NCBI GenBank assembly: GCA_964016885.1
Contig: OZ024761.1
Span: 1,736,001 to 1,800,000 of the forward strand
Source of the DNA: Eledone cirrhosa
Taxonomy: Eukaryota
Length of the DNA stretch: 64,000 bases
Direction: 5' to 3'
The translations under genes were made by a program, and so were the position numbers. This document shows, piece after piece, positions 1 through 64,000 of the stretch. Each line of letters opens with the position of its first letter. Position 1 is the stretch's first letter. A model generated the notes under the pieces. That model did no database searches and was not told the DNA's origin. It saw only the letters and a program-made list of their open reading frames with translations.

Positions 1-645
1 TATTCGTTCCAACTCTCTGCTCTCTGAGTTCAAATCCCGCTGAGGTCAACTTTGCCTTTCATCCTTTTGATGTCAATAAAAAAGTACCAGTCTAGTACTG
101 GGGTCGATTCTTCTTCTATATCTCTTTCTCATTTCCTCTCTCTCACTTTCTATCTTTCTCTGGAAGAAATCTGCTGTACGCAGGCCTGGACAGGGGTGGG
201 CTCCGCCTGGCTTAAAATGCCCAAGAAATGATGCATGCTAATACGGCACCTCTATGACTCTGTCAGGAGTTACAGGACCATACATACATACTGAGTATAA
301 TGTTTTGCTCAAGAACATAACACACAACCCAGTCCAAGAATGAAACCCAGAACATGATTGTAAGTTTAACACCATTTACACTTGTGTTAGTGTTAAATAG
401 AGCATGAAAGTTTATTAGCTTTGTTGCAATTAGTTGAGACACGAAATAACTGGCACAATGTCCTTTCCTATTGTAAGAGGTGAATAAAAGAGTTCACACA
501 CACATACACATAAACACACACATGCACTCACACTCTAAAACACACAAACACACTCACACACATACTCTTTCACACTCTTAAATGCACAAATGTACTCACA
601 CACACACACTTAAACACAGTAATGTAAATGTTAAATAGATTAAGG

Positions 646-930
646 CAGTCATGGGTAACCTGCGGCCCACGAAGCTTTCTAAATGATTCACCTAAGTGAA
701 ATCTTTCTGATTTTTTTACCCCAACTTTTCAGTTGTAATTTATCTTTCTATAATTTTTAACGATTGAGGAAAACAACGTGTACGAATTCTGAAGAAACAA
801 ATCAAAACAACCTGAGTTATCACCCTTTTTTTTTTAATGTGGGCACAAATGTAAATTAGCGCTTGCGGCCTCCCTGATGATGAGCCATATCTCATGCAGC
901 CCGCTTCTCGAAAAAGGTTGCCCATGCCTG
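646..930. mobile_element. Non-autonomous hAT-type MITE
   Basis: TIRs CAGTCATGGGTAACCT / rc CAGGCATGGGCAACCT (14/16); 8-bp TSD gattaagg / ggttaagg (7/8). Confidence 0.7.
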
Positions 931-1159
931 GGTTAAGGGCTGAAACCCTTGCATGAGGCGAGAGGGTGGTTCTTCTCTGGTGACCTTCTCCTGTCCAACT
1001 TTCTTGAGAGTTTCTGACCACATAATACTACATAGTACGGCATAAATACTGTTACAAAATAAAATGCTTATAACTCCTTCAATATTTATTGTACCTAGCC
1101 ACAATTGTGGCACAAAGTAATTAATAAAATGTTTATTAACACCATGAAATCTTATTTGA

Positions 1160-1500
1160 TATGCTTTCCTTTTGTTCTCACAACACCTCGAGATCATCTT
1201 TACATAGCCTCCTCATGGATCTCTCTGAAATTTCGGCCTCTTTCACCATTTTTCTCATGAATCTTTTTGGCTTACATCTGATTTTCTCATGCATGTATTT
1301 GATTAGTTTTGGTGTTCAGAAGGTGCTAGGACGTCCTGATCTTGGCTTGGCTTTTGTTGGGGAAGTTTCTTTGAAGTGATCAATGGTCCTTTTTATGAGC
1401 ATTTTGTTAATTTCAAGCTGTTTTCCAGTTATAAAAATCTGAGGTGGAGTCTACTTTTTTTCATGCTGTCCAATTATAAATTTTCCTTTCAATTCTAAGG
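1160..1500 (-). pseudogene. Decayed Tc1/mariner-like transposase N-terminal (HTH) fragment
   Basis: Minus-strand translation ...KRTIDHFKETSPTKAKPRSGRPSTF*TPKLIK...RKMVKEAEISERSMRRLCKDDL; RSGRP motif with stops. Confidence 0.55.
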
Positions 1501-1504
1501 ACAT

Positions 1505-1780
1505 TTAAATAATAATAATAATGAAATTATTGTGTACACTGCTCAGGTGCATATATAGTACATAGAATAATGTATAAAGGTCAGGAAAGTGAACAGTGTA
1601 TGAGTCATGAAATACACACACATGCATGCGTGTGTATGGAAGGGGGATATCAGGTGTAGTGTTGGCGAATTTCAGGAAGCATGGAGGTTTTAAAAGATGT
1701 AGTGTCCCAGTAGCTAACAACTGATGCAGGTAATTTGTTCCATGCTTCAGCAACTCTGAACATGAAAAAATGTGCAATGA
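1505..1780 (-). mobile_element. 3' fragment of CR1/L2-like LINE with (AAT)n tail
   Basis: Homologous to 62040-62430 and 7485-7690 (EAWNKLPASVVSC motif family). Confidence 0.6.
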
Positions 1781-2157
1781 ATCCTTATATAACCCCCAAA
1801 ACAGTTAGTATATAGTATTAGGTTAATATTTGAGCAATCAGATCAATAATAAAGTAATTATTATTGGTTTCTTATATAAGCATAAGGCCAGCAATTTGGG
1901 GGGGGGGTCTATTAAAGCGCTCCCTGTGTGTGACTGGTACTTTATTTTATCGACCCAGTAAGGATGAAAGGCAAAGTTAATCTGGGTGGGATTTGAACTC
2001 AGATCATAAAGGGCCGTAACTCTATGCTGCAAAGCATAAAGTAATTAATATTATGACTTAAACTCATTTGATATTTTGTAACAGTATTTATGCTGCACCC
2101 TGTATATATTTGTAAAGTAATGTTAGATATTTCTACTTGTTTGTTTTATTTTAACAG

Positions 2158-2295
2158 TGTGTAAAGCTGGTTATTTTGGTGTCCATTGTTCAAATCCCTG
2201 TAAATGCAAGGACAGTGCAAACTGTAACCCTAAAACTGGACACTGTCCAAACAACAAGTGTCTACCTGGTTTTACTGGTCATGACTGCCAAGCTT
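2158..2295 (+). CDS. EGF-repeat receptor exon E1 (first in window; MEGF10/PEAR1/SCARF-like)
   Basis: ttaacag| ... |gttagt; 138 bp, phase 1-1; CKAGYFGVHCSNPCKCKDSANCNPKTGHCPNNKCLPGFTGHDCQA. Confidence 0.9.
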
Positions 2296-2339
2296 GTTAG
2301 TATGCTTATTTTAAACTGTAAATGTTCATTTATTAACAG

Positions 2340-3195
2340 CGTGCCTCCTGATGTGCCCTGTGTGCCTCTGATGCTCCCAGTCTGCCTCTTGTGTTCCCAG
2401 TGTGTCTCTGATATACCTAGTGTGCCTCTGATGTACCTACTGTGCTTCTGATGTTCCCAGTATGCCTCTTGTGTTCCCAGTGTGTCTCTGATATACCTAG
2501 TGTGCCTCTGATGTGCCAACTGTGCTTCTGATGTTCCCAGTGTGCCTCTTGTATTCCCAGTGTGTCTCTGATTTGCCCAGTGTGCTTCTGATGTTCTCAG
2601 TATGCCTCCTATGTACCTAGTGTCCACTGATATTCCAGTGTACCTCTGATGTCTCCACTCTGCCTCCAATGTTCCCAGTATGCCAGTATACCTCTGATGC
2701 TCCCAGTGTGCCTCTGATATACCTAGTGTGCCTCTGGCGTGGCCACTGTGCTTCTGATGTGCCCACTGCACTTCTGATGTTCCCAGTATGCCTCTTGTGT
2801 TCCCAGTGTGTCTCTGATGTGCCCAGTGTTCCTCTGATGTTCTCAGTATGCCTCCTATGTGCCTAGTGTCCACTGATATTCCAGTGTGCCTCTGATGTTC
2901 CCACTGTGCTCCAATGTTCCCAGTATGCCAGTATGCCTCTAATATCCCAGTGTGCTTCTGGATGTTCACAGTGAGCCATTGTGCCTCTTGAGTACCCACT
3001 GTGTCTCTGATGTTCCCACTGTACCTTTGATGTTCCCAGTGTGCCTCAGATGTTCCCAGTGTATTTCTGGTGTTCACAGGGTGGCTTTGATATTCCCAGT
3101 GTATCTCTGATGTTCCTGTGTGCTTCAGGTGTTCCCAGTGTGCCTCTGATGGTCCCAATGTACCTGTGTGCTTCTAATTTTCCAAGTGTGCCAAG
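2340..3195. repeat. Degenerate ~20-bp minisatellite (tgtgcctctgatgttcccag-like)
   Basis: Tandem units visible; explains spurious ORF 2262..3158. Confidence 0.85.
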
Positions 3196-3440
3196 CATAG
3201 TTTCTATTGTTGGATGCCCTTCTAACACTACCTCACAGCATGTACTGGGTGCATTTCCTCATGGCACCACCTTTACCACATGCCAGGGTTGTCTTGGTGC
3301 TGTTATCATGGTACCACACTAACACTTTACTGTATGGGCTGGATGCATTTTATCACAGCATCAAACACTTCCATTTTCCAGTGTAGGCTTGGTGCACTTT
3401 ATCATGGCACCAGCACTACCACATTTCAACACTGGGGTGT

Positions 3441-6328
3441 TTAACCCTTTAGCATTTAAACCGGCCATATCTGGCCAGAATCCTCTCACCTCTTTCTGTT
3501 GAAACCGGCCATAACTGGCCACTCATACTGACATTAAGGTATTCTTCTCAAAATAGATAATATCAAAATCTCATAGATTCGACATTATGAGATACTTATG
3601 TGAGGTAAAGCCTTTACCATGAAAATACAATAGTATATATAGAGTCATCATCATCATCATCATCATCATCACTGTTTTACGTCCGTTCTTCCACGCTAGC
3701 ATGGGTTAGACGGGTTGTCCTGTTGTAGGCAGTGTCTGGTCAGCTGACTATGCCTTGCTCATACAGGAACTGATTTGGCTTGATTTCTACAGCTGGATGC
3801 CCTTCCTAACACCAACCTCATTTACAGTGAGTGCTGGGTGCTTTTTCGTGGTGCCTACACGTCCACTTTACAGTGTGGGCTGGGTGCTTCTTTGCCGTGG
3901 CACCTCCACGACCACCTTGCAGTGGGGGATGTAGGGGCATATTGTCTATATGCTTCAGCTTGTACCCATGGGAGGTCGGGTAGTCTGTATTACTGCGTGA
4001 CGCCAGAGATCACGGTCGTGTGTCATCGCCTTTGAGAGGTGTAATTGGGTAAGGTCGGCTTTTATCACCTCATCCCAGGTCATCTTGGGTCTCCCCACTC
4101 CGCAGTTTCCATCGACTTCTAGTGCTCTGCACCTTTTTATGCAGCTGTCATCCTTCATACGCATCACATGGCCATACCAACGCAACCGCCTCTCCTGCAC
4201 ACAGCATTTGATTCCTCTTATGCTCAGTCTCTTTCTCAATTCATTTATGCTTTGTCGTTCACGTATATTACTATTACACATCCATCGGAGCATGCAGGCT
4301 TCGTTTCTCTCTAATCTACGTAAGTCTTCCACCTTCAGCGCCCAAGTCTAACTACCATGTAACATTGCTGTTCGTATACACGCATCATACAGTCTGCCTT
4401 TCATTCTGAGGGAGAAGCCTTTTGCAGCTAGCAGTGCTAGTAGTTCCCTAAACTTCTTCCATCCCGTTCTTACCCTAGTTATTGTACTTTCTGAACACCC
4501 ATCTCCGCTGCTAATTCGGTCACCTAGGTAGCAGAAGCTGTCTACTGTTTCTACAGAGCCCTCCCAGAGATTGGTGGTACTTGTTTCCTGTGGCTGTTTG
4601 CTGCTTGCTGTCCCAGCACAGCTGCTGCATGTGAAGCCTACATTCTTAATTAAGCTTCCTGAGATCCCGCTACATCTCTTGTGTACCCATTGTTTGCATT
4701 TGGGGCAGAGAATGGAGTTCCTACCTACACCTTTCCAACATACTGAGCAAGGCCATTTCCCTGTGGGGATCTGGGTTCTGTTTCTCGTCTACTTACAAGG
4801 ACCTTAGTCTTTGTCATGTTGACTTTGAGACCCTTTCTTTCTAGTCCCTGCTTCCAGGTTTGGAATTTCTTCTCTAGCTCTACCATAGATTCAGTTATAA
4901 GTGCGAGGTCATCAGCATACAGGAGTTCCCATGGGCATCCGGTCTTAAACTCCTCCGTTATTGCCTGTAGGACTATGATGAACAGGAGGGGGCTAAGAAC
5001 AGAGCCCTGGTGGACCCCAACCTGTACGCTAAATTCCTCACTATACTCATTGCTAATCCTAACTTTGCTGACTGCTCCCCTATACATGGCTTGTACCGCT
5101 TTCACAAGCCATTCATCTACTCATAGTTTTCTAAGAGCCCACCAGATTACAGCACGTGGAACTCTGTCAAAGGCTTTCTCAAGGTCGACAAATGCCAGGT
5201 AGAGTGGCTTACTTTTAGCTAGGTACTTTTCCTGTAACTGCCTCACAAGGAAGAGGTCATCAGTGGTACCTCTTCCTGGTACAAACCCAAATTGCATCTC
5301 GTCTAGTTTCACCCGGTCCCTAATCAACTGTGCTATAACTCTTTCTGTTACTTTCATGACCTGGTCCATCAGCTTTATACCTCTATAGTTTCCTCTATCT
5401 AGTGCATCATCTTTACCTTTGTAGCAGTTGACAATGATGCTACTGCACCAATCTTTTGGTATGACACCTTCTAGTATTACCTGGTTAACAATACGTGTGG
5501 TTATTGTGTGACCTACAGACCCAGATGCCTTCAGCATCTCAGCAGCTATACCCGATGGACCAGTTGCCTTCCCCATCTTCATATCTTTGATTGCCTTACT
5601 TACTACGCTGCTGCTGACTTGTACTGCTGGCCCCTCTATAGGGTCTACTTGGGGTAGGGTCTCTTCTTCTCATGCATTCTCCTCATTTAGTAATCTATCA
5701 TAATGACTCTTCCATGCATCTTTCTTCTCAGCACTTGTGAGGGCAAGCTCACCTTTATCATTCCAGATACACTTCTCTCCAATGACATCACAATTCTCTC
5801 TGACACACTGCCTCACAATCTTGAACACCTCCTGTTTCTGGTCCTTATGTTGCAAAACATGCTTGAATTTTCTATCCTCTGCTTCCCTCCTAGCTAAGTA
5901 TACTTGTCGCCTAGCTTCCCTCTTGGTCTCTATGTAATGTACCCTGCTTCCCCCGTTCTTCCATTCTTTCCATGCCTGTCTCTTGGCCTTAACTGCCTCA
6001 TCTACCTTATTGTTCCACCACCAAGTCACTCTCCTCCTGCTTGAGGTCTTACTCCAGCCACAGACCTCATCCGTCGCCTCTAGTAAGTTATTTTTTAGGA
6101 ACTCCCAGTTCTCTTCTACATTGAATGTCTATGAGTAATGTAAATGCTAAAGGGTTATATATTGACTTCTTTCAATAACCGGTCACTAATACTGACATTA
6201 AGGTATTCTTCTCAAAATAAATAATATCATCATCAAAATCTCGTAGATCCCATATTATGTGATAAAGTGTTTACTGTAAAAATACAATAGTATGTATATA
6301 TAAAGTAATGTAAATGCTAAAGGGTTAA
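3441..6328. mobile_element. piggyBac-type MITE (TTAA|CCCTTTAGCA...TGCTAAAGGG|TTAA) split by an RTE insertion; other copies at ~12476-12793, 24955-25175, 26927-27141, 51040-51256
   Basis: TTAA target, CCC termini and TIR; internal sequence repeated across the window. Confidence 0.7.
3646..6130 (-). mobile_element. 5'-truncated RTE LINE, same family as the 18291 ORF, with stops and frameshifts
   Basis: ORFs 5670-6029, 5121-5582, 4725-5105, 3955-4332 nearly identical to the 1039-aa ORF; (CAT)n tail at 3646. Confidence 0.92.
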
Positions 6329-6366
6329 ATTTACTAAATTTCTGTTTGATCCTTTATTTCATCCAG

Positions 6367-6504
6367 TCTGTCCAAGCAATACTTTTGGGTCTAACTGTCA
6401 AAAGGTTTGTCATTGTGAAGAAAGTAAATACTGCAACAGAACCAATGGTGTTTGTGAAGAGGGCAACTGTGAACCAGGCTATATAGGAACTGATTGTCAA
6501 ACTG
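6367..6504 (+). CDS. EGF-repeat receptor exon E2
   Basis: atccag| ... |gttggt; 138 bp; CPSNTFGSNCQKVCHCEESKYCNRTNGVCEEGNCEPGYIGTDCQT. Confidence 0.9.
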
Positions 6505-6508
6505 GTTG

Positions 6509-6912
6509 GTTTAATACTCTTTTACATTTACTACTAACTAGTATAACTATATTATTAATGGCTACATAGGTGTATTACTCTTTCACTTTTACTACTAACT
6601 AGTATAACTATATTATTAATGACTACATATGTTTAATACTCTTTTACTTTTACTACTAACTAGTATAACTATATTATTAATGGCTACATAGGTTTATTAC
6701 TCTTTTACTTTTACTACTAACTAGTATAACTATATTATTAATGACTACATATGTTTAATACTCTTTTACTTTTACTACTAACTAGTATAACTATATTATT
6801 AATGACTACATATGTTTAATACTCTTTTACTTTTACTACTAACTATATATTATTAATGACTACATATGTTTAATAGTCTTTTATTTTTACTTCTAACTAG
6901 TCTAACTATATT
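6509..6912. repeat. 61-bp AT-rich minisatellite (~6.5 copies)
   Basis: gtttaatactcttttacttttactactaactagtataactatattattaatgactacatat repeated. Confidence 0.9.
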
Positions 6913-8439
6913 ATGGCAGTATCGGTAGAGAGTCGGATGCCGTGCTTTCCAGCATAGTTATGTCCCTTTACAATCTGAGTTCAAATCCCACCGAAGTTAA
7001 CTTTGCCTTTCATCCTTACGGGGTCGATAAAATAAAGTACCAGTAATACACTGGGATAATTGCTGACCTTGTGCCGAAAGTAGAAACAATTATTATTCCT
7101 GGTGGACAGTAATGGACCACAGGTGACAGGTTAATGTGGGTAGTAAAGTATCTCAGGAAAAAGGTAGATGTAGACAGAAGTATTTGCAAGGAAGCAAACT
7201 TGTACCTGTTCCTTATAGGACCCTCCGTCTACTTCTTTCTATCTCCACATGTACTTTATCTGGTTTTCCTAACTGTTATTTATAGTGATCAACTATTATG
7301 AAAGTCTTTTACATTGGAACTACTGCAAATAAATAAAATAGAATAAGAAAACATCACAGGAATATGACAAGAGTAAGCATAGAAATATCACTGATGATGT
7401 CACAGATGTGTGATGAAAGAACTCTGAGAAACTATATTTATATTTATATTTGTTAACTGTTGGTCAATCGATATATATAAAAATTTGCTGAAGCATGGAA
7501 CAAACTACCCGCATCAGTTGTGTGCTGCCGGGACACTGCATCCTTTAAAGCCTCCATGCTTCCTGAAATTCACTGAAGCATGGAACAAACTACCTGCATC
7601 AGTTGTTAGCTGCCGGGACACTGCATCCTTTAAAACCTCAATGCTGCCTGAAATTCGCCAACACTGCACCTGATATTCCCCCTCCATACATACATACACA
7701 CACACACATATATCTTGACTCGAGCCTAGTTAGTACTTAGATGGGAAACCATTTGAGAAATCTAGGTGCTGTAAGCATTTCCTTTTATTTTTTTTTTGCG
7801 CCAACACTACACCTGATATTCCCCCTCCATACACACGCATGCATGTGTCTGTGTGTATCTCATGACTCATACACTGTTCACTGTCTGTTCACTAATGTAC
7901 TATACATTCACCATTGATGAGTTGTAGTGCACCTGAGCACTGTACACAATAATTTTATTATTATCATCATCATCATTTTACGTCCGCTTTTCCCTGCTTG
8001 CAAGGGTGGGATGGGTCTTATTAAGCATGGCATCTCTTCATTCATCACGGTCCCTTGTCATCTCCTCTGTGAGTTTCAGCAATTTGAGGTCTGCTCTCAC
8101 TACCTCCGCCCATGTTTTTCATGGTCTACCTCTACTGCGTCTTCCTTCTACTGGGATTTCTTGGCACTTCTTTACCCAGCGGTCATCCTCCATGCGCATC
8201 ACATGTCCATACCATCTCAGCTCAGCCTTCTCTCCTGCACACCACAACTTATCCCTCTTATACCCAGTTTCTTTCTCAACATGTCTATGCTTGGTCATTC
8301 ACGCACATTGGCATTATAGTTATGTATAATTGTGTATATGTATGTTATAGCTGTGTATAATTGTATATATGTGTTATTGTGTATAATTTTATATATATGT
8401 TGTAAATATAATTCTATTTTCTTTTTTTTTTTTTTTCAG

Positions 8440-8577
8440 AATGTAAAAAGGGTTATTTTGGCTTGAACTGTCAGTATTTGTGCCACTGTGCTGACAACGA
8501 TCATTGCGACATTAAATCTGGGGTGTGTTCTAGTGTTGGATGTGCAGCTGGTTTCAGGGGAGACAACTGTCAGTCAG
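8440..8577 (+). CDS. EGF-repeat receptor exon E3
   Basis: polyT-cag| ... |gtgggt; 138 bp; CKKGYFGLNCQYLCHCADNDHCDIKSGVCSSVGCAAGFRGDNCQS. Confidence 0.92.
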
Positions 8578-8705
8578 GTGGGTACTTCTGTCTTTATCAG
8601 AAAGTCTGTGTGAAGATATATAGCTTAGAGGTTACAGGTGTGCTGTTCTCAATCATAAGGTCTTGGGTTGAACATCTGGTGCCATATTTTATTGTTCTAT
8701 ATAAT

Positions 8706-8759
<54 letters not shown>

Positions 8760-8941
8760 AGTATGTATGTATACGTACATACATATATGTATACAGACGT
8801 ACATATATATGCACGTATCGGTTTACCGAACATTTATTATAATGTTTGGTTTGTTTATTTGTAAACAAACAAACAGCCCGAATTACGCCGTACAGTATTT
8901 AGGCAACCACGTCAAATTTTTGTTCAACACTGACACAGGAA

Positions 8942-8982
8942 CGATGTACTAGTTTCAAGCTTATTAGCTATCGTCAGCATCG
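8942..8982 (-). ncRNA. Type I hammerhead ribozyme
   Basis: Minus strand: CGATG CTGACGA TAGCT-AATA-AGCTT GAAA CTAGTA CATCG; stem I CGATG/CATCG, palindromic stem III ACTAGT, GUA cleavage triplet. Confidence 0.8.
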
Positions 8983-9322
8983 TATACCTTCCCGCCAGAT
9001 GGTTGAATGTCTGAAAGTATATACTTCCCTTATGCATATTAACGGCTGAGCAGCGTAATTTGCATATCGAGTGAGTTCAGTCGGTCGGGCACACCGAAAA
9101 CGATAAATGGAATAGAATGAAATGAAATTTCATTTCTCACTCTTAGTACGGCACTTACTTAAATGTAAGTATGTATGTATACGTACATACATATATGTAT
9201 ACAGACATACAGTAGTATGTATATATATACATACATGCACACATATATATATGCACGTATCGGTTTACCGAACATTTATTATAATGTTCGGTTTGTTTGT
9301 TTGTAAACAAACAGCCCGAATT

Positions 9323-11323
9323 AGTTTTGATACTAGCCCCTATTGCATGTGCGACCATTTTTCTTACCTGATCAGTGTTTTGGGGGGTCTGTATAGCTTT
9401 GGTCCACCCAATCCACCGAATCAAAACTACCCTAAAGGGCCACATATTTAAGTTCAATGAGAAAATCTACACCCAAAATGAGGGAGCAGCCATCGGCGTC
9501 AGCATAGCTGGTGATGTTGCCAACCTTTTCATGGTATGGTGGGAAAGGAGACTTAAAGATCTCCTTAATGAAAGCTCCATAGACCTCATCATGTACTCTC
9601 GTTATGTAGACGATATCAATATAGTTATAAGAACACCCCCACTAGAGAGCACTAACAAGTTTGATTTAGAACGTAGCACGATGGAAAGCATCCAGCAGAT
9701 AGCTAATTCCATACACCAGAGTATAACTGTAACTATAGACTTCCCTTCCAAACACCCTAACAATAGACTACCTGTATTAGACACAGAACTCTGGATTAAC
9801 ACTATAGACGAGAGAGCCCAAATTCTCCACTCACACTATGCTAAACCCATGGCCTCCAAATACCTGATACTCAAAAACTCAGCAATGTCCAGTAGTGCTA
9901 AGTTTAATATTCTGATCGCAGATTTGGTACGAGTGATGAAGAATGTGTCCAGCATGTGCAACCCAACAGAAATGGAAGGACACATCCAACACTTCATCAA
10001 CCGCATGCAGTTCTCTGGCTACAACCAAAGAGACAGAGTCAGAGTATACGAAGGAGCCATGGAAAAGTATAAGACCCTCATAGAACTGGACATGAAAGGA
10101 ATTTGCCCACTATACAGGAGCAAATCATGGAATAGCTTAGATAGGGCTAGACATAAGATAGGGAAGGCCACATCATGGTACGACAACCAGAGATATCAGA
10201 GTGTCATGTTTGTGGACGCCACCCCTGGAGGGAAATTAGCTAACCAGTGTAGAAAGGCCCTGAGAAAGACCCACTTAAAAATAAAGGTGGTAGAAAAGCC
10301 AGGAACCACCATAAAATCCCTGATCAGCAAAACCTACCCTTTTAAGAAAACCCACTGTACCAATAGGAAATGTATCATATGTAAGGTGAACCCCCGGATA
10401 AACTGTAAAACTAGAAACGTAGTCTATAGCATAAGATGTACAGAGGGTACTTGCAGAAACATGACAACAACATACATAGGTGAGACAGCTCGTAGCATAG
10501 GTGAAAGGATAGACCAACACTGGGGGGAACTAAAAGGACGAAAAAACGGGTCAGTACTATACGAACATGCTAGACAACAACATGACGGTAACATAGACAA
10601 CATAGAAATTAGAATAATATCGAAACATAGGAATGACCCAGCTGATAGGCAAATCAGAGAGGCCAGTGAAATAGAAATTAGAAGACCAAAGCTAAACAGA
10701 AAGAATGAGTGGAACAACAACAACACCCAAACAAACAACACTGACCTAAGAGAAGTATAAATAAGTAAATAAAATTAAATAAAATAAGATAAATAAATAC
10801 ATACACAAGCACATAAACACTTACTAGTCACCCAGCAGACACAACACTATACACACTAGTCACACATCACACATAACACTATACACACACGCAAACGCAT
10901 GCGCAAAGAAGACAAAATAAAATAAGATAAACAAACAAGCAAATAAATAAATATATAGACAGACTGAACAAAAAAAAATGGCGTAGACATACAACACAAC
11001 AGGAGGAACAATGAATATAACACCACTGACGATGTTGCAGATGTGCAACGAAAGATTTATGTAAATTATGTAAACTATATATATGTGTTTGTGTCTATAT
11101 TGTATCTGTATTATTTTTGACCGCCGGTCAGTCAATGGCAACATTGAGGACCGAGTAAGTTAGATCGCAGATATATATATATAAAAGACAGCGAGAAGCG
11201 AAAACCAACCAAACAGTGAGTGTGTTCTGTTATTAATTCTGGCAATATTACGCAAATATGACCCTCCCCAAATATAACAATATCTGTTTCGACACACGAT
11301 TTCATATAAAAAACCTCGCAAAA

Positions 11324-11325
<2 letters not shown>
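9323..11325 (+). mobile_element. 5'-truncated Penelope-like element (RT C-terminal half plus GIY-YIG endonuclease)
   Basis: ORF 9375..10760: GAAIG, YSRYVDD, Cys linker, NVVY...YIGET..R..QH; hammerhead in 3' UTR; 3' end flanked by (TA)n. Confidence 0.9.
11024..11061 (+). ncRNA. Minimal hammerhead ribozyme motif in PLE 3' UTR
   Basis: CA CTGACGA T GTTGCA-gatg-TGCAAC GAAA GATTTA TG; intact core and stem II, weak stems I/III. Confidence 0.6.
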
Positions 11326-11389
<64 letters not shown>

Positions 11390-11400
11390 ATATATATATG

Positions 11401-11436
<36 letters not shown>

Positions 11437-11617
11437 CACTCATATATATATATATATATATGTGTGTGTTGTGTATAATTGTGTATACATATATGTTGTG
11501 TATAATAATAGTATATATATATATATGTTGTTATGTATAATTGTAGGTAAATATCTAGAGGAAAGCAAGAGAAAGGCAAATATTTACTGAACAATCCTAA
11601 ATCGTATTTAATTTCAG

Positions 11618-11755
11618 TTTGTTTCTCTGGTTTGTTTGGTGGAGGCTGTCAACATAAATGTCACTGCCTCAATATAACCCAGTGTAACAACACAAATGGA
11701 ATGTGTCATGATGGTAACTGTTTACCTGGCTATACTGGCTCTGATTGTCAGACAG
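11618..11755 (+). CDS. EGF-repeat receptor exon E4
   Basis: tttcag| ... |gtaggt; 138 bp; CFSGLFGGGCQHKCHCLNITQCNNTNGMCHDGNCLPGYTGSDCQT. Confidence 0.92.
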
Positions 11756-12896
11756 GTAGGTAAACAATTTGGAAACTATTTCAAGTGTTACTTTTTCATA
11801 AAGACAACCCTTCTACCTGCGATTTAAATAAGGTGATAATGTAGCAGTGTGCACAGGTGTGTTTGAGGACATTTATTGTCAGGTAGACAGGTTAGCAAGG
11901 TGAACACATGAGATGTAATTAAGGTGAGAGTGTGTCAGTGTGTAAAGGTGTGTTTGTGGACATTGATTGTCAAACAGCTAGGTAAGGTGTACACTATTTC
12001 AGGTGACACTCTCAGACAACCTTTTCACATGTGATGTAATAAAGTTGATAGTGTATCATAGAACCAGATGTGGGGTTTGTACCAAAAGGGTTAAATAATG
12101 AATATATCTTCTTATTTTAATTTTCGAACGAATCATCATCACCACCATCATCTTTTTTTTGTCCTGCTTTACACCTGACATGGGTTGGATGGGACAGCTT
12201 TAGCATTCACATTGGCGTTAAGAAGGACATCCAGCCATAGAAAACCAGCCAGAAACTCGTACGTATGAGCAAGACATGGTCACCCAACCCAACTTGCCTC
12301 TAATTGGGACAAACCTGTCTAACCCATGCTAGCATGAAAGATAGACGTTAATCGACGATGATAATTACACTATATTTACTATTGTATTTTCATGGTAAAG
12401 GCTTTACCTCACATAATATCTCACATAATATCAACTCTATGAGATTTCGATGTTATTTATTTAAGAACCATACTTTAACCCTTTAGCATTCACATTACTC
12501 TATATATACTATTATATTTTCATGGTAAAGGCTTTACCTCACATAATATCTCACATAATATCAAATCTATGAGATTTTGAAATTATTTATTTTGAAAACA
12601 ATACCTTAACATCAGTATGAGCGACCAGTTACAGCCAGTTTCAATAGAAAGAGGTAGAGAATTCTGGCCGGTTTTGGCCGGTTTGAACACTAAAGGGTTA
12701 ACATAAGTATGAACGGCTGGTTATAGCCAGTTTGAACAGAAAGGGGCGAGAAAATTCTGGCCAGTTATGGCCAGTTTAAATGCTAAAGGATTAAGGTAGT
12801 ATTTTACACCTGTAATGGATTAGATGGAACCGGAGTTGGCATTATCTGCTTTGGTATGGCAACGGTTAACTAGAGTAGTGTTTTTCTATATTTCAG

Positions 12897-13034
12897 AATG
12901 TGAGAAAGGATATTTTGGGACCAACTGTACATTCCAGTGCCACTGTGCCAACAATAGGCACTGTGACACTGTGATGGGGGTTTGTTCCAGTGTTGGATGT
13001 GCTGCTGGTTTCCATGGAAACAACTGCCAAACAG
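12897..13034 (+). CDS. EGF-repeat receptor exon E5
   Basis: tttcag| ... |gtgagt; 138 bp; CEKGYFGTNCTFQCHCANNRHCDTVMGVCSSVGCAAGFHGNNCQT. Confidence 0.92.
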
Positions 13035-13094
13035 GTGAGTAGAAAACTATTAAAGCAATGGTCATATTACTAACAACAACACCTCCATTATCAT

Positions 13095-13540
13095 CACTAA
13101 CACCACTACCACCACCACTACCACAACTACTACCACCACCACCACTACTACTACCACCACCACCACTAACACCACAACCACCACTACTACTAACACCACC
13201 ATTACCACCACTACTATTACCAGCATCACCACCAACACCACCACCATCACTATACCACCACCACTACCGCCATCATTATCATCACCACCATTAACACCAC
13301 AACCATCACAACCACACCACAATCAATACCACCACTAGTATCCCCACCTCCACTATACCACCACCACTACCGCCATCATTATCATCACCACCATTAACAC
13401 CACAACCATCACAACCACCACAATCAATACCACCACTAGTATCCCCACCACCTCTATACCAACACCATCACCACAATCCCCACCACCACTACCACCAGTA
13501 TTCCCTCCACTATACCACCACCATTATACCACCATTATAC
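13095..13540. repeat. (CCA/CTA)n-like low-complexity microsatellite
   Basis: Direct reading. Confidence 0.85.
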
Positions 13541-13542
13541 CA

Positions 13543-14202
13543 AGCATAAATGAACTAAGTGAGAAATTAGGAATAAGAGGGATCAGATGCTGTTTACTCA
13601 AGAGAAGACTACGTTGGTATGGTCACGTGATGCGCATGAAAGACGACAGCTGTATAAAAAAGTGCAGGAAGATCAAAATAGACGGTAGCTACGGAGTAGG
13701 CAGACCCAGAAAAACCTGGGATGACTTGATAAATTCCGACCTCACACACTTACATCTCTCCAAGACAATGTCACTGGACCGAGATCTTTGGCGCTACGCA
13801 GTAATACAGAAGACCCGCCTTGCCTAAGTACAAAGCGAAACCTACAGTCAGTAGGCACCTCTTAACCAAAATACATCCCCGTCCCACTACCCCTACCCCC
13901 ACCGCCATCTATACCACCCCTTTCTCTGTAAAGCTATGTTGGTACCACAACATCCAGTCCTAAATAAATGAGGTCGTGTAGGTGTCACGACAAAAACACA
14001 CACAGTCCACGCTGTAATGTGGCCGTGTAGGTAACACGGTAAAAACCTCCCAGTACACACTGTAAACGTGTTTGGTGTTGGGAAGGGCATCCAGCCGTAG
14101 AAAACCCGCCAGACAGTCCTATATGAGCAAGATAACAAATCTTGCCTCAAGTGGGACAATTCCCGTCCAGACCCATGCAAGCGTGGAAGATGGACGTTAA
14201 AC

Positions 14203-14232
<30 letters not shown>
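13543..14232 (+). mobile_element. RTE LINE 3' fragment (second subfamily); related pieces at 25806-26378(-), 31619-32077(-), 41304-41745(-), 56645-56885(-), 60712-61007(+)
   Basis: RRLRWYGHVMRM...GRPRKTW motif, shared 3' UTR, (GAT)n tail. Confidence 0.85.
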
Positions 14233-14233
<1 letters not shown>

Positions 14234-14263
14234 TACCTATATATTTATCCTTCTGTGTTCCAG

Positions 14264-14401
14264 TGTGTCCCATTGGTAACTATGGAGTAAACTGTGAAGG
14301 CCAGTGCCACTGTAGAAACAATAGTTATTGTCACACAGTTGATGGTAGATGTATTAATCTTACCTGTCAACCTGGTTACACAGGTGCTAACTGTCAGACA
14401 G
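14264..14401 (+). CDS. EGF-repeat receptor exon E6
   Basis: ttccag| ... |gtaagt; 138 bp; CPIGNYGVNCEGQCHCRNNSYCHTVDGRCINLTCQPGYTGANCQT. Confidence 0.92.
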
Positions 14402-14439
14402 GTAAGTTACCTTGTTATCATGCCATTCTTCTAAATCCT

Positions 14440-15027
14440 TTATTAATGTTGTGTAGGGCCTCTCTTGTACATAACTGTGACTGCTGTTTAATGTTGTATG
14501 GGGCCTCACACCTACATTACTGTGGCTGCTGTTTAATGTTGTGTAGGGCCTCTCTTGTACATAACTGTAGCTGCTGTTTAATGTTGTGTGGGGGCCTCAC
14601 ATCTACATTACTGTGGTTGCTGTTTAATGTTGTGTGGGGCCTTTCTTGTACATAACTGTAGCTGCTGTTTAATGTTGTGTGGGGGCCTCACATCTACATT
14701 ACTGTGGTTGCTGTTTAATGTTGTGTAGGGCCTCTCTTGTACATAACTGTAGCTGCTGTTTAATGTTGTGTGGGGGCCTCACACCTACATTACTGTGGCT
14801 GCTGTTTAATGTTGTGTAGGGCCTCTCTTGTACATAACTGTGGTTGCTGTTTAATGTTGTGTGGGGCCTTTCTTGTACATCACTGTGGCTGATGTTTAAT
14901 GTTGTGTAGGGCCTCTTTTGTACATCACTGTAGTTGTTTAATCTTTGTTTAATGTGTGGGGCCTCGCTTGTAAATCACTGTGGCTGTTGTTTAATTTTGT
15001 GAGGGGCCTCTCTTGTACATCACTGTA
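14440..15027. repeat. 45/46-bp minisatellite with alternating A/B units
   Basis: gtttaatg at 14531, 14576, 14622...; units alternate ctctcttgtacataac / ctcacatctacattac. Confidence 0.85.
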
Positions 15028-15152
15028 CCACCACCACTACCCACCACCACCACCACTACCCACCACCACCACCACTACCCACCACCACCACCACAAGCTA
15101 TTAAACATCAATGGCAATGAACACCAGTTTACACCTCCAATTTTTATTTCAG

Positions 15153-15290
15153 AATGCAAAAAAGGATATTTTGGTGAAAACTGCAAACATTTGTGTCATT
15201 GTGCTGACAATAACCGATGTGACACTAAATCTGGAGTATGCTCCAGTGTGGGCTGTGCTGCTGGTTTCCAAGGAGACAACTGTCAATCTG
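15153..15290 (+). CDS. EGF-repeat receptor exon E7
   Basis: tttcag| ... |gtgggt; 138 bp; CKKGYFGENCKHLCHCADNNRCDTKSGVCSSVGCAAGFQGDNCQS. Confidence 0.92.
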
Positions 15291-16432
15291 GTGGGTAGGA
15301 TATGTTTAACCCTATAGCAAGTATATTACTCTATATCTACTATTATATTTTCACGGTAAAGGCTTTATCTCGCATAATATCAAATCTAAAGTCAGATAAG
15401 CTATCAACAGAGAGTGAACAAAGAAACTTCTTCAGGTGTAATGATCTGTCTTTGATTATCATGGGTGAGAAACACTATGGTGGCTGGATCATTAAACCAT
15501 TTATATAAATTACTAGCAGAGGTACCCGGCGTTGCTCGGGTATTAAATAGCAGTTATGTATACCATTTATGTCAATACTTCTGTGCTGCTTCGTAAACTA
15601 TACTTTTACAAAATCATCGGCTTTTTCCAAAAGGGGGTTCCTGTCCCCAGGGGTCCCCTACTCAATCTGTGCCAATTCTGAGAGTTCACATTCATCTGTA
15701 GAACAAACGTAACCCATGTGTCAAGTTTTGTGAAAATTGGTTTCGAACTCCAGAAGTTATGACGTTTTGTTGCATTGCACTGCTTCCAAGAAAGCGGTTA
15801 AAGGGAGTCCCTATAATCAATATCTGGAAAAATGAAAGTGTCCATGACCATCCGGAGAACATAAGTAACCTAAGTTTGGTGAAAAACTGTAGAAATGTAT
15901 AAGGTTTACACACACTCACACACACACGCGCGCGCGTTTGTGTCTGTGTCTGTATTTGTGTGTGCGTATGTATATGTATATGTATGTCCGTCGGCGCATA
16001 CGTATGTACTGGCCTAAATCTTCACTATTTACTTTTACTATTTTAATAACCTCTGTCATTTTCGTTTACAATTTTATTTACATCATTCTTAAACTCCGGG
16101 GCTGGAAATCATTTGGTTATTTTAAATAGAACATTAGTCTAACAACTCAATTTATACCATAAACTTGGTCTTGTCTTTGCATGAAATTGTTCTTCTCGTT
16201 CCACATAACGACGTATTATCCTCGCTTGTTTTCCGTTCATTGCCAGGGAACGTCTTCACGAACCAAAATATCATCTTCCTGTTTTCCTTCGGTTGCACTG
16301 TTTCTCGAAATATTTACTTCTGCGTTCACAGATTGAATTTTTTAGTTTCAGAAGATCCCCTTAATGTTGAAAGCAGCGATTCTTTGCTTAAACTTTAATC
16401 TGTTGTTATAACAAATATATATATATAGAGAG

Positions 16433-18053
16433 ATATTTACCATGCGGTATTCTAATCCTATTGTATCTCTCTCAGTTATTTACCATGCGACCCTCAGTTC
16501 CTACCCCCCCCCCCCTCTCTATGCACTTCTTTAAGGCTTACTACCCTGTCTTTAACCTAATTCATTCAATCTGAAAATATTGAAGAGATAAGACACTTTC
16601 CCATTCTTCTCTGCTAAAATGTACCACTAGAGCTGATTCAAATTTTCCCAGCCAGCCATCCATCTAATCTACGAAGGTATTTTAGCCTACATATTGTCGT
16701 TAATATTATGATGTTCCCTGCTGTATTAGCGTTAAATCTTCCCTGCTGTATTAGCGATAAATTTTCGAGGGTTTCTCTTAGTAGCTTTTTTCATGACGTT
16801 ATTATTGTTAATTTTACTGATGTAGTATTAACTTGGATATTTACCATGCGACCCTCAGTTCCTACCTCACAATTGTCGTTAATATTATGATGTTCCCTGC
16901 TGTATTAGCGTTAAATTTTCCCTGCTGTATTAGCGATAAATTTTCGAGGGTTTCTCTTAGTAGCTTTTTTCATGACGTTATTATTGTTAATTTTACTGAT
17001 GTAGTATTAACTTATTAACTTGGATATTTACCATGCGGTATTCTAATCCTATTGTATCTCTCTCAGTTATTTACCATGCGACCCTCAGTTCCTACCCCCC
17101 CCCCCCTCTCTATGCACTTCTTTAAGGCTTACTACCCTGTCTTTAACCTAATTCATTCAATCTGAAAATATTGAAGAGATAAGACACTTTCCCATTCTTC
17201 TCTGCTAAAATGTACCACTAGAGCTGATTCAAATTTTCCCAGCCAGCCATCCATCTAATCTACGAAGGTATTTTAGCCTACATATTGTCGTTAATATTAT
17301 GATGTTCCCTGCTGTATTAGCGTTAAATCTTCCCTGCTGTATTAGCGATAAATTTTCGAGGGTTTCTCTTAGAAGCTTTTTTCATGACGTTATTATTGTT
17401 AATTTTACTGATGTAGTATTAACTTGGATATTTACCATGCGACCCTCAGTTCCTACCTCACAATTGTCGTTAATATTATGATGTTCCCTGCTGTATTAGC
17501 GTTAAATTTTCCCTGCTGTATTAGCGATAAATTTTCGAGGGTTTCTCTTAGTAGCTTTTTTCATGACGTTATTATTGTTAATTTTACTGATGTAGTATTA
17601 ACTTATTAACTTGGATATTTACCATGCGGTATTCTAATCCTATTGTATCTCTCTCAGTTATTTACCATGCGACCCTCAGTTCCTACCCCCCCCCCCTCTC
17701 TATGCACTTCTTTAAGGCTTACTACCCTGTCTTTAACCTAATTCATTCAATCTGAAAATATTGAAGAGATAAGACACTTTCCCATTCTTCTCTGCTAAAA
17801 TGTACCACTAGAGCTGATTCAAATTTTCCCAGCCAGCCATCCATCTAATCTACGAAGGTATTTTAGCCTACATATTGTCGTTAATATTATGATGTTCCCT
17901 GCTGTATTAGCGTTAAATCTTCCCTGCTGTATTAGCGATAAATTTTCGAGGGTTTCTCTTAGTAGCTTTTTTCATGACGTTATTATTGTTAATTTTACTG
18001 ATGTAGTATTAACTTGGATATTTACCATGCGACCCTCAGTTCCTACCTCACAA
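16433..18053. repeat. 591-bp tandem monomers (~2.7 copies), each with an internal ~180-bp duplication
   Basis: catgcggtattctaatcc at 16441, 17032, 17623; near-identical copies. Confidence 0.92.
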
Positions 18054-18290
18054 TTTCCCTCCCCCCCACCCCCACACACCACCATAGTCTATTCGACCAA
18101 TCAAACCTAGCATGCCATTTCCACTGCTGCTGCTGCTACTACCTGCCTAACTAACTCTCTCCTCCTCTGGCGCATCCCAACACACCCTGCCATTACCCCA
18201 CCACCACTGTCCTTCTAGCCCTCAATTTTCCCACCGTTATGGATGGATGAGCTGGGAATACACGAGCAACTCTGAATCAATAGATGAAAT

Positions 18291-21200
18291 ATGAATCTGC
18301 GAGCTACCAAGCACCCACGTGAAGCGCCAACCCAGAGACCCTCCCCTACGAGTGTCGACAAATGCCCAAAACTCCGAGTTGGTACCATCAACGTAGGCTC
18401 AATGAAAGGAAGAGCAGGAGAAATCGTAGAAATGCTAGAGCGAAAGGAAGTTGATGTATGCTGTGTGCAAGAGACTAGATGGAGAGGAGGGTCTGCTAGA
18501 GTCCTTGTAGGAAAAAGCCAGTGCTACAAATTTTTCTGGGTGGGAAATGACGATGGGATGGGTGGTGTAGGTATACTATTAGCTGACAAGTGGGTAGATA
18601 AAGTAATCTCAGTGTACAGGGTAAATGCAAGAATCATTAAACTCAGACTAGTCCTGAATAAGACAATTACCACAATAATATCAGCTTACGCACCCCAATC
18701 GGGGCTGCCAGACGAACTTAAGGATAGGTTTTACGAGTCCCTAATACACACTACTGCTCTAACAGACGACAAGGACTTCCTAATCATTGCAGGAGATTTT
18801 AACGGACACATAGGTAAACACTGCGACGGCTTCAATAGAGTACATGGAGGCCATGGAGTTGGCACAAGGAATGAGGAAGGATTCAGACTTCTAGAATTCT
18901 GCGACGCCAATGACATGTCGATATGTAACACAAACTTTAAAAAACCCGACAACCACCTGATCACCTATAGATCAGGGGAGCACTCTAGTCAGTTAGATTT
19001 TATCCTCATCAGAGGACGTGACAGATGGACGGTCGTAAACACAAAAGCCTTCCCTAGTGAGGAATGTACATCCCAACATAGCTTAGTTGTCAGCGACCTC
19101 ACGGTCAGAACTAGACGAGCCCTGAAACAGAGGCCAACCTGGAGAAGAAAGATCTGGAAGCTGAAAGTCCCCTCAACCAGTAACAGATTTAAAGATATTT
19201 TACTCAACGCCTACGACAGTAAAGAAGAACAGATAGAGACATTTAACGTAGAAGAGAACTGGGAGTTCCTAAAAAATAACTTACTAGAGGCGACGGATGA
19301 GGTTTGTGGCTGGAGTAAGACCTCAAGCAGGAGGAGAGTGACTTGGTGGTGGAACAATAAGGTAGATGAAGCAGTCAAGGCCAAGAGACAGGCATGGAAA
19401 GAATGGAAGAACGGGGGGAGCAGGGTACATTACATAGAGACCAAGAGGGAAGCTAGGCGACAAGTATACTTAGCTAGGAGGGAAGCAGAGGATAGAAAAT
19501 TCAAGCATGTTTTACAACGTGAGGACCAGAAACAGGAGGTATTCAAGATTGCGAGGCAGTGTGTCAGAGATAGTTGTGATGTCATTGGAGAGAAGTGTAT
19601 CCGGAATGATAAAGGTGAGCTTGCCCTCACAAGTGCTGAGAAGAAAGATGCATGGAAGAGTCATTATGATAGATTACTAAATGAGGAGAATGCATGGGAA
19701 GAAGAGACCCTACCCCACGTAGACCCTATAGAGGGACCAGCAGTACAAGTCAGCGGCAGCGTAGTAAGTAAGGCAATCAGAGATATGAAGATAGGGAAGG
19801 CAACCGGTCCATCGGGTATAGCTGCCGAGATGCTGAAGGCATCTGGGTCTGTAGGTCACACTATAACCACACGTATCGTTAACCAGGTAATACTAGAGGG
19901 GGCCATACCAAAAGATTGGTGCAGTAGCATCATTGTCAACTGCTACAAAGGTAAAGGCGATGCACTAGATAGAGGAAACTATAGAGGTATAAAGTTGATG
20001 GACCAGGTCATGAAAGTAACAGAAAGAGTTATAGCACAGCTGATTAGGGACCGGGTGAATATAGACGAGATGCAATTTGGGTTTGTACCAGGGAAAGGCA
20101 CCACTGATGCGCTCTTCCTTGTGAGGCAATTACAGGAAAAGTACCTAGCTAAAAGTAAGCCACTCTACTTGGCATTTGTCGACCTTGAGAAAGCCTTTGA
20201 CAGAGTTCCACGTGCAGTAATCTGGTGGGCTCTTAGAAAACTAGGAGTAGATGAATGGCTTGTGAAAGCGGTACAAGCCATGTATAGGGGAGCAGTCAGC
20301 AAAGTTAGGATTGGCAATGAGTATAGCGAGGAATTTAGCGTACAGGTTGGGGTCCACCAGGGCTCTGTTCTTAGCCCTCTCCTGTTCATCATAGTCCTGC
20401 AGGCAATAACGGAGGAGTTTAAGACCGGATGCCCATGGGAACTCCTGTATGCTGATGACCTCGCACTCATAGCTGAATCTATGGTAGAACTAGAGAATAA
20501 ATTCCAAACCTGGAAGCAGGGACTAGAGAGAAAGGGCCTCAAAGTCAACATGACAAAGACTAAGGTCCTTATAAGTAGACGAGAAAACAGAACCCAGATC
20601 CCCTCAGGGAAATGGCCTTGCTCAGTATGTAGGAAAGGTGTAGGTAGGAACTCCATTCTTTGCCCCAAATGCAAACAATGGGTACACAAGAGATGTAGCG
20701 GGATCTCAGGAAGCTTAATTAAGAATGTAGGATTCACATGCAGCAGCTGTGCTGAAACAGCAAGCAAACAGCCACAGGAAACAAGTACCACCAATCTCTG
20801 GGAGGGCCCTGTAGAAACAGTAGACAGCTTCTGCTACCTAGGTGACCGAATTAGCAACGGAGGTGGGTGCTCAGAAAGTACAATAACTAGGGTAAGAACG
20901 GGATGGAAGAAGTTTAGGGAACTACTACCACTGCTAGCTGCAAAAGGCTTCTCCCTCAGAATGAAAGGCAGACTGTATGATGCGTGTATCCGAACAGCGA
21001 TGTTGCATGGTAGTGAGACCTGGGCGCTGAAGGTGGAAGACTTACGTAGATTAGAGAGAAACGAAGCCTGCATGCTCCGATGGATGTGTAACAGTAATAT
21101 ACGTGAACGACAAAGCATAAATGAATTGAGAGAGAGACTGAGCATAAGAGGAATCAAATGCTGCGTGCAGGAGAGGCGGTTACGCTGGTATGGACATGTG

Positions 21201-21410
21201 ATGCGTATGAAGGATGACAGCTGCATAAAAAGGTGCAGAGCACTAGAAGTTGATGGAAACCGCGGAGTGGGGAGACCCAAGATGACTTGGGATGAGGTGA
21301 TAAAAGCCGACCTTACCCAACTACACCTCTCAAAGTCAATGACACACGACCGTGACTTCTGGCGTCACGCAGTAATACAGGGTACCCGACCTCCCATGGG
21401 TACATGCTGA
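18291..21410 (+). CDS. Intact RTE-clade LINE ORF: APE endonuclease, reverse transcriptase and Cys/His (PHD-like) insert
   Basis: 1039 aa without stops; GTINVG, CVQET, AGDFNGH, LDFIL; QFGF, FVDLEKAFD, GVHQGSVLSPLLF, YADD; CSVC..CPKC..HKRC; 3' UTR ending in (GAT)n at ~21713. Confidence 0.95.
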   Translation: MNLRATKHPREAPTQRPSPTSVDKCPKLRVGTINVGSMKGRAGEIVEMLERKEVDVCCVQETRWRGGSARVLVGKSQCYKFFWVGNDDGMGGVGILLADKWVDKVISVYRVNARIIKLRLVLNKTITTIISAYAPQSGLPDELKDRFYESLIHTTALTDDKDFLIIAGDFNGHIGKHCDGFNRVHGGHGVGTRNEEGFRLLEFCDANDMSICNTNFKKPDNHLITYRSGEHSSQLDFILIRGRDRWTVVNTKAFPSEECTSQHSLVVSDLTVRTRRALKQRPTWRRKIWKLKVPSTSNRFKDILLNAYDSKEEQIETFNVEENWEFLKNNLLEATDEVCGWSKTSSRRRVTWWWNNKVDEAVKAKRQAWKEWKNGGSRVHYIETKREARRQVYLARREAEDRKFKHVLQREDQKQEVFKIARQCVRDSCDVIGEKCIRNDKGELALTSAEKKDAWKSHYDRLLNEENAWEEETLPHVDPIEGPAVQVSGSVVSKAIRDMKIGKATGPSGIAAEMLKASGSVGHTITTRIVNQVILEGAIPKDWCSSIIVNCYKGKGDALDRGNYRGIKLMDQVMKVTERVIAQLIRDRVNIDEMQFGFVPGKGTTDALFLVRQLQEKYLAKSKPLYLAFVDLEKAFDRVPRAVIWWALRKLGVDEWLVKAVQAMYRGAVSKVRIGNEYSEEFSVQVGVHQGSVLSPLLFIIVLQAITEEFKTGCPWELLYADDLALIAESMVELENKFQTWKQGLERKGLKVNMTKTKVLISRRENRTQIPSGKWPCSVCRKGVGRNSILCPKCKQWVHKRCSGISGSLIKNVGFTCSSCAETASKQPQETSTTNLWEGPVETVDSFCYLGDRISNGGGCSESTITRVRTGWKKFRELLPLLAAKGFSLRMKGRLYDACIRTAMLHGSETWALKVEDLRRLERNEACMLRWMCNSNIRERQSINELRERLSIRGIKCCVQERRLRWYGHVMRMKDDSCIKRCRALEVDGNRGVGRPKMTWDEVIKADLTQLHLSKSMTHDRDFWRHAVIQGTRPPMGTC

Positions 21411-23104
21411 AGCATATAAACAATATGCCCCCCCCCCCCCCACCGCAAGGTGGTCGTGGAGGTGCCACGGCAAAAAAGCACCCAGCCCACACTGTAAAGT
21501 GGACGTGTAGGCGCCACGAAAAAGCACCCAGCACTCACTGTAAATGAGGTTGGTGTTAGGAAGGGCATCCAGCTGTAGAAATCAAGCCAGATCAGTTCCT
21601 GTATGAGCAAGGCATGGTCAGCCGACCAGACACTGCCCACAACAGGACAACCCGTCTAACCCATGCTAGCGTGGAAGAACGGACGTAAAACGGTGATGAT
21701 GATGATGATGATGAGAGAGAGAGAGTGTGAGTGTGTGCGGACATAAATATATATAACACACACAGTCACAGTACGTCTTCTGTGAAAGAAAGAAAGAGAC
21801 GTAAGATTGAGGAAAGGGGAGAGTTGAACAGTATGTAAAGAATAGATAAATAAATAAAAGTTAAAGTTCCTTACTCTCTTTCTTTCTCAACCCTTCTCTT
21901 TCTTTTTTCTCATACCATCTCTCTCTTTCTCTTGCTCTCTCTGCCCTACAGAATGGAGAACAATAAAGAACGTGCAGATGTCTCCCACCCCCCTCATCTC
22001 TCTCTGCCTTTTTATATATATATATGTGTTTGTGTGTGTGAACCAGCGTTCGTCGCCATTCTCTCTCTGTCTCTATCTGAATATCTTGTACCACTCTCTC
22101 TCTGTATAACGGCCTTTCTCACTCTCTCTCTCTCTCTACATCTCCCTTTCTCTCTTTAGATGTATATGTATATATGTGTGTGTGTGTATCATTGACGTGT
22201 TCGTCAGAATGTCGTTATGCAGACAGCCAGACATACAGACAGATATTATAAGGGCTCGACGGAGATCGATAACACCCCTTTAACAACAGAAAATTGAAAA
22301 ATAAAAGCTGCAGTTAGTATCTTTAGACCGCAAGGAATATATAAATGCAAGTTTGAAGAGAATCGGAGTAGAAATGTGGATTTGTATAGACTTTGCAAAA
22401 ATGAGGACACACAGACAACATCAGTTTTATATATACATGATCACAAAGGCATACCTCATAGTATGACTTGTCAAATATTTTAATACGGTTTTAATATTTG
22501 TCAAAGATCAGTATTACACAGATCACTCCTTTTAAATGCACTAACACATTTGTCAATACTTTCAAATGTCAACACTTCTGGTTAGCAATCGCTTAAATAA
22601 ACATTCATATATTTCCGTCACTAATTTTCTCCCCTAATGCAGTTTAAATAATAATTGTTTCTACTTTTGGCACAAGGCCAGCAATTACCCAGTACATTAC
22701 TAGTACTTTATTTTATCGATCCCATAAGGATGAAAGGCAAAGTAAACTTCGATGGGATTTGAACTCAGACTGTAAAGGGGTGTAACTATACTGGAAGGCA
22801 TGGCGTCCGACCCTGTCTTTTTTTAATGTATCATGGGTTACTTTGCTGATTACATAAGAGAGTGTTATGCAGACTTCATTCAATTTTTGTGGATATTGTC
22901 AATTACGATTTGATTTGACATATCATATCTACATGCATATATATTTGCATATGATATCAATATGTACACTTCACAAGCTAGCAGAAAACCACCGAAGGCT
23001 GGTTTTTCTGCTAGTAGTATATATAATGTGTTGTAAAGTAAGGTAGTGTATATATAAATGTTTTACTACAGCTAAATATAATTATCTCTATCATATCTTT
23101 ACAG

Positions 23105-23242
23105 TGTGTTCTGCTGGAAGATTTGGTGTTAATTGTCATGAGGAATGTCACTGCAAGAATATATCTAGCTGTAATCCAATATTGGGTTGGTGTTCTGACA
23201 ACATTTGTGAAGATGGTTACACAGGTTACAACTGTCAGGAAA
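23105..23242 (+). CDS. EGF-repeat receptor exon E8
   Basis: ttacag| ... |gtcagt; 138 bp; CSAGRFGVNCHEECHCKNISSCNPILGWCSDNICEDGYTGYNCQE. Confidence 0.9.
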
Positions 23243-23514
23243 GTCAGTATAAGTCTATATATAAATCTCTTTACGTCTTTCATGCAGGCAGCAGATGTAA
23301 AGAGAGTGGAGTAGTATGAGGTAGTCAAACTACTCTTCTCTCTCTTTAAGTATTGTGATAGAATTTCATTGTAAATGTATGTGTTTGTGTGAATGTATGT
23401 CTGTGTGTGTCTGTGTTTACATGTTTATATTTATATACTCATACATATAAATGTATGCATATGCACATACACACATATATACACATACGCGTCAGCGTAT
23501 GGAAAAAAATTCTA

Positions 23515-23560
<46 letters not shown>

Positions 23561-23608
23561 TCATCATCATCATCTTTGTTTAACGTCCATCTTCCATGCT
23601 TGCATGGG

Positions 23609-23635
<27 letters not shown>

Positions 23636-23642
<7 letters not shown>

Positions 23643-24195
23643 TCTAGAATAAGGACGGGTTGGAAGAAGTTTAGGGAGCTGCCTCCTCTGTTGACAAAGA
23701 AGGGTTTCTCCCTACAAATGAAAGGCTGGTTATATGATGCTTGTGTGAGATGCGTGATGCTGCATGGTAGTGAGACATGGGCAGCAACTGTGGAGGATGT
23801 GCAATGGCTGGAGAGAAATAAAGCAAGCATGGATGTGCAATGTCAACGTGCGTGAATGACCAAGCATGGACAAGTTGAGAGAGAAACTGTGTATAGGAGG
23901 GATAGGCTGTAGTGTGCGGGAGAGAAGACTGCATTGGTATGAACATGTGATGCACATGGAGGATGATCGCTGGGTAAAGAAGTGCCAAGAAATCCCAGTA
24001 TATGGAAGGCGCAGTTGAGGTAGACCACGAAAAACATGGGCGAAGGTGGTGAGAGCAGACCTCAGATCATTGAAGCTCACGGAGAAGATGACGAAGGACC
24101 GTGACGAATGGAGAGATGCTGTGCTTAATAGGACCCATCCCACCCTTGCAAGCAGGGAAAAGTGGGCGTATAAGGATGATCATGATGATGATGAT
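23636..24195 (+). mobile_element. RTE LINE 3' fragment (third subfamily; also 7965-8312 minus)
   Basis: RIRTGWKKFREL..MLHGSETWA motif; distinct tail cccacccttgcaagcaggg. Confidence 0.8.
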
Positions 24196-24412
24196 ATATA
24201 AATATATACTAGTGCGTGATGTTGTGTGGTGTAATGAAAAATGATTGTTGATCTTATCATCATCATTATCATCATCATCAACAGCATTAACAACATCACC
24301 CTCATCAACATTATCATCATCATCATCAACATTAATATATCCATCATCATCATCATCATCACCATCAACAACATCATTAACAAACTCGTTACAACCTATA
24401 ATAATCTTACAG

Positions 24413-24550
24413 CATGTCCAAAGGGTCATTTTGGTTCCCAGTGTAAACAACAGTGTCACTGTTCCCATGAAAACCAATGCGACTCACAATCTGGTATTTG
24501 TTCCAAAGCTGGATGTGTACCAGGTTACCATGGTAACAACTGCCAGAAAG
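24413..24550 (+). CDS. EGF-repeat receptor exon E9
   Basis: ttacag| ... |gttcgt; 138 bp; CPKGHFGSQCKQQCHCSHENQCDSQSGICSKAGCVPGYHGNNCQK. Confidence 0.9.
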
Positions 24551-25360
24551 GTTCGTTGTGGCAATTTTTGAGGTTTTTTCTTTTTCCGACTGTTTCTTTT
24601 TTTTGTTTGTTTGAATGTTTTGTTGCTCCTCATTGGTTTTGCTCTTTTTTATAGAATTCAAAATCTGTAACTGGGTCATTACCATATTTCTAATTAAAGA
24701 CACTATCTATGTCATTAACCCTTTCATTACCATATTTCTAATGAAAGACATTGTCTATGTCATTAACTCTTTCATGACCATATTTCCAATAAAAGACTGC
24801 CTATGATTTTCAAATCATGTTGCAAATTCTTTAGAATTTGAAAGGATTTAGTTTTATAACTAACTTTTCCATTCTTCAGTTGGTGTCTGGAACATAACTC
24901 AACAAATTTGTGACAGTATTAAGATGGGGGTATTTTAGATAGATATAAACACATTAACCCTTTAGTATTTACATTACTCTATATTTACTATTACATTTTC
25001 ATGGTAAAGGCATTACCTCACATAATTATCTCACATAATATCGAATCTGAGAGTTTGATATTCTTTATTTTGAGAACAATACCTTGACGCCGGTATGAGT
25101 GGCTGGTTACAGCCAGTTTGAACAGAAAGAGGTGAGAGAATTGTGGCCGGATATGGCAAGTTTAAATGCTAAAATAAACAGTTTTGTTTCATTGAACCAA
25201 TGGTGGTTCCTTGAAATTTGTTAGGATAAGGGTTATCCCCCACTCCACTGGTATGAAAAGGTTTAATTTGGCCTAAGCTGGTCAGCTGTATTTAATCGAT
25301 ATATTATTTGTCATCTAGAAAAAGAGGCCACTTTACTGACCTTTGTGTTTTCTGTTCCAG

Positions 25361-25543
25361 TGTGTGAAGTTGGACGGTTTGGTGTGAATTGTGAAGAAAC
25401 ATGTCACTGCAAGAATGTTACAAATTGTAACAGGATAAATGGACTTTGTGTTGGTGGTGGTGGTGGTGGTGGTGGTGGAGGTAGTAGTGGAGGTGATGGT
25501 GGTCAGTGTGAAGCTGGATTCATTGGGCCAGACTGTCAAGTAG
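25361..25543 (+). CDS. EGF-repeat receptor exon E10 with Gly-rich insert
   Basis: ttccag| ... |gtgagt; 183 bp (138+45); CEVGRFGVNCEETCHCKNVTNCNRINGLCVGGGGGGGGGGSSGGDGGQCEAGFIGPDCQV. Confidence 0.9.
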
Positions 25544-25759
25544 GTGAGTAAAACCCTTTAGTGTTCAATACTTTTGATGGTCAACATTTCAGGTGGTCAA
25601 TACTTTAGATAGTCAGCACTTTAGGTGGTCAAGACCTTGGATCTAGCTGTTGAAACAGCCGGAGCTCAGCTGTCAGCGTCCTGACTCTTTTCCTATATAT
25701 ATATATATATATACCTTCCATATACTGTACCAATTGTGTTGTTATTTCTGTTTACCTTT

Positions 25760-25808
<49 letters not shown>

Positions 25809-27534
25809 TCATCATCATCATCATCATCATCAGGTTTAGCGTCCGTGTTCCACGCTTGCATGGGTTTGGACGGGGGTTTTCCCACTTGAGGCAAGAGTGG
25901 TTGTCTTGCTCGCATAGGACTGTCTGGCGGGTTTTCTACAGTTGGATGCCCTTCCTAACACCAACCACATTTACAGTGTGGGGCTGGGAGGTTTTTACCG
26001 TGTTGCCTACACGGCCACATTACAGCGTGGACTGTCTGGCGGGTTTTCTACAGCTGGATGCCCTTCCTAACACCAACCACATTTACAGTGTGGGGCTGGG
26101 AGGTTTTTACCGTGTTGCCTACACGGCCACATTACAGCGTGGACTGTGTGTTTTTTGTCGTGACACCTACACGATCTCATTTGTTTCGGCCTGGATGTTG
26201 TGGGACCAACATAACTTTACATTGAAAGGGGCGGTGTGGGTGGGGTGGAGGTGGTGGGACGGGGGTGTGTTTTGATAGAGGTGCCTACTGACTGTAGTAG
26301 GTTTTTACTTTGTATTTAGGTAAGGCGGGTCTTCTCTATTACTGAGTACCGCCAAAGGTCTCGGTCCAGTGACATTGACATATATATATATATATATATA
26401 TATACATACATACATATATATGTGTGTGTGATGTAATTATGTATACAAGAAGTCAACAAGTCAGATTGCAGATATTTTTACACCTTACCTAATGTTAGAT
26501 TCAATCTAAGATTCACTGACTTTTGTCATGTTACAGATAGCTGATTCTTTCATCTCACTCAACTTACACTTTATTAGTCAATATATATTTTTTCTTTTGT
26601 TAGTTTAGTTTTTGTATTATTATATTTATATTTTTTGTCATGTTAGTTTTGTATTATTATATTTATATTTTTTGTCATTTTAGTTTTTGTATTATTATAA
26701 CTAGCATGTGTAGTGTGCATATTGATATTATACACAAGTATATATGCATGTAGATATGATATATCAAATAAAATCGTAATTGACAATATTCACAGAAATT
26801 GAACGAAGACTGTGTTACACTGTCTTATGTAATCAGTAACGTAGACCATGATGCATTAAAAAAAGATGATATTATATATAAACTGCATTAGGAGAAAATT
26901 AGTGACGGAAATATATGAATGTTTATTTAACCCTTTAGCATTCACATTATTTTATATATACTATTATATGTTCATGGTAAAGGCTTTACCTCACATTATC
27001 TCACATAATATCGAATCTATGAGATTTTGAAAGTATTTATTTTGAGAACAATACCTTAACATCAGTTTGAGCAACCAGTTACAGCCAGTTTCAACAGAAA
27101 GAGGTAGAGAATTCTGGCCGGTTTGAACACTAAAGGGTTAAGTGATCGCTAACCAGAAGTGTTGACATTTGAAAATCTTAAAGAAGTGAATCTTAAAATG
27201 AGCGAGAAAATTATTTATATTTAATCAAGAATAACGAAATATAGTAGATAAATTATGTGATATTCATTCATTATTTGTTAACTTTGCGTTTCATCCTTAT
27301 GGGGTCGATAAAATAAAGTACCAGTAATGTACTAGGTAATTGCTGGCCTTGTGCCTAAAGTAGAAACAATTATTTGTTCAAAGTAATATTTTACAAACGG
27401 GATAAAAAAATATATTCTGGACGCAGTCCCACACTCCTTACTTTATTATAGTTTAGACTTGCAGCAAAACAACCCTTCGGTGGTTTTCTGCTAGCATGTA
27501 TAGTGTGCATATTGATATTATACGCAAATATATA

Positions 27535-30500
27535 TAATATTAAAGATACTATTTATAGTTATGTATGTATATACTATACTATAAACAACTATAAACAGAG
27601 AAGGTCAGTAATTTATTACTACCTTATTACCAGTAAGAGAAATAGCTCAATGTAAGAACATCAGTTGTTTTACAGAGCAGTAATATAGAATACACAAGTA
27701 TCAAAGTTATGTTTAAAACATTTAATCGCTGACAATTGTTTCTTCCAAACTTAGGCTTGGGGTCCTCGAAGCATTATCAATGTTTGTACATATAATTAAC
27801 CTCCTATTCAACTGAAGAATCATACAGATACATATATATTGATGTTGTGGACAACAGTTTCATGTTTACAGGGTGGAATGAATGCGACATATATTATATT
27901 ATACGAGAATTGTACAATAATTCGAATTAAGATTAAAATTAAGATTAAAATTAAAATTAAAATTAAAATTAAAATTAAAATTAAAATTAAAAATTAAAAG
28001 CATAGGGTGGAATATATGCGTCAGATAATACAGATAATACAATAGAATAGTCTAATAATTAAATTAGAGAGATAGTACATGCGTTAGTCATATATAAAGG
28101 AATGGAACAAGCAAATGTATCAAGCATATATGAGTACTGTATGGCAGGGTATTACATAAAATACAAGCACTTTAAGCGAATATGTTAGTGTATTATGGTG
28201 GCTGCAATGCGAGGATATTTTCTGTATAGTTCAAATTTGTATGTGTGTAGAATATGAAAGTTACAGATTTCACATCCATTACATAAGTTAAGATAGATTT
28301 GTATTGAATGTTTGTTATAGTAATGTTATATTAAATTAGTGTTATTTAATCCATATTTATGGATTAGAGTTGTTTAACTGCGGGAATTTTCAACCGTTTA
28401 ATATCTGGAAGTGGATATGGAATTAAGGGGAGCTAATGCGTAAGGGGAGGTAACTAGCTCATTATAATAATTAAATTCCTTGCTCTAATAGACATTATAT
28501 AATGCCTCAATTGAATCCCTAATATAAAAAGTTATATATTTATATTTAATTTTAAATACAGTCTACTCTCTCATAATATATTAAAGGTTTCATTAGATTG
28601 TTGTCTACCCAATATTTGGTAAGATATGGAATAACGTAGAGCTGTTTGCATGATACACTAGATGCATCTCTTGAGTAAATAAATTAATCCTTTATATACA
28701 ATGTTATTAATTTATACATCTAATTATAAATGTATATATAATTCATTGTTCCATATTACATTTAAGTTAGATAAATCCCTTATGTTAATAAATTAATCCT
28801 ATATATACAATGTTATTAATTTATACATTTAATTATAAATGTATATATAATTCATTGTTACATTTAATATTTAAAGTTTATATATATTGTATTATATTTC
28901 AATCACTATATAATTATAAATAATCTAAAGTAATTATATTAAAAGGTGGTGACTATAAGAATATTTCTAGAGTATAAAGTTATAGATAAAAATGATTTGT
29001 GTAGAGGAAAGGGTGGATCAAAGAGAGTGATGCAGCGGTGGAAGGTAAGTCCTAGAGGTGAAGTGCTAATGGTGGTGATGAGTTCAAATCTGACATTGTT
29101 ATATACTAGGTTTAAAGTTTTGGAATGAGTGTCGGAAACGGTGTCGGCACGATGCAAACACTTCCAATTTTTTATTTAGGAGGTTAAGATTCGAAAATAT
29201 TATAGTATGGGTCTATAGGAGACAGAGGTTACAAAATTTATTAGGTGGTTTATACGATGCAGCCCTACCTACTACTTCCCATTGAAGTGTATATGGTCTA
29301 TTCCTAGTTTTCAGATAGTTTTCAGTATGTAGCTAAATAGTGAAGTGGAGTTGGCTAGATTGTGTTTTTCGAAAGAGTGGAGGTGGTACGAGTTGTATCT
29401 CGTCTTGAAGCAGTTCGAAGTAGTTTTAGAGGAGTTGTTAGTGTTGACCGTGCAGGAGTAAATGATGTCCTTGATTAAGCAGTTGTTACCTAAAGGGCAG
29501 GTTCTATTTGATCTACAGTTACATTTATTTTGGATGTTATATTGTCGGTTATTATGTTGTGTAGAAGTCTGGTTGCTAGGGATAGTATTAGGGCTATGAT
29601 GGTTGTCGTTCCTAATGTTATTGATTTCATTAGTGTTATTACTATTATTACTATTGCTATTAGGGTTTGTAGTTATTATGTTGTTCTGAAAGTTTACCTC
29701 CTGCTGTGTTTTAATTTGTTGAAAATAAGTATTAATCTTTCTTTTATTACTACTAGCTATATGGTATGCTATGTTAGGTGTGGTAGAGTAAGAGATTTTA
29801 ATGGTGTTTTTATTTATAAGATTATGGTACTTGTGGCCAGATGGGAAGTTTTTTCTAGGATTGAGAAGAAAGCCTTAGGTAAGTTGGTAGAGACGTTTAG
29901 ATTGAAAGGGGGATTGAAAAATGTATTAGTTCTTCTATTTTTGTTTTTTATATCTATTGAGGTATTTCTGTTTATAATATTTTGGTGTCTACTTTGGTGC
30001 AAGTTAAGTTTGATATTACCCTTCGTATTAGAGTAAGGGTGGCTATTATTCTTCTTATTATTTTTCCTCATGGCCATATTGTGAGAAACAATGATGTAAC
30101 TATGTGATTTTATAGATAGGAATTCAATCCCATTATTATGGCCTGATTTAGCTAATGCCTGATTATAGTATTGTGAATTATTGATAAATATGGTTTCGTT
30201 ATAAGATAGTTTAGAGATTCTATTAGTTATTCCTTTAGTGATTGAGTTTAATATGTATTTAGGGTAGTTAGACTTGGTATCTACATAAATTAGTTTTTCG
30301 TTAGGTTTATGAAAGGGTGTATATATTTTAGAGTTTAGGTAAAGGGTAGCATCAAGGAAGTTAACATTTTTAGTGTTTTTGTCTAAGGTGATACATAAGT
30401 TGAAGTTTTTGAAAATTTTATGTAATAGTTTCCTAGTTCTTTCTATATTAAATTTTTTATAGTCTATAAGGAGTAGTGCATCATCGCGGTATAAACCACC

Positions 30501-32263
30501 GTTGAGGTAGGGTAGGTCCTTATGGATTTCATTTAGTAGATATAGGCCCACCAAGTCAGTGACCTGCGCCGAGTCACTAGATCCCATATTTATTTCAAAG
30601 TTGTTATGGGTATCCTTGCGGGTCCATAATTGATCTTCAAATGTAATTATTGTTTTACGAGCCACAAGTATGACATCAATCTGGGATCTAGTCAGGTCAC
30701 TATTGTTCATGGCCATAATAAGTGCCTTATTTAATAGAATAGGGGAAATAGAGGTGTAATATGAATTGATATCAAACTGTATAAATTCTTTTATTTTTGT
30801 ACTCTTTAATATCCTTAAACCATTCAATAACTTCACCTGTATTTCCCCACTGGTTAAGGTATATTTTGTGCTTAATCTGTGGGATGATTTGATCTAAAAT
30901 TTTCTTACTGATAATACCAATGTCAGATTTGGAAGGGCAGATTAGTCTTATCGAAGGGTTACTAATGAAATCTTCCTTATGATCCTTCAGAGAGAATCTT
31001 GGGGGGTTAGGGCTGTATGGCTGTGTATGCCTCTGAAGTCCCAATTTACATACTATACTACAGCCTTCCAAATTAATATCTTCTAGATTTTTAATAGTAG
31101 TTTTCCTATAGTCCTATGTAGTTCTTTATATATAAATTTTCTATATGTATCATAATCTAGGCTATATATATTATTAGTTTTATCTGCATGTACAATAATT
31201 TTATTGTTTGTATTGAATCCTTTAATAGTGGAGTTAAGTTTATTTAAGAAGGTGTTGTTTCTATTACGATGCTTTTTGTATTTAATGTTCTTAACTAGTT
31301 TTATTAGGTCATTTTCAAAAGAGTTTAATAATGTGTTGTGAGGAGGGCTTTTAAAAGTTTTAAAGCCGAAGGAGTCAAATTTGTTAGTATCATCGGTTTT
31401 GTTAGATCTGTTTTTATCATAATGGAATGTCCTCCATCTCACTCTATTGATAAAGGAGTTGACACTATTGATCAATAATTTTTAATATGTTTCTTTAGAT
31501 GGTATTGGTATGTTCTTAGTAGACATAGGAAGGTAGTCTTTGATCAGCATACTGGTAATTTATGTTAGTTCAACAGTATGGAGCAGTTAATAATATTAAA
31601 GATACTATTTATAGTTATCATCATCATCATCATCTTCGTTTAACGTCCGTTTTCCACGCTAGCATGGGTTAGACAGGAGTTGTCCCACTTGTCTCGCTCA
31701 TATAGGACTATCTGGCAGGTTTTCTACAGCTGGATGCCCTTCCTAACACCAACCACATTTACAGTGTGGAACTGGGAACTTTTTACCGTGTTACCTACAT
31801 GGCCACATTACAGCGTGTGTGTTTTTTGTTGTGACACCTACACGAACTCGATCTCATTTTCTTGTGCTGTTGGTGGGAGTGGGAGGATAGGGTAGGGGTA
31901 GTAGATTGGGGTGTATATTTGGTTAAGAGGTGCCTACTGACTGTAGGTTTCGCTTTGTACATAGGCAAGGCGGGTCTTCTGTATTACTGCGTAGCGCCAA
32001 AGGTCTCGGTCCAGAGACATTGTCTTAGAGAGATGTAAGTGTGTGAGGTCAGAATTTATCAGATCATCCCAGGTTTTTATGTATACTATACTATAAACAA
32101 CTATAAACAGGGAAGGTCAGTAATTTATTACTACCTCATTACCAGTAAGAGAAATACCTCAATGTAAGAACATCAGTTGTTTTACAGAGCAGTAATATAG
32201 AATACACAAGTATCAAAGTTATGTTTAAAACATTTAATCGCTGACAATTGTTTCTGCCAAACT
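27535..32263 (-). mobile_element. Near-full-length decayed Penelope-like element (Naiad-like) with direct pLTRs
   Basis: ORF pieces 31083-31475, 30772-31071, 29814-30836 (ADKT, FDI..YY, MGS, LYRDD); CNCR..CPL..C at ~29480-29525, CNLC and CRH near 29145-29235; pLTR 27535-27752 repeated at 31591-31618 plus 32078-32263 (split by an RTE fragment). Confidence 0.85.
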
Positions 32264-32699
32264 ATATATATAGAGAGAGATAGATATGATACGTCAAATA
32301 AAATCATAATTGACAATATCCACAGAAATTGAAGAGAGACTGTGTTACACTCTCTTCTGTAATCAGTAACGTAATCCATGATACATTAAAAAAAAGACAA
32401 TATTATATATAAACTGCATTAGGAGAAAATTAGCGACGGAAATATATGCAATGTTTTTATAAGTGTTATAATATAACAGGTGCTAACCGGAAGTGTTGAC
32501 ATTTGAAAGTTTTAAAGAAGTGAATCTTTAAATAAGCAATAAAATAATTTATATTTAATCAAGAGTTACGAAATTTAGTAGATAAATTATGTAATATTCA
32601 TTTATTATTTATTCAAAGTAATTCAATGGGCTAAAAAATATATATTCTGAACGCAGTCCCGCACTCCTTTCTTTATTATAGTTAAGATATATATATATA

Positions 32700-33043
32700 G
32701 GCACATAGCTTAGTGGTTAGAGCATTGGCCTTGCAATCGAAAGGTTGTGAGTTCAATTCTCAGACCGGGTGATGTGTTGTTTCCTTGAGCAAGACACTTT
32801 ATTTCACATTGCTCCAGTTTACTCAGCTGTAGAAATGAGATGATAGGGACTGAGGTCCATATCATTCCACTGCAAAGTGGTCGTGGAGGTGCCACGGCAA
32901 AAAAGCACCCAGCACTCACTGTAAATGAGGTTGGTGTTAGGAAGGGCATCCAGCTGTAGAAATCAAGCCAGAATCAGTTCCCGTCCCACCCTTGCAAGCA
33001 GGGAAAAAGCAGACGTAAAATGAAATGATGATGATGATGATGA
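32700..33043 (+). mobile_element. tRNA-headed CORE-type SINE with RTE-derived tail; copies at 33888-34229(-) and 35193-35481(-), related heads at 51918(+) and ~50605(-)
   Basis: A box tagtggttagagc, B box gagttcaattc, CORE-like ccttgagcaagacactt; tail matches RTE 3' UTR. Confidence 0.8.
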
Positions 33044-33272
33044 TACACACATACATATATATATGTGTGTGTGTGTGTAATGTAATTATATATATATATA
33101 TATATATATTGGTAATTGTAATTAATTTATTTATTCCTGTATATTTCACACCTCCATTTTATATACATTTACAATGTACCATATATTTTGAAGTAAGGTT
33201 TTGTAAGTCCAGTAGATAAACCTTATGAGGGTTATTCACATATTTTCATGTAAATTAACCATGATACAAAAG

Positions 33273-33345
33273 TATTGGGTCGTCAAGTATGAAATTTGTA
33301 GAAAAAAAACAAATTTCTACAAATGTCATACTTCACGACCCAATA
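33273..33345. mobile_element. Tiny mariner-like MITE/hairpin
   Basis: tattgggtcgtcaagtatgaaatttgtagaaa and near-perfect reverse complement; TA at both ends. Confidence 0.55.
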
Positions 33346-34229
33346 TATATATATATATATATATGTCCAGTGAATATCCAACCGATAATGTATAATTTTC
33401 ATGGGTATGTCTCTATTTATAAAACAAACTTTGTATTTTATCTGAGGAAAGCATACCAATGTGTCTTGGTACACATGAAATATATATAATAAAATAAATA
33501 TGGTTTTATAAATATAGTTTCCATTTATTTAATATCATTGAATATTTACTCCCCTAACTTGTTGAGTGCTCTAAATCAGTTATAAAATACCCCTTCTACT
33601 TATATATATATATATATATCATGTCGGAGATTTCTTCATAGAAGCCTCATTCGTATAGCCTGGTCTATTCGATTTTTTATATGGTTAATTATGCTAATTG
33701 GGAGAGGAAATAGTATATATTTTATCTTGTGATTCTATAGACATGTTTTATGATATATAGCTCTGATTGTTTAATTTATTAATTTTTCATTGAGCCACAA
33801 AGTGACCAGTTGCAAAACACGTATATGTATATGTATGTATATATATATATGTAAACTTTTATATATATATATATATATATATCATCATTTTCATCATCAT
33901 TTCATTTTACGTCCGCTTTTTCCCTGCTTGCAAGGGTGGGACGGGAACTGATTCTGGCTTGATTTCTACAGCTGGATGCCCTTCCTAACACCAACCTCTT
34001 TTACAGCGAGTGCTGGGTGTTTTTTTGCCGTGGCACCTCCACGACCACTTTTGCAGTGGAATGATAGGGACCCCAGTCCCTATCATCTCATTTCTACAGC
34101 TGAGTAAACTGGAGCAATGTGAAATAAAGTGTCTTGCTCAAGGAAACAACACATCACCCGGTCTGAGAATTGAACTCACAACCTTTCGATTGCAAGGCCA
34201 ATGGTCTAACCACTAAGCCATGTGCCTCC

Positions 34230-34266
<37 letters not shown>

Positions 34267-34412
34267 TACTAATTTAAAAAATCATTATCAGGTATTTTGT
34301 TTTTATTTTTTTAATTAAATTTAATAAGATACTCAACGAATTATGTAGTCTTATTTTCAGTGTAGATTGCCTCTAGCTCTACACTTATCTGTGTATTATT
34401 ATATTTCAATCA

Positions 34413-34598
34413 AAGGCGGTGGATTGGCAGTATCGGTAGAGGGTCGGACGCCATGCTTTGACGCATAGTTACGGCCCTTGCCATTCTGAGTTCAAATCCC
34501 GCCGAGGTTAACTTTGCCTTTCATCCTTACGGGGTCGATAAAATAAAGTACCAGTAATGCACTGGGTAATTACTGGCCTTGTGCCAAAAGTAGAAACA
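34413..34598 (+). mobile_element. tRNA-derived SINE, second family (other copies ~1-110, 1850-2035-, 6913-7097, 22653-22812-, 27280-27372, 34733-34838-, 62779-62955)
   Basis: tggcagtatcggtaga...gagttcaaatccc boxes; 18-bp TSD attattatatttcaatca. Confidence 0.8.
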
Positions 34599-34896
34599 AT
34601 TATTATATTTCAATCACTTTCTTATAATGAGTAAGGCTCGATTTTATTCTCTGAATTCTATCTTGAGCTATTTTTAGAGACAAGACATATGTTTGATTTT
34701 GTATCATTCATGACACCCTTTACTTTGAAAGTAATAATTGTTTCTACTTTTGGCACAAGGCCAGCAATTACCCAATACATTACTGGTACTTTATTTTATC
34801 GACCCCGTAAGGATGAAAGGTAAAGTTAACCTCGGCAGGATAATATATCTTATTCTATAAATTTCTCATTAAACCTATTTGATTTTGATTTTAAAG

Positions 34897-35034
34897 CTTG
34901 CAAGAACAATACATATGGCCCTGACTGTAACAGTACATGTCATTGTAGTGGCAATGGCAAATGTAACCCCCAATCTGGAATATGTTCGAGTGGCTTATGT
35001 GCTCATGGCTATGAAGGTAGTAACTGTCAGACAG
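34897..35034 (+). CDS. EGF-repeat receptor exon E11
   Basis: ttaaag| ... |gttagt; 138 bp; CKNNTYGPDCNSTCHCSGNGKCNPQSGICSSGLCAHGYEGSNCQT. Confidence 0.9.
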
Positions 35035-35103
35035 GTTAGTGAATCATTGCATCAAATTAACGATATATCAACATATTTATTCTGTCTATCATTCTCCCCC
35101 CCC

Positions 35104-35189
<86 letters not shown>

Positions 35190-35481
35190 TAATCATCATC
35201 ATTTTACGTCCGCTTTTCCCTGCTTGCAAGGGTGGGACGGGAACTGACTCTGGCTTGATTTCTACAGCTGGATGCCCTTCCTAACACCAACCTCATTTAC
35301 AGTGAGTGCTGGGTGCTTTTTTGCCGGGGCACCTCAACGACCACTTTACAGTGGAATGATAGGGACCCCAGTCCCTATCATCTCACTTCTACAGCTGAGT
35401 AAACTGGAGCAATGTGAAATAAAGTGTCTTGCTCAAGGAAACAACACACCACCCGGTCTGAGAATTGAACTCACAACCTTT

Positions 35482-35952
35482 AAATGCTGACAAATTGTTC
35501 ACAGTTGAAAAATGGTTTAATTAGGAATAAAAGAGTATGGGTTAGTATTCAGTTGTGGTTTTAAGTTTTTAAGTTTTTACCGGTTGCGCATTTCTAAATG
35601 CTTTTCAAAAATAATTTTGAGATAGAGTGTCCGTGCTGTTTGCTCTGATCTGATTAGTTTTGGGAATTCTACCTGTTTTTATGTTAAAAAAGTGGCTCCA
35701 GCGTTATTTTTGTGTTGCAAAAATGCTTGTGGTCAAAACAATTTTGATTGGTCGGTAGAGGTCATGTGAATGTAAAAAGTTGATTTTGCGCCAAGACTGT
35801 TTTTATGTTAAAAAAGTGGTTCCAGCAAAAATTCTTGGTCAAAACAATTTTGATTGGTCAGTAGAGGTCATGTGGATAAAAAATTGGTTTTGCGCCAAGA
35901 TTGAGAAATGACTCTTTCACAACAAATATGTGTGTGTGTGTGTGTGTGTGTA

Positions 35953-35991
<39 letters not shown>

Positions 35992-36602
35992 AGTAGTAGT
36001 AGTAAGGTGTTCGATGCTGTGACAATGGCCAGCAGCGATGTGTGTCAAATGGCTATTAAGATGTGTGTGTGTGTGTGTGTATAGCAGAGTCATTCGAAGG
36101 TCAAAAGATATTTTTCAGCTTTTGTCTTATACGGAGAAGTGCGTGTGTGTGTGTGTGTGTGTATAAGTCTCTTTGTATGTTGATGTACGCGTGTGTATGT
36201 GTTTGTGTATATATGTGTGTGTGTGTGTGGGTGGACCAGTATTTTTTTCCTCCTGGTAAAATGGTGTACATTATTCGATTTTTTCAGTTTTACTGAAAAA
36301 ATCGAATAATGTACACCATTTTACCAGGGGGAAAAAAATACTGGTCCACCCACACACACACACACACACACATATATACACAAACACATACACACGCGTA
36401 CATCAACATACAAAGAGACTTATACACACACACACGCACTTCTCCGTATAAGACAAAAGCTGAAAAATATCTTTTGACCTTCGAATGACTCTGCTATATA
36501 CACACATACACACACACACACACACACACTTATCTTAATAGCCATTTGACACACATCGCTGCTGGTCATTGTCGCAGCATCGAACACCTTACTACTACTA
36601 CT

Positions 36603-36659
<57 letters not shown>

Positions 36660-37132
36660 TACACACACACACATATTTGTTGTGAAAGAGTCATTTCTCA
36701 ATCTTGGCGCAAAACCAATTTTTTATCCACATGACCTCTACCGACCAATCAAAATTGTTTTGACCAAGAATTTTTGCTGGAACCACTTTTTTAACATAAA
36801 AACAGTCTTGGCGCAAAATCAACTTTTTACATTCACATGACCTCTACCGACCAATCAAAATTGTTTTGACCACAAGCATTTTTGCAACACAAAAATAACG
36901 CTGGAGCCACTTTTTTAACATAAAAACAGGTAGAATTCCCAAAACTAATCAGATCAGAGCAAACAGCACGGACATTCTATCTCAAAATTATTTTTGAAAA
37001 GCATTTAGAAATGCGCAACCGGTAAAAACTTAAAAACTTAAAACCACAACTGAATACTAACCCATACAATCACTAATACTCTTTTATTCCTAATTAAACC
37101 ATTTTTCAACTGTGAACAATTTGTCAGCATTT
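35482..37132. repeat. 1.65-kb near-perfect palindrome (foldback), 3-nt loop at 36289-36291
   Basis: Arms are reverse complements from aaatgctgacaa to ttgtcagcattt, centred on cagt-ttt-actg. Confidence 0.92.
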
Positions 37133-37184
37133 TCTATTCCGTTTACCAATATATAATAACTTGTGTGTTACACCTCTATTCTTT

Positions 37185-37242
<58 letters not shown>

Positions 37243-37284
37243 ACCGGTACTAGCATTGATAAATATGCTGGGTCTGTCAACCCT

Positions 37285-37320
<36 letters not shown>

Positions 37321-37392
37321 ATTATAAAAAAATTATAAAATATTATAAAAAATAAACCAAAGAAGCCTTCAATACATCAAAAGTCTTTATTA

Positions 37393-37430
37393 GCCAACAA
37401 TGTTTCGTCCTATTAAGGACTCATCAGGGC
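37393..37430 (-). ncRNA. Hammerhead ribozyme (inverted pLTR copy)
   Basis: Reverse complement of 39314-39351. Confidence 0.7.
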
Positions 37431-39313
37431 AAGTAAAGCTACAAGAAGCACTATCGGCCAATACAAGCCAAAAACTCAGAAGAATATGGAGTATACATCT
37501 ATTAAATCTTAGGAAAGATATCAAGGAAAAGTTGGCTAAGATTAAGAGTGAGCAGTTACAAACATAGATATGGACCAAATAGCAAGGAAGTGATTAACAT
37601 GTTGAACCCACATTGTAAATATTGTATAATGCAAAAACTAAGGATGTTATAGATTGGTTCTCTGGTATTAATAAACTTGAGTCTAGTAGGTTTATCCAGT
37701 TTGATATTGATGCCTATTACACGTCGATTTCACCTATCCTCCTTAATAAAGCCTTAATTATGGCCATGCGAGTGTCTAGACTTACACGACCGCAGATTGA
37801 TGTTATACTAGCAGCCCGTAGGACTATCATCAAATTCGAGGATACACTTTGGACGCGTAAAAACACACCCAACAATTTCGACGTTACAATGGGTTCGAGT
37901 GATTCGGCCTAGGTAACTGATCTTGTTGGGCTGTTCCTCCTAAATGAACTGTATGTTACCTTTCCGCACCTTAAAGGCGGACTTTATCCTGACGATGCAT
38001 TGTTTGTGATAAACTCTAGCACCAACAACATTGAGCATAATAGGAAGAAACTTTATAAATTTTTTTAAAATTTTAACCTTTCGATCACGATTGATAGAAA
38101 TGATAGAGCGGACAACTTTTTAGATGTGACTTTGGACTTGGTCACTAATAGTTATAAACCCTTCCATAAGCCAAATGAGATACTCTCTTATGTTAATCCC
38201 AATTCTAACCACCTCAAATCTATGATTAGCTCTATAATTAACGGTGTATCTAATAGAATTTCCACACTCTCTAAGGATATAGGAATATTTAATTCACATG
38301 CGGAATACTATAATAATGCCCTAGCTAACACTGGTTACTCTGGTAAAATACGTTATAATGAGAACAACCTTAGAAAGTCTCCGTTTACCCATAATAATAA
38401 TAACATAATATCCCATAATATGGCCATGAATGGGAGTAGAAAGCATAAGAATCGTAGAAATCCCATAGGTGTATCCGAACCCATCCATAGGTTAAGCTAC
38501 CGTTATCGTAATAGTGAGTCTAATGGTACACTTTTCGGGATTAGTTCTAGGGAACAAGTTAGGCACTCTGATCGCTCACCCAATGGTAATGTTTTTACCA
38601 ATTCTAATAGTGTTGTTTCAACTGATCCTGGTAGTAACCCTAATCCTATTGATATGATTCCAGATAACAGTAGATATACTAAAGGTAGAAACAGAAGGAG
38701 ACTCAATAGGGTTTCGGCTGCTTCTAATAATGTTGTTTCAACTAATCCTCGTAGTAACCCTGATCCTATTAGTGGGATACTGGGTAACGGTAGAGTTGGT
38801 AAGGATAGAAATAGGAGGAGACTCAATACTTATTTTAACCCGCCTTATGATCATGAAATATTAACTAACATCCCTAGGTCTTTCTTTTCTATCTTAGAGA
38901 AAAATGTCCCTCCTTCTAATAAATACCATTTATATATATATATATACATACATTAAGCTTTTTATTATCACCATCTATTATATTATATTATATTCTATAT
39001 CGTACTGTAATTCTCGCATTATATAAATATATATAAAATAAAGTACCAGTAATTGCTGGCCTTGTGCCTAAAGTAGAAACAATTATATTACCATTTGTGT
39101 TTCAAGTTCTTGCATTATATAATATTTGCAATGTGGGTTCAACATGTTAATCACTTCCTTGCTATTTGGTCCATATCTATGTTTGTAACTGCTCACTCTT
39201 AATCTTAGCCAACTTTTCCTTGATATCTTTCCTAAGATTTAATAGATGTATACTCCATATTCTTCTGAGTTTTTGGCTTGTATTGGCCGATAGTGTTTCT
39301 TGTAGCTTTACTT

Positions 39314-39351
39314 GCCCTGATGAGTCCTTAATAGGACGAAACATTGTTGGC
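39314..39351 (+). ncRNA. Minimal type I hammerhead ribozyme
   Basis: GCC CTGATGA GTCCT-TAAT-AGGAC GAAA CATTGTT GGC, followed by AATAAA. Confidence 0.7.
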
Positions 39352-39645
39352 TAATAAAGACTTTTGATGTATTGAAGGCTTCTTTGGTTTATATTTTATA
39401 ATTCTTCGGCTCTGTTTAATTACATTGAGCTATATCTTATACTGTCATTTCTATAATATGAAGAGGGTGTTTAACTCCAACACACTCTAGTATTTTAATT
39501 CTTATATATATATGTATATATGTGTGTGTGTGTCTGTCTGTCTATGTGTTTATATGTGTGTTTACCCCTACACACACAGACACACATATATATATGATAT
39601 AAATATGTCAATGACTAACAACGGTGATCTTCCTTCCTTTGTCAG

Positions 39646-39783
39646 AATGTCAACCACTGATGTTTGGACCTTACTGTCAACAACAATGTAACTGTATAAA
39701 CAACACAGTTTGTGACAGGATCACTGGAGCATGCCCTAACAATACCTGTCCACGTGGATTTCAAGGAATTGACTGCCAACAAG
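39646..39783 (+). CDS. EGF-repeat receptor exon E12
   Basis: tgtcag| ... |gtaata; 138 bp; CQPLMFGPYCQQQCNCINNTVCDRITGACPNNTCPRGFQGIDCQQ. Confidence 0.9.
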
Positions 39784-39994
39784 GTAATACATTAATTCTT
39801 CCTCCTTCTCCCCATTTTGGGGGACATTTTTTTCATTTTCATTCTTTTAATGTATGAGTTAGATGATGGTCAGGAGGGGTGCCACCGTTATGGCCAACTA
39901 GGCAATCACCTCAGAGAGGTTCATTACTGAACCTTAAAGGATCAGTTTTATACATGACTAGTGCTACTATTAAGGCCAGCTAGGCAGCTATCCA

Positions 39995-40700
39995 AACATG
40001 TACAACACACAGCCTCAGATCAAGTCACTTGCCAGACATGTACAACGCACAGCCTCAGATCAAGTCACTTGCCAGACATGTACAACACACAGTCTCAGAT
40101 CAAGTCACTTGCCAGATGTGTACAACACACAATCTCAGATCAAGTCATTTACCAGACATGTTCAACACAGTCTCAGATCAAGTCACCTGCCAGACATGTA
40201 CAACACACAGTCTCAGATCAAGTCACTTGCCAGATGTGTACAACACACAATCTCAGATCAAGTCATTTACCAGACATGTTCAACACAGTCTCAGATCAAG
40301 TCACCTGCCAGACATGTACAACACACAGCCTCAGATCAAGTCACTTGCCAGATGTGTACAACACACAGTCTCAGATCAAGTCATTTACCAGACATGTTCA
40401 ACACAGTCTCAGATCAAGTCACTTGCCAGATGTGTACAGCACAACCTCAGATCAAGTCATTTACCAGACATGTTCAACACAGTCTCAGATCAAGTCACTT
40501 GCCAGATGTGTACAACACACAATCTCAGATCAAGTCATTTACCAGACATGTTCAACACAGTCTCAGATCAAGTCACCTGCCAGACATGTACAACACACAG
40601 TCTCAGATCAAGTCACTTGCCAGATGTGTACAGCACAACCTCAGATCAAGTCACTTGCCAGACATGTACAACACAGTTTCAGATCAAGTCACTTGCCAGA
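39995..40700. repeat. 38-40-bp minisatellite
   Basis: cagatcaagtcacttgccagacatgtacaacacacagtct, ~18 copies; open in all three + frames. Confidence 0.92.
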
Positions 40701-40919
40701 CTCCAAAAGTTCTTTCCCAAAATATTAATGGAAGATTGTTAATTTAAATATGAACATTTTTAAACCAGTGTTTTTGTACCATAAAACCTGTGCTGGTGGT
40801 TTCAAGTGGATTGGTATGAAAGGGTTATAGTGTATTATTATCAGTAACTTTGTGTCAGTGAAATTAAAGACATTGTTTGGGGAATATTTTAAGAATGGCT
40901 TTTTATTTTCTATTATCAG

Positions 40920-41057
40920 CTTGTGTTAATGGTACCTTTGGAGTTCTGTGTAATGGTGTATGTCATTGTGAAAACAACACACCATGTAACAGAGAAACTG
41001 GATTGTGTGAAGATGAGAAATGTGAGCCAGGTTATATGGGACCTGACTGTCAAACAG
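40920..41057 (+). CDS. EGF-repeat receptor exon E13
   Basis: tatcag| ... |gttggt; 138 bp; CVNGTFGVLCNGVCHCENNTPCNRETGLCEDEKCEPGYMGPDCQT. Confidence 0.92.
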
Positions 41058-41094
41058 GTTGGTATACTAAATCTATGTCTACCATAATGTCTCA

Positions 41095-41840
41095 CTATCT
41101 ATATAACAACACAGCCATGTCTGTCCCTATATGATAACAAAACAGCTCTGTCTGTCCCTATATGATAACAACAGAGCTCTGTCTGTCCCTATATGATAAC
41201 AACACTGCTCTGTATCTATATGATAATAACACAGTCCTGTCTGTATCTATATAACAACACAGTGATGTCTGTCCCTATATGATAACAACACAACTCTGTC
41301 TGTCCATCATCATCATCATCATCATCAAGGTTTAGCGTCCGTGTTCCACGCTTGCATGGGTTTGGACGGGGGTTTTCCCACTTTAGGCAAGAGTGGTTGT
41401 CTTGCTCGCATAGGACTGTCTGGCGGGTTTTCTACAGCTGGATGCCCTTCCGAACACCAACCACATTTACAGTGTGGGGCTGGGAGGTTTTTTTGTCGTG
41501 ACACCTACACGATCTCATTTGTTTCGGCCTGGATGTTGTGGCACCAACATAACTTTACATTGAGAGGGGCGGTGTGGATGGGGTGGGGGTGGGTGGGGGG
41601 GGGGGGGGGGGGGTTTGATAGAGATGCCTACTGGCTGTAGTAGGTTTTACTTTGTATTTAGGTAAGGCGGGTCTTCTCTATTACTGAGTACCGCCAAAGG
41701 TCTTGGTCCAGTGACATTGTCTTGGAGAGGTGTAAGCGTGTGTGATATATGTCTACCATAATGCGTGTGTCCATATATGATAACAACACGGCCATGTCTG
41801 TCCCTATATGATAACAACACAACCATATATGATAAAAGAA
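41095..41840. repeat. ~31-bp minisatellite (ctgtctgtccctatatgataacaacacag) interrupted by an RTE 3' fragment
   Basis: Units at 41095-41305 and again after 41760. Confidence 0.75.
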
Positions 41841-41875
41841 AAGTAATTTGATTAAGTTTTTGTTCTCTTATTCAG

Positions 41876-42013
41876 TTTGTCCCTCTGGGAGATTTGGTGA
41901 GTTATGTGAGCAGGTATGTCATTGTCTTGAAAATGTCACTTGTAATTACATCACTGGTCAATGTCTAGAAGACAGGTGTGAGATTGGCTACCAAGCACCT
42001 GACTGTCAGACAG
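41876..42013 (+). CDS. EGF-repeat receptor exon E14
   Basis: attcag| ... |gtaagt; 138 bp; CPSGRFGELCEQVCHCLENVTCNYITGQCLEDRCEIGYQAPDCQT. Confidence 0.92.
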
Positions 42014-42083
42014 GTAAGTTATACAATATTCAGTGCCACTTTAATGTCTTATACACCACTTTGTCATTTACACTAAGCATGTA

Positions 42084-45000
42084 GTCTATCTGGTCATTTA
42101 CAGTCCAGTGTGTGGTCTACCTGGTCATTTACAGTCCAGTGTGTGGTCTATCTGGTCATTTACAGTCCAGTGTGTGGTCTACCTGGTCATTTACAGTCCA
42201 GTGTGTGGTCTACCTGGTCATTTACAGTGTAGCGACTAGCGCCACCTTGCCCGGGGAGAAAAAACTAATTGGAGTTACTTCCCATTGAATTCTAGAAGAT
42301 TCCTTGAACTTCCGGTCTCGGGATTATAAAGGAGGGAGAAAAGAGACATCTTAGCTTATTTGGCGACCGGCTCTCAGACAGTTCACTCACAAGCGAGTTT
42401 GTTAACCTTATTATATCTGTATCGAATTTAATTAATGGTTGGCCTGCAGTGGCGTTTACCAAAGTAAATAACCAAGTGACCAATTCACTAAAGAGGTGAC
42501 CCCGTTTGAACATATAATTTCTACCGACGTTTTGAAAAAGAAAATCATCTTTCTCGACCAAATTTCATCATGAGCAACACATCGTTACCAGCGTATTCTG
42601 GCGATGCCAAATTGTGGTTCGCCCAGCTTGATGCGTATTTTGTGGTCAACAGTGTACAGGAAAAACAGCAAAAATTAAACGTGCTAATCAGCGGAATTCC
42701 AGCTTCACTAGTGATTACAGTAAAAGACATAATCAAGAACCATCCCCAAGGCGTTTCCTACGAGTCTCTGAAGACAGAGGTACTGCGTAGGAACTGTAGG
42801 TCACCTGAGAGTAAATTTTGTTCCTTATTAGAGGATGAAAATATGGGGGACAGAACTCCTACAGAGTTTTTACGGCGTATCTGTGAACTCAGTGATGCTG
42901 CACCCGAAGACAGTTCCTTCATAAAAAAAGTTCTTCTTCTCCCGTTTGCCAACTAATGTGAAAACCATATTAGCGAATACGGTTGACAGAACAAATTTCT
43001 GCCTCTGCGGACAGAATTATGGAATTTTCTAGAGAACCTACCTCGGCTGATTCGGTCATTGCCTCTTCTGCTTTCAAAACCCAGCCTGCTTCACCTCGTG
43101 AGGACTCAATGTTGAGAGCCATTGACACACTAACTAGGCAAGTAGCTAAACTATGTAGGGATCGAACGCCATCTAGATGGCGCTCACAAAGTCGGTCCTC
43201 TTCCTTTCACCGTCGCGCCAACCTCCCGGCCAACAACTCGTCTTTGTGTTGGTATCACATGCGTTTCGTGAAAAGGCGAAACATTATATTCAGCCCTGCT
43301 CTTTCGAGACCTCAGAAAACTAAAATTGGAGAGTCTGGGTACGGCAGATCTCTCCCTCATTAATTGACCTTATCGTGCTTTTTTCATTAGAGACCGAGTT
43401 TCAAACAAATCATTCATGGTCGACACAGGATCAAGTTGCAGTATTTGGCCCTTACGGTTCAACACTACCAAGCCAACTCTTTCCAGCATTTCTTTGTATG
43501 TAGTAAACCAGTCTCCTATAAAAACTTATGGACAAATATCTTTAACATTGGACCTAGCTTTAAGTCGACATTTCAAATGGATTTTTGTCATTGCCGACTT
43601 ACCTCATCCTATTCTCGGTGCGGATTTCTTACAGCACTTTTCACTTTTGGTAGATGTCAGGAACCAGAAACTTGTGGATAGTACCACATCCTTATCTACG
43701 CCTACTCGTAAATCTACCACTACTGCTGTCAGTCCGTCATATTTTGTGGCTGCCGCTGGAAACCAGTTTCATGCACTCCTTACTTCGTTTCCTGAGTTAA
43801 CGGATATTTCATTTAAACCTACTCAGGCAGTCCACTCAACTCAACACTTTGTTACAACAACTGGTCCACCTGTTTTCTCTCGTCCACGAAGGTTGGCGCC
43901 GGATAGACTAAAAAAAGCACAAAACGAGTTCGACCATATGATCCAGCTCGGTTTTATACGACTGTCCACCAGCCCATGGGCATCTCCGCTTCACTTGGCT
44001 CGTAAGGGTGAAGCGGATTTTAGACCTGTAGGAGATTATCGATGACTTAATGCCATCACCACGCCGGACCGTTATCCTCTACCAAATTTACAGGATTTTT
44101 CATCCGTTCTGCATGGATGCAAGATATTTTCCAAAAATAGATCTAATACGTGCATACCACCAGATACTCATGAATCCAGAGGATATACCAAAAACAGCTG
44201 TGACCACCTCCTTTGGTTCATTTGAATTCCTGTCCATGCCTTTTGGTTTGCGGAATGCTTCTAGTACGTTCCAGCGTTTTATCGATGAAGTCACGCATGG
44301 ATTGGATTTCGTGTTTGCTTACGTTGATTATCTCCTGATAGCCAGTGATTTGGATGAACACCATCATCAACATCTATCTCAGTTATTTCAACGTCTCCTT
44401 TTTAAAGGCTGCGAAAAAGAAAGATGCTCCTATTTCACTTTCTGCCGATGCTTTGCTGTCTTTTGAATCCGTCAAGTCTGAGATAGCTGAAGTTTCCTTA
44501 CTCGCCCATTCTGTTGCAAGCGCAAGACTTTCTTTATCTGTTGACGCATCCGATCATGCTGTTGGAGCAGTCTTGCAACATGCGATCGACCACCAGGTTC
44601 AACCACTGGCGTTTTTCTCATGCCAACTAAAACCAGCAGAGCAACGTTACAGTACTTTTGACAGAGAGCTTTTAGCAGTTTATCTTGCTGTGAGACACTT
44701 CCACCATCTTCTTGAAGGTCGGGAGTTCACGGTATTCACAGACCATAAACCACTCACATTCGCCCCTCAAACCAAGTCCGACAGATACTCTCCAAGGGCA
44801 TACAGACATTTGGATTTCATCTCCCAGTACACCAGTGACATTCGTCATATAGCTGGAGCTGCCAACATACCCGCGGACGCATTATCTCGACTTTCTGTGT
44901 GTTCTCTTGCATCTCCTGCACATATCGATTTAGTTGCCATTGCAACTGACCAACCTACGCTGGATTCGCTGGACATTTCCTCTGACCAGTTCTCCTGCTG

Positions 45001-48000
45001 CAAATTGGAATATTTACCTCTTCCATCTTTTGAAGGAAAAATTCTCTGCGATATTTCTACTGGCTCACCCAGACCACTTGTTCCAGATTGCCATCAATGT
45101 ATCATTTTTGATGCACTTCATTCCTTGTCACTTCCCAGCATAGCTGCCACAGTGAAGCTTATTACGGCTCGATTTTTCTGGCCTAATATGCGTCGTTTAA
45201 TCACCGGTTGGGCACGTTCTTGTTTGAAGTGTCAGCGCTCTAAGATTTATCGGCATGTCCACGCTCCTCTTGGGAAATTCAGCCCGCCAGACGCACGTTT
45301 CCGTCATATTCACATGGATATTGTTGGTCCATGGCCCGTTAGTCGTGGGTTCACATACATATTGACTTGTATCGATCGTTTCTCTCGGTGGCCTGAAGCC
45401 ATACCCTTAGTGGACATAACAGCAGAATCCGTTGCCCTAGCTTTCATTTCCAATTGGATTGCTCGCTTTGCTGTTCCTACTAAAATAACTACGGATCGTG
45501 GACACCAATTTGAAGCTTCCTTATTTCGTGAAATATCACGACTCTTGGGTGCTCATCACATTCATATGACCAGCTATCATCCAGCCTCCAATGGAATGGT
45601 CAAGAGGTTTCATAGGCAGTTGAAAGCTGCACTTCGCGCTACTCCTGATCCGCAATGTTGGACCGAATTTTTGCCAATCGTGCTTCTTGGTTGTTGTTCT
45701 GCCATTAAGACAGATTTAGGTTTTTCTTCTGCTGAACTTCTTTATGGTACCACATTGTCTCTTCCTGGACAAATGTTAGCACCAGTGGATTCATCACATC
45801 TTGACCCAGCATCATATGTCACCAGGATTCATTCATATTTCTCGGATCTTCCACCAATGAACCCTCGTGACCAATCTATTTCTTCTGCTGTCCCATCGGA
45901 CATCTCTACATGGACACATTTTCATATGGAATGATTCCGTCAAGGGACCTCTTACGTCACCCTACAATGGACCTTTTTGTGTGCTTTCGTACACACCAAA
46001 ACACTTTACAGTGGCTGTCAATGGTTGAAAAGAGGTAATATCCGTTGACAGAGCAAAGAAGGCTTTCTCTGAAAGTCTCACATCATTGCCTGACATACCT
46101 CGCACATACACTCCGACACAAACACCTTCACCTCCACCGCAAACACCAAATACCACACAACCATATGTCACACGAAGTGGCAGGACAGTAATATGGCCAC
46201 GGAAACTCTCAAAAACAATATTCGTTTAACGCCTAGTAGCATTAACTATTTGACTTTGAAAAATTTTGAACGTATTTTCAGCACTATTTTCCTGGCTCCC
46301 TTGTACTGTTTTGAATTGTATTGTTCCAGTTGCATTTTTCTGCATGTTTATTTTCGTGATTTGCTTCTGTTACAAACCATTGTAATTTATGTACCTTTTG
46401 TTTTAATTGCTCCTTATTCTATGGCTCCTCGCTACAATGATCTTACGGTTATTATCAACCATCGTCTGGAGGGGAGACTTGTAGCGAATAGCGCCACCTT
46501 GCCCGGGGAGAAAAGACTAATTGGAGTTACTTCCCGTTGGATTCTAGAAGATTCCTTGAACTTCCAGTCTATAAGGATTATAAAGGAGGGAGAAAAGAGA
46601 CATCTTAGCTTATTTGGCGACCGGCTCTCAGACAGTTCACTCACGAGCGAGTTTGTTAACCTTATTATATCTGTACCGAATTTAATTAGTGGTTGGCCTG
46701 CAGTGGTGTTTACCTAAGTAAATAACCCTAAGACCAATTCACTTAAACAGTTTAGTGTGTGGTCTACCTGGACATTTACAGTTCAGTGTGTGGTCTACCT
46801 GGTCATTTACAGTCTAGTATGTGGTCTACCTGGTCATTTACAGTCCAGTGTGTGGTCTACCTGGTCATTTACAGTCCAGGGTGTGGTATACCTGGTCATT
46901 TACAGTCCAGTGTGTGGTCTACCCGGTCATTTACAGTCCAGGGTGTGGTATACCTGGTCATTTACAATCCAGGGTGTGGTATACCTGGTCATTTACAGTC
47001 CTTTGTGTAGTCTCCCTGGTCATTTACAGTCCAGTATGTGGTCTATCTGGTCATTTACAGTCCAGTATGTGGTCTACCTGGTCATTTACAGTCAAGTATG
47101 TGGTCTACCTGGTCAATTACAGTCCAGTGTGTGGTCTACATAGTCATTTACAGTCCAGTGTGTGGTCTACCTGGTCATTTACAGTCCTTTGTGTAGTCTC
47201 CCTGGTCATTTACAGTCCAGTATGTGGTCTATCTGGTCATTTACAGTCCAGTATGTGGTCTAACTGGGCATTTACAGTCAAGTATGTGGTCTACCTGGTC
47301 AATTACAGTCCAGTGTGTGGTCTACATAGTCATTTACAGTCCAGTGTGTGGTCTACCTGGTCATTTACAGTCCTTTGTGTAGTCTCCCTGGTCATTTACA
47401 GTCCAGTATGTGGTCTATCTGGTCATTTACAGTCCAGTATGTGGTCTACCTGGTCATTTACAGTCAAGTATGTGGTCTACCTGGTCAATTACAGTCCAGT
47501 GTGTGGTCTACATAGTCATTTACAGTCCAGTGTGTGGTCTACCTGGTCATTTACAGTCCTTTGTGTAGTCTCCCTGGTCATTTACAGTCCAGTATGTGGT
47601 CTATCTGGTCATTTACAGTCCAGTATGTGGTCTAACTGGGCATTTACAGTCCAGTGTGGTCTACCTGGTCAATTACAGTCCAGTGTGTGGTCAACCTGGT
47701 CATTTAGTCTAGTATGTGGTCTACCTGGTCATTTACAGTCCAGTATGTGGTCTAGCTGGTCATTTACAGTCCAGTGTGTGGTCTACCTGGTCATGTACAG
47801 TCCAGTATGTGGTCTACCTGGTAATTTACAGTCCAGTGTGTGGTCAACCTGGTCATTTACAGTCCAGTGTGTGGTCTACCTGGTTATTTACAGTTCAGTA
47901 TGTGGTCTACCTGCTTATTTACAGTCCAGTGTGTGGTTTACCTGGTTATTTACAGTCCAGTGTGTGGTCTACCTGGTCATTTACAGTCCTGTCTGTGGTC

Positions 48001-48960
48001 TACCTGGTACTTTACAGTCCAGTGTGTGGTCTACCTGATTATTTACAGTCCAGTGTTTTGTCTACCTGGTCATTTACAGTTCAGTGTGTGGTCTACCTGG
48101 TCGTTTACAGTCCAGTGTGTGGTCTCCCTGGTTATGTACAGTCCAGTGTGTGGTCTACCTGGTCATTTACAGGTGTATGGTCTACCTGGTCATTTACAGT
48201 CCAGTGTGTGTTCTACCTGGTCATTTACCGTACAGTGTGGTCTACCTGGTCATTTACAGTACAGTGTGCGGTCTACTTGGTCATTTATAGTCCAATGTGT
48301 GGTCTACCTGGTCATTTACAGTACAATGTGTGGTCTACCTGTTCATTTACAGTACAGTGTGTGGTCTTTCTGGTCATTTACAGCCCAGTGTGTGGTCTAC
48401 CTGGTCATTTACAGTACAGTGTGTGGTGTATGCTTGTCATCTTCAGTAGTGTGTGGTGTATGCTTGTCATCTTCAGTAGTGTGTGGTCTACCTGGTCATT
48501 TACAGTACAGTGTGTGGTCTACCTGGTCATTTACAGTACAGTGTGTGGTCTACCTGGTCATTTTCAGTACAGTGTGTTCTACCTGGTTATTTACAGTACA
48601 GTGTGTGGTCTACCTGGTTATTTGCAGTCCAGTGTGTGGTCTACCTTGTTATTTACAGTCCAGTCTGTGGTCTACCTGGTCATTTAACTTCCATTGTTTG
48701 GTCTACCTAGTCATTTACAGTCCAGTGTGAGGTCTTCCTGGTCATTTAGATTTCAGTGTGATCTACCTGGTTATTTACAGTACAGTGTGTGGTCTACCTG
48801 GTTATTTACAGTCCAGTCTGTCGTCTACCTGGTTATTTACAGTCCAGTTTGTGGTCTACCTGGTCATTTACAGTAGAGTGTGTGGTCTACCTGGCCATTT
48901 ACTGTACAGTGTGTGCTCTACCTGGTCATTTAGAAATTAGTGTGTGGTCTACCTGGTTAT
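42084..48960. repeat. 31-bp satellite (ggtctacctggtcatttacagtccagtgtgt), split by the LTR element
   Basis: ~4.5 units before and ~70 units after the insertion. Confidence 0.95.
42228..46746 (+). mobile_element. Decayed Ty3/Gypsy LTR retrotransposon
   Basis: LTRs 42228-42492 and 46480-46746 (start TGTAGCGA); TSD acag; PBS-like ggtgacccc (tRNA-Trp type); PPT ggaggggag; gag (LWFAQLDAYF), protease VDTGS, RT (MPFGL, YVDY), RNase H DAS, integrase; frameshifts and stops. Confidence 0.93.
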
Positions 48961-49149
48961 TCACATAGAACCAAGTGTGGAGGTGTGATGGGGTTTGGTA
49001 ACATAGAACCAGGGGTGGAGGTATGATAGGGTTTGATAACATTGGACCAGGCATGGTGGTGTGATGGGGTTTGGTAACATAGAACCAGCGGTGGAGGGTT
49101 TCCTGTTGTTTAGTAACAAATGTGTTAATGTTTGTTGTTTGCCCTACAG

Positions 49150-49293
49150 AGTGTCCAGTAGGGAAATTTGGCTCTCAGTGTCAGCAACAGTGCCACTGTG
49201 TCATCGATGAAGGATGTAACTATAAGAATGGCTCCTGTGCATCTGGATGTAAAGATAGTTACCAAGGAGATAGCTGTCAAGAAAAACAAACAA
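49150..49293 (+). CDS. EGF-repeat receptor exon E15 (membrane-proximal)
   Basis: ctacag| ... |gtgagg; 144 bp; CPVGKFGSQCQQQCHCVIDEGCNYKNGSCASGCKDSYQGDSCQEKQT. Confidence 0.88.
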
Positions 49294-49516
49294 GTGAGGC
49301 CTTTGTCGTTTGACCTTTCACCTATCTAGTTTGACCTGTCTACTTTCATGTTTCACTTTTCATTCCTTAACCATATAGCGCTGTTTTTTTTTTTGTTTTG
49401 TGATTGTTAAAGGGCAGGCAGTATCATAATAACGATGTTATATATATAAATATATATATATAAATTAATAAAAACAATGAATAAAAACAAAGAACAAGTT
49501 CCTTATATTAAAAAAT

Positions 49517-49692
49517 TCATCATTTTACGATCGTTTCTAGGATATATATGTGTTGGTATGTATATCATATAGATCTATGTATTATATGTGAGTTGGTATG
49601 TATATCATATAGATATATGTAAAAATTTTACAAACTATCAGAGGAAATATACATACCTTCACATATATATATGCTGTCTTCAGAAATAATGA
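49517..49692 (-). ncRNA. Hammerhead ribozyme with ~140-nt extended stem II
   Basis: Minus strand: TCATTATTT CTGAAGA [long imperfect hairpin] GAAA CGATCGTA AAATGATGA. Confidence 0.65.
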
Positions 49693-52600
49693 TATATATA
49701 TATATATATATCATCATCATCGATTAACGTCCAACTTCCACGCTAGCATGGGTTAGATGGGTCCTATTTAGAGGCAAGTTGTGTCAAGTGACCATATCTT
49801 GCTCTTATAGGGGTGGTTCTGGCTGGTTTTCTAACGCGAACCACATTTATATATATATATAGTATGGGTTAGACGAGATGTCCCATTGTGAGACAAGCCA
49901 GATCAGATGACCGTCCATGTCTTGCTCATACAGAACTGTTTCTGGTTTGGTTTCTATGGCTAGATGCACTTCCCAATGCCAACCACATTACAGTGTGCAC
50001 TGGGTGCTTTTTGTTATGACACCTATACAACCACTTTACAGACTGGACTGGGTGCTGCATGGAAAGTTGTGGGGGTGGCATGGATAAAAATAAGTATCAG
50101 TAATAATAGTCTTCTTCTTTTTTGCCCACTTATTCCTAAGAGGGTTGTGGGGACAGAGTCCTCAAACACTCCTTCCAGCAGGTCCTATCAGAAGCAACTA
50201 TCTCCAACTGATTCGGCTGGATCCCCAAGCATGACCATCCAAGCTCAAGGATGTTATTCAACCATCTTGCTCAGGGTCTACCCCTGGGTCTCCTTCCGGT
50301 TCGTTTTGCCCGTAAAATCTGTCCAGTGATTCTTTCCTGAGATATTCTAACCACATGTCCAATACTATCCGGTTTCATGGAGTGAAGCGACTGAGAGTAC
50401 GAGACTCCACCCTGGACAGAACGCCAGTCCATCGCAGAGTTAAACCTCCAGCTGTTGCTGGTACTCATTTTCAGCTGAGTATATTGGAGCAACGTGAAAT
50501 GAAGTGTTTTGCTCAAGAACACAACACACAACCCAACCCAGGAATCGAACCCACGACATTATGATCATAAGTCCAACACCCTTACCACTAGGCCACTTGC
50601 CTCCACTGGGTAGTGACAGTAGTGACACACAAAAAATAGTGTTGTGTGTTTGTGAATGTGTGCGTGTGTGTACCCACATGACATTTATATAAGTATGTCT
50701 ACCCTTGTAGATGTGGTTGTGGGTCCCACACGAGGAGAGATAAGTTTTAACACCATCGATTGGCATTCACGAAACATTTTTCATGCAGCAATGAAATCTA
50801 TCTTGCAGTTTATTACATGTATGTATATTTTTTTGTATTCCACATCAGTTAGTGTACATGTTGTTGCATTTACTTTAACCTCTAGCAGTCTCGGAATTTT
50901 TATGACGCTACATTATATATTCAGGGGAGATCACTCTGTTGGCGAATTTTTATGAATTGCTTTTCTTTAAACTGCAGTATTTATTAAGGAGAGGTTACTC
51001 TATTGGGGAATTTTTATGAATTGCTTCATTTTACACTGCATTTACATTACTCTATATTTACTATTATATTTTCATGGTAAAGGCTTCTTTACCTTACATA
51101 ATTATCTCACATAATATCGAATCTATGAGATTTTAATATTATCTATTTTGAGAACAATACCTTAACATAATCATGAGCAACTAGTTATGGCCGGTTTAAA
51201 CAGAAAGAGGTGAGAGATTCTGGCCAGATATGGTCGGTTTAAATGCTAAAGGGTTAAGGGTGGTTACACTATCGGCGACTTAACCCTCTGGAGGCACCAG
51301 GCGCATTAACATAATATATTACAATGTTATTATTAAATATTTAAAAAATTTGATATGCGATAAACATAACATGTACATAAATTGTAGAGCATATACAAAT
51401 GGATGTGTGTTCTGGTAGTTTTGGGAGGAAAATATAATTATTGTGTGGGAGAGGGAGACATGCCCTCCTGCCCAATTCCACCGCCCCTGAAGTGATATGT
51501 GTGTAAGTATCTTTGTGTGTGTGTTTTAAAGACACGATTACATTCAGTTTCTTTATTACAGACTTCTCATATTCTAAGCTTTAGTAATAAAAAACATTTA
51601 CTGCAATAATCTATATAATTATATATAGGAAAACACAAACACACATACACACAATACAAACACTTTAACAATTTCAATTACAACTTACAGATACAGGATT
51701 TGCTCTCCTTGGATAACAAAAACACAAAATTATTATTACATTATGATTACCTCCCTCGTGCTTGATGAGATTCCATGTAAATAACATCGGCCTCTTGGTA
51801 TTGCCTGAGTGATAAGCAACACTAACATATATATGGTCATTAAGACCTCTTCTAGAGTTCTCTTTGAAACATTAGTGTATATATGTATATATATAGTGTA
51901 TGTGTGTGTGTGAGTGAAGGCGCATGACTTAGTGGTTAGAGTGTTGGGCTTGCAATCAGGAGGCTGTGAATTTGATTTTTTTGACCGGGTGATGCATTGT
52001 GTCCTTGAGCAAGACACTTTATTCATGTTGCTCCAGTTCACTCAGCTGTAGAAATGAATTGCAACATCACTGGTGCCAAGCTGTATTTCCCTAGGACAAT
52101 ATTGGTTGTTGGACAGGGGAGACTGGTATGCATGGACGACTGCTGCTCTTCTATTGCTGCCTTGGAGGGGAACTTTCTAGGTGCAAAACCATGGTCATTA
52201 GCGACCGATGGGGCCCTTAAAAAGAATATATATATAGTTAGACTTTGTTTACAAACCAAAGAATTTAAGAGTTTAGTTATTAAGTGCCTTAAACTCTTAA
52301 ATTCTTTGGTATGTAAACAAACTATATCACAGCTCTTCATGATTCTCTCATTGTATTCAGCTGAAAGATACCTAGTAAATGAGAAAAATTTACTCTCATT
52401 AATATTACTATTAAAATATATACTAAACATTTTCCGGTATGCTATGTTGTTAGACGAGATGAATCGATTGAGGTATCTATATTTTATTTAATTATGATGG
52501 GTCCCCTTTGGATGAAACATGTGTAAATTAAATTATGATATAATTAACAGTTTGGTAATATATTTAATGTGAAATTCACTCTACATGTGGATAAACCTGC

Positions 52601-52774
52601 ATATTAGGAATTGATATATCTTCTTTTTTTTTAAATTGTATGTAGCCTTATGTACAGTTTATTGTAATGAATATTGTATTTAGAGCTGATATAACTTTTT
52701 CACATACATCTTTCCAATTTCTATATTTGAAAACGAATATCTCTATCTATCTATCTATATATTTATATCCTCAG

Positions 52775-52847
52775 ATTTATTGCTGCTGGTTGGAGTTCCT
52801 GTCATTTCCTTCTTCATTCTCCTACTTATTGGTATTCTTTGCTGCAA
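52775..52847 (+). CDS. Transmembrane exon E16
   Basis: cctcag| ... |gtatgt; phase 1-2; NLLLLVGVPVISFFILLLIGILCCK. Confidence 0.85.
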
Positions 52848-53259
52848 GTATGTAAATCATTTTATCTCAGTTCTTGTGTGTGTTTATACTCTTAAGTCTG
52901 GAATAATCCCCCAACCCCCTTCTGATTAAATTTTGAGATTTTTTCCACCACCGCCATGACCTCCGCTCTTATTCCACCCCACCTCACTTATCAAATTTTA
53001 CTAATCTATCTCCAGTGAAATTTTATTTAAAGTGGTAGCATTCCTGCAATAATTAATTTTCTTTAGACATTAAAAAACATTATACATGACAAAAAACAAG
53101 TACATTACTAGACATCCCATACGTTATAAAACAAATAGGAAGTGTTAGGGTTTCAATATGTAAACTAAACGACTAATTCAGGTTTTTTTTTAAAATCATG
53201 GGAGTCAACACAAAAATTACCAATGTTCCAACCCCTCTGCTTATTCCAACTATTCCATT

Positions 53260-53579
53260 CTAAAATGGAAAAGGATGAATATTGACGTACATGGGAGTTG
53301 AACCCACATCTTTATTTATCAAATCACTGTGTTACCATTACACCAATACATTACCCATCCCTTCTCATTCAAATTACGAACTATATATGCATAGCAAATG
53401 TAAAAATAACAAAGCAAACGTTTGTTTTGAAGACAGCACTTGCTATGCATATAAAGCTCATAATTTGAATGGAAAGGGATGGATGATGTATTGGTGTAAA
53501 GGTAGCACAGTGATTTGGATAACTAAAGATGTGGGTTCAACTCCCATGTACGACAATACTCATCCTTTTCTATTTTAGA
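53260..53579. repeat. ~320-bp palindrome of two inverted tRNA-like arms (dispersed repeat; fragment at ~58170-58270)
   Basis: Arm: tggtgtaaaggtagcac...gtgggttcaactccc; centre aaacgttt at ~53416. Confidence 0.65.
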
Positions 53580-53781
53580 GGGTTTTAAACCCCACTATCT
53601 CAGGCTAACTTAATTTAGTCAAAATACGACAAAAGCGTCTATTTACTAATTTCAAACTCAGCTCGCCATCTTCAAATCAAACACTTCCTTTGTTAATTCA
53701 ATAATGATATTTTTAATGACAGACAATCCTATCCTAAATACCAAACTGCTGTTATAATGTTTGCTCTAACATTCCACACAG

Positions 53782-53912
53782 GATTGCTGCTGCCAAGAGA
53801 CGAAATTTCAACACTGAGATTGAGAAGATGTTCCCACTACCTCTATCAATACCTGTAGCCCCTACAGGACCTTCTCCTCTTCATATTCCTCTCCGGGCCA
53901 ACACAAGTAAAG
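53782..53912 (+). CDS. Juxtamembrane cytoplasmic exon E17 (basic, Pro-rich)
   Basis: cacag| ... |gtatgt; phase 2-1 fits neighbours; IAAAKRRNFNTEIEKMFPLPLSIPVAPTGPSPLHIPLRANTSK. Confidence 0.8.
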
Positions 53913-54802
53913 GTATGTACTGAACTTACCAATGTTTTCTGTTGGAAATACAGAATGGGATGCCGGTTGTGGTTAACATTAAGCATGCTATATGGAAGTG
54001 AAACATGGATGCTTTCATCCCAACAACAAAAGTGCTGTGGTGGCATCTACACTCACGTACTTCGACCCATTCAGAACATAAGCTGGCGATATCTGACTTT
54101 GAAAGAAATATATGCCAGCCTCCCATGCATATCTGTCGTACATAAAAGGAGAGTAAGATTTGCTGGCCACTGCCATCATGCCACCTATGAGGCTGTGTCC
54201 CCCACTAGTGCTTTGGAAACCACAAGCAGTCACTAATAACAGGGGGCACAAGCTCTCCTACCCCAATGTCATCTCCAGAGATTCTGGTATTGAAATCCAG
54301 GACTTGGCAACAGCAATGAGCGATAGACCAAACATGGAGATCAATTGTTTAGTCGATTTCGGCTGAGACTGCCGCATGATGAGTAATTTGCATGAGTTGT
54401 TTCCCTTGACACTGCATTATCTATTAAGGGTAGCTTTAAAGATTGAAATTTAGACCTTGTGACACTATATACTAGTAGCTGTGATGACTACAAGGTTGAT
54501 GGTGATGATGTTGTTGATGTTGGTGTTGGTGATGATGTTGTTGATGTTAGTGTTGATGATGATGGCAATGATGGTGACAATGATGATGACAATGATGGTG
54601 ATGATGATGATGATGATGAGGATGATGATGGTTATGTTGTTGATGATGATGACGATGGTGATGATGGTGTTGGTGATGATGATAGCAATGATGATGATGG
54701 CATTGATGGTGATGATGGTGATGGTGATGGTGTGTGTGTATATGTGAATAGCATAGTTCAATACATGTGTTTGTGTGTATATATGTTTGTGCTCTTCAAC
54801 AG

Positions 54803-55125
54803 ATGACAATTATGAAGAATTTATCTGTGGAAGTCAGTCAAGCTGGACCTATGATGAGATGGAACTTGAGAAGTTGACACAGCCATCAGCTCTACCACCA
54901 TACCGTGACAGAGATACAGTAGAGAAACAGCGATGTGTGTTGATGGCTAAGGATGACAAACATGAGTATGAGGTGATGGCTAACCCTGATAAACAGGAAT
55001 ATGAGGTGATGGCTAAGGAAAATAAACCAGAATCTGAAGTGATGGCTAAGGAAGGTAAACAAGAGTATGAGGTGATGGCTAAGGAAGATAAACAAGAATA
55101 TGGGGTGATGACCAATGAGTCTCAG
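54803..55125 (+). CDS. Cytoplasmic exon E18 with tandem YxxM repeats
   Basis: caacag| ... |gtaagt; phase 1-0; DDNYEEF...TYDEM...EYEVM...EYEVM...ESEVM...EYEVM...EYGVM. Confidence 0.85.
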
Positions 55126-55277
55126 GTAAGTTGTTATTGTTGTTGTTTAACCCTAGGTCAGCCCTGGTCAAGCCAGCCTATGATCAGAAATAAGTCACTA
55201 TTTCATTGATCTTCATCTACCTCCTTGTGTAGTGTCATTGTTAGATAAATATAAACACTTTAAAATAAACGGTTTCA

Positions 55278-56070
55278 TATCATAGAACCAGGGGTGGGGG
55301 TGTTGTGGGTTTGGTTTGGTGTCATAGAACCAGGGGTGGGGATGTTGTCTGGTTTGGTTTGGTGTCATAGAATCAGGGGTAGGGATGTTGTGTGGTGGTT
55401 TGGTGTCATAGAACCAGGGGTGGGATGTTGTATGGTTTGGTTTGGTGTCATAGAATCAGGGGTAGGGATGTTGTGTGGTGGTTTGGTGTCATAGAACCAG
55501 GGGTGGGATGTTGTATGGTTTGGTGTCATAGAACCAGGGGTGGGGGTGTCATGTGGTTTGGAGTCATAGAACCAGGGGTGGGGGTGTCATGTAATTTGAT
55601 GTCATAGAACCAGGGGAGGGGTGTGGTGTGGTGTCATAGAACCAGGGGTGGGGGTGTTGTGTAGTGGCTTGGTATCATAGAACCAGGGGTGGGGGTGTTG
55701 TGTGGTTTGGTGTCATAGAACCAGGGGCTGGGGTGGGGTGGTTTGGTATCATAGAACCAGGGGTGTTGTGTGGTGGTTTGGTATCATAGAACCAGGGGTG
55801 GGGGTGTTGTGTGGTTTGGTGTCATAGAACCAGGGGTGGGGGTGTGGTGTGGTTTGGTGTCATAGAAATAGAGGTGGGGGTGTTGTGTGGTTTGGTGTCA
55901 TAGAACCAGAGGTGGGGGTGTTGTGTGGTTTGGTTTAGTGTCATAGAATCAGGGGTGGGGGTGTTGTGTGGTTTGGTGTCATAGAACCAGGGGTGGGGGT
56001 GTTGTGTGGTTTGGTAACATAGAACCAGGGGTGGGGTGTCGTGTGGTTTGGTGTCATAGAACCAGGGTTG
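55278..56070. repeat. G-rich ~35-40-bp minisatellite (catagaaccaggggtgggggtgttgtgtggtttggtgt); related units at 48965-49095
   Basis: Direct reading. Confidence 0.9.
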
Positions 56071-56461
56071 GTTTCAGGTGGCTTGGTGTCCACCAGACTA
56101 CGAGAGAGATGAGATGAGAGATTTTTTGGGGAGATGAAAAAAACTAAACAGAGGTACCTGCAAGGATTTGAAAGCCAGCATCTTAAAAACCTTTCAAAAG
56201 ACGGCAAATGATGACCAGGGTCAGCTTAGAGTAATAGTTAAGGCACTTGACCAGCAAGCAAGAGGTAGAGGTTTCAATTCTTATCAGGTGCCACTCTCCA
56301 CTTTTTTCCATCTCTAGGATTACTTTACCTGACTTTTTAAACTAATATTTATAGTGATCAACTATTATTTTAATTGTTTATGTTAGGAGGACTACATTTC
56401 TCATTTTCTAAATGCTTCTTAAGTCAACCTAATGTTTATATGTTTATATATGTATTTTTAG

Positions 56462-56563
56462 TGTCTGTTAAACATACGACCAGTAGCAGCAGAAGACCTA
56501 TCTACCGTGGCTAACAACACAAATGGTTGCTATGAAAATGAAGTGACTTTAGAAGAAAACTAA
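56462..56563 (+). CDS. Last coding exon E19
   Basis: ttttag|, phase 0; CLLNIRPVAAEDLSTVANNTNGCYENEVTLEEN*; donor-like gtaagt at 56580. Confidence 0.7.
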   Translation, partial: CLLNIRPVAAEDLSTVANNTNGCYENEVTLEEN

Positions 56564-56889
56564 GCTACAATGTTATCTTGTAAGTAAACATTATCTGTGT
56601 GTGTTGACACTAGCTCTATATTTGTATGTGTGTGTATATAGCTGATTAAGAGGTGCCTACTGGGTGTATGCTTGAGTTTGTGCGCAAGGGAAGGCAGGTC
56701 TTCTGTATTACTGCATAACACCAAAGATCTTGATCCTATGTCATTGTTTATGAAAGTTGCATGTGTGCAAGGTCAGCTTTTATCACTTCATCCCAGGTCT
56801 CCCTGGGTCTTCCTACTCTGTAGCTTCCATCAATTTTGATCGCCCTGCACCTTTTTATACAGCCGTCATCCGTCATACGCATCATATAT

Positions 56890-57720
56890 ATATATAAGTA
56901 TAGCTTCTAACCAGAGTTATGTTTCTAGTACAGATTCAATGGTTGGGGTGTTTACTTCGGCAGTCTATGGTAACTTTAATATTCTGGTGGATGGAGTTAG
57001 CTATTTGCTGGATGCTTTCCATGGTGTTCTCTAATTCCTGACTGTTCTCCTGTGGGGATATTTTTACTACAATGTTTATTATGTCATCTAAGTAGTGGGA
57101 GTACATAGTCAGGGTTATAAAATTCTCATCTAATTCTTCCTTAAGTCTTCTGTCCCACCATACCATAAAGAGGTTAGCTTTGTCACCTGCAATTCTAATG
57201 CCAATGGCTTCCCCCTCCACTTGGGCATATGTTTTGCCATTAAACTTGAACATATGTTCCTTAAGGGTTATACTGGCCCCACCACATATGCAATCATTTT
57301 CTTTAATTCATCATGGTTTCTGGGGGTCCGAGTGGCTCTGGTCCACTCGCTCCATCTTTCTGTGTGGGTCTTCTTGGTCATTGAGGTAATGGTAGGTGGT
57401 CTGCCTCTCTCTGACTTTGTGGGGCAAAGTCTTCTGAGGTCGTGTGTGTCTAAATAATCCTTATTGTGTGTGAGTTTAAGTAGGAGTCCCATTCACTGGT
57501 ATCAATCCCCACGGAATTCCACATCGCTCTCGCTGATCATTTCTATGCATTTTTCCACAGCAAAATCAACGTCGATGGATGGATATAATGACACTACATC
57601 CATGCTACCTATTGTACAGCCTGTCAGGACCCCAAATAGATTCCATTTGCTGATTCTGCTGAGGAGGTCCTCCATGCTATCGCATACAATATCTGTTTCA
57701 ACACACGTTTTCAGAGAAGA
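56890..57720 (-). mobile_element. Penelope-like RT fragment related to the 9375 ORF
   Basis: SMDVVSLYPSI, FKFNGKTYAQVEGEAIG, YSHYLDD. Confidence 0.8.
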
Positions 57721-57812
57721 AATCTTGCAAAACAAATTCAAAAAAGAAATATATATATATATGTAATATAATCAACAACAAAGAACGCTTAGAGCATAGG
57801 TATATCTTTACT

Positions 57813-57858
57813 TGCTGACAGTGTTTCGTCCACACTATAAGTGGGACTCATCAGAGCA
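57813..57858 (-). ncRNA. Type I hammerhead ribozyme
   Basis: Minus strand: TGCT CTGATGA GTCCCAC-TTATA-GTGTGGAC GAAA CACTGTC AGCA; GUC triplet. Confidence 0.8.
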
Positions 57859-58448
57859 TAAAGAGTGATTACATATTACACAAGCAATAACAAAGCCAAG
57901 ACAGAAGAATATATATGGGGATGCCATAAGTTGGGAGGGGTTTAAAGAGTAGAGTAAATAGAGTGTAGAAAATAAAATTGGAGGATAAAGAATAGTGAAA
58001 AGTAAAAAAAATAAATAATAAACATTGAAGAAATAAAAAATAAACATTGAAAAATAATCATTGAAAGATAATCATTGAAAGATAAGAGGTGCTATCAGTC
58101 ACAGTTGGGCAGGGTATATGTAAGAATATTTTCGAAACAGCGAGTGGGTTTGAAATTATTAGAAATGTAAGCTATCGCCGTATTTTGACTAAAGAAATTA
58201 AAGAAAATATTTAGCCTGATAGTGGGGTTAAAAATCCTCGGAGAAATGGAAAAAGATGAGTATTGACGTATATATATATATATTTATAAGTAGTTCCACA
58301 ACAGTTAGTTCACCATGCCGGGAATAAATGTTTCGCCTTATGCAGATCTTCAGCTTGGTCTGGTGAACTAACTGTTGTGGAACTACTTCTACCAAACTCG
58401 TTCCATGGACTGAGATACTACTATAGATATAACCCTCCAGTGTTCTAC

Positions 58449-58479
<31 letters not shown>

Positions 58480-58482
<3 letters not shown>

Positions 58483-60420
58483 TCATCATCATCATCGTTT
58501 AACGTCCATCTTCCACGCTAGCATGGGTTAGACGGGAGTTGTGCCACTTGAGGCAAGGTTGGTCGGGTGACCGTGTCTCGCTCATATAGGACTATCTGGC
58601 AGGCTTTCTATGGCTGGATGCCCTTCCTAACACCAACCACATTTACAGTGTGGAACTGGGAACTTTTTACCGTGTTACCTACACGGCCACATTACAGCGT
58701 GGGCTGAGTTTTTTGGGTTTTTTTTTGTCGTGACACCTACACGATCTCGATCTCATTATCTCATTTATTTGGACTGGATGTTGTGGTACCAACTTTACAG
58801 AGAGAGGGTGGTGTTGGTGGGAGTGGGAGGATAAGGTAGGGGTAGTGGATTGGGGTGTATATTTGGTTAAGAGGTGCCTACTGACTGTAGGTTTTGCTTT
58901 GTACATAGGCAAGGCGGGTCTTCTGTATTACTGCGTAGCGCCAAAGATCTCGATCCAGTGACATTGTCTTAGATAAGTGCAAGTGTGTAAGGTCGGAATT
59001 TATCAGATCGTCCCAGGTTTTTCTGGGTCTACCTACTCCGTATCTACCATCAATTTTGATCGCCCTGCACTTTTTTATACAGCTGTCGTCTTTCATACGC
59101 ATCACATGGCCATACCAACGTAGTCTTCTCTCAAGTATACAGCATCTGATCCCTCTTTTTCCTAATTTCTCACTTAGTTCATTTATGCTTTGCCGTTCAC
59201 GTATATTACTATTACACATCCAACGGAGCATGCATGCTTTGTTCCTTTCCAGTCTGCGCAGGTCCTCTGCACATAATGCCCATGTCTCACTGCCATGTAG
59301 CATTGCTGTTCGTATACAAACATCATACAATCTGCCTTTCATTTTTAGAGAGAACCTTTTCTGGCCAACAGCAGTATAAGCTCTCTGAACTTTTTCCATC
59401 CCGTCTTGACTCTAGCTACTGTACTTTCAGAACACCCTCCACCACTGCTGATTTCGTCACCCAGGTAACGGAAAGTGTCTACAATTTCTATAGAACCATC
59501 TGGGCAATAGAAGGAGCTACTATCCTGTGGACATTTGCTACTTATTGCACCTGAGCATTGGCCACATATAAAGTCTACCTGTGATCCCACTACATCTTTT
59601 ATGTACCCATACTTTGCATTTGAGACATAAAATGGAATTTCTGCCTACTCCTTTCCTACACACTGAGCATGGCCATTTCCATGAGGGCACCTGTGCCCCA
59701 TTTTCCTTTCTACAAACTAGAACTTTAGTCTTAGACAAGTTAACTTTAAGGCCTTTTGATTCTAGGCCATATTTCCATGTTTGGAATTTCTTCTCTAGTT
59801 CAGCCATTGATTCAGCTATGAGCATTAGATCATCTGCATATAGGAGTTCCCATGGGCAGCCGGTCTTGAACACCTCTGTTATAGCCTGAAGGGCAATAAT
59901 AAATAGGAGGGGGCTAAGGACTGAGCCTTGATGAACGCCAACTTTTACACTAAATTCTTCACAATATTCATTGTTAATTCTAACCTTACTGACTGTTTCA
60001 TTATATATAGCTTGTATAGCTCTCACAAGCCATTCATCTACACCTAGTTTTCTATGAAGCCACCAGATAATGGAGCGGGGGACTCTGTCAAAAGCTTTCT
60101 CCAGGTCTACAAAAGCTAAGTAGAGGGGTTTACTTTTAGCTAGGTACTTCTCTTGTAGTTGTCGTACAAGGAAATGAGCATCTGTGGTACTTTTACCTGG
60201 CACAAACCCAAACTGCATTTCATCTAGATCAATTCGCTCTCTGATTAGTTGCGCTATAACTCTTTCTGTGACCTTCATGATCTGGTCAACTAACTTAATG
60301 CCTCTATAGTTTCCCCTATCTAGAGCATCCCCTTTACTCTTGTAGCAGTTAATGATGATGCTGCTACGCCAGTCTTTCAGTATGACCCCATTCTGTATTA
60401 CTTGGTTAACTATATTCATA
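58480..60420 (-). mobile_element. 5'-truncated RTE LINE (second subfamily)
   Basis: ORFs 59538-60419 (YADD) and 58878-59399; (CAT)n tail. Confidence 0.9.
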
Positions 60421-62039
60421 TATACATATATATATATGAATATACACTAGAAACAATTGTAAGTCATTAAATAGCTTTTAATAAAAGTTAGTTAGTTTCC
60501 TTCAAATTCTTTGAATAAATATGCTCTGCTTATTTCCTAAATGCATCACTAACTTTTTCCAAGTTCTAATCAAACTCCTCTCTTAACGCTTGTTTTGCAT
60601 GAAATAAACATTGAACAATCACTTCTTTCTGTGGTTTGTAATTACAACATATATGTCTGTCTCTATTCTCCTTTGAGATTTGATTATATACTTGCATTTC
60701 ATATATATATATAGTTATGTTGGTCCCACAACATCCAGGCCGAAACAAATGAGATCGTGTAGGTGTCACGACAAAAAAACACACAGTCCACGCTGTAAAT
60801 GTGGCCGTGTAGGCAACACGGTAAAAACCTCCCAGCCCCACACTGTAAATGTGGTTGGTGTTAGGAAGGGCATCCAACTGTAGAAAACCTGCCAGACAGT
60901 CCTATGCGAGCAAGACAACCACTCTTGCCTCAAGTGGGAAAACCCCCGTCCAAACCCATGCAAGCGTGGAACACGGACGCTAAACCTGATGATGATGATG
61001 ATGATGATATATCTGTATCAGTGAGCTGCTCAACATTACCAAACTTAGACCAATTACATCAATTGTCAAGTCAAGAGTACTCAAACTATACGGTCATATA
61101 AAAAGAACTTGTGGTGTAAGTAGGTTATGCCTAGAAGGTTGGCTGGTAAGAGAAGCAGAGGCCAGCAGCCAAAACGATGGCTTGATAATGTCAACTTGTG
61201 GACTGAACTTGATCTTTGCTCTTTAAACTCTGCTGCTGGTAATCGAACTTTGTGTGCAACTGGTGGAGTTTAGCGTCACAAGAATATATATATATATATA
61301 TATATACATATATAAACACCCACAATACATACATCATATATATACATTGTAAATTGTTTTAATATATATATATGAAGAAGCAATGTAAGAGATTGCTTTT
61401 CTGATTGTTGTACTTAATTGACCCTCATAACCTAAAGGGAAATTTGGTTACTATTTCTAACAAATGGGTTGACCACAAATCGAGATACAGTTGTTCAGAA
61501 CTGATCAGTCCATGATATTCATGCCGTGACTATCTTGTCTTTATGTTCCTATCTAAGAATACATCGTTTGTGTCCTTCGTGGTATTAAGACATGTGGAAA
61601 GAGAGAGAGATTTGACTGCTATTTCTTGAAGGTACAAAGACTACCACGTCTGTTATTGGTATTTATTACTACCAATAATCTGAACAATGGTTTAAGTTCC
61701 AGTGGATGAGTGGAAGCAGGGGAAAAATTTAAACGACTACACCGTTAACATAATTAGTATTACACCGGTTTTTCCTCAATCCTAAACTTGTTGACATTTG
61801 TCCATAACAGGTAATGAATTTTTTAGACCCCGTCTGTGTTAGAGTATATATACTCACAATACATACATAAATTAATGGTTTCTGTGTAAAATTATATTAA
61901 CAACGTTTTTTTTTTATCTTTGTTACATTTTTACGGCGAACTATATTGCGTGTGTAGTATACATGCATTGAATTTAATATATACACGTAGTTTCGGGCAC
62001 AAATATTCATTACTTTTACATACACATACGTTATATAAT

Positions 62040-62430
62040 AATAATAATGAAATTATTGTGTAAAGTGCTCAGGTGCACTACAACTCGTCAATATAGTACA
62101 TAGAATAATACACAAATGCCAGGGAAGTACATGTTTGTATGTGTTAGCTGTAGTGTTGGCGGATCTCGGGAAGCATGGAGGCCTTAAAGGATGCAGTGTC
62201 TTGGCAGCTAACAACTGACGCAGGCAGTTTGTTCCATGAGTGTCTTAAAGGATGCAGTGTCTCGACAGCTAACAACTGATGCAGGTAGTTTGTTCCATGC
62301 TTCAGCAACTCTGAGCGTGAAAAAATGTTTCCGAAAGTCATGGGAACTGTGCTGTTTTCTTACTTTGTGGGCATGTCCACGTGTGTTAGACACATGGAAA
62401 TCGAAAAGGTACTCAGGGTTGGAGCACTTG
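62040..62430 (-). mobile_element. CR1-like LINE 3' end
   Basis: SNTRGHAHKVRK..RKHFFTLRVAEAWNKLP; (AAT)n tail. Confidence 0.75.
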
Positions 62431-62969
62431 ATGCTGTTACAAAGTCGGTCTTGTGTTGGGTTTTATTACTGAATTAAAGTAGCTGTAGTGTATGAATAAA
62501 AGTAAGGTCAAAGACACTGTTGCAGTATATATATTAACTTTATTGGCATATTAGAATTGTTTCAATATCGATAGCGCAGGGTACAATCATTATATATATA
62601 TATATATATCACAGAAAAAAGAGAATCAGTGTTGCGACGAAAGGAATATATTGGACATATTACATATATATTACAATTGTTTCTTTGTGATATAGATACT
62701 CTGCTCTATGAGGGCATCGAGTGCTCATACGGCCTACTGCATACGGACGCTTTAACCATCCAACACTAATTATATATAAGTATCGGTAGAGAGTCGGACG
62801 CCATGCTTTGCAGCAAAGAGTTACGGCCCTTTATGACCTGAGTTCAAATCCCGCCGAGGTTAACTTTGCCTTTCATCCTTACGGGGCCTATAAAATAAAG
62901 TACCAGTAATACCCTGAGATAATTGCTGGTCTTGTGCCAAAAGTAGAACAATTATATATATATATATAA

Positions 62970-64000
62970 ATGTGTCCGGACTGATGCCGGTGTACTTAGT
63001 GTCACGAATGATCAGAAAAAAGAGGCCTGGAAATGTCATTACGAGAGACTGATGAATGTGGAGAACAAATGGGAGAGAGAGAAATTACCCTTGGTAGATC
63101 CGACAGAGGGACCAGCTATTGAGATTAACGAATATAGGGTCCAAGAGGCGATTAGGGAAATGAAAAATGGTAAGGCTGCCGGACCATCGGGAATAGCTGC
63201 TGAGATGCTGAAGGCATCAGGGGACGTAGGCACTAAACTGGTTGCACGCATCATCAATCAGGCTATATATGGTGGTGTCATACCCAAAGACTGGTGCAGC
63301 AGTATTCTCATAAATTGCTACAAAGGTAAAGGGGATGCTCTGGAGAGGAGCAATTATAGGGGTATAAAATTGATAGATCAGGTTATGAAAGTGGCAGAAA
63401 GGATAGCACAACTAATTAGAGAAAGGGTCAAACTAGATGAGATGCAGTTTGGTTTTGTGCCTGTACAACAGATGCCCTCTTGGTGAGACAATTGCAAGAG
63501 AGGTTCTTAGAGAAGAATAAGCCACTATACTTAGCCTTTGTTGACCTAGAGAAGGCCTTTGATAGGGTACCCTGATCTGTCATCTGGTGGTCCCTAAGGA
63601 AGCTAGGTGTTGAGGAATGGCTTGTGAGGACAGTGCAAACTTTGTACAGAGGTACTCTCAGTAAAGTCAGGGTAGGAATTCCAGATACAAGTAGGAGTAC
63701 ATCAGGGTTCGGTCCTCAGCCCGCTCTTGTTCATCATAGTCCTCCAAGCCATAACAGAGGAGTTTAAGACTGGCTGTCCATGGGAACTTCTCTATGCTGA
63801 CGATCTGGTTCTTATAGCAGAATCAGTAGAGGAGCTAGAGAATAAATTCTGGCTATGGAAACAGCAGTTGGAAGCAAGAGGACTGAGAGTGAATCTAGCT
63901 AAGACAAAAGTGTTGATGAGTAGAAAAGAGGACAAAACCCTGATTCTGTCAGGGAAATGGCCATGTTCGATATGCAAAAAAGGAACTGGCATAAATTCTA
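62970..64000 (+). mobile_element. Decayed RTE LINE RT fragment running off the window
   Basis: GKAAGPSGIAAEMLK, NYRGIKL, QFGF, YADD with frameshifts. Confidence 0.88.

Follow-up and report, generated by a model that had tools for sequence, protein, structure and literature searches.

The locus raises the question of whether a short tandem repeat, read in frame in the tail of a receptor, has generated a signalling site. The window (the whole stretch of DNA analysed, 64,000 nucleotides, C22:1736001–1800000 of the 3.0-Gb Eledone cirrhosa genome; coordinates without a contig prefix are window positions) carries a 33-bp repeat in frame in the tail of an intact receptor gene model, and we hold with about even confidence that this repeat is a multivalent PI3K docking site. 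If it is, it exemplifies how a short tandem repeat can give rise to a signalling site in nature and bears on how 'scavenger class F-like' (SCARF-like) receptors without a phosphatase signal, which can be tested with p85 and paired phosphopeptides; should the additional units prove inert, the array would be an ordinary coding minisatellite in a tail that evolves fast.

The 33-bp array

TRF identified a 33-bp repeat at 54941–55110 (5.2 copies, 82% matches, no indels, score 228) in which ATGGCT recurs at 54943, 54976, 55009, 55042 and 55075. Codon alignment resolves it into five in-frame units of 11 amino acids on the forward strand (54946–55110, with starts at 54946, 54979, 55012, 55045 and 55078) that end, in order, in YEVM, YEVM, SEVM, YEVM and YGVM. 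The sequence-only reading, which had listed the same five ATGGCT positions, had missed a degenerate sixth unit ahead of the five (54913–54945, forward strand), where 19–22 of 33 nt are the same as in the other units, the Met is retained and Cys stands at the Tyr position. The exon frame assigned in that reading is the sole forward frame free of stops across the array (0 compared with 16 and 7 in the other two), the lack of stops having a P of 0.26. A DNA pattern for the unit gave three matches inside the array and one elsewhere in the genome. In short-read contigs from three runs of one sample (possibly the source of the assembly), a single 309-nt piece covers 54859–55167 with no difference and no indel; these contigs cross the five units unbroken, which excludes an artefact of assembly. 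No second length allele was seen in this sample, the contigs of which drop rare variants. Pairwise divergence between units is 9–27% (mean 18%) and the array is therefore not a fresh, pure, unstable repeat; as this exceeds the divergence between the gene and its segmental copies (about 2.5% in the flanks), the array must be older than those copies. The proposal that output varies with repeat number is not supported, with one length in one sample and units too divergent for a fresh repeat. Use of GAG|GTGATG in each unit as an in-frame alternative donor, tuning motif number, was considered and rejected (score 1.7, lower than any of the gene's 28 distinct donors). Two minisatellites were noted in introns nearby, one of 38 bp and 20 copies at 55280–56071, with a 38-bp relative at 48963–49097, and one of 31 bp and 72 copies at 46747–48965.

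Tail motifs and proposed PI3K docking

The predicted tail of 185 residues is encoded by three exons on the forward strand. E17 (53782–53912, phase 2 to 1, single copy) carries a basic stop-transfer stretch and a proline-rich segment with two PxxP motifs, E18 (54803–55125, phase 1 to 0, AG acceptor) carries YEEF, YDEM and LPPY as well as the array, and the last coding exon, E19 (56462–56563, phase 0), carries a YEN motif and the stop. The LPPY and PxxP motifs are presumably WW and SH3 ligand motifs. There are eight tyrosines (48, 61, 78, 100, 111, 133, 144 and 176), those of the array forming two pairs 11 residues apart (100/111 and 133/144), and Glu directly precedes all four array tyrosines with more acidic residues upstream. 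Translation of the tail bore out the motifs reported earlier (YDEM, three YEVM, YGVM, SEVM, YEEF and YEN, with no NPxY), and at the eight tyrosines checked NPxY, YxxL/I and ITIM patterns were all absent. Five or more YxxM motifs occurred in none of 20,000 shuffles of the tail, which simply mirrors the repeat; with the array reduced to one unit two YxxM are left, a number matched in 114 of 20,000 shuffles. AlphaFold prediction of E18 from its single sequence gave no usable fold (mean pLDDT 49.6, pTM 0.16) and a Pfam scan of this exon returned sub-threshold HMG-type noise only.

The genome encodes a candidate partner. A p85 gene at C21:15.18–15.19 Mb has an iSH2 region and two intact SH2 domains, these being split over exons, and retains FLVR and FLIR together with matching KLIKI and HCKI strands, which we take by eye to be beta-D5. 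Several YxxM motifs in a disordered chain, with sites of the YExM type, are also a feature of the IRS proteins, which are cytosolic adaptors, and of CD19; to our knowledge neither the vertebrate IRS proteins nor CD19 are built from a short tandem repeat. According to the accessible text of PMC7337045, the preference of p85 SH2 domains for Met at +3 is set by the Ile/Cys of beta-D5, the optimal motif is pY-M-x-M, Gly substitution costs binding strongly, and tandem SH2 binding increases both affinity and specificity. The YGVM site is on these grounds likely to be weak. The spacing of the array pairs is that of the kinase insert of PDGFR-beta, where, in the part of 10.1101/704106 available, pY740 and pY751 are described as two PI3K-binding tyrosines 11 apart and the doubly phosphorylated peptide as activating PI3K at a concentration more than 100-fold below that needed with pY751 alone. 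PDGFR, however, carries its own kinase, residue +1 in the array is Glu or Gly, and no homology is implied; the match in spacing may be fortuitous, given that a tandem unit of whatever length imposes one. In the proposed mechanism, ligand would cluster the receptor, a Src-family kinase (assumed) would phosphorylate the acid-flanked tyrosines, and the 11-residue pairs would then probably engage both p85 SH2 domains on one receptor chain. The first pair (Tyr 100/111, YEVM/YEVM) would provide a full site and the second (Tyr 133/144, YEVM/YGVM) probably a weaker one, with the single YDEM, YEN and PxxP/LPPY motifs offering additional docking.

A less probable but still substantial alternative is that the array is a tolerated expansion: slippage or unequal crossover would have multiplied a single ancestral YxxM-bearing stretch within a disordered tail, with one or two sites being enough for function and the extras drifting. 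Selection within the array is not significant. Relative to their consensus, units 1–5 carry 11 replacement and five silent changes (P 0.09–0.32 depending on transition bias), and Tyr and Met codons have changed once compared with 2.1–2.3 expected (P 0.30–0.34, a comparison of low power); including the sixth unit leaves the unit-conservation statistics the same. Of the earlier PI3K interpretation, the multiplied YxxM motifs are upheld, and the genome does encode an intact p85; the expectation that Tyr and Met would be conserved more strongly than other positions of the repeat is not borne out. Drift would also fit the loss of Tyr from two of the six units and the Gly at +1 in one, the abundance of minisatellites (136 TRF rows in the 64-kb window) and the expansion of poly-Gly in another exon (25361–25543), where a GTG repeat has inserted about 15 residues in frame between cysteines. 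Weighing weakly against it, silent changes are above expectation at every setting (5 compared with 2.5–3.8), all six units retain Met and the Lys of unit position 5, and there are no frameshifts across the 9–27% divergence.

We regard as improbable a second alternative, that the pairs act in the manner of an ITAM and recruit a tandem-SH2 kinase of the Syk/Shark type for engulfment, as in Draper and MEGF10. The 7-residue gap within each pair lies inside the ITAM range of 6–12 given in the available portions of PMC6219719 and PMC9731471, and a unit without Tyr separates the two pairs; yet residue +3 is Met at every site, the tail is free of YxxL/I and NPxY, PEAR1 signalling through YxxM is reported to be Syk-independent in the text available for PMC12557594, and a higher-order duplication of three units, which we rejected as a candidate, is not supported by unit similarities.

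The gene as a whole

The gene model extends over about 130 kb and predicts a protein of about 2,985 amino acids with 55 EGF-pair exons, an F-type-lectin-like domain and one membrane helix, so that the EGF-repeat receptor recognised earlier is an intact single-pass gene model larger than first described. In the window, all on the forward strand, are 14 EGF-pair exons between 2158 and 42013 (starts at 2158, 6367, 8440, 11618, 12897, 14264, 15153, 23105, 24413, 25361, 34897, 39646, 40920 and 41876), all of phase 1-1 and with eight cysteines; a last EGF-pair exon ahead of the membrane (49150–49293, Pfam EGF_STAB1-2 E 0.003, under cut-off); and a transmembrane exon found by hydrophobicity scan (52775–52847, phase 1 to 2, single copy). 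Another 40 EGF-pair exons, 38 found by pattern and two divergent, lie upstream of the window, in a region (C22:1662610–1735030) that also includes the lectin-like exons and the signal-peptide candidate. All 53 pattern-found EGF-pair exons have an AG acceptor, a phase-1 donor, eight Cys and no stop. Pfam scans of three window EGF exons gave EGF_laminin at cut-off in one and EGF_STAB1-2 under cut-off in all three. Between C22:1694684 and C22:1724848 there are about 26 near-identical EGF-pair exons, many of them 0.4–0.7 kb apart, a recent exon-plus-intron amplification in the ectodomain of which the copy read on C20 has far fewer. An intronic tandem duplication of about 591 bp was noted at 16618–17950.

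The head of the gene lies upstream of the window. The lectin-like domain occupies two exons, one of which (C22:1677574) matches PDB FBP32 (E 2.5e-8) and a fucolectin-related sequence (E 1e-6), with Pfam PF22633 at E 1.2e-4, under cut-off; the other had no Pfam match. The canonical fucose-binding F-type lectin motif is His-x26-Arg-x-Asp-x4-Arg, and here, counting by eye, the His is kept with Asn/Ile at the Arg/Asp positions, so the sugar-binding motif is absent. A candidate signal-peptide exon with a phase-1 donor (C22:1662610, with the first EGF exon 1.4 kb further on) was picked from four candidates by hydrophobicity. EMI was not matched in the five head exons scanned, which include one lectin-like exon and an unassigned 132-nt exon at C22:1666600.

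At the 3′ end, the phases of the transmembrane exon (1-2), E17 (2-1), E18 (1-0) and E19 (0) join in frame. As E18 runs from phase 1 to phase 0 it cannot be skipped in frame and is needed to connect E17 with E19. Poly(A)-type hexamers follow E19 at 57239 and 57971. The gene looks alive, to judge from the intact EGF-pair exons and the in-frame join from the transmembrane exon to E19. That the gene or tail is not expressed as modelled (a silent locus or another 3′ end), leaving the motifs without effect, is improbable: the splice model comes from DNA signals alone and many genomic relatives are broken copies, but reading frame and phase are maintained over at least 59 exons, the donor of E18 (CAG|GTAAGT) is a perfect consensus and scores highest of the 28 distinct donors in the gene, and no phase-0 last exon better than E19 turned up as far as 64000. 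The three sequence runs that contain E18, all from one sample, include none recorded as RNA.

Kinship and genomic relatives

By its predicted architecture the gene is a molluscan SCARF-like receptor of subgroup 1B and not a CED-1, Draper or PEAR1, with which the earlier reading had compared it. It has a galactose-binding/fucolectin-like domain, EGF/Tie2-like repeats, a single transmembrane helix and no phosphatase. Together with a phosphatase-bearing sibling on C2 it matches Biomphalaria SCARF-like subgroups 1B and 1C as they appear in the accessible text of PMC13712769. In common with subgroup 1B it has a signal peptide (here a candidate), a lectin-like domain, EGF-type repeats, one transmembrane helix and a non-catalytic tail; unlike subgroup 1B it has 55 EGF-pair exons and a tail of 185 amino acids with five YxxM, four of them from a tandem repeat. 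Most SCARF-like tails are described in the same text as small and without signatures, and lectin-EGF SCARF-like receptors are placed there in snail loci for schistosome resistance; an immune or recognition role may be envisaged for the present gene too. The available portions of PMC12557594, PMC9731471 and PMC4055271 describe PEAR1/Jedi-1/MEGF12 as likewise single-pass EGF-repeat receptors with YxxM in the tail, PEAR1 signalling to PI3K. In PEAR1, however, a single YxxM is present and PI3K bridges two cross-linked receptors, independently of Syk (PMC12557594 and PMC9731471, same portions); PEAR1 also has NPxY, whereas the tail described here has none, carries paired YxxM on one chain and belongs to a protein with a lectin-like tip. 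A long EGF-type ectodomain and a Tyr-rich non-catalytic tail are shared with CED-1/Draper/MEGF10 (PMC6219719 and PMC8092387, as far as their available text goes), but NPxY, a YxxL/I ITAM and an EMI recognised among the head exons are missing here; the accessible part of PMC6219719 reports that the Draper tail did not bind p85 nSH2.

The proposal of a lineage-specific tail agrees with the searches, in which no homologue was detected; absence is weak evidence here because the full protein would exceed their limit of 2,000 amino acids. With the tail as query, phmmer against 1.84 billion representatives gave three weak matches (E 2e-4 to 7.5e-4) to unrelated repeat proteins, and a word search of proteins of 189–2000 amino acids gave none among 182 candidates, so that no orthologous tail was found for conservation testing. 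The last EGF exon yielded no candidate, and an upstream EGF exon seven amphioxus proteins only. The literature found on octopus multi-EGF proteins, molluscan MEGF and YxxM with repeat or cephalopod describes no such tail among the matches listed (including the available text of PMC8092387, PMC4055271 and PMC8878817; most subscription journals fall outside the coverage).

Within the genome, amplification has affected the front part of the gene and not its end. The lectin exon has at least 26 copies at 95–99% identity on C16, C20, C23 and C27, two of them with stops, and 12 further relatives at 30–42% (39 matches among 50 candidates). The amplified segment, C22:1669018–1745126, comprises the lectin and about 40 EGF-pair exons, with copies on C16, C19, C20, C23 and C27, those on C20 being in tandem with a period of about 105–130 kb. 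The two copy regions read (C19 and C20) are without transmembrane and tail exons, homology stopping at 8.8–9.1 kb of the window and giving way to shared non-gene DNA; some copies have lost cysteines, and on C20 the single copy start that was read lies downstream of the exon for the candidate signal peptide. In five exons common to the gene and both copy regions there are five amino-acid differences, every one confined to a single copy, a pattern consistent with constraint at this locus (the totals leave out the C20 row for exon 1714184, a mis-paired paralogue at 79% identity). Between the copies on C20 (4.47–4.51 Mb, L024–L035) there are LTR-type and LINE pieces, C2H2 zinc-finger fragments and a PIF1-helicase-like piece, presumably Helitron-type, and at least 13 kb of this DNA is in common with the C19 copy.

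The transmembrane exon and the three tail exons (E17, E18 and E19) each occur once, except that the same contig carries two isolated pieces of about 200 bp. One, at C22:10.45 Mb (L002:1430–1626), 8.7 Mb from the gene, is 93% identical to the part of E18 before the array and ends in a stop, with no EGF exon within −70/+30 kb; the other (C22:13122705–13122940, L118), 11.3 Mb from the gene, corresponds to part of E19 and has one stop. Both carry flanking intron. Conservation of the YEN end of E19 relative to this orphan copy (0 of 39 nt changed) was discarded as a signal at P 0.12 once scan-corrected.

The sibling on C2 (257.5–257.64 Mb) has lectin, EGF, transmembrane and tyrosine-phosphatase exons on one strand. 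The present gene has no PF00102 match, out of 72, closer than 12 Mb on C22, and E19 ends in a stop. On C17 there is a compact relative that shares the order of the head exons and the phases of the tail exons, and in the traced tail parts of the non-phosphatase siblings on C10, C2 and C17 (two transmembrane exons and one C17 tail exon) there is no tyrosine array. We advance as a doubtful speculation that the family forms a three-part switch of phosphatase-tailed members, tail-less copies and a giant kinase-less activating member; the last would bear a double PI3K dock of the PDGFR kind that arose out of a tandem repeat, would require no cross-linking of two tails and might have its output tuned between lineages by unit number. 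Large clusters of related EGF-pair exons with no phosphatase matches were also seen at C10:25.8–27.3 Mb (transmembrane exon at C10:27334958) and C2:310–315 Mb, and intronless tyrosine-phosphatase domains in open frames of 400–1,250 amino acids at C22:17643413, at C14:9.15–9.16 Mb (three in tandem) and at C10:12.09 Mb.
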